A stretch of 64,000 nt of DNA. Origin: Armatimonadota bacterium (GTDB taxonomy: Bacteria; Armatimonadota; Fimbriimonadia; Fimbriimonadales; GBS-DC). Location of the stretch: the NCBI GenBank assembly GCA_037445735.1, contig JBBIJY010000002.1, forward strand, positions 96,001 to 160,000, in the 5' to 3' direction. The position numbers were made by a program, and so were the translations under genes. A model generated the notes under the pieces. The model was not told where the DNA came from. It searched no databases and saw only the letters and a list, made by a program, of their open reading frames with translations. Of the stretch, positions 1 through 64,000 are shown in pieces (position 1 is the first letter of the stretch; the number at the start of each line of letters is the position of its first letter).

Positions 1-55
1 CATTTGGGCGTCGAATGGGGTATAATAGTCCTGTGCAGGTGTTCGAGGGGCGCTC

Positions 56-85
56 TGGACATGCTCGCCGCGCCTGTGGTATAAT
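56..85 (+). promoter_or_regulatory. Putative sigma70 promoter (TGGACA-18 bp-TATAAT, extended -10); a second TATAAT lies at 21-26
   Basis: TGGACA at 56-61, TG at 77-78, TATAAT at 80-85. AAGGAGG RBS at 139-145 precedes ATG 155. Confidence 0.6.
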
Positions 86-154
86 AGGTGTGGTAGGTGT
101 TCGGGAGGATGCGCTCCCAATCCAGAAACACCTGCCGAAAGGAGGAACGGTGAT

Positions 155-1288
155 ATGATGAATCGATGGCTAATGGCTTGTACGGCAGGCGCCATTCTGT
201 GCGCCACTTTTGCGTATGCGGACGGACGGAAGTCCGAACAACTCCAGTTGTTCGACGCGAACTCGTTGCAGATGGTTATGCCCAAGCGCATGATGAAGGT
301 GCGCTGGGAGAACGGGCGAATCGTGCCCGTCACCCCGTGGATTGAGCTGGGCGACTATGCGCCCGCCGGACCCTGTGATACATCCGGAGCAACCGAAACG
401 CTGGTCTTCTCCCATGCTCCTGTTAACGCCAACACAGGCTCATTTGATTCCAGCGTGCAGGTCTGCATCCCAGGAAGCATATTCTACTTTGGACCAACCT
501 ATCACAACCCCTACTACGCGAACGACATCGAATCGCTGGTGGATTCCTCTTTCGATGGGGCAACCGCTACTTCGTTAACCCATCTCTGGTTCTGGAACCC
601 TAACTTGACGGATCCAGCCAGTGGTTCTCAACAGTGTTTCATTTTGATCGCCACAGCGGAGCAGTTTGATGTCGAGTGCCAGGTGGTGCATCAGACCTCG
701 GTTGTTGACGCCATACTGCTGGATTACGGCACGCTCAACGCAGGCGGTTACATCTCCTCAGTTTGCTTGAGCGCCGTTGGTGGTCTCCAGTTGCCTGCTA
801 CGCCTGCCGATGATGGGGATACAGGCACGGAGGTGCTGGGTGGTTATCTGGTTGTTTATGGACAAGCGTACGATCCTAACGCCAATCAATTGACGCTGGC
901 ATCAGGGGCTCAGCCGTTTCTCTGGCATACCGCCCTGAACAACCCTCAAAATGGCAGTTCCACCAGCACCCAATTTGACGATGACAACCCAACGGACGGC
1001 AACCATACATCTCCCACTGAATGCTATGACTACACCTTTAACCTCAGCAGCTCTGGCTGTCCCAACCCGAGCCTGCTGGGTGGTACAATCGCGTTCTGGG
1101 CGCAGGCAGCAGGCTGCCAGCCCAGCGGCGGGGATGTGGACGGCAACGGCTGTGTGGATGACGCCGACCTGCTGGCTGTGCTGTTCGCCTTCGGCGGGCA
1201 GGGCGGTCCCGAGGATGTCAACTGCGACGGCGTGGTGGACGACGCCGACCTGCTGGAGGTTCTTTTCAACTTCGGCAGCGGGTGCTAA
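155..1288 (+). CDS. Secreted protein with C-terminal dockerin-like (double EF-hand-like) domain
   Basis: Signal peptide (MMNRWLMACTAGAILCATFAYA), strong RBS, C-terminal GDVDGNGCVDDADLL...EDVNCDGVVDDADLL duplication. Confidence 0.85.
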   Translation: MMNRWLMACTAGAILCATFAYADGRKSEQLQLFDANSLQMVMPKRMMKVRWENGRIVPVTPWIELGDYAPAGPCDTSGATETLVFSHAPVNANTGSFDSSVQVCIPGSIFYFGPTYHNPYYANDIESLVDSSFDGATATSLTHLWFWNPNLTDPASGSQQCFILIATAEQFDVECQVVHQTSVVDAILLDYGTLNAGGYISSVCLSAVGGLQLPATPADDGDTGTEVLGGYLVVYGQAYDPNANQLTLASGAQPFLWHTALNNPQNGSSTSTQFDDDNPTDGNHTSPTECYDYTFNLSSSGCPNPSLLGGTIAFWAQAAGCQPSGGDVDGNGCVDDADLLAVLFAFGGQGGPEDVNCDGVVDDADLLEVLFNFGSGC

Positions 1289-1293
1289 ATCGT

Positions 1294-1337
1294 CCCTCAC
1301 CCCCTTCCCCCTCTCCCGAAGCTGCGGGAGAGGGGGG
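1294..1337. repeat. REP-like palindrome (CCCTCACCCC...CCCTCTCCC-loop-GGGAGAGGG family); may also act as a terminator
   Basis: ccccctctcccg-aagctg-cgggagaggggg hairpin just after the stop codon. Same family recurs at ~5.6, 35.6, 50.3 and 51.1-51.4 kb. Confidence 0.75.
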
Positions 1338-1520
1338 TTGCTCCTCACTCCTTTCTTCTTCAAGGTTAGAGACTGTCTAACACTCCACTGGTAGGGGGCG
1401 GTCACCGTGCCCGTACAATCACGCCCTTGCCATCGCGCCCCCGCGCTCGTACAATGCCATCTCCTCATAAAAACAGGAGAACGCGATTGCGCATAGAAAT
1501 AGCAACTGGAGGTGCGATCG

Positions 1521-3296
1521 ATGATGGTGGACACCCTGCCGAAGGCGTTTCTGCGCAGTGTGGAGCAGCACGCCGAGAAACCTGCCCTGCTGGTCAAGCG
1601 CGACCGCGAATATCACCCCATTACCTATCGGGAACTCTATCGGCGCGTGTTCGCCTGTGCGCGCGGCTTGCACGCGCTGGAGGTGCGCGCGGGCGACCGC
1701 GTGGCGATCCTCGCCGAAAATGGACCCGAATGGGCAATCACCGACTGGGCGAACCTGTGTCTGGGCGTGCTCACTGTGCCCATCTACTCCACCCTGACCG
1801 CCCAGCAGGTGGCTGACATCCTGCGCGATGCCGAACCTGTCGCGATGCTGGTCAGCGATAAACGCCAGCTGCGCAAAGCGCGCGAGGCGCTCGAAGAGAC
1901 GGGACTGACGCTCAAACTCATCAGCATCCAGCCCGACGAAACGGGCACCGCCACCACCTTCGAGGAGCTGCTCCAGCTGCCCGGCGAGCTGACCGAATCG
2001 CAGTTTCAACGCATTGCCTGCAGTATTGAACCCGACGAGGTGGCAACCCTCATCTACACTTCGGGCACCACTGGCGAGCCGAAAGGCGCGATGCTCACCC
2101 ACCGCAACTTCATCTCCAATATTGAGGCGTGCCTGGAAGTGATCCCGATCCAGCCGAACGATATCCTGCTCTCATTTTTGCCGTTGAGCCATGTGTTCGA
2201 GCGGTGTTGCGGGCACTTTCTGCCCATCTATGCGGGGCTGACCATTGCCTATGCGGAGAGCCTGTTCACGCTGGCTGCCGATATGCTGCAGGTGCGCCCC
2301 ACCATGATGCTGGGCGTGCCACGCTTCTTTGAATCGGTGCGCGATCGGATTCTCAACTCTGTTCGGGAGCAGACGCCCCTGAAACAGCGGCTGTTCTGGC
2401 AGGCGCATTCAGTGGGCAAGGTGGTCTCCCGCTGCTGGCGTGAGGGGCGACCAAGCCCCTTCCTCACCCGCCTGCTGCATGCCGTTCTGGATCGGCTGGT
2501 GGGCGAGAAGATTCGGGCGCGCACGGGCGGACGCCTGCGCATGTTCATCTCGGGCGGTGCCGCCCTGCCCGGAGAGATTGCCGAATTCTTCCACGCCTTC
2601 GGCATCCTCATTCTGGAAGGCTATGGGCTGACCGAGACCAGCCCCGTGCTGACCGTGAACCCGCCCCATGCACCCCGATTCGGCAGTGTGGGCAAGCCCA
2701 TCCCCGGCGTGGAGATTCGCATCGCCGAAGACGGCGAGATTCTGGCGCGCGGTCCGAACATCATGAAGGGCTACTACAAAAAGCCCGAAGCGACCGCTGC
2801 CGTGATCGACCCCGACGGCTGGTTCCACACGGGCGATATCGGCTATCTTGACGCGCAGGGCTACCTCTACATCACCGACCGCAAGAAAGACATCCTTGTG
2901 CTGGCGAACGGCAAGAATGTGGCGCCTCAGCGCATCGAGAACCTGCTGCGTGCCAGCCCCTACATTCAGGAAGCGGTCGTGTTCGGCGACGGCATGAGCG
3001 CGCCCGTCGCGCTGATTGTGCCCGATATGGAGCGCCTCAAAGAGTACGCCCATCAGCAGGAACTGGACACCACCGACATCCGCAGCCTGCTGGAGCATGA
3101 CATGGTTCTGCGGCTCTATCGGCAGGAGATCGAGAAGGTCAACCGCGAGCTGGCGGATTTCGAGAGGGTGAAGGCATTTCGGCTGCTGCCCAACCCCTTT
3201 ACCATCGAAGGCGGCGAGTTGACCCCCACCCTGAAGGTCAAACGGCGTGTGGTCGCCCAGAAATATGCGGCGCTGATTCAGGAGATGGCGCGGTAG
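1521..3296 (+). CDS. fadD: Long-chain fatty acid--CoA ligase (AMP-binding family)
   Basis: YTSGTTGEPKG, GYGLTET and GWFHTGDIG adenylate-forming motifs. GGAGG RBS before ATG 1521. Confidence 0.9.
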   Translation: MMVDTLPKAFLRSVEQHAEKPALLVKRDREYHPITYRELYRRVFACARGLHALEVRAGDRVAILAENGPEWAITDWANLCLGVLTVPIYSTLTAQQVADILRDAEPVAMLVSDKRQLRKAREALEETGLTLKLISIQPDETGTATTFEELLQLPGELTESQFQRIACSIEPDEVATLIYTSGTTGEPKGAMLTHRNFISNIEACLEVIPIQPNDILLSFLPLSHVFERCCGHFLPIYAGLTIAYAESLFTLAADMLQVRPTMMLGVPRFFESVRDRILNSVREQTPLKQRLFWQAHSVGKVVSRCWREGRPSPFLTRLLHAVLDRLVGEKIRARTGGRLRMFISGGAALPGEIAEFFHAFGILILEGYGLTETSPVLTVNPPHAPRFGSVGKPIPGVEIRIAEDGEILARGPNIMKGYYKKPEATAAVIDPDGWFHTGDIGYLDAQGYLYITDRKKDILVLANGKNVAPQRIENLLRASPYIQEAVVFGDGMSAPVALIVPDMERLKEYAHQQELDTTDIRSLLEHDMVLRLYRQEIEKVNRELADFERVKAFRLLPNPFTIEGGELTPTLKVKRRVVAQKYAALIQEMAR

Positions 3297-3305
3297 AATC
3301 TCGCT

Positions 3306-4094
3306 ATGCAACTCACTCAGGTCTGGCAAGAGGCGCTGCCTGCCGACACGCTCAGCTTCGATGTGCTGGCGCTGCCGCGTCAGCCGACAATGCTGGTCAC
3401 GCTCGACGAGCAGCGCATCCGCTTCCATCAGTGGCGTTCCGGCGCGTTTCAGGAGGTGCGCACCGAGCCGTGCCGGCTCCAGCGCGAGCTTTTCTGCCTG
3501 TCCAACCCGCCTGGGGGTAAGCCGATTATCTACACTGACGGCAGGGGCTTCGAATGGGGCGAGAAGGCGCTGACGCCCATCATCCCGACGCGCACCGTGC
3601 CCATCGGACGCCTGGTGGACGACGAGGGTCGCACACGCATCCTGGGCTTTGATCATGAGGAGGAGTCGCCCGTCTACTACATCCCGGATAAGCTCGAACT
3701 GGAGGACACCCTGCTGTTCACGCCCGATGATCTGTTTGGTAGCAGGGTGCTGAGCGCGGTGATGGCGATTCCGCGCCTGGCGCGGGCGTGGAGCGCGTTC
3801 TACAGCGCGGGCTATCGTTTCGTGTGCCTGTTGCGGAGTGATAAGAAGCAGCCTCTGCGCGTGTATGGGGTGGCGCCGAACCGAATCGCATGGCTGGAGC
3901 TGCGTAGCGGGCGACCCTACCCGCGCTGGTCGATGCGCCTGGAAAGCATTGGCACATCGCGCAAAGAGCAGTCCCTTATCGTGCGCATGGGCGACCCGAA
4001 AGACGAGGGCAAACTGCTCCTGCTGGTGATGCAGGCGACCGCGAACCGCGTGCTGCTGCGAGCATTCGCACCCATCGGCATCAGGCAGGAATGA
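3306..4094 (+). CDS. Hypothetical protein
   Basis: 262-aa ORF filling the gap between fadD and radA; TAGAAT 6 nt upstream of the ATG. No family recognised. Confidence 0.6.
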   Translation: MQLTQVWQEALPADTLSFDVLALPRQPTMLVTLDEQRIRFHQWRSGAFQEVRTEPCRLQRELFCLSNPPGGKPIIYTDGRGFEWGEKALTPIIPTRTVPIGRLVDDEGRTRILGFDHEEESPVYYIPDKLELEDTLLFTPDDLFGSRVLSAVMAIPRLARAWSAFYSAGYRFVCLLRSDKKQPLRVYGVAPNRIAWLELRSGRPYPRWSMRLESIGTSRKEQSLIVRMGDPKDEGKLLLLVMQATANRVLLRAFAPIGIRQE

Positions 4095-4190
4095 TGCGAT
4101 GGCTATCATACCTGAGCGCGCACAGCCAGCTATTTGAGCAAGCAGTGCGCCAGATTGAGGGTATCCCGGAAGAGGTACAGTGTATCAACG

Positions 4191-5576
4191 ATGGCAAGGG
4201 CACGAGTGCAATATGTGTGTGCGAACTGCGGGTACACCGCGCCGCGCTGGGTGGGACGCTGCCCTGAATGCGGCGAGTGGAACACCCTGCAGGAGGAATC
4301 GGTCGGCGTCGTACAGCGGTCGCCCCGGCGCGGCAGCGGTCAGACGGTGGTCAAGCCCCTGCTCGCCATGCCCATCACTGCCCTCCCTGAAGAGACCGAA
4401 GCTCACATCCCCACCGGGCTGGAGGAGTTCGACCGCGTGCTGGGCGGTGGCATCGTGCGCGGCGCGATGGTGCTGATCGGCGGCGAGCCGGGCGTCGGCA
4501 AAAGCACGCTGATGCTGCAAATCGCCCATCGGCTGGCACAGTATGGAACCGTGCTGTACATCACAGGTGAGGAATCGGTTCGCCAGCTGCGCCTGCGCGC
4601 CCGCCGCCTGCAGACCGAGCATCCGAACCTGAAGGTCGCCGCAGGCAACGAGCTGGAGAGTGTTCTGGCGCTTCTGGAGAGTGAACTGCCCTTCGCGGCG
4701 ATTATCGACTCCATCCAGACGCTCTACACGCCCGCTGTGGACGCCGTGCCGGGCACCGTCTCGCAGATTCGAACCTGCGCCAGCGCGCTGCAACAGCGCG
4801 CCAAAGCACACGAAATCACGCTGTTTTTGATCGGGCATGTTACCAAAGAGGGCGCGATCGCCGGACCGAAGGTGCTGGAGCATCTGGTCGACACGGTTCT
4901 CTATTTTGAGGGCGAGCCGCAGGGCGCGTTCCGCATTCTGCGGGCGACCAAGAATCGGTTTGGGGCGACCGACGAGATTGGCGTGTTCGATTTGCGGGCG
5001 GAGGGGCTGGTTCCCGTGCCGAACCCGTCGGAGCTGCTGCTGGCGGAGCGGGCTACCGACGCGCCCGGCTCGGTGGTGTTCCCTGCGCTGGAGGGCAGTC
5101 GCGCCCTGTTGATGGAGATTCAGGCGCTGACCACGCCCTCGTTTCTGAACACGCCGCGCCGCGTCATCACGGGGTTGAGCTACGAGCGGGTGAGTCTTGT
5201 GCTGGCGGTACTGGAGAAGCGACTGGGCTACCGTATGATCTCGCACGATGTGTTTGTGAATGTGGCGGGCGGGTTGCGCCTGCAGGAGCCGGCGGCGGAT
5301 CTGGCGGTGCTGGTGGCGGTCGCCTCCGCGATGCGCGATCAGCCGTTGCGCCCCGATCTGGTGGTGTTTGGCGAGGTGGGGCTGGGCGGCGAGGTGCGGG
5401 GCGTGCCGCGCATGGAGGCTCGCCTGCGCGAAGCGGCTCGCATGGGCTTCCGCTACGCGCTCGTGCCCCACAGCAATCTCCAGCGCCCGCACGAACGGCT
5501 CCCGCTCAGCGCGTTCCCCGTCCGCCACGCCCGCGAAGCCATCGCCCAGGCGCTATCGCACGCCGAATCCGTTTAG
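4191..5576 (+). CDS. radA: DNA repair protein RadA/Sms
   Basis: CxxC...CxxC zinc finger, Walker A GEPGVGKST, KNRFG motif, Lon-like C-terminus. Confidence 0.95.
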   Translation: MARARVQYVCANCGYTAPRWVGRCPECGEWNTLQEESVGVVQRSPRRGSGQTVVKPLLAMPITALPEETEAHIPTGLEEFDRVLGGGIVRGAMVLIGGEPGVGKSTLMLQIAHRLAQYGTVLYITGEESVRQLRLRARRLQTEHPNLKVAAGNELESVLALLESELPFAAIIDSIQTLYTPAVDAVPGTVSQIRTCASALQQRAKAHEITLFLIGHVTKEGAIAGPKVLEHLVDTVLYFEGEPQGAFRILRATKNRFGATDEIGVFDLRAEGLVPVPNPSELLLAERATDAPGSVVFPALEGSRALLMEIQALTTPSFLNTPRRVITGLSYERVSLVLAVLEKRLGYRMISHDVFVNVAGGLRLQEPAADLAVLVAVASAMRDQPLRPDLVVFGEVGLGGEVRGVPRMEARLREAARMGFRYALVPHSNLQRPHERLPLSAFPVRHAREAIAQALSHAESV

Positions 5577-5730
5577 CCCCTCTCCCCCAGCGGGGGCGAG
5601 GGTACGGGTGAGGGGGCAGGCGTGCCAGCGTGTGGATGAAAACCCCTCACCCCAGCCCTCTCCCCAGAGGGGAGAGGGCGTCGTTCAAGCCCCTCTCCCC
5701 CAGCGGGGGAGAGGGTACGGGTGAGGGGGC
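5577..5730. repeat. Cluster of three REP-like palindromes in alternating orientation (BIME-like) between convergent genes
   Basis: Three CCCTCTCCC/GGGAGAGGG-type hairpins with GGGTGAGGG or CCCTCACCC tails. Confidence 0.8.
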
Positions 5731-5736
5731 TGAACC

Positions 5737-7743
5737 TCACTGATCCCAGCCTAAATGCCCATTAATGGAGATGGTGTACACCGCCTGACCTGTCACCAGC
5801 CGATAGACGGCTAATGGCGTGTCCACCGCAAACTCCGCCAGGATCACCCCCAGCGCAATCGCCCGCAGCTTCTCATAGCCTGGTAAGCCCCAGTAGCGGT
5901 TCACAAACAGCTTGATAATCAGCACCATTAGCAGCCCGAACCAGATGTAGTCGATGCCGAAGTTCATCGAGAGCGCGTAGCCCGCGGGATGGATCGGGAA
6001 GCCCGGCACGCGATAGCGAACGAAATCGAGCAGCAGCACGAAACAGAACGCGCCCGTGAAGAACGCCATCGCCGTTACATTCGGCGGGTAGCGGTTATCG
6101 GCTAACTGCGTGATGACGCCCGCCATGCCGCCCGCCCAGTCCGGTGCACCGTCCCGATAGAACCGATTCACGCTGAACAGCTCGCCCAGAAAGATGCCCG
6201 TTAGCACCGCCGTCGTAATCACAAAAAACAGCCCACGCTGATTGAGGCGGGCAATCTCGCCCATCTTCATCGCCTCCAGCTCGTACGGCATCGGATGCGT
6301 GCGGTGCAAACGGTTCATAAAATGGAAGGTGGTCATCAGGCGAGCGATGGTCGATTCGGAGAGATTCTGCGTGCCCGTGAAGGCAATCATCAGCTGGTGC
6401 GGTCCCATGAACGCCATCTCGTGGATGGGTGCGCCCAGCTGCGCCCGCAGCCGCGTCACAATCACGCTGAACGCCATATAGAGCGCCACATAGATGGTCA
6501 CCAGCCACCAGGGTAGCCCCACCGCCACGCCCAGCCCGATCAGCAGACCCAGACTGAGAATCAGCCCGATGAACGCCCAGCGCGCGGAGAGCGCGTAGCC
6601 CGCGTCGGGATTGAACCCTGTGCGAATCTCGTTCCAGATTTCTTTCAGGTAGCCGCGCGACGCCCACACCACGCTCACGAACAGCCCCAGAAATGCGCCC
6701 CACGACTGCTCGCTGAAATAGGGTGGCTGCGGTACCAGATAGCCCCCACCAAACACGCCCTGCTCGTAGCCCATCGCCGCCGTAATCACCTGCATCCCCT
6801 TGCGCACAAAGTAGAACAGAATGCACGAAAAGAGCAGGTCATTCGGCACGAACACGCCAATCGCCGTCATATAGGGGAACAGCCCCATCGGTATCCAGCC
6901 GACCTGATTCCAGGGCGGGCTTTGCAGGTACTCGTTCAATCGCGCCAGAAAGCGCACCTTGATGGGCGGGATCCACGGATAGAAGAAGTTGAGCGCGTTC
7001 AGCGTGTCGATGGCAGCCATCACGAGGAAGCCACCCCAGAGATATTTGCTGCGCCAGAGCGGCGCCTGCGGCTGGCACAGCAGCATCGGCACCTGCAGAA
7101 TGGGGAACGCCAGCCGCTCCTGCTGAGTCCACAGCCGCCGCATCAGCGCATTAATGCAGAGCATCGCCAGCGCCGCCGAGCCGAACAGCCCCATCCAGCC
7201 CAGAAAGATGGGCAACCACAGCGGCAACTTCATCAGCACATAGGGCATCCCGTGCCCGCCCTGACCGTAATCCTGCAGCGGATCCCCGCTTTTGAAGAAG
7301 AGCCAGCCGGCAACATGGGGCAGCACGCGCGTCTTGTAGGTGTCGTTCTGGTCGGCATACAGCCCGAAGGCGTGCCAGAGCGGTGAGACGACCGCCATCC
7401 ACTCCGCCGACATCGCCGTGCCCACAAACAGAATGCTGAACAGCAGCACCAGATCGGGCGTGCGCAGAAACCAGCGACGGGTCAGTCCGTAGCCGATGGC
7501 GTTCAGCAGGGCAACCGCCATCAGCGCGGAGACAGGCGGGATAATCAGCGAGAAGATGACGCTCACCACGCTCTCCACCGCCCAGTAGGTGGTGAACGGC
7601 AACAGGGCGAACCCGATCAGCAGCGCTCGCAACCGAATCGGGTTCGCCTGTTCCGATGGAGCCACCTCGCTCACAGCGGAGACCATCGCCTCCGATGAGG
7701 GCTTCGTTTGCATCGATGTACGCTTCGATTCGCCCTGCGCCAT
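5737..7743 (-). CDS. Large polytopic membrane protein, DUF6785/DUF6784-like (possible transporter)
   Basis: Many hydrophobic segments; ERLAFPILQVP and FPIHPAGYAL motifs that I recall from this family. Start uncertain. Confidence 0.65.
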   Translation of the reverse strand: MAQGESKRTSMQTKPSSEAMVSAVSEVAPSEQANPIRLRALLIGFALLPFTTYWAVESVVSVIFSLIIPPVSALMAVALLNAIGYGLTRRWFLRTPDLVLLFSILFVGTAMSAEWMAVVSPLWHAFGLYADQNDTYKTRVLPHVAGWLFFKSGDPLQDYGQGGHGMPYVLMKLPLWLPIFLGWMGLFGSAALAMLCINALMRRLWTQQERLAFPILQVPMLLCQPQAPLWRSKYLWGGFLVMAAIDTLNALNFFYPWIPPIKVRFLARLNEYLQSPPWNQVGWIPMGLFPYMTAIGVFVPNDLLFSCILFYFVRKGMQVITAAMGYEQGVFGGGYLVPQPPYFSEQSWGAFLGLFVSVVWASRGYLKEIWNEIRTGFNPDAGYALSARWAFIGLILSLGLLIGLGVAVGLPWWLVTIYVALYMAFSVIVTRLRAQLGAPIHEMAFMGPHQLMIAFTGTQNLSESTIARLMTTFHFMNRLHRTHPMPYELEAMKMGEIARLNQRGLFFVITTAVLTGIFLGELFSVNRFYRDGAPDWAGGMAGVITQLADNRYPPNVTAMAFFTGAFCFVLLLDFVRYRVPGFPIHPAGYALSMNFGIDYIWFGLLMVLIIKLFVNRYWGLPGYEKLRAIALGVILAEFAVDTPLAVYRLVTGQAVYTISINGHLGWDQ

Positions 7744-7765
7744 CAATTGTCCTGCCCGCACGGGC

Positions 7766-8884
7766 TTATCCGAGTCGGTTCAGGCGCACGCGATAGATAT
7801 GGGCGGACGCCTCGCGCGGGATGCCGCCGCGTGCCAGCACGCGCTCGATCTGTTCCTGCGAGATTCGCGCGTCGGGGATGGGCGGCACAATCGCGCTGAC
7901 GCGACCCTGCCACTCGACCAGCACGGCGTCGCGCTGGGGATCCACCTGCGCCCCCTCCCGCAACGGCTCATACGACTCCACCAGATAGACCACATAGCGC
8001 AGGGTGGGCAGCTCATGCGGCTCCACCGGCGGGCGGTGCGGGTCCAGCAGGGCGGCGCGTGTGGCATGGTGGATAATCTCGTGGGCGCGGGTCGGCTTCT
8101 GCGGTTTCAGGCTGCCCATCAGCCCACGCAGTTGCTCGTCCTGATAGAGCGCGACGAACACACTGCCTGGCTCTCGCAGCGCCTTCGGCAGGCGCCGCAG
8201 GTCAGGCTCAATCAGCGTGCCCTCCTGCACGAACCGCTCCACCGCTGCCTGTGCCAGCTGCAGGCAAGCCGTCTCCAGCGACGGCTCCGTTTTGCGCCAT
8301 GTGAGGCGTGGCTCCTGACCGCGCAGGATGCGCTGGATGTTGGCGCGATGGCGGAACACCACAATCGCCGCCGCGACCGCCAGAATCGCGACGGCAGCGG
8401 GCGAGTGCCCGAACCAGTAGGCGGCAATCGGCACGGTGATCGCGCCCAGAATGGAGCCGAGCGAGACCCAGCGGGTCAGCCCGAAGGCGGTCAGCCACAC
8501 GACAAAGGCGACGCCAGCGGTCGCAGGCGCAGCGGCTAACAGCACGCCCAGCCCCGTCGCGATGCCCTTGCCGCCCCGAAAGCGCATAAAGGGCGAGAAG
8601 GTGTGCCCCAGTATCGCCGCCGCGCCGATTAGCAAAGCGTCCACATCGCTCTGGGTGGCACGAGCCACCACAAAGGTGGGCAGCCAGCCCTTGAAGGCGT
8701 CCAGCAGCAGCACCGCCACGCCTGCCTTCGCGCCCAGCACACGGAACACATTCGTTGCGCCGATATTGCCGCTCCCATGCTGGCGGATATCGACCCCGCG
8801 CAGGCGCCCCACCCAGTAGCCGAACGGTAGCGAGCCGATACCGAACGCCACCAGCATCGCTCCAAGCAGCGCGTACCACTCCAT
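7766..8884 (-). CDS. plsY: Glycerol-3-phosphate acyltransferase PlsY fused to a C-terminal AMMECR1-like domain
   Basis: PlsY motifs GSGNIGATNVFR, GHTFSPF..FRGGKGIATG and RHRANIQR, then VFVALYQDEQLRGLMGSL...AALLDPHRPPVEPHEL (AMMECR1-like). Confidence 0.85.
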   Translation of the reverse strand: MEWYALLGAMLVAFGIGSLPFGYWVGRLRGVDIRQHGSGNIGATNVFRVLGAKAGVAVLLLDAFKGWLPTFVVARATQSDVDALLIGAAAILGHTFSPFMRFRGGKGIATGLGVLLAAAPATAGVAFVVWLTAFGLTRWVSLGSILGAITVPIAAYWFGHSPAAVAILAVAAAIVVFRHRANIQRILRGQEPRLTWRKTEPSLETACLQLAQAAVERFVQEGTLIEPDLRRLPKALREPGSVFVALYQDEQLRGLMGSLKPQKPTRAHEIIHHATRAALLDPHRPPVEPHELPTLRYVVYLVESYEPLREGAQVDPQRDAVLVEWQGRVSAIVPPIPDARISQEQIERVLARGGIPREASAHIYRVRLNRLG

Positions 8885-8908
8885 CCCAGCAGATTATACC
8901 GCAGGCTT

Positions 8909-10399
8909 CTAACGGTGGGCGCGTTCGATGGCTCGCAGGGCTGCCATCGCCTTGTTGAGGCACTCCTGATACTCGCGTTCAGGCTGCGAATCGGCGACAA
9001 TCCCCGCCCCCGCCTGCACATGCGCGACGCCATCCTTGAGCAGGATGGTGCGGATGGTGATGCAGGTGTCCATGTCGCCCGTGTAGCTGAAGTAGCCGAC
9101 GGCGCCCGCATAGGGTCCACGGCGGGTCGGTTCCAGCTCCTCAATAATCTCCATCGCCCTCACTTTGGGCGCACCTGCCACCGTGCCCGCGGGGAAGCAG
9201 GCGCGCAACACATCGAAGCTGTCCACGCCCGCCTTCAGCTGCCCGCGCACCTCCGACACGATATGCATCACATGCGAGTAGCGCTCAATCACCATCAGCT
9301 CGGGCACATGCACCGTGCCATATTCGCAGACGCGCCCCAGATCGTTGCGCCCCAGATCGACCAGCATGATATGCTCGGCGCGTTCCTTCTCGTCAGCGAG
9401 CAGTTCCTGCGCGAGTTGCTGGTCTTCGGCGTCGTTCGCGCCGCGCGGGCGTGTGCCCGCAATCGGGCGCGTGGTCGCCTGACGCCCCTCCACCGTCACC
9501 AGCACCTCTGGAGACGCGCCAATCAGCGTCATGTCGTCCATGCGCAGGAAAAACATATAGGGCGATGGGTTGATGGAGCGCAGAGTGCGATAGATGTTGA
9601 GCGCGGGCGCACGCACAGGCTGACTGAACCGCTGGGACAGCACCACCTGAATGCAGTCGCCCGCATAGATATACTCTCTCGCGCGCTCCACCGCCTTCAG
9701 AAACGCCTCGCGCGTCATGTTCGGCGTCGGATTGAGCTGAAAAGCGGGGTCCTCAAACGGCGGCGGGGGCGGCAGCGGGCGATTGAGCCAGTTCAATACG
9801 CATTCGATACGCTCCGTCGCTCGCCGATACGCGCTCGACGGGTCGGCGCACGGCGGCGCGTTCACCAGCACCTGAATGCGATGCAACACATGGTCGAAAA
9901 TCAGCAGCACTTCGGGAAAGATGAGGCAGCAGTCGTCGGTTTGTAAATCGTCTGCGGTCTGGTCAGGCAGGCGTTCGAGGAAGCGCACATAGTCGTAAGC
10001 GATATAGCCGACCGCGCCGCCGGTGAATCGGGGCAGTTGCGGGTCGCGCCGATAGCGGAACCGGTAGAGCAGTGCGCGCACGGCGTCGAGCGGGTCCTGG
10101 TTCGGGGGCAGCTCCAGCGTTCGCCAGCCTGTGTCGCGCTCCCACAGGCGCACGATGCGCCCTTGAGAACGCACAATCGCCGTCGGTGCAAAGCCGATGA
10201 AGGAGTAGCGCGCGATGCGCTCGCCCCCGCTCACGCTCTCCAGCAAAAAGGCATACGGCTCATCACCGACCACCTTGTAGAACGCGGAGAGGGGCGTCTC
10301 CCAGTCTGCCAGCACCGCCTGATGGACAGGCGCCATCAGACCCGCTGACTGCCAGCGGCAAAACGCATCCTCATCAGGCTGAATCGCCAGCCTATACAC
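8909..10399 (-). CDS. trpE: Anthranilate synthase component I
   Basis: LLESVSGGERIARYS, NPSPYMF, KERAEHIMLVDLGRNDLGRV, QAGAGIVADS. Confidence 0.9.
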   Translation of the reverse strand: MYRLAIQPDEDAFCRWQSAGLMAPVHQAVLADWETPLSAFYKVVGDEPYAFLLESVSGGERIARYSFIGFAPTAIVRSQGRIVRLWERDTGWRTLELPPNQDPLDAVRALLYRFRYRRDPQLPRFTGGAVGYIAYDYVRFLERLPDQTADDLQTDDCCLIFPEVLLIFDHVLHRIQVLVNAPPCADPSSAYRRATERIECVLNWLNRPLPPPPPFEDPAFQLNPTPNMTREAFLKAVERAREYIYAGDCIQVVLSQRFSQPVRAPALNIYRTLRSINPSPYMFFLRMDDMTLIGASPEVLVTVEGRQATTRPIAGTRPRGANDAEDQQLAQELLADEKERAEHIMLVDLGRNDLGRVCEYGTVHVPELMVIERYSHVMHIVSEVRGQLKAGVDSFDVLRACFPAGTVAGAPKVRAMEIIEELEPTRRGPYAGAVGYFSYTGDMDTCITIRTILLKDGVAHVQAGAGIVADSQPEREYQECLNKAMAALRAIERAHR

Positions 10400-10524
10400 C
10401 GTCGGGCGAACCCCCTCGATTCGTCCAGCTTGACCCTGCCCGCCTGTATGCGCACTCCATCGGCACCGTCCCGAAGTATACCTGCTGGCAGGAAAGGGCG
10501 CCTGTCTGCTGAACTCAGGAGGGG

Positions 10525-11601
10525 ATGAAACGCACGGCTTTATATGAGGCGCATCGGCAGCTGGGCGCGCGCATGGTGGAGTTCGCGGGCTGGGAGATGC
10601 CCATCCAGTACCAGAGCATTCTGGACGAGGCGCGCGCCGTGCGCACCCGCTGGGGCATCTTCGATGTGAGCCATATGGGGCGCGCCTGCCTGCGCGGTGA
10701 GAACACCATCCCGTTCCTGAACCTGTTAGTGCCCAGCGATCTGGGCAAGCTGGGCGACAACAGCGCGCTCTACACCGTACTGACCAACGAGCGCGGCGGC
10801 GTCGTGGACGATATTATTCTCTATCGGCAATCGCCCGACCAGTGGCTGATGGTGTTCAACGCCGCCAACCACGCCAAAGACCTCGCGTGGCTCCAGCACT
10901 GGCAGGGACGGTTCAATCCGCCACCCACCATCGAGGACCAGACTGAGCGCACGGTGATGATTGCGGTTCAGGGACCCGAAGCGGTGGCGCATCTGACGGC
11001 ATTGTTGACGCCGCGCCTCGCCGATGTGCCGCGTTTTGGGGCGCTCGCGTTTGAATGGCGCGGAGTGCCCGTTTTTGCGGGGCGCACAGGCTATACGGGT
11101 GAAGATGGTTTTGAGTTGATTGTGCCTGCGGAGGCGGGTGAGGCACTCTGGGAGACCTTGCTGCAGGCGGGCGCGACACCCTGCGGGCTGGGCGCCCGCG
11201 ATGTGCTGCGCGTGGAAGCGGGACTCCACCTCTATGGACACGAGCTGACCGACGAGACGAACCCCATCGAGGCGGGGCTGGGCTGGCTCGTGAGCGAGCG
11301 CACCGACTACATCGGCGCGGACATCATTCAGCGGGTCAAAGCCGAGGGCGCTGCGCGCCGCCTGATGGGGATCGTGCTGCAGGAGCGCGGCGTGCCCCGT
11401 GAGGGCTACCCCGTGCTGATTGAGGGGCAGGCGGTGGCGCAGCTCACCAGCGGCGTCTACTCGCCCACGCTCGAATGCGGCATCGGCATGGCGTATCTGC
11501 CCGCTGAATGGGCGAAGGCAGGCACGCCCTGCGCGGTGGAGATTCGCGGACGCGCCGTGCCCGCGCTGATCACCACCCGCCGCTTCCTCAAACGAGGCTG
11601 A
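10525..11601 (+). CDS. gcvT: Glycine cleavage system aminomethyltransferase T
   Basis: FAGWEMPIQY, FDVSHMG, RTGYTGEDGFE, GLGARDVLRVEAG. AGGAGG RBS. Confidence 0.95.
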   Translation: MKRTALYEAHRQLGARMVEFAGWEMPIQYQSILDEARAVRTRWGIFDVSHMGRACLRGENTIPFLNLLVPSDLGKLGDNSALYTVLTNERGGVVDDIILYRQSPDQWLMVFNAANHAKDLAWLQHWQGRFNPPPTIEDQTERTVMIAVQGPEAVAHLTALLTPRLADVPRFGALAFEWRGVPVFAGRTGYTGEDGFELIVPAEAGEALWETLLQAGATPCGLGARDVLRVEAGLHLYGHELTDETNPIEAGLGWLVSERTDYIGADIIQRVKAEGAARRLMGIVLQERGVPREGYPVLIEGQAVAQLTSGVYSPTLECGIGMAYLPAEWAKAGTPCAVEIRGRAVPALITTRRFLKRG

Positions 11602-12676
11602 TCTGGCACCACTGGCGCAAAATCCACTCGACACCACGCTGCTGCACCCAATCGCGCAACTGCACCGACTCGGCGTCGTTCGGGTCATGGTAGTGGAGCG
11701 CGGCAAGGATTGCCTCCCGGAACGGCTCGCTATCCTCACCATGCTCGCGCAGCAGGCGATACGCGCCCACCAGTCGGTCATCGGCACGCAGCTTGCGCAA
11801 CGGCTCGCGTGCCACCCGCGCGATAGGGTCGTTCAGCGCAGGATGCTGGATGCGAGCCACGATGTCGGCGACCGTTTGATGATGCTCGTCCGGATCAAAC
11901 GCGAACGCCTTCAGCAGCGCCCGCTCCAGTGCCGCCGCCGCGCGCTCGAACCGCTCGCGAATAGAAGCGTCGTTGAGGGCTTGCTGAATGGTGGCGTAGC
12001 CTTTCTGTGCGCCCAGATAGGCGACCAGCGCATGCAGCCCATTATGCACATAGAGCTTGCGCAGGAAATAGTGCTCGAAAGGGCGCACGGGATGGACGCC
12101 TTCGATGGGGGGCAGCTCGCCGCGAATCGCGTCAGCGTCGATGAGCAGGCGGTCGTGGCGCTCGGCTCGCACGCCGGGCGGATCGCCGGGCAGTTCCGCC
12201 ACCACCTGCCGCTCAACCACGCACCGCACCAGCGCCACCGCCTCATCCAGAGCCACATCGGGCAGCGCGGTTCGAAGCGCGTCGCGCACAATCTGGTCGG
12301 CATGCTGTTCGTTCTCGCCCAGCAGCAGGTGGAGCGGCGGGCGCTGATGGGCGGCACGCATGCGCAGCCCCTCCGTTAGCAGGGGCGCGATCGCAGGCAG
12401 GGCGCTGGCTCCCACCGCCGTCGCGCCAATCACCGCGTTCAGGCACACCTGCGCAATCGCCTCGCGCTCTGCTGTGTGCAACGCCTGCACGGGCGCAATC
12501 GTTTCCCGCTCGCCATCGAGCCACTCAATCCAGCAGGCGCGATGGCGCTGCAGGCTCTGCACCAGCTCCGGGCGCGCCTCCACGAACACCACCTCCAGCC
12601 CCGCGCGGGTGAACAACTGGGCGAACAGCCCGCGCCCAATCCTGCCCGCGCCGAACTGAAGGGCGATCGCCGACAT
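11588..12676 (-). CDS. Mannitol-1-phosphate 5-dehydrogenase-like (polyol dehydrogenase family)
   Basis: QFGAGRIGRG Rossmann motif, RKLYVHNGLHALVAYLG catalytic segment, RVAREPLRKL..DDRL. Confidence 0.75.
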   Translation of the reverse strand: MSAIALQFGAGRIGRGLFAQLFTRAGLEVVFVEARPELVQSLQRHRACWIEWLDGERETIAPVQALHTAEREAIAQVCLNAVIGATAVGASALPAIAPLLTEGLRMRAAHQRPPLHLLLGENEQHADQIVRDALRTALPDVALDEAVALVRCVVERQVVAELPGDPPGVRAERHDRLLIDADAIRGELPPIEGVHPVRPFEHYFLRKLYVHNGLHALVAYLGAQKGYATIQQALNDASIRERFERAAAALERALLKAFAFDPDEHHQTVADIVARIQHPALNDPIARVAREPLRKLRADDRLVGAYRLLREHGEDSEPFREAILAALHYHDPNDAESVQLRDWVQQRGVEWILRQWCQISLV

Positions 12677-12679
12677 GCG

Positions 12680-14020
12680 CTAATTATCACCCACTGTGCC
12701 GAAGTTAAACAGCACGGTCAGCAGGTCGGCGTCGTCCACCACGCCGTCGCCGTTCAGGTCCTCCGACAAGCCAGAACCCGTCTGCCCGAAGGCGAACAGC
12801 ACCATCAGCAGGTCGGCATCGTCGATCACATTATCGCCGTTAATATCGCCGTTGATAAGGTTGAACACCAGCCCGGAAACATCGGAGTTCAGCGATACAT
12901 TGCGGATGACCCGCCACAGGCTGGTGGGCGCACGGCAGGCAAGATTGTAAGTGCCCGACATCAGCGAAGTGTAGGTGGTGAAGTTGCCGTTCGAATCGGT
13001 GTTGAGGGTGCGTTGCTGGCGTACCTGATTGCTGCTCGGCTCCCGAATCTCCAGCGTAAAGGGTACCGTCTGCAACGCCTGCCGATCGAAATTGATGCGT
13101 CCCGAAATAAATCGCCGCACAGGGGTGTAGTCGGTGAGCATGATGTCATACCAGCCCCCTGCTCGTCCACCCGCGTAGCTGAACCCCTCGACCAGGATAT
13201 AGTAGATACCTGCTGGCAGATTCTGGAGCACGACCCGCGAGGTGAAGGGATTGAAGGGGTCATGGGGGTCATCATCGTTGGCGGCGAGCGGGTTGAACGC
13301 CGAGTCATAAACGGTTACGACGGTATCGGTCGCGCCGAATGTGCGCACAGTAAGGTTGCCGGTGCCGATTTCGACGCGGTAGTAGTCTAAATCGGTCTGG
13401 CGATAGGTCAGGAAGGCATTCAAGATTAGCGTGAAATCGTCGGCAAGGTTGCCCACATCGGTGGCGGTGGCGAAGGTATTGTTCGTGCCATTCACCTCGT
13501 AAGGGTCATAGTCGGGCGCGGTGCTGCCATCGAACAGGCGCAGGGTGTAGCGGAAGCGTGCCAGCTCACCCGAGGCAGTTATCGAGCGTACCTGCACATA
13601 GTAGGTGCCTGCGGAAAGGCTGATGGTGATGCCCGAATCGGCGTTCGTGAAAGAGGTATCACGGTTGCCGCGTGTGCTGTCGTTGGGCACATCGTCATCG
13701 TTTTCCGCTATCAAGCCGCCGCTGCTGTTATAAAGCGCCAGCACCGAGTCGAAGGTGGTGTCCACACGGAAGGTGTAGGTGCCCGATTGCAGCACCTGGA
13801 AGCGGAAGTAGTCCAGGTCGCCATCGGGGTTGATCAAGCCCCGAATAACCTTCATCACGCGCTGGTTGGTGGAATCGCGTCCCACAACACCCACATTGTG
13901 GGCATTCGCGATGGTATCGTTCAGCTCCTGTTCGGTCAGAAACTCGATGCGCGGCGTTTGCGCAGCCGCGAGCATCAATGTCAGTCCCAGCATCCCAATC
14001 AGTATCGTTTCCCTTCGCAT
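12680..14020 (-). CDS. Secreted protein with two PPC-like (pre-peptidase C-terminal) domains and a C-terminal dockerin-like domain
   Basis: Signal peptide; DLDYFRF...DSVLALYNSSG.LIAENDD and DLDYYRV...DTVVTVYDS...AANDD repeats; GDINGDNVIDDADLL...EDLNGDGVVDDADLL tail. Confidence 0.8.
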   Translation of the reverse strand: MRRETILIGMLGLTLMLAAAQTPRIEFLTEQELNDTIANAHNVGVVGRDSTNQRVMKVIRGLINPDGDLDYFRFQVLQSGTYTFRVDTTFDSVLALYNSSGGLIAENDDDVPNDSTRGNRDTSFTNADSGITISLSAGTYYVQVRSITASGELARFRYTLRLFDGSTAPDYDPYEVNGTNNTFATATDVGNLADDFTLILNAFLTYRQTDLDYYRVEIGTGNLTVRTFGATDTVVTVYDSAFNPLAANDDDPHDPFNPFTSRVVLQNLPAGIYYILVEGFSYAGGRAGGWYDIMLTDYTPVRRFISGRINFDRQALQTVPFTLEIREPSSNQVRQQRTLNTDSNGNFTTYTSLMSGTYNLACRAPTSLWRVIRNVSLNSDVSGLVFNLINGDINGDNVIDDADLLMVLFAFGQTGSGLSEDLNGDGVVDDADLLTVLFNFGTVGDN

Positions 14021-14059
14021 GGCTCCTTTCCCGTGCCTCTATTATAGCACAGATGTGCC

Positions 14060-14752
14060 TTAAAGCAGCCCCTGCTCGCGGAAACTGGTATATCTGCCGT
14101 CGCCGATGATGATGTGATCGAGCAGTTCGATGCCGAGCAAGTTGCCTGCTTCGCGCAGGCGGCGGGTGATGGCGATGTCTTCGGGGCTGGGGGTGGGGTC
14201 GCCGCTGGGATGGTTGTGGGCGGCAATCCAGCAGGCGGCGCCTTCGCGGATAGCAGCGCGATACACCTCACGCGGATGCACCAGACTGCTATCCAGCGTG
14301 CCGATGGAGATGGTCTCCGCGCGAAGCACCCGATTTTTAATGTCCAGCAGCACGGCAATAAAATGTTCGCGTTTCTCAAACAGCAGGTCTGCATAAAGCA
14401 GGTTGTAGACATCTTCGGGCGAGCGGATTTGCGGGCGTTCCTGGAAGGTGCTGATGGCGACGCGGCGTCCCAGCTCCATCGCGGCGGCAATCTGGGTCGC
14501 TTTCGCCAGCCCCATGCCTTTGATGGCGGCTAACTCGCGCACGGTGGCGTTCAGCACGCCGCGCAAGCCGTTGAACCGCTGGAGCAGCTCCTGCGCCAGC
14601 TGCAGCGCGGAGCGCTGGCGTGTGCCCGTGCGCAATAAGATGGCGAGCAGTTCATGGTCGCGCAGGCTCGCCGCGCCCCATGTCGCCAGCTTCTCGCGCG
14701 GGCGCTCCGAAGCGGGCAGCTCCCGAATAGTCGTATAGGTTGTCGGTTCCAT
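14060..14752 (-). CDS. radC: RadC family JAB-domain protein
   Basis: ERPREKL, ELLAILLRTG, VHPREV, AHNHPSGDPTPSPED, LLDHIIIG. Confidence 0.95.
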   Translation of the reverse strand: MEPTTYTTIRELPASERPREKLATWGAASLRDHELLAILLRTGTRQRSALQLAQELLQRFNGLRGVLNATVRELAAIKGMGLAKATQIAAAMELGRRVAISTFQERPQIRSPEDVYNLLYADLLFEKREHFIAVLLDIKNRVLRAETISIGTLDSSLVHPREVYRAAIREGAACWIAAHNHPSGDPTPSPEDIAITRRLREAGNLLGIELLDHIIIGDGRYTSFREQGLL

Positions 14753-14759
14753 CGTTCAC

Positions 14760-15269
14760 CTATAGTGCCTTTTTGAGGCGGGTATGCACCGCGTCCAGCA
14801 GGGAGTGAACCGCGCCGCCGGCGATCAGCCCGATCAGCAGCGCCAGCACCTCCTGCCGATAGGTGAGCATCCAGTCGGTGGCGTGCAGCAGCCAGCTCTG
14901 GGCGTCCACCTGCAACGCCAGTCCGATGCGCGTCAGCAGCCAGCTGATAACGCTCACGAACAGCACCAGCATCGCAATCAGGTAGGCGACGCGCAGCAGC
15001 GGACCGATGCCCAGCCCGTGCGAAATCCAGCTCCGATGGGGCACCAGCTTCTGATAGGGATACCACAGCACGCGCAGGGGTCCCCAGCGGTAGTACGCGC
15101 TGGAGCGCGTGTCGAGATCGCTGGAGAGCCAGATGCCCGAAAAGGTGTAGCTGGCGATGGCGAGCCAGGCGAGCGGGCGCGTCTCCGGCGGCAGATAGAT
15201 CGTCGAGAGCGGGATCGCTCCTGCCGCCGTCGCGACGGTCACCCAGTCATGCACCTTGCCCGATGGCAT
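14760..15269 (-). CDS. Putative metal-binding membrane protein (DUF2227-like)
   Basis: MPSGKVHD, LSSDLD, RWG.LR.LW.PY, HRSWISHG and terminal HxxxD motifs. Confidence 0.75.
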   Translation of the reverse strand: MPSGKVHDWVTVATAAGAIPLSTIYLPPETRPLAWLAIASYTFSGIWLSSDLDTRSSAYYRWGPLRVLWYPYQKLVPHRSWISHGLGIGPLLRVAYLIAMLVLFVSVISWLLTRIGLALQVDAQSWLLHATDWMLTYRQEVLALLIGLIAGGAVHSLLDAVHTRLKKAL

Positions 15270-15282
15270 CGCCGTTGTTGCC

Positions 15283-16323
15283 CTATAAGCCAGCCGCTTT
15301 GCGCATCTTATCGATGGCGCGGGCTTCCAGCTGGCGCACGCGCTCGCGACTGAGGTTCAGCGCGCGCCCGATTTCCGCCAGGGTGAGCGGTTGCGCCCCT
15401 CCCAGCCCGTAGCGCAGCTCGATCACGGTGCGTTCCTTCTCGTTCAGCACGCCGAGCAACGGCTCCAGATCGAACTCTTCTTCGATGGGCGGCGGCTCTT
15501 CAGCAATCAGGTCGAGCAGGGTCGCCTCCTCGCCACCGCCGCCGACGGGCGTTTCGAGGGAGATGGGTCGCGCAACGGCGTTCAACAGATTGCCGACCTG
15601 TTCGACGCTCATGCCGGTGTGCTGGGCGATCTCGTGCAGAGTGGGCTGGCGTCCGAACTGTTGCTGAAGCAGGGCAGCGGTCTGACGCACGCGGCGCAGC
15701 GCTTTGATGAGGTGCTCGGGCAGGCGTACCGTCACCGCCTGCACCTGCAGCGCCCGCCCAATCTGGTGGCGGATCCACCATGCAGCATAGGTGGAGAAGC
15801 GGGTGCCCTTTTCCGGGCGGAACAGGCTCACCGCTCGCATCAGCCCCAGCGTGCCCTCCTGAATCAGGTCAGCGAGCGGCAATCCGCGTCCCGTGTAGTG
15901 GCGAGCGATGGAGAGAACCAGCCGCAGGTTCGATTCGATCAGCCGTTCGCGGGCGGTCTCGTCGCCTTCACGCGCCTGACGGGCGAGTTCCTGCTCCTCA
16001 TCGGGCGTCAGGCGCGGGGCACGCACCGCCTGCCGAATCCACCACTGCACCGGGTCATCGAGCACTTCGCTCTCCATCTGCTCGATGGCGCGGTCGGCTT
16101 CTTCTGCCAGCAGGTGCAGCTCCTGCTCGGCTGCCTCGCTACCCGGCAGCACAGGAATGCCCTCCTGCTCAAGAACCGCGAGCGCCTCCTCGATGGCTTC
16201 GGGTTCGAGCAGTTCGGGCAGGCTCTCCATCAGCTCCTCCACCGTGATGTAGCCCTGCTGACGCCCCTTTTCGATGAGCGCGAGCATCTGGTCCGAGTCG
16301 TAGCCCGATGGTATCTCGTGCAT
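15283..16323 (-). CDS. Sigma-70 family RNA polymerase sigma factor, RpoD-like but divergent
   Basis: Region 1.1 (KGRQQGYIT), 2.1 NLRLVLSIA, 2.2 DLIQEG, 2.3/2.4 RFSTYAAWWIR, 4.2 TLAEIG...SRERVRQLE. GGAGG RBS before ATG 16323. Confidence 0.85.
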   Translation of the reverse strand: MHEIPSGYDSDQMLALIEKGRQQGYITVEELMESLPELLEPEAIEEALAVLEQEGIPVLPGSEAAEQELHLLAEEADRAIEQMESEVLDDPVQWWIRQAVRAPRLTPDEEQELARQAREGDETARERLIESNLRLVLSIARHYTGRGLPLADLIQEGTLGLMRAVSLFRPEKGTRFSTYAAWWIRHQIGRALQVQAVTVRLPEHLIKALRRVRQTAALLQQQFGRQPTLHEIAQHTGMSVEQVGNLLNAVARPISLETPVGGGGEEATLLDLIAEEPPPIEEEFDLEPLLGVLNEKERTVIELRYGLGGAQPLTLAEIGRALNLSRERVRQLEARAIDKMRKAAGL

Positions 16324-16352
16324 TGCCGTCCTCCATAACTGCCTTTCACGAT

Positions 16353-18146
16353 TTAAGATTCGACGCGCAGGCGCCAGTATTCCTGCCACTTATCGGGGTC
16401 GGGTGGCGTATCGCTGTGGGTGAGTTCATGGAGGAGCTGCAGGCGGCGGGCGCGCTCCTGGCGCCGACGGAGGTAGGTGATGCAGTCGGCGACGGTGGCG
16501 GGCGTCAGCGGCGGCTCGGTCTGCATCAGCAGGCTGGTCAAAAGCGCCTGCAACGGCTCCTGATGGAGGGTCTCAAGCAGCTCGCGCGGGGTGTATCGGT
16601 AGGGCGGTTGAGGGAGTTGCTGGAGCGCTTTGGCGAGCGCGGCATGGTCGGGCAGGCTCCACTCGATCTGGGGCAGCTGTTCCCATGCGGAGGCAGCGGT
16701 TTCGGGCGACAGCACCGCCCGCAGAAGCGTGCGCTCGGCATCGATCACGGCGCGCGGCAGCTCAACGGAGAGCGTGGGCACCTCTGGGGCAGGCGCCTGC
16801 GTTGCCGTGGCGTGGGCAGGTCGGCGTTGCGCGCGTTGCAGGCGTCGCACATCGCGCCAGAGCGACTCTATCGCAGCCTGGGGACTGGTCAAATAAGCGG
16901 GGCTGAGCGGTGCCAGCTGTTGCAGGCAGGCGGTCTGATCCGTGTGGCTGGTCAATCGCGCCACGAACACCAGCGCCTCCCGCAGCAGGCGCGTGCGCGC
17001 TGCGAGATTGAGCTGCTCCGCACGCGCCACACCCGCCTGCTGGAGATGCTCGCGCATAATCTGCTCCAGCCCGAACAGCGCCGCAGGGCGTGCCCGCTCG
17101 ATGGCTTGTTGCAGCGCCTCGGCGCCCTGCGCCCGCAACAGGCTATCGGGGTCTTCACCCGTCGGCAGCTCCACAATCAACGCCGTGATGCCTGCCCCCT
17201 CCAGAATCTCGGCTGCCCGCAGCGCGGCTCGAACCCCGGCGCTGTCCGAATCGTAGAGCAGATAGACGCGCTCGGCGATGCGCCGCAGCCGCGCCGCGTG
17301 CTGCTCGGTGAACGCTGTGCCCAGTGTCGCGACCGCATGGTCGAACCCGAACTGGTGCAACATCACCAGGTCCATATAGCCCTCGACCACAATCGCGCTG
17401 CGCTGCCTCACGATGGCGCCCCGCGCCAGATGCCAGCCGTAGAGGGTGTCGCGCTTCTGGAAGAGCGCGGTTTCAGGCGTGTTGAGGTACCTGGGCTCCT
17501 CGTCGCCCAGCACGCGCCCGCCGAACGCGATCACGCGCCCCGACGGGTCATGAATCGGGAACACGATACGGTGGCGCAGGTAGTCATAGAACCCCTGCTC
17601 GCCCTGACGGACCAGCCCGGCGGCGAGCGCATCTTCGCGGCTGACCTGATGCCGCTGCAGAAATCGGAGCAGGTGATCCCAGCCGTCGGGTGCATAGCCC
17701 AGCTGGAACCGCTCGATGGTGGCAGGGGTCAGTCCCCGCTGGTGCAGGTAGCGCTGGGCGCGGGCGGAACGCCGCAGGCACTGGCGATAATAGAAGTGGG
17801 CGGCGAACAGCGCCCGATGGAGACGGTCGCGCTCGTCGGGGGCTTCCGATGGTTCCTGTGGTTCCTGACGCAGTTCGATGCCTGCCTGCGCCGCCAGTCG
17901 GCGCAACGCCTCACGGAAGGAGATGCCCTCGATGCGCATCAGAAAGGCGAAGGCGTCGCCCGACGCCCCGCACCCGAAGCAGTGGAACCGGTTCAGGCTT
18001 GGACTAACATAGAACGAGGGCGTGCGCTCGGTGTGGAAGGGACATAGCCCTTTGAAGTTGCTGCCCGCTCGCTCCAGCGCCACATAGCCTGAAACCAGTT
18101 CCACCAGATCGATGCGCTCACGGATCTCCTCACGCAGGTCGCGCAT
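16353..18146 (-). CDS. dnaG: DNA primase
   Basis: CPFHTERTPSF...CFGC zinc-binding domain, FGGR, YLNTPET, VEGYMD, DSDSAG and DPD Toprim motifs. Confidence 0.95.
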   Translation of the reverse strand: MRDLREEIRERIDLVELVSGYVALERAGSNFKGLCPFHTERTPSFYVSPSLNRFHCFGCGASGDAFAFLMRIEGISFREALRRLAAQAGIELRQEPQEPSEAPDERDRLHRALFAAHFYYRQCLRRSARAQRYLHQRGLTPATIERFQLGYAPDGWDHLLRFLQRHQVSREDALAAGLVRQGEQGFYDYLRHRIVFPIHDPSGRVIAFGGRVLGDEEPRYLNTPETALFQKRDTLYGWHLARGAIVRQRSAIVVEGYMDLVMLHQFGFDHAVATLGTAFTEQHAARLRRIAERVYLLYDSDSAGVRAALRAAEILEGAGITALIVELPTGEDPDSLLRAQGAEALQQAIERARPAALFGLEQIMREHLQQAGVARAEQLNLAARTRLLREALVFVARLTSHTDQTACLQQLAPLSPAYLTSPQAAIESLWRDVRRLQRAQRRPAHATATQAPAPEVPTLSVELPRAVIDAERTLLRAVLSPETAASAWEQLPQIEWSLPDHAALAKALQQLPQPPYRYTPRELLETLHQEPLQALLTSLLMQTEPPLTPATVADCITYLRRRQERARRLQLLHELTHSDTPPDPDKWQEYWRLRVES

Positions 18147-18172
18147 GCAACAGGGTCGCCTCGCTTCGATAA

Positions 18173-18955
18173 TCAGATGGCGGGACCACCCATAGCGCCG
18201 CCGCCACCCTTGGGACCGGCACCGCCACCGCCCGCAGCTGGGGGCGGAGCACCCAGCCCACCCGGTGAAGGACCACCGCCTGGCATCCCTGGCTGTTGAC
18301 CACCGCCCGTGCCGATGAAGCCCGGACCGCTGAGCGGGATACCCGCTGCCACGGCGATGGCCATCACCCGGTTAGTCTTGGTGTCGATCTGGAAAGCAAC
18401 CCCCAGCTTGTTATAGCGTGCCAGGATTACATCGCCATAATACTGGTGCTCCTGTGGATAGCCATAGGCACGCACCACTTTGCTGTAAGGGTCACCCAGC
18501 GTGATGCCGCGCGCCGTGCGAACATTCGGGTCAGGCTTATAACCATGCGCACTGATCTGCACCACGCGCCCATCTTTGTTCACGACAAACGCATAGGTGC
18601 TACCACCTTTGCCCTTGTAGATGTAGGTGGTCTCCATCTCGACGCGCTGCTCGCCCGGCGTCCCACCTGTGCCAGGCGGCTGACCGAAGCCGGGCGGTCC
18701 GCCAGGACCAGGCATCTCGCCACCTGTGCCCGTTTGTTGCTGCTGCTGTTGTTGTTGATCAAACCGTTGCACAGTTATCGAGACATAGGTAATCTGGCGC
18801 GGATTGCCAAACTTCTGCAGCACGCGCACCGCAGGGCTGAACAGCCGAATGCCTAACAGCGCCACCTCCGTGCGCTGCTTGCTCTGAGCGGTTAAACCCA
18901 GCAGCAAAGCGATGGCGCCAGTCGCCACAACCGCATATTTCCAGACGCTCTTCAT
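18173..18955 (-). CDS. Secreted hypothetical protein with two internal repeats and Gly/Pro/Gln-rich linkers
   Basis: Signal peptide; GIRLFSPAVRVLQKFGNP / GITLGDPYSKVVRAYGYP repeats; poly-Q; GGAGG RBS. Confidence 0.7.
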   Translation of the reverse strand: MKSVWKYAVVATGAIALLLGLTAQSKQRTEVALLGIRLFSPAVRVLQKFGNPRQITYVSITVQRFDQQQQQQQQTGTGGEMPGPGGPPGFGQPPGTGGTPGEQRVEMETTYIYKGKGGSTYAFVVNKDGRVVQISAHGYKPDPNVRTARGITLGDPYSKVVRAYGYPQEHQYYGDVILARYNKLGVAFQIDTKTNRVMAIAVAAGIPLSGPGFIGTGGGQQPGMPGGGPSPGGLGAPPPAAGGGGAGPKGGGGAMGGPAI

Positions 18956-19098
18956 CCCTATCGCCTCCATCCATACTATACCCTATCTTCGGTCAAAACC
19001 GTGCTGTTCCCGATAGGGTTGTGTCTATATTCGTTTCGACGCGCCTGCCGCCCCTCCTGTTCCGACCGTGAGAGGTATAATCGGTTCGGTGAGCGCGC

Positions 19099-19743
19099 AT
19101 GGCAGTGCAGGCACTTGAGAAACCGGGAACGATTGGCTGGGAGGAATATCTGAACCTTCCGCTGACCACCTATGAGATTATCGACGGAGAGGTGATTGAG
19201 CTGGCAACGCCAACTTTGAGACATCAAAATGTGCTGAGTGAGCTACTGGTGCGCCTGCGCCTTTTCGTGAAAGAGCGCGGGCTGGGGCAGGTTTTCCCTG
19301 CTCCCTTCGACCTTGTGATTCGGCGTCAGCCGTTGCGCACGCGCCAGCCCGACCTGTTCTATCTTTCCTATGCTCGCGCCGGCAATCTGAATGCGCTGCT
19401 GGATCAATCGCGTCTGGAGTTTGCACCCGATCTGGTGATTGAGGTGCTGTCGCCGTCGGACACCCTGCGCATGTGGCGCGATAAGCTGCACGACTACTAC
19501 ACGCTGGGCGTGCCCGAAGTGTGGCTGGTGGATATTGAGCAGGGCGAGATCGAGGTGCATGTTCGCGAGGAGCATGGCTACAGCTCGCTCGGCTGGTTCT
19601 CCGGCGAGACCCCGCTGCCATCGCGCGTGCTGCCCGATCTGGTGTTGCTGCCCAAAACACTGTTTGAGAGCGCGGGCGAGCCAGCCGCAACCGCCAAAAG
19701 CGCGTCACCAGCCGTTAGTCGGCGTCGGGGTCGAACGGGCTGA
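19099..19743 (+). CDS. Uma2 (DUF820) family endonuclease
   Basis: YEIIDGE, PTLRHQ, QPDL, PDLVIEVLSPS, K...Y...GVPEVWLVD. Confidence 0.9.
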   Translation: MAVQALEKPGTIGWEEYLNLPLTTYEIIDGEVIELATPTLRHQNVLSELLVRLRLFVKERGLGQVFPAPFDLVIRRQPLRTRQPDLFYLSYARAGNLNALLDQSRLEFAPDLVIEVLSPSDTLRMWRDKLHDYYTLGVPEVWLVDIEQGEIEVHVREEHGYSSLGWFSGETPLPSRVLPDLVLLPKTLFESAGEPAATAKSASPAVSRRRGRTG

Positions 19744-22700
19744 CAGTGAAGCGCGGCTGGATCGCCCCCGCGAAGATGTCGGTCATCCCATTGCGCGTGC
19801 TGCTCCAGAACAGCAACAGCGACTCATCGAACCCGCCAAAGACATTGAGCGGCGACGGCGCCAGCCGATACTCCAGATTGGGTATCGCCCACAGATAGAG
19901 TTCGTTCGTCGGCAGGTTGATGGGCACAGGCGACACATATTCGGTGAGGTTGCCGCGCAGCTGACCCTCATCCAGCCAGCCGATAACCGCCACCTCGCTC
20001 CATTCGACGACCTGACCGGTTTGCGGATTGCGTGTGAGGTAGCGCACCTCCACCTCTTTGCCGATATCCCCGGTCGTGAAGTAGATTCTGCCCTGCACGG
20101 GATCATACTCATAGAAGCCCAGCCCACTGCCCGCAGGGTTGCGCGGGGTCAGCTGCACGATGGCGTGGTTCTCCCCGATGGCGAGCGCAGTGGCGCCCTC
20201 ACGCAGAGGAATCCCGCCACGCCAGCTAAGAATGGGCAGGCTCAGCCGCACGCCCGGACGCAGCGTCTTGTAGTAAAAGTTGCCCGGGCTGTTCGGTGCG
20301 CTGCCGCCCCGACGGAACAGCACCCAGAGCCGATCCACAGGCGGGCGGTCGGAGCTGCTGCAGACACCGTTCAGGGCGCCCTTGCGCACAGGCGATGCAG
20401 CCAGATTGTTCAGATTGTGGCGCGGGTTCAGCGTGCGCTGGAACACGCTGAACACCTGCGAGTAGCCACCTATCTGACCCGAAGCGTACGGGATCAGTCG
20501 CAACAGGCGCGGACGATAGGTCACCGTCACCACATCGTTCAGGCGCGGCGCCCGATTCACAAACCGAATGGTGCCGTTCAGTGGATCCACCACAATTGTG
20601 CCTGAATCGATCAGCATGTTGTTCTGGTTATTGCGCACAATATAGCGGAAAGTGAGCAGCCCTGTCGCCTCGTCTTCAATCGGCTCCTGCAAACGGCTCG
20701 GATTGGTGGGATCCACAATCACGGAGACGCCGTTCACCTTGATGTCGATATCCGCTTCCAGCGGGTTGCCGTCCTCGTTCCAGACCGTTTCGAGGCGGGT
20801 CCAGTCGAGGTGGCGCGTGCGCCACACATTGCGCTCCGCGTCCTTCTGGGCGACCTCATCGATGATGCGCGGCAGCAGCCGATCCTGAATATCGCCGAGC
20901 GCGCGCTCCACCTGACGGCTATCCAGCGGTAGCAGATTGCCGTTGCGCGGGTTCACATAGTAGCGGGCGAGCAGCAGCTCCGACTCGTTGCGCTCGCCAA
21001 CCGTGCCTGTGATGGCAACATCGGTGAGCAGCACGAAGGGCGAGTCAGGGCTGCTCGGGTTCAGCGACACACGATAGACCTGCGCTGCAACGCTATCCAC
21101 ACTGCGAATGGCACGGGAGAGCGGTAGCGACTGCTCGCGTCGCCAGCCATTGAAGCTATCGCCATCGGACGGCAGATAGAAAATCTGGTTCCTGCCCGCA
21201 GGCGCCGACACATAGAAGAGCCAGTTGCCGATGCCGGGCAGACCGGTGATGTGCGGGCGGGTGCGCGGCAGTGCAGGATCCACCGGCACAACGCTGATTT
21301 GCCCCACAGGCTCGCCCGTTTGCGGGTTGAGTTGCGTGTAGAACAGCACGGCGTAGTTGGTGCCCGCGATCTGCACCTCGCCTGTCCAGAAGAGCCACGC
21401 CTGCACCGCGCCGCGCGTGCCCTGCGTCAGATGAACCACAGGCTGATGGTGGCGAATGGTGCTTTTCTCTTCATCGGTCAGCGCACGCCCCAGATTGAGC
21501 GCCTGCACGAAGAGCGTGCCGTCGGGGTCGTTCGGGAAGGGTCCGAACGGACCGAGCCACCACTGCCCACTGATGCCTGTCGGTATCCAGCCGCCTGCCA
21601 GCGGGATGCCGTTCAGCAGCATGCGGGTGCCGTCCCAGTTGAGCGACGCCCAATAGAGGAAGAAGCGGTTCCGATTGCTGGGATCGCGATTGCTGCTCCA
21701 GTAAAGATGCAGTCGTCCTGTTTGCGGATCGCGGAACGCGGTCGGCGTGTGATTGCTGACGATGGGGGTGCCCGGTGCAGGCAACGGGTCAATCTGTGCC
21801 TGGGAGCCGCGCGTGACCCCGCCTGTGAGCTGGGTCTCCCGCACGCGCACCACGATGCGCATCGACGGCACGGTGATGGGATCGCCCGGCTCCACCACGC
21901 CAGCTGTGCCAGCTGCTGTGTCGCGGTAGACGCCAATCCACTGCGAGTAGACGCCCATCGGCTGGAAGGGCGGGATGGCAATGCTGATTTGAGGCAGGCG
22001 CGGCTCAAAATCGTTGCGCCCGTCACCGTTCACATCGGGCGTGCGACCGTAGGGCACGGCAGGCAGCGACAGGTAAGTGCCCGCCATATCGCCCGCGCGC
22101 GGCTTCTGCAACACCGCATAGGGCTGGTAGCCCGGCACAATCGCGCCTATCTGCGCCCAGCCGCCCACATTCGCCCAGTAGGGATTATCATACAGTTTGA
22201 GCGGATCGTTGCGGCTCCAGAAGCGCGGATCGAGCGTGCTGACCACCGTCGTCCACGCGGGCATCCCGGCGAATGTGCTGACCATATCCGAGAAGAGATA
22301 GATGCCGCCTGTGGCAGGATTGCCAAACGCTTTGCCCAGATAGAGCGGGTAGAGGTTGAGGTTGCCCTCGTTGCGCACGCGGAACGGCTTCCAGTAGGGC
22401 GCGAAGAGCGCGTTATCGGGGCGGAACGCCGAAGTGGGAGCATAGGGCGAGAGCGCGTCGAAGTTGAAGCCGAACCCGCCCGGCAACGCGCCGAAATCGA
22501 TGGTCTCTTCCTCAATCAGGAAGCGCGCATCCGGCTCAACGGTGATTTCGGTGGCGACCTCCCGATAGGCTTCCTGCGCGACCTGGTTCGCTCGCGGCGC
22601 CAGCGCGTTCTCCAGCCCATCGAAGCGCCCGTTGTTGTTCGAATCGATGTAGATAAAGTTCGTGTGGACAGCCGGGCTGTTGGATCGGAGAACCAGCGAG

Positions 22701-25700
22701 CTGTAGCGGTTCGGCGGCTGATAGCGCGGCACATTCACCTGCACCACGATGGGGTCGCCGTTGCGGTTGGCAAAGATGTTCTCGATGCGCATGGCGGTCT
22801 GGCGCAGGTCGGTGCCGCCCTCAAACAGCATGCGCACATTGCGGGCGGCAATATCGGGATAGTCGGGGCTGCGATTCGGGAGGGTGGGCGGCTGCTCCCA
22901 CGGCAGCGGGTAGTTAACCGCCCCCGGACCGCCCTGCCAGTACAGTCCGCCCGTCCAGGCACGCACATTCAGCGTGAGCGGGATCAAACTGTTAAGCGCG
23001 ATGTTGCGCCGATCCGCCACCGAGAAAAGACCGTTAATGAGCGTGCCATGCTTGGCGCTTCCGTTCGATTCGAACTGGGCAGGCACGAGCCGACCACCGT
23101 TACCGTTCACCAGATTCTGGGAATCTCCAGGATTGTTCTCGTCGCCCACAAAACTTCCCGACGGACTCCAGAGCTTGAGCGGGTGCGCGATGCTGAACTT
23201 CCAGCCCTCGCCTCTTTCACCGCCGCCGTAACGGTCAATCTCAGTCGTTTCCAGATTGAGGTCGGAGGTGAAGCTCATGCCCGGCATGCGCAGCTGCAGC
23301 TCGTATTCGGGTCCGGGCGTCCAGTAGTTGCTGCCAGACGCCTGCACGGTGATGCTCTGCACGGCAATCCAGTTCCGCTCCGGGTTGGGCGCTCGCTCGG
23401 TGGTGCGCGGTGCCAGCACATACTGCACACGCGAGACCCCTGGACCGACCACCTGCACAGCGACCTGATCGCGACGGGTCTCGGTGCCTGATAGCTTGAA
23501 GTCCCACACAATCACATAGAAGGTCTGACCCCACTCCAGCACCCCGGGCCACTCGGGTACTACCTCGTTGGGCGCCTTTTGACCTGTCAGCACCGCATCG
23601 GCTTCCTCTTTCTTGAGCGTGACGGTCACCTTGGTGTGGGAGATGTCGGTGTTGTCATCCTGGCGTCCTTCAGGACCAGTGGTGCCCCCAATGCCCGTTC
23701 CCGGGGGAAGCTCGCTATATGCCAGTCCTGAAGTGTTGAAGGCGTACACCACGCCCGCGTCGTCGGCGATATAGAGCCAGTCGTCCAGCACGGCGGGCGA
23801 GGCGAACAGCGTGTCGGCATAGAGTTTCCAGCCCTCGAACAGCCAGCCGTTGCGCCGATTGCGTTCGTTCGTGGCGTGCAGGGCAACAATTTCGCCCGCG
23901 TTCGTGCCCACCACAATCGCGGGCTTGGCGCCAAAGTCGTTGCCGTCGGGATCGGTATCATTCACTCCTGTGAACACGGGCGAGCTAAAGATGGCGCCGC
24001 TGAGCCGCTCGCTGAAGAAGGAGCCGTCGGTACCGCGCAATTCCTCGCCCGTGTCCGCGTTATAGGCAAAAACGCGCCCCAGACTGCCGCCCACAAAGAC
24101 GGCATTGATCGGGGGTGTGCTGGAATTGTTATCGAAGTCCAGCCCCTGCACCACCAGTGGCGAGCTGTAGTTGAACGCCAGGATGGAGTTGGTCTGGTCA
24201 GGCTGTCGCCAGATGAGCTGCCCACTGCTGGCGCTGATGGCGTAGGTGCGCCCGCCATCGATGCCGCCCGTGTTGATGAACACCTTGCCGAGCGCGACGG
24301 CAGGCGTGGCGGTGATCGGCTCAATCACTTCTGTGGTGGAGTTCAGGGGGGGATATGCCCAGCGCAGGGCGGTCGCGCTGCTGGTCGCGTCGGGGTTCAG
24401 CGCGTAGAGCCGCCCGTAGAAGTTGCCCTCCACGCTGCCGATGAACACCGTGTTGCCATCATACGCAGGCGCGCCCACGAACGACGCGCCGAAAACCCGA
24501 TACTCCCACTTCAGCCATGTAGCGGGGTTGCCCGGGTCCAGATCGGTTTTGATGGCGTACACCGAGCCGCTGGGGTTGCCGATTATCACCAGGTTTTTGT
24601 CTTCCAGAATGAGCGGCGAGGCGTAGCTGAAGGGCGCGGCGGTGGCGGGCTTGATACGCCAGTAGAGCTTCGTCTCGCCCGGATTGGTGCCGTTCTGGCC
24701 ATCGCCCAGCGCGTCGATGCAGTAGATGAAGCCGTCCTGCGCACCGAACACCAGCACCCAGCGCGTCGCGACGCTATTGCCGTCGCGCACGCGCACCTGC
24801 CCGACCGCCGGCGTGGAGAAGACCGATTCCGCCTGCAGGTTCGCTGGCACCAGCTTGATGGCGTCGGCGACCACATAGCGCGAGCGCTCGTTCGCATCTT
24901 CGGGCGAGAAGTTGCTCACCCAGATTTCGTAGGTTTGCCCCTGCGTGAAGGTGAAGGGCGACGAGCGCAGCAGCAGCCAGTTCCCGCCTCGCGTCTGGTT
25001 GACAATCAGCGTGGCGGTTTCGAGGTCGTCTTCAACCACATAGCGGGCGCGGCGCGCATGCTGATCGCTGCTGGGGAACCATGCGTACACATAGTATTGC
25101 CCGCTCTGGCTGACCGACACGCGCCAGACAGCACGACGCTCCTCAAACTGGTTCGCGGTCGGCGTGGTGCGGTAGTAGGAAGTGTTGTACTGATCTGTCA
25201 GATCAGTGCGCCGCTCCCAGCCGTTCGCCGTGAAGTCCGGGTCCTGATCATCGAGGATTACGCCCGTCTGACCTGTGGGTGTGACGCGGAACTGCCAGCG
25301 GATGCGCACATCGCGGGCAGCGTCGTTATGCACATGCTCCAGGCAGGTGATGGTGCCGTTGCCGTTCGCCACGAACACAAGGTGCTGATTCGCGTTCAGC
25401 GGGTTGCGAATGACCACCGGCGACGCCTGAATGATGCCGTAGTCGGGCACGAATCGCACGGCGTCCGCCACCGCAATCGGCAGGGGCTGCTCCCCTGCAT
25501 CGGGACCCTGCGGGTCGATGCCGTTGTCGAGCGTGATGGTGATGCGTTCGTTATTGTTGCGCACGATGAAGGGCAGATTGCCCAGCTGCTGCCAGCCGCC
25601 GCCCGTCTGATCCAGATAGAGATCGGCGACGCCGCTGGAGTCGGCAACCCGATAGTGGGCGCGCCGGAGGTTGCTGCGCATCTGACCGCCCACGCGCGTG

Positions 25701-26158
25701 CCCGACGAGGGCAGATGCACGAAAATCTTGTAGACGCCAGCGGGCAGCGGACCACTGTCCCATGTGAAGGTGGCGTTCGGTCGCCCCAGCGTGCCGACAG
25801 CGTAGCGGTACGGTTCGGTCGCCTGCGGGTTCTGAAGCCAGGCATCACCAGCCTGCTCCTGCAGGGCGGGCACAATCCAGGTGCCTGTGAAGGTCGCCGT
25901 CGCGCCGTTGTTATTGCTTTCGCCGTCGTTATCGACAACGATTGGCTCCCGCAGTTGCGGCTGGCGCGTTTCGCCTGGAAACGGCAGAAACGGATAGGTC
26001 CAGCCCAGCAACAGTTTGACCTTGCTATCGCGCGAGTTGCTGGTGACGCCCGTGCGCTGATTGCTGCCCCGATGTGTTGCCCAGCTATCCTGGGCGAACG
26101 CCATCGCCGTCCAGCCCATCAGCAAGGCTATAACCCATACGAACCGTACCGCTCTCAT
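19715..26158 (-). CDS. Giant secreted protein (2147 aa) with PQQ-like beta-propeller repeats and two golvesin/CBM-like beta-sandwich domains; candidate pilus-tip adhesin
   Basis: Signal peptide, WATHRGSNQRTG, repeated S(S/T)P.V...G..DG.(I/L)Y blade motifs, two modules ending in VADA(V/I)(R/K).VP, DxNxDG loops. Confidence 0.8.
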   Translation of the reverse strand: MRAVRFVWVIALLMGWTAMAFAQDSWATHRGSNQRTGVTSNSRDSKVKLLLGWTYPFLPFPGETRQPQLREPIVVDNDGESNNNGATATFTGTWIVPALQEQAGDAWLQNPQATEPYRYAVGTLGRPNATFTWDSGPLPAGVYKIFVHLPSSGTRVGGQMRSNLRRAHYRVADSSGVADLYLDQTGGGWQQLGNLPFIVRNNNERITITLDNGIDPQGPDAGEQPLPIAVADAVRFVPDYGIIQASPVVIRNPLNANQHLVFVANGNGTITCLEHVHNDAARDVRIRWQFRVTPTGQTGVILDDQDPDFTANGWERRTDLTDQYNTSYYRTTPTANQFEERRAVWRVSVSQSGQYYVYAWFPSSDQHARRARYVVEDDLETATLIVNQTRGGNWLLLRSSPFTFTQGQTYEIWVSNFSPEDANERSRYVVADAIKLVPANLQAESVFSTPAVGQVRVRDGNSVATRWVLVFGAQDGFIYCIDALGDGQNGTNPGETKLYWRIKPATAAPFSYASPLILEDKNLVIIGNPSGSVYAIKTDLDPGNPATWLKWEYRVFGASFVGAPAYDGNTVFIGSVEGNFYGRLYALNPDATSSATALRWAYPPLNSTTEVIEPITATPAVALGKVFINTGGIDGGRTYAISASSGQLIWRQPDQTNSILAFNYSSPLVVQGLDFDNNSSTPPINAVFVGGSLGRVFAYNADTGEELRGTDGSFFSERLSGAIFSSPVFTGVNDTDPDGNDFGAKPAIVVGTNAGEIVALHATNERNRRNGWLFEGWKLYADTLFASPAVLDDWLYIADDAGVVYAFNTSGLAYSELPPGTGIGGTTGPEGRQDDNTDISHTKVTVTLKKEEADAVLTGQKAPNEVVPEWPGVLEWGQTFYVIVWDFKLSGTETRRDQVAVQVVGPGVSRVQYVLAPRTTERAPNPERNWIAVQSITVQASGSNYWTPGPEYELQLRMPGMSFTSDLNLETTEIDRYGGGERGEGWKFSIAHPLKLWSPSGSFVGDENNPGDSQNLVNGNGGRLVPAQFESNGSAKHGTLINGLFSVADRRNIALNSLIPLTLNVRAWTGGLYWQGGPGAVNYPLPWEQPPTLPNRSPDYPDIAARNVRMLFEGGTDLRQTAMRIENIFANRNGDPIVVQVNVPRYQPPNRYSSLVLRSNSPAVHTNFIYIDSNNNGRFDGLENALAPRANQVAQEAYREVATEITVEPDARFLIEEETIDFGALPGGFGFNFDALSPYAPTSAFRPDNALFAPYWKPFRVRNEGNLNLYPLYLGKAFGNPATGGIYLFSDMVSTFAGMPAWTTVVSTLDPRFWSRNDPLKLYDNPYWANVGGWAQIGAIVPGYQPYAVLQKPRAGDMAGTYLSLPAVPYGRTPDVNGDGRNDFEPRLPQISIAIPPFQPMGVYSQWIGVYRDTAAGTAGVVEPGDPITVPSMRIVVRVRETQLTGGVTRGSQAQIDPLPAPGTPIVSNHTPTAFRDPQTGRLHLYWSSNRDPSNRNRFFLYWASLNWDGTRMLLNGIPLAGGWIPTGISGQWWLGPFGPFPNDPDGTLFVQALNLGRALTDEEKSTIRHHQPVVHLTQGTRGAVQAWLFWTGEVQIAGTNYAVLFYTQLNPQTGEPVGQISVVPVDPALPRTRPHITGLPGIGNWLFYVSAPAGRNQIFYLPSDGDSFNGWRREQSLPLSRAIRSVDSVAAQVYRVSLNPSSPDSPFVLLTDVAITGTVGERNESELLLARYYVNPRNGNLLPLDSRQVERALGDIQDRLLPRIIDEVAQKDAERNVWRTRHLDWTRLETVWNEDGNPLEADIDIKVNGVSVIVDPTNPSRLQEPIEDEATGLLTFRYIVRNNQNNMLIDSGTIVVDPLNGTIRFVNRAPRLNDVVTVTYRPRLLRLIPYASGQIGGYSQVFSVFQRTLNPRHNLNNLAASPVRKGALNGVCSSSDRPPVDRLWVLFRRGGSAPNSPGNFYYKTLRPGVRLSLPILSWRGGIPLREGATALAIGENHAIVQLTPRNPAGSGLGFYEYDPVQGRIYFTTGDIGKEVEVRYLTRNPQTGQVVEWSEVAVIGWLDEGQLRGNLTEYVSPVPINLPTNELYLWAIPNLEYRLAPSPLNVFGGFDESLLLFWSSTRNGMTDIFAGAIQPRFTVSPFDPDAD

Positions 26159-26190
26159 ATCTCACTCATCCTCCCGTCGGTGTTTCATGG

Positions 26191-29100
26191 TTAGAACGCG
26201 CGATCGGCGGCGCTGGGCTTCCGCAGTTGATAGGAGCCGCTCATCGCCGGGCGATCCGCCGTGCTCCAGACGATGGAGTCGTAGCTGAAGCCCAGCAGGC
26301 TGCCGTCGCTCGGATTCGTGTCATTTGGATTGAAATCGCTCGCCTTGAGTTCCAGCACCTCGCCGAGGAACTCCATCGGCTCTTCGGCGCCGCTGGCGTT
26401 GACGAGGGTGGTGTAGCCGCTGTAGCCGTTGACAATCAGCACATTGCCGTTGAACAGGTAGCGTGCCTGACGCGGCTTGAAGAGGATTGGCTGCCGGGGC
26501 GGGCTTTCAGGGGCGCCGTCCACCGTCTGCAGTCGCAGCCCTTTCAGTCGGCGGCGAATGCCCAGACTGTAGGCTTCATTGGTGAGCATCCATGTGACGG
26601 GCAGCGTGTCGCCAATCGTGCCTGTGAGCGGCACCTGCAGTTCGTAGATGCCCGTGCTGGTGGTCACCAGCAGGAACAGCCCGACAGCGCTTCCACCTCC
26701 GCCGCTGCTAACAAGGCTGACCCTGGAGGTGTCGATGGCGACGGGCGCCAGGATGGGCACGACTGTGCCATCGGGCAGGCGCATCCTGGTGATGTAGAGC
26801 GTGCGATCCGCACCGCCTTCCGCCAGCTGGAGAATAATCATGCCCGCTTCGGGCGTGGCGGGTTCTGTGGCGGGGTCGGCACCGCGCGCGGAGGCGTTCT
26901 GCACCAGCGTGGCGAAGCCGATTTTGGTCATGTTGCCGTCCCAGTATTCGAACCGCTGGGCACCCACATAGCGATAGGTCTGACCCTCTTTGAGTGTGGG
27001 CGTCATCCAGTAGAGCACGCCCGTCATCGGCAGGTTCAGCTGCGGATGCCATACTGGCTCGCCAATCGCGTAGGTGTTCGCGTCCACCACGAAGCGGTCG
27101 ACGATATCGACGACGCGGTTATTGCCCGTGTCGGCGATGGTGTAGTGGATCCAGTATTCCCAGCCCGTGCTGCTGCGGACGGCGTACGGATTGCGTGCAT
27201 CGGGCACGAACTCGGTCCAGACCGTGACATCGGTCGGATTGCGCAGGGTGGCGGGCGTGCCGCTGATGTAGTTGGAGCCGAGCAGCCCCTGTCGGTTCGG
27301 ATCGCGCAGGTTGAGCGTGCCCGTGACATTACCGCTGGCATCGCGCAACGGCAGCAGGTCGGGCAGGAAGCCGGTGATGGTGCGCTCCTCCTCGCCCGCG
27401 CGGTTCAAAATCGCGAGACGATTGCGCTCCGGCTCCACAATCAGGAACTGGTTCTCGCCGTAGCGGTAGACGCGCGCGTTCGGCGTGAGCGGGTACTTGG
27501 CGAAGGCGGGTACGAACGAGCCTGTCGCAAACTCCAGCTGGCTGTTCTCGCTCGACCACACCACCTGACCCGCGCTGTCCACCTCCAGCAGGCGACCCTC
27601 GTCGGCGATCACCGTCAGCTGGCGGCTGTAAATCTGAAGCCCCTCGTTCGTGCCGACCACCAGCACGCCATCGCCGATGCTGACAGGCGATATGGCTGTA
27701 TAGGGCAGACTGACGATAAATCGACGGAAGAACTCGCGCAGGAAGGCGAACGGGTTGCGCGAGATTTGAACATCGTTGACCAAATCGTCAATAAAGGGCC
27801 AGCGGATGACCGAGCCGTAGCCGAGGTTGGGGAACGGGATGGTTCCCGCCTGCGCGTGGCGCGTGCCAATATCGGGCTGGTAGCGGCGCGGGTCGGTTGC
27901 CAGACCCAGCACGCCGTATATCTCCTGCCGATCGCTCACATTCGGGGGCAGTGCGACTCGCATGGGCAAATAGAGGATATCGCCCGCCACCACTGGCGGT
28001 CCCTTCGGCACCTCGCCCAGCAGCACCGCGTACCAGAGCAGGTTGTCCCACTTGCCAGCGTAGAGCTTCTTGCCGGGATCGAGCGGGTCACGGTCGGGGT
28101 CGATCAGCGCGTTGTAGGCGCCGACCGACACCAGCACAGGCTGCGAGATGCTGAGCGCGCTCAACAGCTCCAGCGAGCCGCCCGCCTGCGACTGACGGAA
28201 GCCACTCAGCCGGATTTGACCCGTCGCATAGTCCACCGTGATGAGCGGGTCAGGACTCTGCGGCGAGTAGGTCAGGCTCACCTGCGTGAAGAGCGACGGG
28301 TTAGCCCCTGACCGTGCATAATCGCGCTGGGTGAGCGTGATGGGCGCATCGGTCGCAATCGGCGCGCCCAGATCGATGATGAACTGCTCCGGCTCCGCAT
28401 CGAACGCCAGCACGATTGTGTAGGGTATCGGAAGGAAGCCGCCCAGCCGCACTGTGCCAAGCCCCAGCGCGTAAACAACGCCGTTCGCGTACACAGGCGC
28501 CTCGATGAAGGAGAAGTTCATCGCGAGCGGCGCGCCGCCAGGAAAACTATGGCTGAAATTCAGGAGCGGACCCAGGAAGTCGGACAGATAGCGGTTCGGC
28601 TCGTTCCAGATGGTGGCACCGGGCACCGAAACCATGTTTGCCTGTCCGCCTGCAGTCACGCGCTGCTGGTAGCCGCCGTGCGACTGCCAGCGCCAGAGGA
28701 TGACGGAGCCACCGCCGCGCGTGCCAGCGGAACTCCACTGCTCCAGCACGGCAATCAGGTTGCCGTTGTCTGTGTTTGGATCGCTGGAGCCGCCGTCAGA
28801 GGTGAGGGTGCCCGTGGTGATATACAGGACGCCGTTGGCGCCGAGTGTGAAGCCCTGCAGATTATTCGGCGGCATCGGGCTGCCTGTCTGGGAGGCGGGC
28901 AGGCTCATAAAGGTGCGCATCATCGTGCTGGGGTTATTCGCCGTTGCCCAGTCGATGTAATAGTCGATGTAATAGAGGTTAGTATTAACTGCGCCAGCAT
29001 ACGCCACACGCCCTGGCGAGCCGAAGTTGAAGGTACACAGGTCGGTGATTTCCGTAATCTGACCGGTTTGCGGGTTCAGCTCGTACACGCGCGGGCGCAG

Positions 29101-30906
29101 AGGGCTATTGGAATTATTATAGATTCGTGCCTGACCCGTGATTCGGCAGCGCAGGTAGCCTGTCGGGTTGCCGTTCGCATCGCGCTCTATGATGAGCTGC
29201 TCGCCTTTGGCGCCGAGCCAGAACGCCTGCACGCCCTGTAGCGTTTGCGTGCCCTGTCCGCTGATGTCGCGTTGCGTGCCCAGATAGATGACCAGATCGC
29301 TGCCGCCGCCCTGCCCGCGATTGGGCACATAGCCCGCCACCGGCGGCACCAGCCAGTCGCCGATGCTGCTGTTGCGCGGCTGATACCACTCGGGATTCAT
29401 CACGGGGTTCCGATCATCCGTAATGATATAGCGCGGTTCGGTGCCGTCGCCCAGATCGATTGCCCAGAAGCCTGCCGAGGGGCGCGTGCTGACCGTCAGC
29501 GTCGTGGGCACGATCAGCATATTATCCACCGCGATTGGCGCAGGCACAGGATAGTTTTGCAGAGCGGGCGAGGTGGCATTTGCACCGCCTGGCGCAGAGA
29601 GCGACCAGACGCGCTGCCCCTGGGGTACAATCCGCCCTGTGTTCGGGTCGCGCGGCAGCAGCCAGAAGCCGGCCGCCTCGCTCCCCGTGGACACAACCAC
29701 CTGCGTGCCCTTCTGAGTCTCCACAATGACGGGCGGCGACACCTTGCTGGTGCCCAGATTGAACTCCCACACCTTATCGAATCGCTCGCCACGCTCCAGG
29801 TCAGGTACGCCGTCATCGGTGCGCCCGTCGCCGTCCAGATCGCGGTTCGGATTCGCATCGTAGCAGATGAGCTTGTCGTTGACCGTTGCTAACACCAGCC
29901 CGCCATACACCACCACGCCGCCGTTCTGGCGAGTAAGGTTAACCTGTGCGTCTTTCCAGAAGGTGGCTAACGGTGCGCCGTATCGTTCGGGTGTCGAGTT
30001 GGCGCGTCGCATGTTGAGCATATCGCTGGTGCTGTTGCTCGCCCAGCGCAGCAGGTTATAGGCGAACTTCAATTCGAGGGTGGGCACCGCCTCGATGCGG
30101 TCGGCACGAGCCGTATCGGGGATGGAGTTGTCCATGCGCACCATCGGCGCATTGATGGCGGCGGCGATGCCCGCCGCGCTCACGATGATGCGCCCTGCGC
30201 CGTAAGTGCCCGCCGCAATCACAAGCTGCGACGCGCTGACGCCCGCCACCGGTTGCAGCAGTGGCTCCTGCACATTGATGATGCCGCCGCCGAAGCCGCG
30301 CCCGCGCGCCCCGATTCGCGCAATCTCGGCGGGCGCAAGTGTGTAATAGCCTCGCAGAAGCGGATGGTTCAGATTCACAAAGTTGATTGCTCCAGTGCCC
30401 GCGCTGAAATTCATTCGCGGGAAGAACAGCTCGCCCGTGCTGCCATTCGCGGGCAGGTCAATCCACAGGATGCCGCCCCCGTCCACAAAGCGGCGCAGCT
30501 TCTCCCGCATCTCGATGGTCATCCCGTTCAGAGTCGTGCGGCTCAACAGCAGAATCCGGTAGCGGGCGAGTTGCGTATCGCTCACCTTGCTCAGATTGAC
30601 CAGCCAGTAGGCAGCCTGATGGCGCCCTGTGCCAGCGGGCGCCAGCGGGTTCTGGAACGACAGCCCTGGCGGCTTGATGTCGTTGCGCTGATCCATCGCG
30701 TAGAAGGTGTACACATCGCGCACGACAGAAACAGGATTCCGGCTGCTGACGGAAGCGATTTCCTGATCGTTGAACGCGATGACCCCTGCGTAGATGGGCG
30801 CCACGCGCGGGTCGTAGTTGCGCCCATCCGCCAGCGCGCTCGCCAGCCACAGATTCAGCGCAGCGCCAATCGCCATCAGCCTGCCAATCGGTTTCGCCAT
30901 TTTCAT
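26191..30906 (-). CDS. Large secreted protein (~1570 aa): N-terminal DUF4159/GATase-like domain plus beta-propeller/NHL-like repeats
   Basis: Signal peptide; EKLRRFVDGGGILWID...HPLL...GAGRIIV; DLDGDGRTDDG loop; LRNPTDV...IADTGNNRVV. AAGGAG RBS before ATG 30906. Confidence 0.75.
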   Translation of the reverse strand: MKMAKPIGRLMAIGAALNLWLASALADGRNYDPRVAPIYAGVIAFNDQEIASVSSRNPVSVVRDVYTFYAMDQRNDIKPPGLSFQNPLAPAGTGRHQAAYWLVNLSKVSDTQLARYRILLLSRTTLNGMTIEMREKLRRFVDGGGILWIDLPANGSTGELFFPRMNFSAGTGAINFVNLNHPLLRGYYTLAPAEIARIGARGRGFGGGIINVQEPLLQPVAGVSASQLVIAAGTYGAGRIIVSAAGIAAAINAPMVRMDNSIPDTARADRIEAVPTLELKFAYNLLRWASNSTSDMLNMRRANSTPERYGAPLATFWKDAQVNLTRQNGGVVVYGGLVLATVNDKLICYDANPNRDLDGDGRTDDGVPDLERGERFDKVWEFNLGTSKVSPPVIVETQKGTQVVVSTGSEAAGFWLLPRDPNTGRIVPQGQRVWSLSAPGGANATSPALQNYPVPAPIAVDNMLIVPTTLTVSTRPSAGFWAIDLGDGTEPRYIITDDRNPVMNPEWYQPRNSSIGDWLVPPVAGYVPNRGQGGGSDLVIYLGTQRDISGQGTQTLQGVQAFWLGAKGEQLIIERDANGNPTGYLRCRITGQARIYNNSNSPLRPRVYELNPQTGQITEITDLCTFNFGSPGRVAYAGAVNTNLYYIDYYIDWATANNPSTMMRTFMSLPASQTGSPMPPNNLQGFTLGANGVLYITTGTLTSDGGSSDPNTDNGNLIAVLEQWSSAGTRGGGSVILWRWQSHGGYQQRVTAGGQANMVSVPGATIWNEPNRYLSDFLGPLLNFSHSFPGGAPLAMNFSFIEAPVYANGVVYALGLGTVRLGGFLPIPYTIVLAFDAEPEQFIIDLGAPIATDAPITLTQRDYARSGANPSLFTQVSLTYSPQSPDPLITVDYATGQIRLSGFRQSQAGGSLELLSALSISQPVLVSVGAYNALIDPDRDPLDPGKKLYAGKWDNLLWYAVLLGEVPKGPPVVAGDILYLPMRVALPPNVSDRQEIYGVLGLATDPRRYQPDIGTRHAQAGTIPFPNLGYGSVIRWPFIDDLVNDVQISRNPFAFLREFFRRFIVSLPYTAISPVSIGDGVLVVGTNEGLQIYSRQLTVIADEGRLLEVDSAGQVVWSSENSQLEFATGSFVPAFAKYPLTPNARVYRYGENQFLIVEPERNRLAILNRAGEEERTITGFLPDLLPLRDASGNVTGTLNLRDPNRQGLLGSNYISGTPATLRNPTDVTVWTEFVPDARNPYAVRSSTGWEYWIHYTIADTGNNRVVDIVDRFVVDANTYAIGEPVWHPQLNLPMTGVLYWMTPTLKEGQTYRYVGAQRFEYWDGNMTKIGFATLVQNASARGADPATEPATPEAGMIILQLAEGGADRTLYITRMRLPDGTVVPILAPVAIDTSRVSLVSSGGGGSAVGLFLLVTTSTGIYELQVPLTGTIGDTLPVTWMLTNEAYSLGIRRRLKGLRLQTVDGAPESPPRQPILFKPRQARYLFNGNVLIVNGYSGYTTLVNASGAEEPMEFLGEVLELKASDFNPNDTNPSDGSLLGFSYDSIVWSTADRPAMSGSYQLRKPSAADRAF

Positions 30907-30918
30907 CGCCACCACTCC

Positions 30919-33576
30919 TTACGGACGAGCTTCGCCTGCATAAATCGGTTTCGGGCACACGGGCAGTTTCGGGATAGGCGGCAGGATGCGCCCCGGATGT
31001 TGCCCCGACGGATCCTGCGTGCTGTCATAGGCGACGCGAATCGGCTGATTGTTCACGCGCGGGTCGCGCAGGATAGGGTCATAGCGCATGAAGAGATTGA
31101 CCGCATAGCGCCCGCGCCCCGATTGCGTATCGTGGAAGAACTCCTGATGCTGGTCGGGGATGGTCAGTCCCGAGTTGCCGTACTCGATGGGTATCCAGCC
31201 CCATTTGCGCAGCCATTCGGTCTGGTCGCCTAAGGGCGCGGTGAAGTTTTCGGCAATTGCGCCCACGATGGTGATTTTGATGTCGAGCGGCTCGCCATAG
31301 AAGGGAAACTCTGGCGAAGCGACCCCTGCAGGGCGCCGACCGTTGTTCGCTTGCGCGTTCGCGCGTGTGTCGCGCGGGTTGGTGTTGAACCAGTAGCCCG
31401 GTATCACGAAGAAGCAGCCCTCCTGCGCGAACAGCACCGCCTCGATGCGAATATCCAGCGGCTGAACAACTGCCGCACTCAACCGATAGGGCGCGTTATC
31501 GGTCGGCAGCTGGAACTGGCTCGGATTCACCAGCGGCTGAAGCTGCAGCTGCAACAGATTCTCCACGCCGGGCGTCGCGTCCAGCGGATAGTTCGAGCCT
31601 GCCGGGGTCAGCACCAGCGTGAAGGCTATCTTCTCATAGTTCGGATAGACCTGAAAAGTGGTGCGCCCCAGCGGGTACATCGCGGGCGGAAAGCCCAGCA
31701 GATTGAAATTATAAAACGGGTTCTGGTTGAACGACGGGTTCACCAGCAGGTTGATGAACGAGCCGACGCTGGCGGAGGCATGGCGCAGGTGGAGCTTCAG
31801 CCCACCGAAGTTGCCCGTGTAGGTCTGCGGGTCAACCCCGAAGCTGAACTGCAGCTGCATCGGGCGGTTGGGCAGCACCTCAAAATAGAAGGGCGATTCG
31901 GGGTTGGTGGGGTCGCCCTCCGCCACCGACGGGCTTTGCCATGTGCGCCGCACAAACTGCGTCGTGTTCACGCACACATAGTCCTTCGCAATGATTGCCA
32001 GCGTGGAGCGGGCGTCCCCCTTCACAAGGTTGCCCTCGATGTACGCCGTGCCGTTCGTTACAATCGTAATCTGTCGCCCCGATGGGATGATGCCCCGCAC
32101 GCGCACATTGCCTTCCGCGTAGATGACGCCGTTGAAAGGCACGCGCAGCGCCTGCCGCTCCTGCTCGCTGCGACCGGGCACTTCGATCAGCTCGTTCGTC
32201 AGGAAGTTGAAGTTCGGGTTGCCCGGATCGGCGCTGCGGAAGAAGAATCGCAGCGTTTTGCGGTTGGTGGGCGTGCCAGTGTAGGGGTCGAACCACACAT
32301 CGTTGGGCACGCTCTGGTTGCGCGTGATGCGGAAGCCCTGCTCGATAATCTGGTTGCCGTTGCGCACCTCATAGAGTTCGATATAGGCGCCGGGCGGCTC
32401 ATAGAAGGGACCGTTCCAGTAGCGGGAGCCGCCGGGCTTGAGCCAGTCGCTGCGCAGGCTGTAGCCGCCGATCAGCCCGCGGCTCTCCTGCTGGATGTCC
32501 TGCGCGTTATTGATGTAGATACCGCGCCCGTAGCCGTACTGACCCGTGTTGTACCAGGTGCCGCTGGGGCGCTGGCGCCAGATGCCCGATTCGCGCGTGG
32601 CGGACACATAGCGGGGTCGTCCGGTGGCGGTGTCAACGGTATCCATGCGGGGCGGTTCCAGATAGGCGATGGAGCGCGGGAAGCCGTCGATGGCAGTGGT
32701 CGGCTTGCCGTCGCGATACAGCCCGCCGACCGTGAAGAAATCGGGGTCGCGGCTGGGCAATACGGGCGTCGCCCCTGCTGGCGTGATGACCGAAACGGTG
32801 GTGTTATCGTTGTGGATAATCTCGCCGGCGACATAGACCCGTTCGCCCCTGTCGGGGTTCAGTGCGATCTGTACATTGCCGCTCCAGCGGAGATTGCCGT
32901 TCACATAGATGGGCGCGAAGCCGACCTCGCGGCGCGTGGGATCGGGGTTATTGCTGTCGGGCACAGGATTGCCCAGAATCAGGCGGTAGGGCATGCCCAG
33001 CCCCACATCCTCCGCGCCGAACTCCATCAGCGTCGCCCGCTGATCGCGATTCATCACGAAGCGCAGGTAATCGATGGTGCCAATCTGCACATAGGCGACC
33101 TTCTCGCGGCGGCGCGTGATGTCCGCCCCGCCCAGCGTGGTCGGATCGTTCGGATCCACCAGCCCCGGTCGCCCGACCGATTCGATCTTGATCACAGGCT
33201 GGCGGTGGATGGGACCTGACGGTTGATAGCTCACGCGGATCAGCGCGCGCCCTTTGGTGAAGTTGATTCGGGTGAAGCCGCCTGTGCCATCGGCAGGGTT
33301 ATACGGCTTCAGCCAGAAGTAGTCAGGGTCTTTTGGATCGGTGATATTGTCGGGAATGGGGCGCCAGTCCGCGCCGTCCTCGCTGTTGACCAGCTGGTCG
33401 ACCGCGTATTTGATGCCCGCGTCGGCGAAGTAGTCCGCGCTCAGCCCCTCGCGCGCCTGCTGCACATTCAGCAGGTTGCGGGCGATGGTCACGATGAACA
33501 CGCCGCCCAGGATCAGCAGCACGAAGGCGACCAGCAGCGCAATCACCAGAGTCTGTCCACGCCGGGTATGTTTCAT
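30919..33576 (-). CDS. PilX/GspK-like minor pilin, oversized (885 aa)
   Basis: MKHTRRG|QTLVIALLVAFVLL class III signal lacking Glu+5, followed by the PilX-type ADAGIKYA motif. Confidence 0.75.
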   Translation of the reverse strand: MKHTRRGQTLVIALLVAFVLLILGGVFIVTIARNLLNVQQAREGLSADYFADAGIKYAVDQLVNSEDGADWRPIPDNITDPKDPDYFWLKPYNPADGTGGFTRINFTKGRALIRVSYQPSGPIHRQPVIKIESVGRPGLVDPNDPTTLGGADITRRREKVAYVQIGTIDYLRFVMNRDQRATLMEFGAEDVGLGMPYRLILGNPVPDSNNPDPTRREVGFAPIYVNGNLRWSGNVQIALNPDRGERVYVAGEIIHNDNTTVSVITPAGATPVLPSRDPDFFTVGGLYRDGKPTTAIDGFPRSIAYLEPPRMDTVDTATGRPRYVSATRESGIWRQRPSGTWYNTGQYGYGRGIYINNAQDIQQESRGLIGGYSLRSDWLKPGGSRYWNGPFYEPPGAYIELYEVRNGNQIIEQGFRITRNQSVPNDVWFDPYTGTPTNRKTLRFFFRSADPGNPNFNFLTNELIEVPGRSEQERQALRVPFNGVIYAEGNVRVRGIIPSGRQITIVTNGTAYIEGNLVKGDARSTLAIIAKDYVCVNTTQFVRRTWQSPSVAEGDPTNPESPFYFEVLPNRPMQLQFSFGVDPQTYTGNFGGLKLHLRHASASVGSFINLLVNPSFNQNPFYNFNLLGFPPAMYPLGRTTFQVYPNYEKIAFTLVLTPAGSNYPLDATPGVENLLQLQLQPLVNPSQFQLPTDNAPYRLSAAVVQPLDIRIEAVLFAQEGCFFVIPGYWFNTNPRDTRANAQANNGRRPAGVASPEFPFYGEPLDIKITIVGAIAENFTAPLGDQTEWLRKWGWIPIEYGNSGLTIPDQHQEFFHDTQSGRGRYAVNLFMRYDPILRDPRVNNQPIRVAYDSTQDPSGQHPGRILPPIPKLPVCPKPIYAGEARP

Positions 33577-33589
33577 CGTTTTCGCCTCC

Positions 33590-35509
33590 CTACTGCCCGC
33601 GCAGCTGCACGATGTTGGGCAGCTCGATCTGGGTGTTGAGCGCGTAGTTCACCGTGCGCTCCGCGCCGTAGAACTTCATGCCGACCTGCAGCGTCATCAC
33701 GCGCCGTGTCTCGTAGTCCGCCACCGCCGAATCGGTGGGCTGGTTGAACTGGTAGTAGAAGGTGACCATCACATTGTTTTCGCCGGGCGGAAGTGGGCTG
33801 TTCGGGTCAGAGTAGAACTCGATATAGCCGCGCAGCAGCGACGGCTCGAAGCCAAGAGTATTCAGCACCTGTTGCATCGGCGTGCTGTCGGTGTAGAGAA
33901 TCCGGTACTGATTGGGTCCCACATCGCGGGTTGCGCTGGCGACACGCTGATAGCGGATGGGCTTGCCGTAGTTGGGTCCAGGGCGCTGATCGGGACCTAT
34001 CACCACTTCCGAGCCTGCCACAATCGAAGCATCAGGCAGCGCCAGATAGTTGCGCAGCGGATCGTCGACCTGTCCATCGTTATCGAGGTCAATCAGGCTG
34101 ATATAACGCTTCACATTATTGATGTTATTGGGGTCAAGGCGATACTGGTAGTTGAATCGCCCGTTGATGGTTCTGGTGTCAGGGTTTTGATCGGTGGCGG
34201 GTGTGGCGTAGATGCCCGTGCTGAAGACCAGCCCCACCTGCTGATTGACCGGGTGATCCATCCATGCGCCCATCCACCAGGGGATGGCAAACTCCAGTTG
34301 ACCCGCCTCGTCGTTCAAATAAAACGCCATCATCTCGGTGCTATTCGGATCGGTGAGCGTGAACCAGCGGGTGTCGGGCGTGCCGCTCAAAAGCGCCTGG
34401 CGGAACAGCGTGAGGTTACATACCCGCTCGTTGATCTCCTGCCGCGTGGTCGGGTCGTACCGATAGTAGCAGAGATACCACTGGTCGACAGTGTCGTCGT
34501 AGAGCGTGTAGAAGTAGCGCAGAGGCTGGGGCGGGTTGCGCTGGAGCGAGTCGGGCGCACTGCGAAACACGAAGAGGCGGAACACATCGGGGTTCAGCGT
34601 CCACAAGCCGTGTGGGAACTTAATCTGGATAGGGATAATCGCGCCCATCTCGTCGCTGAGGGTCTGCGTTTCCACAGGCGAGCCTGCCTGATTCACGATC
34701 TGGGCGGGCTTGAACTGCAGCAGCGGCACCACCTGCGGGTTGCCCCGCGAATCGCGCGTGAGATTGATCATATCGACCTGCCCGACGGGTCCAATGGGTT
34801 TGGCGACCTCGCGCCAGCCGCGCCAGTGGCGCCCGTAGAAGAAGTTCGGGTCATAAAAATCGGCAATTGTGTCGAACAGCTTCGGGTTCAACCGCCACCG
34901 ATTGTTATTATCCTTCACATAGAGGGGGAACTCGGCGCGATACAGCATGGCGAGGTTCTCCTTCGCGGTGGCGGCGGTCATTGGCTCCTCTTCCGGGTTG
35001 AAGTAGGGCTGGTCAGGAACGCCGTCGTTGTTGCTGTCGGTATTGTCCTGCAGCCCGATGAAGTACATTACAATCGTGCGTCCGGGCGAGAGCGGCATCG
35101 CCAGCTCCGCGTCAGGTTCGCCGCGCCGACCAATCGGGATTTCGGAGGTGGGGTCGTTCGACTCCTGAGACGGATCGCCGTAGGCGGGCGGCACCAGGAT
35201 AATCATCGCGTTGCGCATCGGCACCGCGACGGGGCGATTATTACTGTCTGTCACCCAGATGTTGATGGTGCGGTGGCTGGTGTCGAACACATAGGCGGCG
35301 CGTTTGAGGTCGGTCTGAATCCGTTCGAGGGCGAGGCGGGTGGTGGTCTGCGCCTGCGATTGCACCTGACCCTGACGGGTGTAGCGGAAGCCCTGAATCA
35401 GGGGTATGAGCAGAAGCCCCAGCAGAACTGCGGTGATGGCAATCACCACCAGCAGCTCCACCAGTGTGAAGCCCTGCCGCTGCCCGATTTGTATCGTCCG
35501 TCCTATCAT
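33590..35509 (-). CDS. PilW/GspJ-like minor pilin, oversized (639 aa)
   Basis: RQG|FTLVELLVVIAI prepilin motif; RLALERIQTDLKRA helix. Confidence 0.8.
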   Translation of the reverse strand: MIGRTIQIGQRQGFTLVELLVVIAITAVLLGLLLIPLIQGFRYTRQGQVQSQAQTTTRLALERIQTDLKRAAYVFDTSHRTINIWVTDSNNRPVAVPMRNAMIILVPPAYGDPSQESNDPTSEIPIGRRGEPDAELAMPLSPGRTIVMYFIGLQDNTDSNNDGVPDQPYFNPEEEPMTAATAKENLAMLYRAEFPLYVKDNNNRWRLNPKLFDTIADFYDPNFFYGRHWRGWREVAKPIGPVGQVDMINLTRDSRGNPQVVPLLQFKPAQIVNQAGSPVETQTLSDEMGAIIPIQIKFPHGLWTLNPDVFRLFVFRSAPDSLQRNPPQPLRYFYTLYDDTVDQWYLCYYRYDPTTRQEINERVCNLTLFRQALLSGTPDTRWFTLTDPNSTEMMAFYLNDEAGQLEFAIPWWMGAWMDHPVNQQVGLVFSTGIYATPATDQNPDTRTINGRFNYQYRLDPNNINNVKRYISLIDLDNDGQVDDPLRNYLALPDASIVAGSEVVIGPDQRPGPNYGKPIRYQRVASATRDVGPNQYRILYTDSTPMQQVLNTLGFEPSLLRGYIEFYSDPNSPLPPGENNVMVTFYYQFNQPTDSAVADYETRRVMTLQVGMKFYGAERTVNYALNTQIELPNIVQLRGQ

Positions 35510-35573
35510 TGCCTGCTCGTCCCTATTTCTGACCGTTCATTTAATTTTCAGGTTCCCCTCGCTCTTCACCTGA

Positions 35574-35601
35574 CCCCTCACCTGTACCCTCTGGGGGAGA
35601 G
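35574..35601. repeat. Degenerate REP-like element inside the pilin cluster
   Basis: cccctcacctgtaccctctgggggagag resembles the units at 5.6 and 51.2 kb. Confidence 0.45.
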
Positions 35602-35606
35602 TCGAG

Positions 35607-37427
35607 CTAATCTTTGCGGGTGAGCATCGTGTCGAAGTCGATTTTAACCTTGCGTCCGTCGGGTTCGTAGTAGAGTCGCACTTTGAGCGACAGCCCCTGC
35701 ACGCCGCGGATGGCGACGCCCGTCACTTCGGGCGCCCAGCTGGCACCTGGGTGAAGCTCGGTCAGGTCGGCATACACATAGCCTGTGCCATCGGGCACTT
35801 CCGAGATGCGCAGAACACCGTTCACGCCCCGCCGAACCGTGTTGTCCTGACGATACCAGTATTCGCGCAGCAGAATCGTCTTGCCCGCCTCGCTCCGATT
35901 GAAGTAGAGTTTGCTTACCGTGCGACCTGCGAAAGCCGCTTCAGCGTCGTACCAGCAGGCATCGGCGGGCATGCCATTCAGCACCGGGCTGATAAAGTAG
36001 CGGTGGGCGGCTTTCTGCACGGCGAGCGCCCAGTTCTCGTGCGCCTTATACAGGATACGCAGCTTGCGCCCGCGCAGGTAGGCATTGTTGAGCTGGATCA
36101 CGCCCGCCGTGTAGTCCACCGCGAAGCTGCCCAGCGCCAGATCGCCCCCTATCTGGCTGCTTTTCTGGATATAGGCGACCTGACCCGTCAGCATGTCAAT
36201 CAGCACAATGTCGGGCTGTTGCTGGTCGGGGAGGTCTGGCAGGTTCAGCCCTTTATACTGACTCTGATCCTCTAACAGGTCGCCGTACTGTTTGATGTCG
36301 GTGAAGGCGAGGCGGATGCGCCCTGTGCCGGGCACGGTGTGTTCCTCGCGCAGGATGAACCAGTCGTACACATTGTAGTCCACATTGGCGACCAGCGGGC
36401 GCTGCCCCGCCCAGTAGCGCTCGTAGAAGCCGGTGCCCGCCGGGTTGAACGCCAGCAACCCCAGCAGCTGGTTCACCACCTTATATTGATAGGGATAGCT
36501 GGGGTCCCATGCGTCGCCAGGGCGAAGCCGTTCAAACAGCCGCGCCGCCGAATCGGAATCGGGCACGATACCCTGAAAGCCCGGCTCGTTGCGCACGGAC
36601 GGGTAGTTGCTGGGATCCTGACCCGGCACGGGCAGGGTCAGATCCACCCACATGGGGAAGGGGCGTTGCGGGAAGGTCGGGTTGAGAATAATCACGGTGG
36701 AGACCTGCCGAATATCTTCGTGCCCATCATGCAGCACGCGATAGGAGTAGTCGATTTTGTAGGCGATGGGGCGATTGCGCAGCGGGCGCAACAGCACCCT
36801 GCCCTGCTCGTAGTCGATGCCATATTCGTAAGTTTGCAGGTTCCAGCGATATTCAGAATTCGAATCCATCTCGAATCGGCGCATGGGGTTGCCATACACC
36901 AGCAGGTAGCCGCTGGCGATGGGGTCCCACACATCGCCGCTGACATTCGGGGGCGGCACGGCGATGGGCGCAAAAGCGGTTTGATACAGAATCCCTTCGG
37001 TGAGGGTGTAGCGCGAGCCAAGATAGGGCGCAGGCGCCCCCAGATTGACCCGCTCGCCGATAATGCGCCGAACGCGATTGACCCCGCTGGCGTATTCGGG
37101 CGGCACATCGGGCGGCAGGTTCGGCTGGACGCCCATATCGTCGGGCGAGGTGGTCGGGTCAATCACCATCACCGTCTGCCCGTTCACAACCTCATATTTG
37201 ATGGGCGCAATCATATACGGCAGGTTATCCTGCCGCCCCTTGAGCCGTTCCAGTTCCTGTTGCGCCAGGCGCGTCGCCGCCTCGCTCTGTCCGGAGCGCT
37301 TCAACGCCAGGAAGCCGCTCGGATAGAGCCGAATGAACACCAGAATCGCGACCGCCAGTATCATGATCGCGACCAGCACCTCGACGAGCGAGGCGCCGCC
37401 CTGCCATCGCTTCTTCCCTGCCATCAT
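35607..37427 (-). CDS. PilV/GspI-like minor pilin, oversized (~606 aa)
   Basis: KKRWQGG|ASLVEVLVAIMIL prepilin motif with Glu+5; ATRLAQQELERLK helix. Confidence 0.75.
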   Translation of the reverse strand: MMAGKKRWQGGASLVEVLVAIMILAVAILVFIRLYPSGFLALKRSGQSEAATRLAQQELERLKGRQDNLPYMIAPIKYEVVNGQTVMVIDPTTSPDDMGVQPNLPPDVPPEYASGVNRVRRIIGERVNLGAPAPYLGSRYTLTEGILYQTAFAPIAVPPPNVSGDVWDPIASGYLLVYGNPMRRFEMDSNSEYRWNLQTYEYGIDYEQGRVLLRPLRNRPIAYKIDYSYRVLHDGHEDIRQVSTVIILNPTFPQRPFPMWVDLTLPVPGQDPSNYPSVRNEPGFQGIVPDSDSAARLFERLRPGDAWDPSYPYQYKVVNQLLGLLAFNPAGTGFYERYWAGQRPLVANVDYNVYDWFILREEHTVPGTGRIRLAFTDIKQYGDLLEDQSQYKGLNLPDLPDQQQPDIVLIDMLTGQVAYIQKSSQIGGDLALGSFAVDYTAGVIQLNNAYLRGRKLRILYKAHENWALAVQKAAHRYFISPVLNGMPADACWYDAEAAFAGRTVSKLYFNRSEAGKTILLREYWYRQDNTVRRGVNGVLRISEVPDGTGYVYADLTELHPGASWAPEVTGVAIRGVQGLSLKVRLYYEPDGRKVKIDFDTMLTRKD

Positions 37428-37472
37428 CGGTTCTCGCTTACCCCATCCGAACTGCATCAGCGTGCCAGCCGC

Positions 37473-38288
37473 CTACGGACGCGCATGATAGGGATATTGA
37501 GCCATCTCCACCGAATCCATCGGCTTAACGGCTCCGCTCAGGAACAGCACCAGGTCGTTCCTGGCACGCTCGGGTTGATTACCTCTATATGATCGATGAT
37601 AACTGCACCATGTAACTACCGTTGTCGGATCAGGATTGCGATAACCGAGCTGGCGAGGGTTATCTGTTCGCTTGGGGCCTATGCTACCATCAAAATAGCC
37701 ATCACCGTAGCCATCACCTTGAGGGGGTGGTTGACGACCCTGGCGCCGATTCTCCTCCTGATTGAGTTGGTAATTCGACCAGAATAGCGTGTAGCGCAGT
37801 TCGTAAGTGCCGTCGCGGCGCCTGCCAATATCATAACTGTCAAACCGATAAAAGCAGACCTGGATTAAATTCTGGGCTGACGGATCCAGCACAACGGGTT
37901 GCCCTGCCCAGGCGTGCCCTGCAGGATAAACGGCGGATGTGATCAGACGCTTGTCGTCGGTGGGATTATTCGGGCAAAGGAAGATGTCGTCATTTTTGAG
38001 GTAAGAGCGTAGCGGGCTTGGCGCGCGACCAAACGGCACAGCCGAGTTCTGATTGCATGTGTAGTTGCCCGTGTTATCCACTGCATAGGCGCCCAGCACG
38101 GGGGGATAGGCGTTGTAGTCCAGTTTATAGCTCTGGAGAGCGGTGTAAATCTGGCTGAGATTCGAGGTGCAGCGCGAGCGGCGGGCGTTCTCGCGTGCCG
38201 TGCCCGCCACCGGAAAGATAATCGCCGCCAGGATCGCGATAATCGCGATCACCGTCAACAGCTCCACCAGCGTAAAGCCCTTTTTCAT
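37473..38288 (-). CDS. Prepilin-type N-terminal cleavage/methylation protein (GspG/DUF1559-like)
   Basis: MKKG|FTLVELLTVIAIIAILAAIIFPV...ARENARRSRCTSNLSQI. Confidence 0.85.
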   Translation of the reverse strand: MKKGFTLVELLTVIAIIAILAAIIFPVAGTARENARRSRCTSNLSQIYTALQSYKLDYNAYPPVLGAYAVDNTGNYTCNQNSAVPFGRAPSPLRSYLKNDDIFLCPNNPTDDKRLITSAVYPAGHAWAGQPVVLDPSAQNLIQVCFYRFDSYDIGRRRDGTYELRYTLFWSNYQLNQEENRRQGRQPPPQGDGYGDGYFDGSIGPKRTDNPRQLGYRNPDPTTVVTWCSYHRSYRGNQPERARNDLVLFLSGAVKPMDSVEMAQYPYHARP

Positions 38289-38437
38289 TGTCCCATACCT
38301 CGCCGCTCGGATATTAGACAGGGGTCAACCCCTTCAGGGTTCCCCCGCCATCTCCTATTATGACATACTCGACGCCCTTCCCTGCTTTTGAGACCAGCAA
38401 TCTGCTGAGTGGGTTCCCGACAGGTATCCTTCCCTCT

Positions 38438-39526
38438 GTGGAGCGGGAGCGGCTGAGCGCGTGGATTAAGGCGTATGCGCAGGCGCTGGGCTTTGAGCTG
38501 GTGGGGATAGCGCCCGCGGTTCGCCCGCCGCATGCCGATCATCTGCTCTGGTGGCTCCAGCAGGGCTACGCGGGCGAGATGCACTATATGGAACGCACTG
38601 CCGAACAGCGCACCGACCCGCAATCGCTTCTATCAGGTGCCCGCAGCGCGGTGGTGGTCGGTCTCAACTATGCGCCTGCCGCTCTGCCCGATACCGATTA
38701 TCGAATCGCCCGCTACGCGCTCGGCGACGACTATCACGCGGTTATCCGTTCCAGGCTGGAGACGCTGCTCAGTGCAATTCGCGCCGTGCTGCCCGATTGC
38801 CAGGGGCGCGTGTGCGTCGATTCGGCGCCCGTGCTGGAGCGCGATCTGGCGTGGCTGGCGGGGCTGGGCTGGTACGGCAAGAACACCTGCCTGATCAACA
38901 CTCAGCGCGGCTCCTACTTCTTTATTGGCGTGCTGCTGCTCACGATCGAGCTGGAGTATGACCATCCCGCGTTTGGCAGCTGTGGGCGTTGCCGCAAATG
39001 TATCGATGCCTGCCCGACAGGGGCGATTCGCGAGCCGTATGTGCTGGACGCCCGCCAGTGCATCAGCTATCTCACGATTGAGCAGAAGGGCGCCATTCCG
39101 GAGGCGTTGCGCGAGCCGACGGGCGCATGGCTCTTCGGCTGCGATATCTGTCAGGAGGTGTGCCCCTTTAATCAGCCGCGAGCGCATCAGCCGTTGCGGG
39201 CGGCGCCGACCGCCGAGCCGCGTCTCCAGCCCCGCCCGCTGCCCAGCCTGGAGACGATTTTAACGATGGACGAGGCGGAGTTCCAGCGGCGCTTTCAGGG
39301 CAGCCCGATTCGGCGGGCGAAGTGGCGCGGGCTGATTCGCAACGCGCTCGTTGTGGCAGGCAACAGCGGCGACCCGCGCTACCTGCCACTGGTGGAACGC
39401 TTCCTGCAACATCCCGACCCTCTCCTGCGCGAGCATGCAGAATGGGCATATCAGCGACTGACCGTTAGTTCCATCAGCGAGCCTCTCACAGAGGCAGGAA
39501 CAGGGGCGTCCCTCGCGAATCGCTGA
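38438..39526 (+). CDS. queG: tRNA epoxyqueuosine(34) reductase
   Basis: VDSAPVLER, AGLGWYGKN, CGRCRKCIDACP and GCDICQEVCP Fe-S motifs. Start placed at GTG 38438 (ORF track start 38360). Confidence 0.9.
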   Translation: MERERLSAWIKAYAQALGFELVGIAPAVRPPHADHLLWWLQQGYAGEMHYMERTAEQRTDPQSLLSGARSAVVVGLNYAPAALPDTDYRIARYALGDDYHAVIRSRLETLLSAIRAVLPDCQGRVCVDSAPVLERDLAWLAGLGWYGKNTCLINTQRGSYFFIGVLLLTIELEYDHPAFGSCGRCRKCIDACPTGAIREPYVLDARQCISYLTIEQKGAIPEALREPTGAWLFGCDICQEVCPFNQPRAHQPLRAAPTAEPRLQPRPLPSLETILTMDEAEFQRRFQGSPIRRAKWRGLIRNALVVAGNSGDPRYLPLVERFLQHPDPLLREHAEWAYQRLTVSSISEPLTEAGTGASLANR

Positions 39527-39532
39527 GCGTCG

Positions 39533-40762
39533 ATGCCAGAGCAACCTGTTCTGCAGGCGGGCGCGGCGAAGGTCGACATCACGCCCGACATCCGCCAGAT
39601 ACGGGTCCAGCTGGGCGGCTACGGCGCACGGCTGAACATGCCGCCCACAGGCGTGCACGACCCCATCTACGCGCGCGTGCTGGCGCTGCGCTATGGCGAC
39701 CAGCAGGCGGCAATCGTCGCGCTGGATCACCTGCTGGTGCCGGGCAGCCTCACGCGCGCGGTGCTGAACGCCACCCGCCTGAAACCCGACCAGCTCTTTA
39801 TGGCTGCCAGCCACACGCACTGCGCGCCCGACGCGATGGGCATGAACGAGCGGATGCGGTTCCCCATTCCGGGCGTGGCGACTTTCGTGCCAGAGTTCTT
39901 GCGTTTCACGGCGGCGCGGGTGAGCGAAGCCGTTCAACAGGCGTTCGCCCGCTTGCAACCAGCCCGGCTCGCCCTGCACGCCGAAGCGATCCCGAACCTG
40001 AACCGCAATCGGCGCGGGCGCGGCATCACCGACCCGACGATGACCGTCGTGCGCGTCAGCACGCCCACGCGCAAGCCGATTGCTCTGCTGGTCATCTACG
40101 CCGCGCATCCCACCATCTACCCACACACGATGATGGAGGTGTCGGCGGAGTTTCCCGGCGTGCTGCAGAACGGGCTGGAGCAGACCATCGGCGACGGTAC
40201 GATTGCGCTCTACCTGAACGGGGCGCAGGGCGATGTGTCGCCTGTCGCTGACGAGGGCAGCACCGACCACGAGCGCGTGCAACGCTACGGCAATCGGCTC
40301 AAAACGCACGCGCTGCGCCTGCTGGAGCGGGCGACGCCTGTGAAGCCGCGCCTGAAAACCCTTCAGGTAAGGGTGTCGCTGCCGCCAGCACGCCCGCATC
40401 CAGAGTTCCAGCAATCGGCAGGGCGCGAATACAAAGTGCCCGAAAGCCTGCTGAACGAGCTGGTGCGCCAGATTGTGCCCGCTCAGGCGCCCATCTCGCT
40501 GATACTGCTGGGCGAGCTGCTGATGGTCGGCTTTCCAGGCGAACCCATCACCGCGCTGGGGCTGGAGGCGCGGCGCATCGGGCAGGCGCATGGCTTCCGC
40601 ACCGTCGCACCCGTCGCGCTGGTCAACGACTGGATTGGCTACATTCTCACCCGCGATGAGTACGAAAAGGGCGGCTATGAGGCGACCGTCTCTTTTAATG
40701 GCGCGGAACTGGGCAACGCCATCATGCAGGGCGTGCAGGAGGCGATTGCCGCCCTTCGATAA
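39533..40762 (+). CDS. Neutral/alkaline ceramidase-like amidohydrolase
   Basis: AGAAKVDITP, GVHDPIYAR, ASHTHCAP, YAAHPT, NGAQGDVSP. Confidence 0.75.
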   Translation: MPEQPVLQAGAAKVDITPDIRQIRVQLGGYGARLNMPPTGVHDPIYARVLALRYGDQQAAIVALDHLLVPGSLTRAVLNATRLKPDQLFMAASHTHCAPDAMGMNERMRFPIPGVATFVPEFLRFTAARVSEAVQQAFARLQPARLALHAEAIPNLNRNRRGRGITDPTMTVVRVSTPTRKPIALLVIYAAHPTIYPHTMMEVSAEFPGVLQNGLEQTIGDGTIALYLNGAQGDVSPVADEGSTDHERVQRYGNRLKTHALRLLERATPVKPRLKTLQVRVSLPPARPHPEFQQSAGREYKVPESLLNELVRQIVPAQAPISLILLGELLMVGFPGEPITALGLEARRIGQAHGFRTVAPVALVNDWIGYILTRDEYEKGGYEATVSFNGAELGNAIMQGVQEAIAALR

Positions 40763-40792
40763 ACAGCTGTCCCCTTGCGGTATAATCAAGTT

Positions 40793-41773
40793 GTGCCACC
40801 CATTCGCTCTGTTGAAGAACTGATTGCGCTGATTCGCCAGCATCCGGAGTGGCGGGAGGCTCTTTTGAGCGCGCTCCTGCCACAGGACCTGCTAACGCTG
40901 CCACAGGAGTTTCGCGAGTTTCGTGCCGAGCTTCGGGAAGCACTGGCTGCCCACGAGCTGCGCATAGCTGCTATCGAAGAGCGGATTGCTGCCGTTGAAG
41001 AGCGCATCGTCTCCATCGAGGAACAGATTGCCCGACAGCGCGAAGAGTTCCAGCGACAAATAGGCGAACTGCATCGGCAAATAGATGAGCTGCGCCTGGA
41101 GATACAGCAGATGCGCAAGGAGTTCCAGCAACAGATTGACGAGCTGCGTCTGGAAATGCAACAGATGCGCAAGGAGCTGCAACAGCAGATTGACGAGCTG
41201 CGTCTGGAAATGCAACAGATGCGCAAGGAGTTCGAACAGCGATTTGAAGAGATACAGATGCAGCTGGCTCAACAGCGTGCCGAATATCTGGAGCGATTTG
41301 AGCGCGTGGAAAGCGAAATCAAAGCCATCAAGGACGATATGGGCAGGCTCAAGGGCGATGTGCTGGAGATGAAGTGGGGTCAGCGCGCTAAGTCCTACTT
41401 CGGGCGAATCCTGCGCAAGGTACAGGTCTATATTCCCGGCGAAATTTGTGATGAGATAGAGGATCGGACGCCGATTCCAGAGCCGCAGCGCACCCAGTTG
41501 CTGGAGCTGGACTATGTGGTTCGCGGGCTGCGGCGCACCGACGGACGCGAAATCTATCTGGCAGTGGAGGTATCGTGGGGCATTGGGGTAACGGATGTGA
41601 TACGGGCACGCGATAGAGCGCAGATTTTGCGCGATTATGGCTACGCTGCCTATCCTGTGGCGGTCGGCGTGGAGGCGACGCCCGAAGCCCGCGAGCTGGC
41701 AACAGCAGAAGGCGTCGTGTTGATGTTCGATTCCACCATTCAGGGCGCGGAACAGCTGCAGGTCGAGCACTGA
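40793..41773 (+). CDS. Coiled-coil repeat protein with C-terminal PD-(D/E)XK-like domain
   Basis: N-terminal LIRQHPEWREAL, long coiled coil, C-terminal ELDYVVRG...LAVEVSWGIGVTDVIRARDRA. Confidence 0.75.
   Translation: MPPIRSVEELIALIRQHPEWREALLSALLPQDLLTLPQEFREFRAELREALAAHELRIAAIEERIAAVEERIVSIEEQIARQREEFQRQIGELHRQIDELRLEIQQMRKEFQQQIDELRLEMQQMRKELQQQIDELRLEMQQMRKEFEQRFEEIQMQLAQQRAEYLERFERVESEIKAIKDDMGRLKGDVLEMKWGQRAKSYFGRILRKVQVYIPGEICDEIEDRTPIPEPQRTQLLELDYVVRGLRRTDGREIYLAVEVSWGIGVTDVIRARDRAQILRDYGYAAYPVAVGVEATPEARELATAEGVVLMFDSTIQGAEQLQVEH
41081..41242 (+). repeat. Coding tandem repeat, 3 x 54 bp (IDELRLE(I/M)QQMRKE(F/L)(Q/E)Q(Q/R))
   Basis: Units begin at 41081, 41135 and 41189. Confidence 0.9.
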
Positions 41774-41786
41774 TCGATTACCGGAC

Positions 41787-41814
41787 TTGACAATCGCTGC
41801 CGATATGGTATAAT
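41787..41814 (+). promoter_or_regulatory. Consensus sigma70 promoter for tRNA-Ser
   Basis: TTGACA 41787-41792, 16-bp spacer, TG-n-TATAAT 41806-41814. Confidence 0.85.
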
Positions 41815-41828
41815 AGCTCATGCAGGGC

Positions 41829-41924
41829 GGAGGGTTGCCTGAGTGGTCGAAAGGGGCCGCCTGCTAAGCGGTTGTAGGGGGGTTATGCCCTCTACCCCGG
41901 GTTCGAATCCCGGACCCTCCGCCA
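41829..41924 (+). tRNA. tRNA-Ser (anticodon GCT)
   Basis: Acceptor stem GGAGGGT/ACCCTCC plus GCCA, anticodon arm GCCGC-CTGCTAA-GCGGT, long variable arm, GGTTCGAATCC T-arm. Confidence 0.95.
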
Positions 41925-41952
41925 TCTAATCTTGACCGAGGACTCAGGGGAG

Positions 41953-43368
41953 ATGACGCGCCCGGCACGGTTCACCTGGTGGTGGCTGATCCTGCTCTTT
42001 TGCCTCTTCATTCTGCTTAACAGCCTGATCTTTCTCTATCTGTTCACCCGTTCGAGCCGTGTCGCCCCCATCGATAAAGCGGCTCTGTTCGAAATTGGTC
42101 TGGAGGTGCGTCAGGCAGTTGCGCTCACGGCGTCGCCCCTGCTGGTGAGCGAGTTCAAATCGAGCGCGGAGTCAGCTGCCCGCACGCTTCGGGACTATTA
42201 TGGCACCGATGCCGAGTGGGAGGCACGGCTCTATGTGGCGCTGCTGGAGCGGTCCGCGGGTTTCGGCGACCCGGCACGCACCTTGCAGCCGCTGGCAGAT
42301 TCGCCCTCGATACGGCTCACCGCGCCTGAGCGTCGCTGGTACGCCGCGCTCTGGCAGGATGCCCTGCTAAGCGAGCTGAGCGCAGATCGGGTGGCACGGC
42401 TGCGCGATGCTCTTGAACCCAGCGCGCCCCCGCTCGCCCTTCAGCTCGCCGAGAGCGTGATGTGGAAACGGGTCGGCGATAACCAGAAAGCGCAGGCAGT
42501 TTTGCGCACGGCGGGCTGGCAGAGCTTGGCGCGGGTCGGGCTGATAGGCGTCCTGTTTTGCTGTGGCGGACTGCTGGGCATCGCGGGTGTCGGACTGTTC
42601 ATCTGGTATCTCGTTCAGCGGTTTCCGCTGCCCGCCCGACCGTTTCCAGAAGCTCCACCCGACGCGCTGGACACCGCCCTGCACGCACTCGCCGCGTTTT
42701 TTATCTTCTCGTTCACCTGCGATACACTGTTTAACGACATTCTCTCGCACACGCCCGAATGGCGGCGCTACTATTCCGAGCAGGCGGCATCGGCGCTGCT
42801 CTACTCTCTGGCAGCGCTGTTATCGGTCGATTTTCTGGTGCTACCCGATGAGCGCGCGCCATCTCATTGGTTGTCTCTGCGCTGGCGATGGCGAACGGAT
42901 GCGGGTGCCACGCTGGCAGGCTTGAGCATCTACTTACCGCTGGCGGTGCTGGCTGCGCTGCTGGTGAGTCTCATTCTGCCTGCCCTTCCTGACCAGCAGA
43001 CCAACCCGGTGGCAGACCAGCTTGCCAGCGCGCCCGATCCGCTCGCCTTCTGGACGCTGGTGTTTCAGGCGGTCATCTTTGCACCGTTTATTGAGGAAGT
43101 GCTGTTTCGCGGGGTTCTGTTTCAGGCGTTGTGGCAGCACACGGGTCGTGTCTGGCTCAGCGCGCTGGTGAGCGGCTTTCTGTTCGCGATTGTGCATCCC
43201 CAGTTTTTGAGCGGGCTGCTGCACCTGGCGCTGCTGGGGACGATTCTGGCAATGTTATACGCGCACACGCGCTCGCTACTGCCCTGCATTCTCATTCACG
43301 CGCTCAATAACGGCGTCGTGGTGCTGATGGCGTGGACGGGGTACAATTTCATAATCTTTATGTACTAA
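41953..43368 (+). CDS. CPBP family intramembrane glutamic endopeptidase with long N-terminal extension
   Basis: EEVLFRG, FAIVH and HALNN motifs; multiple TM segments. Confidence 0.85.
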   Translation: MTRPARFTWWWLILLFCLFILLNSLIFLYLFTRSSRVAPIDKAALFEIGLEVRQAVALTASPLLVSEFKSSAESAARTLRDYYGTDAEWEARLYVALLERSAGFGDPARTLQPLADSPSIRLTAPERRWYAALWQDALLSELSADRVARLRDALEPSAPPLALQLAESVMWKRVGDNQKAQAVLRTAGWQSLARVGLIGVLFCCGGLLGIAGVGLFIWYLVQRFPLPARPFPEAPPDALDTALHALAAFFIFSFTCDTLFNDILSHTPEWRRYYSEQAASALLYSLAALLSVDFLVLPDERAPSHWLSLRWRWRTDAGATLAGLSIYLPLAVLAALLVSLILPALPDQQTNPVADQLASAPDPLAFWTLVFQAVIFAPFIEEVLFRGVLFQALWQHTGRVWLSALVSGFLFAIVHPQFLSGLLHLALLGTILAMLYAHTRSLLPCILIHALNNGVVVLMAWTGYNFIIFMY

Positions 43369-43377
43369 GGAGGCAGG

Positions 43378-45069
43378 ATGATGAGTATCGCCAGCACGCA
43401 ACAGGTGGAGCAGGCGCCGCTCTGGTCCGTTGACGCGGGCAATCGGCGGCTTAATCGGTTTGACTGGCTACTGATGCTGTTTCTGGTTCTCATCACGGTG
43501 GGCTATGTGGCGCGTGGAGCACAGTTGTCGGCGCCGCCTGCTGAGGATGCCGCGATGTTGATGCGCTATGCGACCCATCTGGCGCAGGGGCACGGGATTG
43601 TGTGGAACATCGGTGAGAAGCCCGTCGACGGCGCGACCGACTTCCTGTTCATGGTGATGGTGGCAGGCCTTATAGGCATGGGTCTTTCAGCGGAGGTTGC
43701 CGTGCGGCTGCTGGTGTTTCTGGCGCATGTGCTGAATGTGGTGCTGGTCTATTACGCCCTGCGGTCGCTATTTGGTGCGCCGTGGTGGCTGGCGGTGGCG
43801 CCCGCGTTTTTCCTGGCGGTCGCGACGGGGCCCATCTACATCACCACCTGCTTCGGCGCACCTGTGTTCGCGTTGTTCGCCTCGCTGAGCTGGTTTTTTG
43901 CTTTGCGGGCTATCCTGTGGGGCGGTTCACCTGCGAACGCGCTCGGTTTCGGTCTCTTCTCGCTGATTACGGGGCTTGTTCGTCCCGAAGGCGTCATTCT
44001 GACCCTGTTGATGGTGGGGGCGGCTCTCATTCTCAGGGGATGGCGCGGGGCGGTCGCGCTGGTGCTGGCGTGGGTTATCTTTGTGGTCGGGCTGGGTGCC
44101 ATCTATTTCCTGTGGCGCTGGCACTACTTCGGCTATCCACTACCGAACCCCTTCTATAAGAAGGGTGGCGGCACACTCCACCTCGATGGGCTTCGCGATT
44201 CCTACACCATGCTGCGCGTCTTCAGCCTGCCGTTTCTGCTGCTCTACCTTGGCGGCTTGCTTTTCAGGGAGCCACGCCGCCTGCTGATTGGGCTGTTGAT
44301 CCCGCCTGTCGGCTTCGCAACGGCTTTTATTTTGATTTCGAACGAAATGAACCTGGCAGGTCGGTTCCAGTACCCTGCGCTGCCGCTCATTTTGATGGGT
44401 GTCTATCCTGCTGCGCAGGTTCTCTGGCGCCAGCTGCAGCCGGAGCCGCGCCATGAGCCGTTGCGCCCTGTGCATCTGTACATGCTGTTCGCCGTGCTGC
44501 TGCTCCTGTTGACCTACTCCCGGCAGGCGTTCTATCGCTCCAGTTTCTATCCCGATGGTCGGGCGGAGGTCGCGAAAAGTCTGGCGCAGTACCGCTCTAA
44601 AGGCTACTGGATGGCAGTGACCGAGGCCGGCTTGCTGCCCTTCTATTCGGGCTGGAACGCCATCGACACCTGGGGCTTGAATGACCAGTGGATTGCCCAT
44701 CACGGCGCCATTACAGAAGCATATCTGGAGCGGTATCGCCCGCATCTAATTGTGTTTCACGCTTACTTTTCGCCCATTGTGCCCGCAAATCCCGCGGAAC
44801 GGCAGGCGCAGCGCGCGGTTCGGTGGGATCAGATGGTTGCCACTCTGCAACGCTATGCTGAGCGGCGTGGTTATATTCTGGCAGCGGTGTACGGCGATAC
44901 ACCTCGCGATACCCACTACTACTATGTGCGCCCTGACTTCCCCGATGCTGCTGCTATCGTGGAGCACATTCGAAACACACGCTACATCTGGTACGAGACG
45001 GGCACTGTCAGCGTGAACTATGCCCTGCTGGAGCCAAAGTCCGACAGGTTTCGCGCAAAAAGCGAATGA
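43378..45069 (+). CDS. GT-C-type polytopic membrane glycosyltransferase-like protein
   Basis: EDAAMLMRYATHLAQGHGIVWNIGEKPVDGAT first loop, VRPEG, YFGYPLPNPFY.K, DTWGLND. AGGAGG RBS. Confidence 0.65.
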   Translation: MMSIASTQQVEQAPLWSVDAGNRRLNRFDWLLMLFLVLITVGYVARGAQLSAPPAEDAAMLMRYATHLAQGHGIVWNIGEKPVDGATDFLFMVMVAGLIGMGLSAEVAVRLLVFLAHVLNVVLVYYALRSLFGAPWWLAVAPAFFLAVATGPIYITTCFGAPVFALFASLSWFFALRAILWGGSPANALGFGLFSLITGLVRPEGVILTLLMVGAALILRGWRGAVALVLAWVIFVVGLGAIYFLWRWHYFGYPLPNPFYKKGGGTLHLDGLRDSYTMLRVFSLPFLLLYLGGLLFREPRRLLIGLLIPPVGFATAFILISNEMNLAGRFQYPALPLILMGVYPAAQVLWRQLQPEPRHEPLRPVHLYMLFAVLLLLLTYSRQAFYRSSFYPDGRAEVAKSLAQYRSKGYWMAVTEAGLLPFYSGWNAIDTWGLNDQWIAHHGAITEAYLERYRPHLIVFHAYFSPIVPANPAERQAQRAVRWDQMVATLQRYAERRGYILAAVYGDTPRDTHYYYVRPDFPDAAAIVEHIRNTRYIWYETGTVSVNYALLEPKSDRFRAKSE

Positions 45070-45088
45070 GCGGCAGGGTATACTTTTC

Positions 45089-46306
45089 ATGCAGATGCGG
45101 CTCTCGGTTGACGATCTGGAAAGCCTGATTCGCCTGCTGGACGAGCATCCCGAATGGCGGGAGGCGTTGCAGGAGCGCTTGATGACCGAGCAGGTTCTGC
45201 TCCGTCTGCTGCAGCAGAGGGCAGACCTGCGCGAGGCGGTACGCCGTCTCGTGCTGACTGACGAACTGCTGGAACTGCCTGCCCTGGTTCGGGAGCTGAT
45301 TGAGGTTCAGCGGCGCACGGAGGAGCGGTTAGCGGAGCTGGCGGCACAGACGGATGCCCGCTTCGCTGAGCTGGCAGCGGAGCTTGCCGAGTTAGCCCGG
45401 CGTACCGACGCCCGCTTCGCCGAGTTAGCCGAAGCGCAGCGGCGCACGGAGGAGCGGTTAGCGGAGCTGGCGGCACAGACGGATGCCCGCTTCGCTGAGC
45501 TGGCAGCGGAGCTTGCCGAGTTAGCCCGGCGTACCGACGCCCGCTTCGCTGAGTTAGCTACGGAGCTTGCCGAGTTAGCCCGGCGTACCGACGCCCGCTT
45601 CGCCGAGTTAGCTACGGAGCTTGCCGAGTTAGCCCGGCGTACCGACGCCCGTTTCGCCGAGTTAGCCGAAGCCCAGCGGCGCACGGAGGAGCGGTTAGCC
45701 GAGTTAGCGGCACAGACGGACGCCCGTTTCGCCGAGTTAGCCGAAGCCCAGCGGCGCACGCAGGAGCAGGTGGCTCTGCTGGTAGAAACCCAGCGGCGAA
45801 TAGAAGAGGAACTCGCTCAACTGCGTCAGGATGTCCACGACCTCAGAGAGTGGCGGCGGGGCGAGGAGGGACGACGCGCGGGCGAACGCTTCGAGATCCA
45901 GATTATCAAACGCGCCCCACGCCTGCTCAACGGCGGCGATGGCGGGCGAACCGAAGAACCCCATGTGCGCCAGCGACTGACCCACTGGCTACGCAATCTC
46001 CAGCCCGCCGAGATGGAAGACGACTTCGACGGCGAAAAAGACCCCACCTTAGCCGACCTCATCTGGTGGAAAGACAGTCGGGTGGCAGTAATCGAGATCT
46101 CGCTCAAGGTGGACGGGCGTGATGTGCTGCGCGCCCGCCAGCGAGCCGACACCCTGCGTCAGGCGGGTGTGGATGCCATTCCCCTCGTCATCGGCGAAGA
46201 ATGGGCAACGCCCGATTCCCGACTGCTCGCCGAGCAAAACGGCGTCGAATGGATGCTAAAGGGCGACCTCTCGGCAGGCATGATCGAGTTCCGTCGGCTT
46301 CCGTAG
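45089..46306 (+). CDS. Coiled-coil repeat protein with C-terminal PD-(D/E)XK-like domain
   Basis: N-terminal LIRLLDEHPEWREAL, (R/Q)TDARFAELA repeats, C-terminal ADLIWW...AVIEISLKVDGRDVLRARQRA. Confidence 0.75.
   Translation: MQMRLSVDDLESLIRLLDEHPEWREALQERLMTEQVLLRLLQQRADLREAVRRLVLTDELLELPALVRELIEVQRRTEERLAELAAQTDARFAELAAELAELARRTDARFAELAEAQRRTEERLAELAAQTDARFAELAAELAELARRTDARFAELATELAELARRTDARFAELATELAELARRTDARFAELAEAQRRTEERLAELAAQTDARFAELAEAQRRTQEQVALLVETQRRIEEELAQLRQDVHDLREWRRGEEGRRAGERFEIQIIKRAPRLLNGGDGGRTEEPHVRQRLTHWLRNLQPAEMEDDFDGEKDPTLADLIWWKDSRVAVIEISLKVDGRDVLRARQRADTLRQAGVDAIPLVIGEEWATPDSRLLAEQNGVEWMLKGDLSAGMIEFRRLP
45308..45760 (+). repeat. Nested coding tandem repeats (54-bp units inside 129-bp higher-order units)
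   Basis: cagcggcgcacg anchors at 45308, 45437, 45674 and 45749 (spacings 129, 129+108, 75). Confidence 0.85.
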
Positions 46307-46330
46307 GGGCGCACCACCGTGCGCCTCTGC
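46303..46330. repeat. GTAG-type REP-like hairpin (possible terminator)
   Basis: GTAGGGGCGCAC-CACC-GTGCGCCTCTGC. A related degenerate copy lies at 1391-1416. Confidence 0.5.
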
Positions 46331-46368
46331 AGGAACCCTTTAAGCATTCGAACAGTATAATCCTCACG

Positions 46369-47742
46369 ATGTTATTGACCATTACCACCACCTATCGTCC
46401 CGCGACCGATCTGGGCTATCTGCTGGGCAAGCATCCCGCGCGGGTGCAGCGGTTTGAGCTGAACTGGGGCGAAGCGGTCGTGTTCTACCCGGAGGCGACC
46501 GAGTCGCGCTGTACGGCTGCGCTGCTGCTGGAGATCAACCCTGTGCTGCTGGCGCGCGGGCGCGAACAGCAACTGAGCGCGTATGTCAGCCCGCAAGCCT
46601 ACACAGTGAACTCCATGATGAGCACCGCGCTCACGAAGGTCTACCGCTCGGCGATGGCGGGACGCTGCAAGGATCGACCCGAGCTGGCGCAGACGCCCAT
46701 CCCGCTGGAGGCGTTCATGCCGACCTTACCGTGCAGGGGCGGCGAGCCAATACTGCGCGCGCTCTTCGAACCGCTCGGCTACGAGGTGGAAGCCGGACCC
46801 ATCCCGCTGGATGAACGGTTCCCGGAGTGGGGCGAGAGCCGCCTCTATCGCGTGCGCCTGCGCCACACCCTCCGCCTCTGCGACCTCCTGCGCCATCTCT
46901 ACATTCTCATCCCTGTGCTGGACGGCGAGAAACACTACTACATCGACGAGGCGGAGATCGAAAAGCTGGTTCGGCAGGGTCAGGAATGGCTGCCGGACCA
47001 CCCGGAGCGCGAGCGTATCATCGCCCGCTATCTGAAGTATCGCCCGACGCTGGTGGAGGCGGCGCTCGCCCAGATACTGCGGGAGGAGACAACGCCCGAA
47101 AGCCTCGAACCCGAAACACCGAACTGGATGGAGCAGGCGCTGGAGAAGCCCCTGAACCTTCAGCAGCAGCGTGTCGGCGCGGTGCTGGTGACCCTGCGCG
47201 CGCTCGGTGTCCAGAGCGTGATCGACCTCGGCTGCGGCGAGGGCGACCTGCTCCTGCAGCTGGTCAACGAGCCGATGCTGAAGCGCATCGCGGGGCTGGA
47301 TGTCTCCCTGCGCGCGTTGCGAATCGCTGAGCGCCGCCTCAAGCGCCATCTGCAACAGGAGCGCGTGCGCCTCATGCACGGCTCGCTGCTCTATCTCGAT
47401 GACCGCTGGAAGGAGTATGAGGCGGCGGTGCTGATGGAGGTGATTGAGCATCTGGAGCCGACGCGGCTGGAGATGATGGCGCACGCCCTGTTTGGCTACG
47501 CCCAGCCCCGCGCCGTAATCATCACCACACCCAATCGCGAATATAACCCGCTCTATGGGCTGACCGAGACCCAGCGGCGCCATCCCGACCACCAGTTTGA
47601 GTGGACACGGGCGGAGTTTGAGGCGTGGGCGCGCCCGGTCGCCGAGCAGCACGGCTATCGCGTGCGCTTCATCGGCATCGGCGCCGAGCATCCCGAATAT
47701 GGCTGTCCCACACAGATGGCGGTGTTTGAAAAATGCGCATAG
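46369..47742 (+). CDS. hen1: 3' terminal RNA ribose 2'-O-methyltransferase Hen1
   Basis: MLLTITTT..PATDLGYLL.KHP N-terminus, DLGCGEG SAM motif, EVIEHL, TTPN.EYN, RHPDHQFEWTR. Confidence 0.95.
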   Translation: MLLTITTTYRPATDLGYLLGKHPARVQRFELNWGEAVVFYPEATESRCTAALLLEINPVLLARGREQQLSAYVSPQAYTVNSMMSTALTKVYRSAMAGRCKDRPELAQTPIPLEAFMPTLPCRGGEPILRALFEPLGYEVEAGPIPLDERFPEWGESRLYRVRLRHTLRLCDLLRHLYILIPVLDGEKHYYIDEAEIEKLVRQGQEWLPDHPERERIIARYLKYRPTLVEAALAQILREETTPESLEPETPNWMEQALEKPLNLQQQRVGAVLVTLRALGVQSVIDLGCGEGDLLLQLVNEPMLKRIAGLDVSLRALRIAERRLKRHLQQERVRLMHGSLLYLDDRWKEYEAAVLMEVIEHLEPTRLEMMAHALFGYAQPRAVIITTPNREYNPLYGLTETQRRHPDHQFEWTRAEFEAWARPVAEQHGYRVRFIGIGAEHPEYGCPTQMAVFEKCA

Positions 47743-50237
47743 AAATCCCGGAGCTATCGGTTGTGGTGCTGGTGGGGGCGTCGGCGTCGGGCAAAAGCAC
47801 CTTCGCCCGCCGATGGTTCGCACCGACCGAAATCCTCTCTTCGGACGCCTGCCGCGCGATGGTCGCTGACAACGAGAATGACCAGAGCGCGACACCGCTG
47901 GCGTTCGAGATATTGCACGCCATCCTCGCCAGGCGGCTGGAGTTCGGCAAGCTCGCCGTGATCGACGCCACCAACCTTTATCGCGAGGATCGCCAGCCGT
48001 ACATCGAGCTGGCGCGTCGGTATCATGCCATCCCTGTCGCGATTGTGCTGGCGCTGCCCGAATCGGTCTGCCTCCAGCGCAATCGCGAGCGCACGGATCG
48101 ACAGCTGCGCGAGGCGGTCATTCGCGCGCATGGGCGAGCGGTGCGCCAGTCGCTGCGCCAGCTGGAGCGGGAGGGCTTCCGCTATGTGTATATCCTGCGC
48201 ACGCCGGAAGAGGTGGACGCCGCCGAGATCGTGCGCGTGCCTCTGCGCCCCAACCGCCATCGCGACGACGCCGGTCCGTTCGACATCATCGGCGATGTTC
48301 ACGGCTGCTACGACGAGCTGGTTCGCCTTCTGCAAACGCTCGGCTGGCGAACGGAGGGCGACTGCCCCATTCATCCCGACGGGCGCAAAGCAATATTTGT
48401 GGGCGACCTGGTCGATCGCGGTCCGAACTCGGTGGGCGTGCTGCAGCTGGTGATGCGCATGGTGGAGGCGGGTGTCGCCTACGCCATCCCGGGCAACCAC
48501 GACAACAAGCTCCTGCGCTACCTGTGGGGGCGCAAGGTGCAGGTCTCGCACGGGCTGGAGCGCACGCTCGCCGAGCTGGAGCATCAGCCCGAACCGTTTC
48601 GCGACGCCGTGCGCCAGTTTCTGGAGAACCTGCCGAGCCATCTCGTGCTGGACAGCGAACGGCTGGTGGTCACGCACGCGGGCATCAAGCCCGAATATAT
48701 CGGTCGCTCCTCGCCCGCCATCCGCGACTACTGCCTGTACGGCGAGACCACAGGCGAGAGCGACGAGTTCGGGCTGCCGATACGGGTCAACTGGGCGGCG
48801 GACTATCGCGGCAGCGCGCTGGTGGTGTACGGGCACATGCCGAACCCTGAACCGCTGTGGCAGAACAACACGGTGAACATCGACACAGGTTGCGTGTTCG
48901 GCGGCAGGCTGACCGCCCTGCGCTACCCGGAACGGGAGACGGTCAGCATCCCCGCAGCGCAGGTCTACTATCAGCCGTTGCGCCCGACGGCTGATCGGGG
49001 CGCGGTCGCACGCATGCCCATCCTGCGCATCGAGGACGCGCTCGGCAAGCAATATATCGCCACGCGCCTGCACGGCACCATCCTGTTGCGAGCGGAGCAG
49101 ACCGCGCCCGCCCTGGAGACGCTCAGCCGATTCGGAGTCGACCCGCGCTGGGTGGTCTACCTGCCGCCGACGATGGCGCCCGTCGACACCGCGAACGAAC
49201 CCGACCTGCTGGAGCATCCCGATGAGGCGTTCGCCTACTATCGCCATCTGGGCGTGGCGCAGGTCGTGTGCGAGCAGAAGCACATGGGTTCGCGCGCGGT
49301 GGTGATTGTGTGCCGCGATAGCGCAACTCCACGCCGACGCTTCGGCGTCCCGACCGAGGTGCCCGGTGTCATCTACACGCGCACAGGACGGCGATTCTTC
49401 AACAACAGCGCGTGGGAGCATGCCGTTCTCCAGCACCTGCAGGACGCCATCCAGAAGGCGGGACTCTGGGATGAACTGCGAACCGACTGGCTGATTCTGG
49501 ACGCCGAGCTGATGCCCTGGTCAGCGAAGGCGCAGGAGCTGCTCAGTCAGCAGTACGCGCCGACGGCGGCCGCAGGTATTACTGCGCTGCAGCACGCGCT
49601 CGCGATAGCGCCTGACGAGCTGAAGCCCAACCTGCAGGCGCGACTGGAGTGCCTCCTGCGCTATCGCGACGCCTATCGCCACTACTGCTGGCAGGTGAAC
49701 AGCCCTGACGACCTGCGCCTCGCGCCGTTCCACCTGATGGCGAGCGAGGGACGGGTCTATGCCGACCAGCCGCACACATGGCATCTGGAGCAGATTGCCC
49801 GCCTGTGCGCCGCCGGGCAGGAACTGGGCAAAGCCATCCTTCAGCCGACCGAATGGAAGCAGGTGGACACCACCGACGCCCACAGCCAGGCAGAGGCAAT
49901 CCGATGGTTTCTGGACTACACGGGGTCGGGCGGCGAGGGCATCGTGGTCAAGCCGCTGGCGTTCACCGTTCGCGCCGGGCGCGGGCTGGTTCAACCTGCG
50001 CTCAAGGTGCGCGGGCGCGAGTACCTGCGCATCATCTACGGCGCGGAATACACCCTGCACCTCGAATCGCTGCGCGAGCGGGCGGTGGGTCGCAAGCGTG
50101 CGCTCGCCCTGCGCGAGTTCGCGCTCGGCATCGAGGCGCTGGAGCGATTCGTCCGCTATGAGCCGCTGCCGCGCGTCCATCAGTGCGTGCTGGGCATCCT
50201 GGCGCTGGAAGCCGAGCCTGTCGACCCCCGCCTGTGA
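47733..50237 (+). CDS. pnkp: Polynucleotide kinase-phosphatase-ligase Pnkp (bacterial RNA repair)
   Basis: GASASGKST kinase P-loop, GDVHG/GDLVDRG/GNHD metallophosphoesterase motifs, EQKHMGSR ligase motif I. Overlaps the hen1 3' end. Confidence 0.95.
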   Translation: MRIEIPELSVVVLVGASASGKSTFARRWFAPTEILSSDACRAMVADNENDQSATPLAFEILHAILARRLEFGKLAVIDATNLYREDRQPYIELARRYHAIPVAIVLALPESVCLQRNRERTDRQLREAVIRAHGRAVRQSLRQLEREGFRYVYILRTPEEVDAAEIVRVPLRPNRHRDDAGPFDIIGDVHGCYDELVRLLQTLGWRTEGDCPIHPDGRKAIFVGDLVDRGPNSVGVLQLVMRMVEAGVAYAIPGNHDNKLLRYLWGRKVQVSHGLERTLAELEHQPEPFRDAVRQFLENLPSHLVLDSERLVVTHAGIKPEYIGRSSPAIRDYCLYGETTGESDEFGLPIRVNWAADYRGSALVVYGHMPNPEPLWQNNTVNIDTGCVFGGRLTALRYPERETVSIPAAQVYYQPLRPTADRGAVARMPILRIEDALGKQYIATRLHGTILLRAEQTAPALETLSRFGVDPRWVVYLPPTMAPVDTANEPDLLEHPDEAFAYYRHLGVAQVVCEQKHMGSRAVVIVCRDSATPRRRFGVPTEVPGVIYTRTGRRFFNNSAWEHAVLQHLQDAIQKAGLWDELRTDWLILDAELMPWSAKAQELLSQQYAPTAAAGITALQHALAIAPDELKPNLQARLECLLRYRDAYRHYCWQVNSPDDLRLAPFHLMASEGRVYADQPHTWHLEQIARLCAAGQELGKAILQPTEWKQVDTTDAHSQAEAIRWFLDYTGSGGEGIVVKPLAFTVRAGRGLVQPALKVRGREYLRIIYGAEYTLHLESLRERAVGRKRALALREFALGIEALERFVRYEPLPRVHQCVLGILALEAEPVDPRL

Positions 50238-50273
50238 GCAGGAAACCCATAAAGCCGTGCCTGTGCCAGCGAA

Positions 50274-50320
50274 TCAGACCCCCCTCTCCCGCAGCGTGGG
50301 AGAGGGGCTGGGGGTGAGGG
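50274..50320. repeat. REP-like element, 47 bp, identical to 51331-51377
   Basis: tcagacccccctctcccgcagcgtgggagaggggctgggggtgaggg occurs at both sites in the same orientation. Confidence 0.9.
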
Positions 50321-50326
50321 ATTGCA

Positions 50327-50773
50327 TCAGGGAGTCAACTCCTTCACAACAACAATTGACACCTCCTGTACTCTTTTCAATTCTGTATCATTTGTGAGAA
50401 AGGCGGTGCAGTTCGCCTGCAGCGCTGTAGCAATTTGTAAAGCATCGGGCAATTCTATACCGTATCGCGCACGCAGTTGAGCCGCAAGGCGACCAATGCG
50501 CTCATCCTGTAAAACAAACTCCACATTCGCTCCGTACACAATCAGGTCAAAATAATCTCTTTGAAGATCGGTTAACCCCCGAAGGTAGGGATGAACCAGA
50601 CACTCCGCCAGCGTAATCACTGAGGTGATCGCTGTAATATCACCTGCGTCAATAGCTTGAAACAGCGGGGACACCAGCCCGTAATAGAGCGGGTGCTTCT
50701 CCGCGTAGTAGATGATGGGGGCTGTGTCGAGAAACACGCGCGACAGGTCTGGAAGCAGGTCAGCTATTCGCAC
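50327..50773 (-). CDS. vapC: PIN-domain (VapC-like) toxin
   Basis: VFLDTAPIIY, SVITLAEC, LPDALQIATA, FLTND acidic residues of the PIN fold. Confidence 0.85.
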   Translation of the reverse strand: MRIADLLPDLSRVFLDTAPIIYYAEKHPLYYGLVSPLFQAIDAGDITAITSVITLAECLVHPYLRGLTDLQRDYFDLIVYGANVEFVLQDERIGRLAAQLRARYGIELPDALQIATALQANCTAFLTNDTELKRVQEVSIVVVKELTP

Positions 50774-51012
50774 TCTTTATCCTCCAGCAGCTGTTCGCGC
50801 TTGTGGGAGGATTCGCGCCTTGTGCGCGAGACCCACTGCTGGGCATCCTCACCGACGAGCGGATAGGGCGCTTTGCCAGCAATCTCTGCCCACTTGCGAC
50901 GCGGTTGCACCCCGCTAATCTGGCGATGCAGATAAGCCATCAGCTCCCGCAACTCGTCAGGGCTGAGCTGCTTGATTGCCTCCATCAGGTGTTCCAGAGC
51001 TGGTGTTGCCAT
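50764..51012 (-). CDS. Putative antitoxin paired with the PIN toxin
   Basis: 82-aa ORF overlapping the toxin start; GGAGG RBS and upstream TATAAT (51032-51037, minus strand). Confidence 0.7.
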   Translation of the reverse strand: MATPALEHLMEAIKQLSPDELRELMAYLHRQISGVQPRRKWAEIAGKAPYPLVGEDAQQWVSRTRRESSHKREQLLEDKECE

Positions 51013-51103
51013 GACATTGCCTCCATAGAGGATTATACCCTTTGCGCCTGAAAGGCGAGCAGGATTAAGTTAGCCCCCTTTTCACGGCGCGAGAGTCTTG
51101 CTC

Positions 51104-51378
51104 CCTCACCCGCAGGCGGGGCGAGGGCGAATGAACCCCCTCGCCCCAAGCCTGGGGCGAGGGCGAATGAACTCCCTCTCCCCAAGCCTGTGGAGAGGGT
51201 TGGGGGTGAGGGGTTTCCTGCAGGCGTGAGACACTTAGCCCCCTCACCCGTACCCTCTCCCCCTTTGGGGGAGAGGGCTTCAGACCCCCCTCTCCCCAAG
51301 CCTTGGGAGAGGGGGCTGGGGGTGAGAGCTTCAGACCCCCCTCTCCCGCAGCGTGGGAGAGGGGCTGGGGGTGAGGGC
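51104..51378. repeat. Cluster of about six REP-like palindromes (BIME-like)
   Basis: Successive CCCTC(T/G)CCC...GGG(A/C)GAGGG hairpins with GGGGGTGAGGG tails. Confidence 0.85.
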
Positions 51379-51388
51379 AAATACTCCC

Positions 51389-51784
51389 TCACTGCGCGCC
51401 TGATAGCTCGCTCGGTAGCACCACAGCGAAGCCGCCATACGCCAGCACCGCCTCCACAGCGGGCAGGTCGCGCTCGGTGAACTCACCCAGCAGCACATAG
51501 TAGCTCGGCTGCAGCTGCTGCAGAAGCGATACCAGCTCGTCTTCCGACACCCTCACCAGATAATCGATGGAGTCCAGCAGGGCGAGTTGCTCCGCCGTGG
51601 CAGTATCGCTCGTCAGCAGGGCGATAATCAGGCAATCGCCAAGGGCGCGCGCTCGCTGCAGAAGGGTTGTCATCGCTGCGGACGGCTCCAGCCGCACGGG
51701 AGCCAGCACCACGACCCGATCCGCCTGCTTCAGTTCGGCGACCGCAGCCTGCAGCTGCTCTACAGACACGATTCTGGGGTTCAT
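51389..51784 (-). CDS. Degenerate cytidylyltransferase-like protein (RfaE domain II-like) lacking the HxGH motif
   Basis: LLQRARALGDCLIIAL, LALLDSIDYLV and LQQLQPSYYV follow the RfaE-II pattern. Start at ATG 51784. Confidence 0.55.
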   Translation of the reverse strand: MNPRIVSVEQLQAAVAELKQADRVVVLAPVRLEPSAAMTTLLQRARALGDCLIIALLTSDTATAEQLALLDSIDYLVRVSEDELVSLLQQLQPSYYVLLGEFTERDLPAVEAVLAYGGFAVVLPSELSGAQ

Positions 51785-51822
51785 CGGCAGCGCGCCCCGT
51801 TCGGTATTATACCGAGCCAGCG

Positions 51823-52674
51823 ATGCGGGTGGGCGAGGCATTGCAGGAGGGGTCAGGGCGATTGGCGGCGGCAGGCATACCCGACGCGGAGCGCGAGGCG
51901 GAGCTGCTGCTCGCCGCCTGCCTGCGACGCGATCGGGCATGGCTGCACGCCCATCCAGAGCAGGTGCTTCAGCCCGCTGAACAGCGTCGCTGGGAGCGAT
52001 GGCTGACCCGCCGCGCACGACGCGAGCCGCTGGCGTACATCACCCATCGCCGCTGGTTCTACGGAATCGAGCTCACGGTGGCGCGGGGCGTGCTGATACC
52101 CCGACCGGAGACGGAACTGCTGGTGGAGCGGTTCCTGCGCTGGGCGGCAGAGCGAGGCACGGCGGGCGTGCTGGTGGATGCGGGCACAGGCAGCGGATGC
52201 ATCGCGGCGGCGTGCCTGCTGAACGCGCCACACTGGTGCGGGATCGGCATCGATCGGAGCCGTCGGGCGCTCCGTATCGCGGCTCGCAATCGCGCCCAAC
52301 TGGGACTCTGCCGGCGGTGGCTGCTGGTTCAGGCGGACTGGCTGACCGCCCTGCGCCCTTTCAGCGTCGACGCGGTGCTGGCGAACCCGCCCTATGTGCT
52401 ACCCGACGAGTGGGCGCAGCTGGCGCCCGAGATCACGCGCTATGAGTCGAAACGCGCCCTGCTGCTGTCGCGCCGCGAACCGCTACAACCCTATCGCCAG
52501 CTCATCCAGCAGGCGCGACAGGTGCTGAAACCGAACAGCGTGCTGATTCTGGAGACCAGCCCGACGCTGGCAGATTCAGTGGCAGCCATGCTCGCGCAGC
52601 ACGGCTATCGGCAGATCCAGATCGATGCTGACCTCGCGGGGCTGCCGCGCGTCGTCAGCGCGGTTCAACCCTAA
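51823..52674 (+). CDS. prmC: Release factor glutamine methyltransferase PrmC/HemK
   Basis: REPLAYI, VLIPRPETELLVE, DAGTGSGCIA, NPPY. Confidence 0.9.
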   Translation: MRVGEALQEGSGRLAAAGIPDAEREAELLLAACLRRDRAWLHAHPEQVLQPAEQRRWERWLTRRARREPLAYITHRRWFYGIELTVARGVLIPRPETELLVERFLRWAAERGTAGVLVDAGTGSGCIAAACLLNAPHWCGIGIDRSRRALRIAARNRAQLGLCRRWLLVQADWLTALRPFSVDAVLANPPYVLPDEWAQLAPEITRYESKRALLLSRREPLQPYRQLIQQARQVLKPNSVLILETSPTLADSVAAMLAQHGYRQIQIDADLAGLPRVVSAVQP

Positions 52675-53852
52675 ATCAGCCCCTGCTGAACCAGCTGCTC
52701 GGCATTTTCGATGTTGCGGGCGACCTCGTTCAGGAACTCCGCGCCGCCCACGCCATTAATCAGGCGATGGTCAAAGGTCAGCACCAGGTTCACATGGGGC
52801 ACGCCATCGATGGGGAAGGTATCGCCCGCGAACAGGATTGCCACCGCGGGCGCGACCAGCACCGGTATCGCGTCGATCATCTGATAGCCGCCCATGTAGG
52901 TCAGCAGCAGCTGGATGGAGGCGTCCGCCTGATCCTCGCCCTGCCGCGCGCGCCGAATCTGTGCCTGCACCGCGCGGATGAAGCTCACAAAGTCGAGCGC
53001 GGACGCCTCTTTGACCAGCGCGGTGACCAGCTCGTCGCCCGGTCGCGCGACGGCGATACCGAGGTTCACATGCTTATATTCGCGCAGGGTGTCCTCCCCA
53101 ATCAGCTGGGAGCGGAACCTGGGGTGGTTGCGCGTTGCCTGCACCACGCAGTAGGCGAACACCTGAAACTCGGAGGGCTGTACGGGCGCGTTCGGTTGCG
53201 ATTTGAGCTGGCTGACCACGCGCTGGATGGCATCCCAGCGGGCGGGGCGCTTCAGCGTGGCAGGCACCACCACCTGACTGCTGCGCTTGACCCGATAGAG
53301 GAAGGTACGCTGCTGCGGCGCGAGCGGGTAGTCAATATATTCGGCTTCGGCGACCGCTGCGGAGCGCGTGGCGAGATAGGCGTCGATATCTTCGGGCATG
53401 AGCTTGGTGCCATTTGCAGCGGGGATACGGCGCAGCTCCTCTTCCGAGATGCCTTTCTCGCGGGCGTAGGCGCGCGTGCGAGGCGGAATGACCACATCGG
53501 TGCGGGGTCCCATCAACAGGGGTTCGCGGGGCGGTGCAGCGACGGTCTCCACTGCAGCGCTCGCTTCGGCGGCAGGCGCGGCGGGCGTCGCAACGGGTGC
53601 CTCCACAGCGCCCTCCACCTCGATGCGGGCAATCGGCGCGCCAATCGGCAAAATGTCGCCCTCCTTCGCCAGCCACTCCACAATCACGCCGCTGTAGGGG
53701 CTTTCCACCTCCAGCGTGGCTTTGTCGGTCTCCATCTCGTAAAGATGCTCATCCCGCTGGACGCGCTCGCCCGGCTGCTTCAAAAAGCGCAGTACGCGCA
53801 CCTCCTGCAAGCCCTCGCCCATCTGCGGCACCAGAATCTCCACAATCGCCAT
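52671..53852 (-). CDS. 2-oxoacid dehydrogenase complex E2 (dihydrolipoamide acyltransferase)-like protein
   Basis: Lipoyl motif ETDKA, peripheral-subunit-binding-like PRTRAYAREKGI, catalytic FDHRLING. Confidence 0.8.
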   Translation of the reverse strand: MAIVEILVPQMGEGLQEVRVLRFLKQPGERVQRDEHLYEMETDKATLEVESPYSGVIVEWLAKEGDILPIGAPIARIEVEGAVEAPVATPAAPAAEASAAVETVAAPPREPLLMGPRTDVVIPPRTRAYAREKGISEEELRRIPAANGTKLMPEDIDAYLATRSAAVAEAEYIDYPLAPQQRTFLYRVKRSSQVVVPATLKRPARWDAIQRVVSQLKSQPNAPVQPSEFQVFAYCVVQATRNHPRFRSQLIGEDTLREYKHVNLGIAVARPGDELVTALVKEASALDFVSFIRAVQAQIRRARQGEDQADASIQLLLTYMGGYQMIDAIPVLVAPAVAILFAGDTFPIDGVPHVNLVLTFDHRLINGVGGAEFLNEVARNIENAEQLVQQGLI

Positions 53853-53897
53853 CGTTTCTGCCCTCCATTGCGATGGTATATTGTACCCGCTTTCCCC

Positions 53898-54266
53898 CTA
53901 TGGCGAACTCCCTCGCCGAATACGCACGCGAGTCGGCTCAAGAATGGTCAGGTTACCCTCGCACTGATCTATCCACTCCGATTCAAGCCAGCTCCGAATC
54001 AGTTGATGGATTTGCGCCGCACTTACGGCGGATGGTAAGCGCAACACCACAATGCCTGAATAGGCATCTGGGGGATAATTGCGCACATCGGCAAACCCCA
54101 GATCGCCACTAATTAAACACAGGTTATTGCGCTGCGCGTAAGCTGCTATCTCCTCGTCAGGAGCGGCTCGTAAGCCCACATCCCGCACATGAAAGGCTTC
54201 ATGCCCATACTGCTGGAACAGGTTCACCAGCGAGCGCGGTAAATCTTCGTCAATCAAGAAGCGCAT
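53898..54266 (-). CDS. DUF5615 PIN-like protein (putative toxin)
   Basis: MRFLIDEDLP, HVRDVGL...PDEEI, ISGDLGF. Confidence 0.85.
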   Translation of the reverse strand: MRFLIDEDLPRSLVNLFQQYGHEAFHVRDVGLRAAPDEEIAAYAQRNNLCLISGDLGFADVRNYPPDAYSGIVVLRLPSAVSAAQIHQLIRSWLESEWIDQCEGNLTILEPTRVRIRRGSSP

Positions 54267-54270
54267 CTGT

Positions 54271-54501
54271 CTACGGTTTCGCTGGCTGTAAGGGATAGAA
54301 CAGTTCGCTATCTATCAATTCGGCAGCAAACTGCAAGGCTGCCCGGATATCCTCTTCGCTCAGCCCATATTCCTCCATGACTTCTTCAAAGCGCATCCCA
54401 CTGGCTAAAGCGCCCAGCACACGCGCCACAGGCACTCGCGTGCCCGCAATCACCGGTTTTCCGTGCTGAATGCGCGGATCAATCTGGATGCGTGTTCCCA
54501 T
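54271..54501 (-). CDS. DUF433 domain protein (putative antitoxin)
   Basis: DPRIQHGKPVIAGTRVPV...LSEEDIRAAL. Confidence 0.9.
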   Translation of the reverse strand: MGTRIQIDPRIQHGKPVIAGTRVPVARVLGALASGMRFEEVMEEYGLSEEDIRAALQFAAELIDSELFYPLQPAKP

Positions 54502-54519
54502 CAGCGATCACCCACGCCA

Positions 54520-54541
54520 AGTATACCCCATCGGGTATACT
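54520..54541. promoter_or_regulatory. 9-bp inverted repeat carrying divergent -10 boxes (candidate TA operator)
   Basis: AGTATACCC-CATC-GGGTATACT; TATACT is present on each strand. Confidence 0.55.
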
Positions 54542-54559
54542 CTTTCGCGGAGGGAAACA

Positions 54560-55336
54560 ATGCGAACCATAATCGTTGCGATGGCAGCAGCTTTACTGAT
54601 CAGCGGTCTGCCCGCCCAGGACGCCAAAGCGTTCCTGAAGCAGGTGCAGCAAAAGTATCGCCAGATGAAGTCGATGGAAGCCACCGTCGTCATCAATTTT
54701 CAAGCCAGCGGCGGCAGCACCCCCATGAAGCAGCAGGCGCGTTCCTCGCTGGCAATTCAAAAACCGAACAAGGTGGCAATGAAATCTTCGGGCGGATCAC
54801 CAATGGCACAGCAAGAGGTCTATTCCGACGGCAAGGATCTCTTTATCTACATGCCCGCAATGAAGCAGTATCTCAAGCGACCTGCCCCAGCTAACTTCGA
54901 TGGTCCAGCCGCCGGCCTGCTCGGTTATCTTGGCATGCTGCTCGGCTTTGCGAACGAGAATCTGGACGATCCGAACTCGCGGGCGAAGTATGTGTTCAGG
55001 GGCAAGCGCACCATCGCGGGCAAGCCGACCCGAATTGTGGAGGTTACCGAGTCACGTCAGGGCATGAGCGCGAAAATACGCCTGTTTGTGGGCGAGCAGG
55101 ATAAGCTCATCTATCGGCTGGAGATGGAGCAGCAGCTGCAGCAGGCGGCTGGTCAGCAGGGTCAACCTGCGCGACCGAGCCGGATAACCCTGCAGGCAGA
55201 CATCCGCTATATCAGCTTCAATAAGCCCATCCCTGCCAGCCGATTCAAGTTCACCCCACCGAAGGGCACCACCGAGATGCAGATGCCCCGACCCAGCGGA
55301 GCGCCGATGACCCCACCCGGTGGCGGCGGACGATAA
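54560..55336 (+). CDS. Secreted LolA-like / DUF2092-like protein
   Basis: Signal peptide; IQKPNK, VYSDGKDLFIY.P.MKQY, F.FTPPKG C-terminal motif. Confidence 0.7.
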   Translation: MRTIIVAMAAALLISGLPAQDAKAFLKQVQQKYRQMKSMEATVVINFQASGGSTPMKQQARSSLAIQKPNKVAMKSSGGSPMAQQEVYSDGKDLFIYMPAMKQYLKRPAPANFDGPAAGLLGYLGMLLGFANENLDDPNSRAKYVFRGKRTIAGKPTRIVEVTESRQGMSAKIRLFVGEQDKLIYRLEMEQQLQQAAGQQGQPARPSRITLQADIRYISFNKPIPASRFKFTPPKGTTEMQMPRPSGAPMTPPGGGGR

Positions 55337-55352
55337 AACCCACAGGAGGTGA

Positions 55353-56372
<1,020 letters not shown>

Positions 56373-56404
56373 CAGAGCGGGTATGGCGGTATGCACCCCT
56401 CGCG

Positions 56405-57619
56405 ATGGTGGGGCTGCATATCGCGCTTGCGCTGCTTTATAATGCACGGACACCGTTCGGCAACAACGGCTACGCGAACACGCCCGATGAGGGCGCGCAC
56501 TTTCAGTATGTGGCATATGTGGCGCAGGCATGGCGCCTGCCCCTCTTTGCGGGCTATGCGGGGGTTGGCTATGAGGCGCACCAGCCTCCGCTCTACTACT
56601 TCCTAACGGCGGTTCTCTATCACCTTGTGGGCGGCGCGGGCAAGGGTGTGCGGCTGCTTTCAACCCTCTTCAGCGCGGGAGTCGTGTGGCTTACATGGCT
56701 GTGCGCCCGTCGCCTGCTGCCCGACCGACCGCTGATCGCCCTCACCGCGACAGGCTTCGTCGCCTTCCTGCCGATGCACATCGCGATTGGCAGCGCGGTG
56801 GGCAACGACGCGCTCACCAATCTGCTCTTTGCGGGGGTTCTCTATGGACTGCTGAAGCGTGGCTCCAGCAATCCAGAGCGTCAGGCGTTGTGGGTGGGCA
56901 TTCTCACAGGGCTGGCGCTGCTGACCAAAGCGACCGCGATATTGCTCCTGCCTGTTGTTGGGCTGGGCGTGCTGATTCAGGCGCGACTGGACGGCGCAGG
57001 CTGGCAGATGAGTGTGAGGCGGGCAGGTCTCGCGCTTCTGCCTGCCCTGCTGATTGGCGGCTGGTGGTTCATCCGTAATGCCCTGCTGTATGACGACCCG
57101 CTGCTGCAAAAAACCTTCCTGAATGTGTTCGCGGGCACGGCGAAGGCGCAGGACTTCCTGCAGGCGGGCATGAGCTGGGGCGACTACCTGCGCCTCGTGG
57201 CGGACTGGACTTTCCGCAGCTTCTGGTTTGCCTACGGCACGCCGCGCACGGCGAACACAGGCGCGCCAAACTTCCTGCCATTTGGCGGCGTCTATCTGGC
57301 GATGCTGGTGTGGCAGCTGCTCACACTGGCAGGGGTGGGGCGCGCCCTGCGCACGGTTCAGGAACCGTGCGCACGCTTCTGGCTGGCGCTGGGCGCGTTC
57401 ACTATCCTGCTGGTGTGTGTTAGCTTTGTGCTTTTCGTGCGCATCTTCTTTCAGGCGCAGGGACGATATTTTTACCCCGCGCTGATGCCGATAGCCATTT
57501 TCAGCGCGCTGGGCTGGGACGGACTGCTGCCCGACCGCTGGCGCACGCTGGGGCACCTCACGCTGATCGCTTTCTGGCTCTTACTCGCTCTTGCTTGCAG
57601 TCTGTATTTGAGCGCGTAA
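56405..57619 (+). CDS. GT-C-type membrane glycosyltransferase-like protein (ArnT/DUF2142-like)
   Basis: PDEGAH, YEAHQPPLYY, NDAL, GLALLTK, QGRY; multiple TM segments. Start uncertain (ORF track 56312). Confidence 0.7.
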   Translation: MVGLHIALALLYNARTPFGNNGYANTPDEGAHFQYVAYVAQAWRLPLFAGYAGVGYEAHQPPLYYFLTAVLYHLVGGAGKGVRLLSTLFSAGVVWLTWLCARRLLPDRPLIALTATGFVAFLPMHIAIGSAVGNDALTNLLFAGVLYGLLKRGSSNPERQALWVGILTGLALLTKATAILLLPVVGLGVLIQARLDGAGWQMSVRRAGLALLPALLIGGWWFIRNALLYDDPLLQKTFLNVFAGTAKAQDFLQAGMSWGDYLRLVADWTFRSFWFAYGTPRTANTGAPNFLPFGGVYLAMLVWQLLTLAGVGRALRTVQEPCARFWLALGAFTILLVCVSFVLFVRIFFQAQGRYFYPALMPIAIFSALGWDGLLPDRWRTLGHLTLIAFWLLLALACSLYLSA

Positions 57620-57644
57620 TCGCTGTCCTGAATGGACAGCGCGG

Positions 57645-58490
57645 TCAGGCAGAGCGGTGGTAGAGACCTTCAAAGCGCAGGGTTGCGGGACCCGTCAGCT
57701 GGATGGGGGCGCCAGGCTCCCACTCGACGGTCAGCACGCCGCCGCGCGAGCGCACCTCCACCGGGTTGCTCGCCCAGTTAGCAAGGCGCGCCAGCACGGC
57801 GACCGCCGCCGCGCCGCTGCCACAGCCCTGCGTCTCGCCCACCCCGCGCTCCCAGATGCGCACAGCGAAGCGGTTCGGCGACTCCACCAGTGCCCACAGC
57901 ACGGTGGTGCGCTCCGGAAACAGCGGATGGGTCTCGATGCGCGGACTGATCTGCTCAAACAGCTCATCGTCGGGCAGGCGGTCGGTGAAGATGACGCTGT
58001 GGGTTGTGCCCGTGTTGACCGCCCACAATCGAACCTCGCGCCCGCTCACGATTAACGGGTAGTCCAGCACCTGCTCGCCCTCCACCAGCATCGGGATGTC
58101 GCGCGGGTGAAAGCGCGGCGGCGGTAGCTCGGTCGTGATCGACTCCACCGCACCATTGTGCAGGTTCAGGCGCACGGGCACCACACCGCTGACGGTCTCG
58201 ATGGCGAACTGGGGCGTGTCCACATAGCCATGCTCATAGGCGAATCGGGCGACACAGCGCAATCCGTTACCGCAGAAGTCTTCCGTGCCGTCGGGATTGA
58301 ACATCCGCATGGCAAGCGCTTCGCGCTCGCCCCTGCCGACTATCAGCAAGCCGTCGCTGCCGATACCCAGCGGACGCTGACATAGCTGCTGCGCCAGTGC
58401 AGGCAGGTTCTCGCCCTGCACGGAATCGGCGTCCACCAGCACAAAGTCGTTGCCGACCGCCTCCACTTTCCAGAAGCGCAATCGGCGCAT
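57645..58490 (-). CDS. dapF: Diaminopimelate epimerase
   Basis: GNDFVLVD, GIGSDGL, NPDG.EDFCGNGLRC, WERGVGETQGCGSG. Confidence 0.9.
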   Translation of the reverse strand: MRRLRFWKVEAVGNDFVLVDADSVQGENLPALAQQLCQRPLGIGSDGLLIVGRGEREALAMRMFNPDGTEDFCGNGLRCVARFAYEHGYVDTPQFAIETVSGVVPVRLNLHNGAVESITTELPPPRFHPRDIPMLVEGEQVLDYPLIVSGREVRLWAVNTGTTHSVIFTDRLPDDELFEQISPRIETHPLFPERTTVLWALVESPNRFAVRIWERGVGETQGCGSGAAAVAVLARLANWASNPVEVRSRGGVLTVEWEPGAPIQLTGPATLRFEGLYHRSA

Positions 58491-58498
58491 CCGTTCGC

Positions 58499-58951
58499 TC
58501 ACCGCTGTTTCAGCGCCTCCCGGATCTCCTTCTCGAACTCGGCGTAGGTGCGCGAACCCGACCACGCCTTCAGACGCTTGCCCGACTTGCTGTAGAGGTA
58601 GGTGCGCGGCACCTCACCGCCCCATTCGCTATCGAAGCCGCGAATGAACTGGTCGGAATCCTGATCCAGTACCAGCACGGGGAAGGTCGCGCGCATTCGC
58701 TTCAGAAACGGCTGAACGACCTCGTCGGCGGTTTCAGGGTCATCCACCGAGACGGCGATGACCATCACGCCCCGCTTGCGATAGGTGTTGTAGAGCCTGA
58801 CCAGCGCGGGGAACTCCTCCACGCAGGGCTGGCACCATGTCGCCCAGAAGTTCAGCAGGACGACCTTGCCCTTCTGTTTTGTCAGCCGCGCCCGCAAATC
58901 GCGCAGGTTGGTGCGCGGCAACCGCTTCGATTGAAACCCGAACAGAGCCAT
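58499..58951 (-). CDS. TlpA/ResA-family thioredoxin-like disulfide reductase
   Basis: KGKVVLLNFWATWCQPCVEEFP; no obvious membrane anchor. Confidence 0.85.
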   Translation of the reverse strand: MALFGFQSKRLPRTNLRDLRARLTKQKGKVVLLNFWATWCQPCVEEFPALVRLYNTYRKRGVMVIAVSVDDPETADEVVQPFLKRMRATFPVLVLDQDSDQFIRGFDSEWGGEVPRTYLYSKSGKRLKAWSGSRTYAEFEKEIREALKQR

Positions 58952-58953
58952 CG

Positions 58954-60999
58954 TTATTGACCTCCATCGTTGTGAGTGGTTGCGGGCGGATCGCGCCACA
59001 CGCCATCGGCTTTGAGCAGCGCGATCAGCTCTTCCACGCCGCGCTCGGCGGGAATATCGTTTTTGACGAGTTGCCCTTTGCGATAGAGCGCGATTTTACC
59101 CGACCCGCGCCCCACATAGCCATAATCTGCATCCGCCATTTCACCTGGTCCGTTCACAATGCAGTTATGCACCACGCAGAGTGAGCCGACATAGGTGTGC
59201 GCGTGCGCCACCTCCAGGTTGTGAACCGTGCCCCGATAGGGAAGGCGCCTCACTGCTGCAACGGGCAGATAGAGGTAGCGTGAATCGAGCACGAGCCGCC
59301 CCGTACGCTGACGGCTTTCAGGCACTTCCACCTTGAAGCCGAGGCGGTCGGCAAATCGCCGCAGCCCATCACCGCTGGTGACGCTGATGATGTATGTGCG
59401 CTGGCGGTTTGCAGGTTGCCTGACCGTCAGCGACGCTGGTATCCCCAGCCGCAGAAGCAGCTGGTGAACGACAAAGGCGAGCGCTGGCGAAACCGTCACA
59501 TAGCTGGCACGCGGATAGCCCCTGACCACCCCACAATAGCCATCGCACCGCCAGAGCTTCTGCAGGTACTCTATAATCTGCTTTGCTTCGTCAGGGACGC
59601 GCTCCGATATCTGGTTCTCTTTCAGCACAGGGTAGAGCAGTACATGATTGCGGGTAATCTCCTGCGCCGGGTACCAGCGTGCCTCCTGCCAGCGATTGAT
59701 GAGGTCTGCCATGTTTTGCCAGCGTGGTCGGTCGCCTTTAATTGTGCAGGAGCGGGTGAGCGCCAGCACGGGGTGATTGGGCGTCAGGCGCAGGGGCGGT
59801 GCGCCGCGCGGCACAATCTCTATCAGCTCGCCCTCGAATGAATGGCTCTCGATGGCGGATACAGGCTCCAGCGTGCCCTGCTCGGTCAGCACGCGCTCGC
59901 CCACCTGAATCCGATGAATGGGTTTCAGCCCCGTCTCGGTCATCACGGGCTGGTCGGGTGGCAGGCAGCCCATCACGGCGATGTCCAGTCCCACCAGGTG
60001 CCTGGTGGCTTCGCGCACCTGGTTCAGCACGGTTGGCAGGTCAAACTTGGTGCGTCCGCAGGAGGGGCAGGCGATATACTCCACTTTGGTCTTGCGCAGT
60101 CCCAGCGCCTGCAGGATGTCGTAGCACGCCTCAATCTCGTTCAGCGGGTCTTCGGCGAGCGAGACGCGAATGGTGTCGCCAATGCCTTCTGCCAGCAGGG
60201 TGCCGATGCCGATCGCGCTCTTGATACGGGCGTACATCCCATCGCCCGCCTCGGTTACGCCCAGATGCAGGGGGTAGTCCATGCCCAGCTGGTTCATGCG
60301 CTCCACCATCAGGCGGTTTGCCGAGAGCATCACAGGCACACGGCTCGCCTTGAGCGAGATGACAATATCTTTGAAGCCGTGCGACTCGCAGATGCGAATA
60401 TACTCTAATGCCGATTCGACCATTCCGACGGGCGAGTCGCCGTACATCACCTTGATGCGCTCCGAGAGGCTGCCGTGATTGACGCCGATGCGCATGGCGA
60501 CGCCGCGCTCCTTGCAGGCGCGGATCACGGGCAGGAGCGCCTGCTCGATGGCTTCCAGCTCCTGCTGAATCTCGCTCGGGCTGTATTCCACGCGGCTGGG
60601 GTCAGGCTTGCGGAACACGAACAGCCCCGGATTGATGCGAATCTTCTCCACATGTTTGGTGCATTCGAGGGCGATCTCCATGCCCTGGTGATGCACATCG
60701 GCGACGAGCGGGATGTGCCCGTAGCCGCGCCGTCGCAGCTCGGCTTTGATTTCGCCGAGGTTTTGCGCCTCGCGCAGGTTAGGCGCAGTGACACGCACGA
60801 TTTCCGCACCCGCCTCGTAAAGCTGGATAATCTGCTCGACGGCGGCGGGCGTGTTCATCGTCTCGGCGGTGATCATCGTCTGCACACGGACGGGATTGTT
60901 CCCCCCAATCCCGATATCGCCCACCCGGACCTCGCGCGTCTTGCGACGGCGATAGGTGTTCGGCAGTTGCACCCCTGTCAGCGGAACGAACGCACTCAT
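58954..60999 (-). CDS. ispG: (E)-4-hydroxy-3-methylbut-2-enyl-diphosphate synthase IspG, intein-containing
   Basis: [39 protein letters not shown], and [12 protein letters not shown] split by a 268-aa insertion. Confidence 0.95.
59164..59967 (-). mobile_element. Intein (268 aa) with a partial LAGLIDADG-like endonuclease remnant
   Basis: Block A CLPPDQPV, block B LTPNHP, block F VHNLEV...HTYV, block G VVHN followed by Cys+1. Internal [10 protein letters not shown] and [17 protein letters not shown] resemble endonuclease blocks E and H. Confidence 0.93.
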
Positions 61000-61036
61000 G
61001 CCGTTAAAAGTTTACCTGACCCACCGCCTGCCCGAT

Positions 61037-61073
61037 AAAAACGCCCTCTCTCCCATCTCAGGGAGGGAGGGCG
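61037..61073 (-). terminator. Rho-independent terminator for the WD40-dockerin gene
   Basis: CGCCCTCTCTCCC-ATCTCA-GGGAGGGAGGGCG stem preceded by AAAAA, i.e. a U-tract on the minus strand. Confidence 0.7.
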
Positions 61074-61095
61074 CTGTGGGAGGCGATGTCACTGT

Positions 61096-63201
61096 TCAGC
61101 AGCCCGCGCTGTAGTTGAACAGCACGATCAGCAGGTCGGCGTCGTCCACGCGCCCGTCATCGTTCAGGTCGCCGTCCGTGCGGTACTGCCCGTAGTTGAA
61201 CAGCACGATCAGCAGGTCGGCATCGTCCACACAGCCGTTGCCATCGGCGTCCCCATCCAGAATCGGGCTGCGAGCCACCATGAGGCTGCCGTCTTCGAGC
61301 TGAAGCGCGTAGCGACTCTCATCTCGCGAGACCCGCAGCTGACTGACAATCAGCCCGCGCGTTGAGATGCTTCGATAGTAGCCGGTGGCGGGCGGCACGG
61401 GGATAAAATCAACCCCTGCACTGCCAACAGCCAGATATCGCCCGTTCTTGACGAACTGAACCACAGGCAGCCAGCCGTACCACGGGGTGTCCACGAGGAA
61501 CTCGCCGTTTACAATATCCCAGAGTTCAACCCGCCTCGGTATCGCCACTGCCAGGAACCGCTTATCGGGCGAGAGGGCGAGCTGATAGACTTCGATATCC
61601 CCGCTGTATGCTATCTGCCAGCGGATGGCGCCCGTTGCAAGGTCCACAAGACGGATGGAGGAGTCGGTATCGGCGTAAGCCAGCAGGGTGCCATCGGCGG
61701 AGAGCGTGGCTATATGCGCCCAAACAGGCGCCTGATAGACAGTTGTGCCTGTCAGGGTGTCCAGCACCAGCAGCGGCGCTGAACCGTACACGGTTAGTCG
61801 CGATCCATCTGCCGAGAAGGTCAGTTTTGCCCCCGGGTATGCAAGCGGTACCTGCCACATCCGCTGCGCGTCGCTCAGGCGATAGAGGGCGAGCTGGCTG
61901 GGGTCAGCCGTGGGAACCGCCAGATAGTCCGAATCGGGTGAGAAGGTCGCGTTTGACCAGTCGGCGCTGGGCGGGAGCGTCAGGATCGGCGTGCCGTCGG
62001 CGGAGCGAACGACATCCTGCGTGGTCAATATCCAGCGCCCATCGGGCGACATGCGCACGGCGGGCGCCATCAGCGGTACATTTCGCACGAAGCGTCCCTG
62101 CCCGTCGTGCAGCGCGGGCAGTTGCGCACTGCCGACCGCCCACACCCACAGGTTGCGGCTGTCGCCGTCGAACGCGCCCAGCTGCCAGTGGCGCGCCACG
62201 ACGGCTTCAAACTGGAGATGCGGCAGGGACAGGCGGTCGATCTGATCGTTTGGACCGCCCGTGTAAAGGTGCTGCCCATCGGGGCTGACGGTCATGCCCC
62301 GAATCGGGTAGACGGTTCCGCCCTCTTCAGCGGGGTAGAGATTGGGTACGGTGTAGAGGCGCAGCGTATTGCCCATCCAGTTGGGTAGGGGCGCATAGTC
62401 CGCCACCAGATGGCTCCCGTCAGGCAGGAAAACAAGCAACGAGGCAGGGTCGGGACGATGAAACAGCTGCCCGTCCGCCAGCCGCTTGAGCCAGACGCCA
62501 TCGCGGGCAGCAACCGCCAGATACGCGCCATCGGGTGAGAACGCGACATCGCGCGCGGGCACCTGCCAGTAATCCACCAGCCTGCGGGTGGCAACCTCCC
62601 ACACGCTCACGAAGCCGTTGCACACCGCCAGCAACCGCCCATCGGGGGAGAACACCACTCGCTCAACAAAGTTGTATCCGCACCCACCTGGCAGGCACTG
62701 CTGGGATGCGCCAAACAGGGTGACCAGCCAGAAGCTGTTGTTCGCACTGCCAGCGGCAAGCGGCAAGCCCAGCGGCGAGATGTCGAGCGAGACACCATAC
62801 ACATATTAGTGGGCAATCAGATTCCAGTCGGGCACTGACCAGAGCGCCAGGGATGTTTGCAGACCGATGGTGGCAGCCGCGGTTCCATCAGGTGAGAAGG
62901 CTATCCCGTTGGTCTGATAGAAACCTGCTTGACCGACTCGCCATGAGTGGAGGGGCAGAACGGTCTGGTTCGTCCGCAGGTTCCAGACTTTGAACAGGGT
63001 GTAGGGTGGCTCGTACCAGGAGCGTCCTTCGCCTGTGGCGAGCCACTGTCCATCAGGCGAGATCGCGAGCGCTCCAGCGGGCGTGGAGCGCCCTTCCAGC
63101 TTCCACACAAGGCGCGGGTCTTCCACCTGCGCCAGCAACACTGCCATGCTGACGCCCGCCATCAGCAGGCAACTTAACCCTTTCGCAACAGCTGCTCGCA
63201 T
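61096..63201 (-). pseudogene. Secreted WD40 beta-propeller protein with C-terminal dockerin-like domain, interrupted by one in-frame TAA at 62806-62808
   Basis: ORFs 62806..63201 (signal peptide) and 61096..62802 share a frame: ...WNLIAH*YVYGVSLDISP... Repeated FSPDG blades; GDADGNGCVDDADLL tail. Confidence 0.7.
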
Positions 63202-63332
63202 GATGCCCTCCTGTCCATCGGCAAGCGCCGATTCTCGCAGCGGCTGGCTTATTATACTCCATCAATAATAAAGCAGGCAAGCCCATGAGTGCTGAAGCCT
63301 GCCTGCAAGCGGGTGTTGCCAATGGGGACGAG

Positions 63333-63992
63333 CTATTTCCGCTCGTTGATGGGCTTGCCCTGGAGCGGGGAGAGCTGTTCCGCCTTTCTGGCGTAGGTTT
63401 CGGGGTCGGCAAGGAACTTGCGCCGGCAGCTGCTGCAGCACACATAGTAGCGCTTGCCATTATACTCGAAAGCAATCGCCTCGTCAGGGGTGATCTCCTC
63501 CTCCGACACAGGGCAGAACAGTTTCGCCGTCTGATCAGCTTGCTGTTCGCTGGACGGTTGATTATTGCCCGGATTGACGGACGGATTCGTCCTGCTCTCC
63601 TTGCTGGATGCAGAGGGCGTGCTGCAACAGCCTTTGTTAGCCGCTGTGCCCTTCTCAGCTGCGCAGCAGCTCCCACCGCTCGCCTTCTCCGCGCTGCAGC
63701 AGGCTTTGCTGGCGCTGCTGGTGTTGCTTGCGGGGGCAGGCTTGCGGTTGAGATAGGTGGCGGGCGACGCCTTGAACCTGGTCAGGCAGTCCTTGCAGCA
63801 GAAGTAGTAGGTCTTGCCCCGATAGGTGTAGCGCGGGGCGCGGGCGGTGTTTTTAATCGCCTCGCCCGAAACGGGGCAGGTAATGGCGGGCTTTTTCACC
63901 GTCGTATCTGCCTTTTTCGTCTGCTGATATGCGACTGCACCCAGAATCAGCCCTGCGGTTAAAAGCAGACTCAGAATCGCTCGATTGCTCAT
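63333..63992 (-). CDS. Exported protein with two YHS/TRASH-like metal-binding domains
   Basis: Signal/anchor; CPVSGE...YRGKTYYFCCKDC and CPVSEE...YNGKRYYVCCSSC; three CC pairs in the linker. Confidence 0.8.
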   Translation of the reverse strand: MSNRAILSLLLTAGLILGAVAYQQTKKADTTVKKPAITCPVSGEAIKNTARAPRYTYRGKTYYFCCKDCLTRFKASPATYLNRKPAPASNTSSASKACCSAEKASGGSCCAAEKGTAANKGCCSTPSASSKESRTNPSVNPGNNQPSSEQQADQTAKLFCPVSEEEITPDEAIAFEYNGKRYYVCCSSCRRKFLADPETYARKAEQLSPLQGKPINERK

Positions 63993-64000
63993 TTGGTTAG

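Follow-up and report, generated by a model that had tools for sequence, protein, structure and literature searches.

A conserved plsY-AMMECR1 gene pair in the Armatimonadota and its fusion into a single gene in one family of the Fimbriimonadales

In the phylum Armatimonadota, genes of the AMMECR1 family form a conserved pair with plsY, and this new kind of context for AMMECR1 constitutes the main new result of our analysis. In one family of the order Fimbriimonadales the pair has become a single gene, in which a complete PlsY is followed by an AMMECR1-like domain. We put the probability at roughly one half that the fusion of the older pair was followed by the loss of the family cysteine, and then by a role of the domain as a non-catalytic cytoplasmic binding or scaffolding module of PlsY. 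As a family, AMMECR1 is conserved all the way from archaea to humans, where the gene lies within the region of a contiguous-deletion syndrome, and we know of no biochemical function for the protein. PlsY is an essential bacterial enzyme. How its substrates are delivered is still under discussion, according to the sections consulted of PMC5700162. The fusion is built from known families; it is of interest mainly for the testable lead that the pair and the fusion together provide on the function of AMMECR1.

Domain structure and predicted fold

The fused gene, plsY-AMMECR1, lies at positions 7766..8884 on the minus strand of the window, by which we mean the whole stretch of 64,000 nucleotides of Armatimonadota DNA (contig JBBIJY010000002.1 of assembly GCA_037445735.1) that was analysed. 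According to the list of open reading frames it starts with ATG, encodes 372 amino acids and has its stop codon at 7766..7768. The sequence-only reading of this DNA had seen a complete PlsY, motifs included, running in frame into an AMMECR1-like C-terminus, and profile searches agreed on both counts. The PlsY part (approximately residues 1-198; 8291..8884, minus strand), assigned as an acyl-phosphate:glycerol-3-phosphate acyltransferase on the basis of TIGR00023 and Foldseek, scored 190.2 bits with the PlsY equivalog model TIGR00023 of NCBIfam (cut-off 137.2; model positions 7-195 of 196) and 183.3 bits with the Pfam model PF02660 over residues 13-186 (E 4.9e-54). The AMMECR1-like domain (residues 203-372; 7769..8278, minus strand), recognised by PF01871 and by a fold match to 1vaj, reached 75.2 bits with PF01871 over residues 208-361 (cut-off 25; E 5.7e-21; model positions 1-158 of 168). 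With the NCBIfam model for AmmeMemoRadiSam protein A, TIGR04335, the fused protein scored 68.5 bits and stayed below the cut-off of 99. The match of the fused gene to both families is far beyond chance. A basic linker (approximately residues 187-203; 8276..8326, minus strand) connects the extra domain to the last PlsY helix; read from the translation, residues 178-198 include seven Arg or Lys.

The blocks GSGNxGxTN, HxxSP and GGKG, which we take to be the functional cytoplasmic-loop motifs of PlsY, are preserved throughout: G37, S38, G39, N40, I41, G42, A43 and T44, as well as H94, S97 and P98 and the stretch G104, G105, K106 and G107, are invariant among 47 fused proteins. The state of the AMMECR1 hallmarks is different. 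The motifs RGChG and DxR-aromatic make up a near-invariant predicted active site of the AMMECR1 family, in which the thiol of the cysteine points into the cleft (see the consulted part of Balaji and Aravind 2007, PMC2034487). Both of these family motifs, RGChG with its cysteine and DxR-aromatic, are absent from the fused protein of the window. As read from the DNA and from alignments with 1zq7 and 1vaj, the former is replaced by R-G-L-M-G (8114..8128, minus strand), with Leu in place of Cys at residue 255, and the latter by D-P-H-R (8033..8044, minus strand). Residue by residue, LRGLMG aligns with LRGCIG, and DPHRPP with DPRFP, of these two solved proteins, precisely the replacements that had been noticed in the letters; the N-terminal two thirds of the domain can be aligned in sequence to the solved AMMECR1 proteins.

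An AlphaFold2 model built from 47 fused homologues had a mean pLDDT of 86.7 and a pTM of 0.56, with residues 191-200 as the block of lowest pLDDT (62). A Foldseek comparison of the predicted N-terminal half with the solved Aquifex PlsY structures 5xj5-5xj8 gave a TM score on target of 0.90-0.93 (rmsd 1.6-1.8, 39-40% identity), and the predicted model thus matches the seven-helix PlsY fold. The predicted C-terminal half matched the two-lobed AMMECR1 fold, namely PH0010 (1vaj) with a TM score on target of 0.69 (E 1.5e-10), MM0484 (1zq7) with 0.52 and ST0229 (1wsc) with 0.42-0.44. The model does not fix how the two halves are placed relative to each other, because of the pTM of 0.56 and the linker pLDDT of 62. 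A complex prediction of the PlsY part (1-198) with the domain (199-372), each with its own alignment and run without controls, returned a score of 0.00 (mark 0.32), which has no weight in either direction as to binding.

Conservation of the fusion

The earlier reading had left two questions about the fusion, namely whether relatives keep it and whether the junction near 8280 is genuine, and both are settled in its favour. Besides the genome of the window itself, 20 of 24 genomes from its family have an AMMECR1 match, in each case within an open frame of 375-523 aa. Both domains are present in 51 of the best 120 homologous clusters listed for the protein in full, down to 51% identity; these 51 derive from NCBI, JGI, ENA and Logan assemblies, and the named ones are Fimbriimonadales. 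The full-length fused homologues share 51-84% identity, and the 47 full-length fused proteins are free of stops and frameshifts. The four family genomes in which Pfam recognised no AMMECR1 match differ in kind: the PlsY of G004 ends in a C-terminal extension that has diverged strongly, in G010 plsY is interrupted by a contig end, in G015 the homology is restricted to residues 1-108 and 320-372, and G024, which is 81% complete, has no PlsY match either. A fused AMMECR1 frame was absent from all 15 genomes of three other families of the same order.

An artefact of assembly or gene calling that joined two separate genes is hardly conceivable in view of these data. Relatives from other families do have two separate, overlapping genes, which would speak for such an artefact. 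The fusion is, however, present as one open frame in 21 family genomes and in 51 clusters of several sources, and contigs from four of four public runs cross the junction without indels. In one of these runs, from a 95%-identical strain, all 1251 bases occur in one piece; the four runs belong to a single study, and one of them may be the source sample. To the extent that sequence data permit, the artefact reading is already refuted. The fusion is a genuine single gene that is confined to one family within the Fimbriimonadales.

This confinement was also seen on a larger scale. A profile of the fused protein was compared with 1.84 billion representative proteins, and just two of these, P0045 and P0121, ranked higher than the matches to PlsY alone; the former is a full-length fusion, the latter is of the G004 type, and no fusion in a further lineage was found among these proteins. 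A search for a free form of the cysteine-less domain returned five matches, three of them short, and no true free-standing copy. Three candidates, all on contigs of at most 2.7 kb, were rejected as fragments: P0053 starts within the final PlsY helix, in P0270 the N-terminal stretch is unrelated, and P0271 starts in the middle of the domain.

The plsY-AMMECR1 gene pair

The two-gene counterpart of the fusion was found in a sister family. At locus L004 of genome G027, plsY (614..1219) and an AMMECR1 gene (1219..1752) are separate genes that share one base, and the AMMECR1 product is a canonical protein of 177 aa with LRGCVG and DNRF intact. The same arrangement, with plsY directly upstream on the same strand, was present at 20 of 20 further AMMECR1 loci of the phylum, which were chosen by a short open frame (170-263 aa) and a score of 147-169 bits and not at random. 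Counting from the start codon nearest to the plsY stop, which was picked automatically, the genes overlap in 13 of the 21 loci, and in the other eight a gap of 1-44 nt separates them. The motifs RGC[IV]G and D.RF are intact in all 21 of these unfused, plsY-adjacent copies.

A more even view of the phylum was obtained by a search with the profile of the fused protein in 70 evenly sampled genomes (at least 90% complete). The two genes are adjacent in 11 of them (G044, G050, G053, G059, G066, G072, G079, G084, G091, G096 and G103), which represent six families and amount to 11 of the 38 sampled genomes with any match to the AMMECR1 part. Genome G075, which has a high-scoring AMMECR1 and no PlsY, either within 1.5 kb upstream or genome-wide by profile, was not counted as adjacent. 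The plsY-adjacent copies also score best against the profile of the fused domain (100-121 bits, versus at most 93 bits for non-adjacent ones). Overall, the pair is kept in at least eight families (f4, f9, f15, f18, f22, f25, f29 and, in fused form, f1), and the other flanking genes vary. In family f18, frames of 309-390 aa around AMMECR1 were considered as possible longer proteins and rejected, the upstream portion being an out-of-frame run over plsY and no extra domain.

Outside the phylum the association was not encountered. In contigs from one genome per species, none of the 80 AMMECR1 loci of other phyla nearest to that of G027, mostly from Clostridia, has a PlsY within 2.5 kb. Likewise, plsY adjacency is absent from all 44 AMMECR1-bearing genomes among 61 of the phylum of G336 (Bacillota), and from five further control genomes outside the Armatimonadota.

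Order of events

Seventy-four AMMECR1 domains were placed in a quick maximum-likelihood tree. This tree, with SH-aLRT values as its only support, a midpoint root and a long branch for G027, united the 21 fused domains in one clade (SH-aLRT 96) and placed the free AMMECR1 of G027 as its sister (SH-aLRT 97). Within the fused clade P0051, which keeps the cysteine, is the first to branch off, and the remaining 20 domains group together in a clade (SH-aLRT 99). P0051 is the only one of the 47 fused proteins to retain LRGCVG and DPRFPP. The cysteine is gone in 46 of 47, its position being occupied by L in 39 proteins, by M in five, and by Q, I and C in one each. DPRF likewise occurs in only one of the 47: the Asp is retained in all, position 283 is Y, R or H, and position 284 is H, R, S, Y, C, N or F. 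Very probably, therefore, the fusion arose once, out of the older two-gene unit, and the motifs were then replaced in every member except the one that branches earliest. The domain was no one-off capture; its linkage to plsY is older than the fusion, which forms the last stage of it.

The partners of the AmmeMemoRadiSam system were also looked for. Memo (PF01875) is absent from G000 (99.2% complete), G004, G006, G008 and G012, and it was found in G027 and in control genomes. For the AmmeMemoRadiSam radical SAM protein (TIGR04337), the best match in G000 reached 21.9 bits at a cut-off of 220, and no match above the cut-off was present in G004, G006, G008, G012 or G027.

Selection and residue conservation

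Nine fused genes were compared by the Nei-Gojobori method; within the genus, the domain had a dN/dS of 0.062-0.115 and PlsY one of 0.079-0.127. The identity of the domain equals or exceeds that of PlsY in 35 of the 36 pairs of these genes, down to approximately 50% identity, although dS is nearly saturated in the more distant pairs. Together these comparisons indicate that, in the fused clade, purifying selection acts on the domain as strongly as it does on PlsY.

The G004/P0121 type forms the exception. Its C-terminal part is not recognised by Pfam, is related to the domain with 91.5% probability by profile comparison, and has a deletion across the motif region. Two close relatives of this type differ at 18 of 156 residues in the domain, versus five of 200 in PlsY, and in this genus the domain may be dispensable. 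One could take this strongly diverged lineage, along with G015, in which only residues 1-108 and 320-372 match, as a sign that the domain is a decaying remnant that lost its function with the cysteine and is disappearing. For the family at large such decay is very improbable: a dN/dS of about 0.1, an identity to match that of PlsY or better in all but one pair, and 47 full-length proteins with undisrupted frames contradict it for most of the clade. The description of the domain as degenerate, given in the sequence-only reading, is accordingly right with respect to the altered hallmarks but not in the sense of simple decay, since its sequence is conserved no less than that of PlsY and it has clade-invariant residues of its own.

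Which residues are conserved was assessed by a comparison of the fused domains with two canonical sets, 21 plsY-adjacent domains and 16 from other phyla. At 51 positions the two canonical sets have one and the same residue, with a conservation of at least 90% in each. The fused clade keeps 21 of these, among them R253, G257, E269, D281, E291, R365 and R370, and five are weakened; at the remaining 25 (e.g. C255, N273, R283, F284, D300, Y319, R329 and G330) the majority residue differs. Conversely, 27 other positions are at least 95% conserved in the fused clade only, which is partly expected from its shallower depth; they include C207, E226, Y247, R266, R276, Y297, Y300, E303 and W325.

This pattern has a bearing on the possibility that the domain is a re-tooled enzyme, which would still be catalytic through other residues and perform a new chemistry at the membrane beside PlsY. 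The strong selection on the domain, the 27 clade-specific positions and the retention of R253, G257, D281 and E269 from the old cleft are all in line with it. Catalytic residues are expected to be fixed, however, whereas both predicted active-site motifs have changed without giving way to one fixed alternative, positions 283 and 284 being variable. In addition, the clade-specific conservation is inflated by shallow depth, and neither a Memo nor a radical SAM partner remains. We therefore consider a re-tooled enzyme unlikely, if conceivable.

Discussion

The fusion is apparently undescribed. The sequence-only reading had known of no description, and we found none in the literature, nor any other link between AMMECR1 and PlsY; supplements, including that with the AMMECR1 neighbourhoods of Balaji and Aravind 2007, were outside this search. 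By titles and abstracts, the literature that names AmmeMemoRadiSam contains nothing on its function, and, at the same level, that on AMMECR1 in connection with structure, Memo, radical SAM, lipid or acyltransferase contains nothing on a lipid link. In their Pfam search for PlsY fusions, Li et al. 2017 listed only DegV as a C-terminal partner, as far as the consulted sections go, and the word AMMECR1 does not occur in the main text of that paper (PMC5700162).

One close likeness is the pair of plsY and free AMMECR1 in other Armatimonadota, in which gene families, gene order and strand all agree with the fusion. It differs from the fusion in that there are two genes, that the cysteine and DxRF are intact in 21 of 21 cases, and that Memo is still present in G027. 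The AmmeMemoRadiSam system has in common with the fused domain the AMMECR1 fold and most of the scaffold residues, and it is to this type that the most similar AMMECR1 sequences from other phyla belong. Of four AmmeMemoRadiSam-type loci, three have AMMECR1 fused to a LigB-type dioxygenase and two are followed by a radical SAM gene, in agreement with the context given in the part consulted of PMC2034487. In contrast, the fused protein scores below the cut-off of TIGR04335, has lost the cysteine and is accompanied by no Memo and no radical SAM protein above the cut-off. The general statement that AMMECR1 travels with Memo and radical SAM partners is incomplete for the Armatimonadota, where one subfamily sits directly behind plsY, in a gene of its own that often overlaps it. 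The solved proteins PH0010 (1vaj), MM0484 (1zq7) and ST0229 (1wsc) have the same fold as the domain, but they are free archaeal proteins with RGCIG and DPRF.

A second kind of likeness is found at the C-terminus of PlsY itself. In the PlsY-DegV (FakB-like) fusion the C-terminus likewise carries a soluble cytoplasmic domain, and this was read as a sign of substrate hand-over to PlsY (Li et al. 2017, sections consulted of PMC5700162). DegV is a known fatty-acid-binding protein with a clear link to the acyl donor, whereas AMMECR1 is without a known ligand. Another C-terminal fusion, PlsY-GpsA, is represented by P0179 (540 aa), in which the partner makes the soluble substrate of PlsY, and in other Armatimonadota families PlsY has a C-terminal part of 370-400 aa that matches PF01488. 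The GpsA and PF01488 partners differ from AMMECR1 in having recognisable enzymatic folds. The AMMECR1-like domain is one more natural partner at the C-terminus of PlsY, in addition to DegV and GpsA.

These fusions also bear on the location of the domain. PlsY has seven helices and an active site that opens on the cytoplasmic side (Li et al. 2017, as given in the part consulted of PMC5700162). Because the linker is rich in Arg and Lys, the active site of PlsY faces the cytoplasm and DegV and GpsA are fused at the same end of PlsY, we infer that the extra domain is cytoplasmic. The acyltransferase activity of the PlsY part has indirect support, since the single PF02660 match of the 99.2%-complete genome makes it the only PlsY there and PlsX is present as well.

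With these elements the following mechanism can be drawn. The domain would hang in the cytoplasm on a basic linker of approximately 15 residues behind the last PlsY helix, on the side of the active site. It would no longer perform the ancestral, cysteine-dependent chemistry, because both the cysteine and the Memo partner have been lost, and it would serve PlsY, because it is conserved and was never found free. As a binding or scaffolding module it might hold a ligand or partner that feeds or gates PlsY, or it might stabilise PlsY; candidate ligands are the acyl-phosphate from PlsX, glycerol-3-phosphate and the product. Such a role would parallel that of the DegV/FakB-like and GpsA fusions at the same terminus. 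We propose this accessory-module mechanism tentatively and hold it at slightly less than even odds. The data allow several non-catalytic roles, and the soluble sensor or regulator put forward in the sequence-only reading is one among them.

Alternatively, the domain may be a passenger that is unrelated to PlsY, the relic of a historical operon (der-plsY-X), with a function outside phospholipid synthesis that tolerates the tethering to the membrane or profits from it. Der, a ribosome-assembly GTPase, is encoded upstream of plsY in six of eight loci tested, so the plsY cluster is of mixed function and the adjacency of plsY and AMMECR1 could be historical. Frames that abut or overlap would moreover ease a fusion through a small change at the stop and start codons, and the published computational prediction for AMMECR1, base modification of RNA (PMC2034487 and PMC4075521, in the parts consulted), is RNA-related. 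Yet the pair has been kept over at least eight families in spite of changing flanks. Tethering and the removal of the cysteine should, in addition, abolish an RNA-directed role, and still the domain is as conserved as PlsY; the lack of a true free-standing copy of the cysteine-less form among the matches points in the same direction. On balance a mere passenger is rather improbable. The predicted base modification has no evident tie to PlsY, however, which counts against the accessory-module mechanism.

The preferred reading of the domain as a module of PlsY concerns the fused form. A bolder extension would include the unfused pair: the plsY-linked AMMECR1 of Armatimonadota might be a PlsY partner whose cleft cysteine takes up or escorts an acyl group or a group derived from a lipid phosphate, and tethering to PlsY would then have made the covalent step needless. 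We regard this extension as a long shot. If true, it would provide a first biochemical handle on AMMECR1 and, for one branch of the family at least, favour a chemistry of lipids over one of RNA.

Irrespective of the ligand, the Armatimonadota offer a series that runs from separate canonical genes via a fusion with the cysteine and a fusion without it to a strongly diverged form. Under the preferred reading this series would be a natural example of an enzyme domain that turns into a non-catalytic module under continued selection.

The immediate surroundings of the fused gene deserve a final remark. Approximately 4 nt past its stop codon lies a gene for a membrane protein of 674 aa (5737..7761, minus strand) with DUF6785 and DUF6784 (Pfam, 347.6 and 63 bits), which may form one operon with the fused gene. 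The flanks of the gene vary within the fused family: in a tblastn search, neither of the neighbours in the window, the DUF6785 protein and TrpE, was found in the flanks (about 1.5 kb) of nine related loci. The family of the DUF6785 protein was encountered once more in G103, where it is encoded directly upstream of plsY.

Diverged members of the fused family

The C-terminal part of the PlsY-AMMECR1 fusion is not equally well preserved throughout its own family. In one genus, represented by genome G004 (locus L010, 1360..2535, plus strand) and by the protein P0121, the C-terminal part has moved beyond Pfam recognition and carries a deletion in the motif region, and the PlsY part has changed more slowly than this C-terminal part. 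A second aberrant member was found in G015, an 87%-complete genome of the same family. There, the match to the fused gene (locus L012) is restricted to residues 1-108 and 320-372, within a frame of 291 aa; the stretch between them was either deleted from the gene or lost through misassembly.

Other fusions of PlsY

Attachment of additional domains to PlsY was also observed in other families of the phylum. In the genomes G041, G045 and G085 (L151, 133..1866, minus strand; L152, 160..1965, minus strand; L154, 1189..2991, plus strand), PlsY is extended at its C-terminus by another sequence, about 370-400 aa long, whose sole Pfam match is PF01488, a Rossmann fold of the Shikimate_DH type. In G080 (L153), PlsY forms the C-terminal part of a frame of 580 aa. 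In the 540-aa protein P0179, which came from the profile search of 1.84 billion representative proteins, a complete NAD-dependent glycerol-3-phosphate dehydrogenase (GpsA) is joined to PlsY; GpsA produces the soluble substrate that is used by PlsY.

AMMECR1 in other contexts

Free-standing AMMECR1 paralogues are present in other families of the Armatimonadota (L142, L143 and L144, in G051, G242 and G189). These lie distant from plsY, and a motif search found no RGC-type motif in them; in the quick tree they do not group with the fused clade. In a Thermodesulfovibrionia MAG (L052, 770..2311, plus strand), a polyprenyl synthetase gene is followed directly by a free AMMECR1 gene, which adds a further neighbour related to lipids. 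In an Acidobacteria MAG, the position directly downstream of the LigB-AMMECR1 fusion, taken by the radical SAM gene in other loci, is occupied by a gene for a release-factor-like protein of the bacterial baeRF family 10 (L087, 3128..4267, plus strand).

Genomic neighbourhood

About 4 nt past the fused gene starts a gene for a membrane protein of 674 aa with the domains DUF6785 and DUF6784 (window 5737..7761, minus strand). No such protein was seen in the 1.5-kb flanks of nine related loci. A gene of the same two families is the immediate upstream neighbour of plsY in G103, a member of a distant family of the phylum (L148, 17..814, plus strand). Elsewhere in the window, one open frame in the ORF list is very long, at 2147 aa (19715..26158, minus strand).
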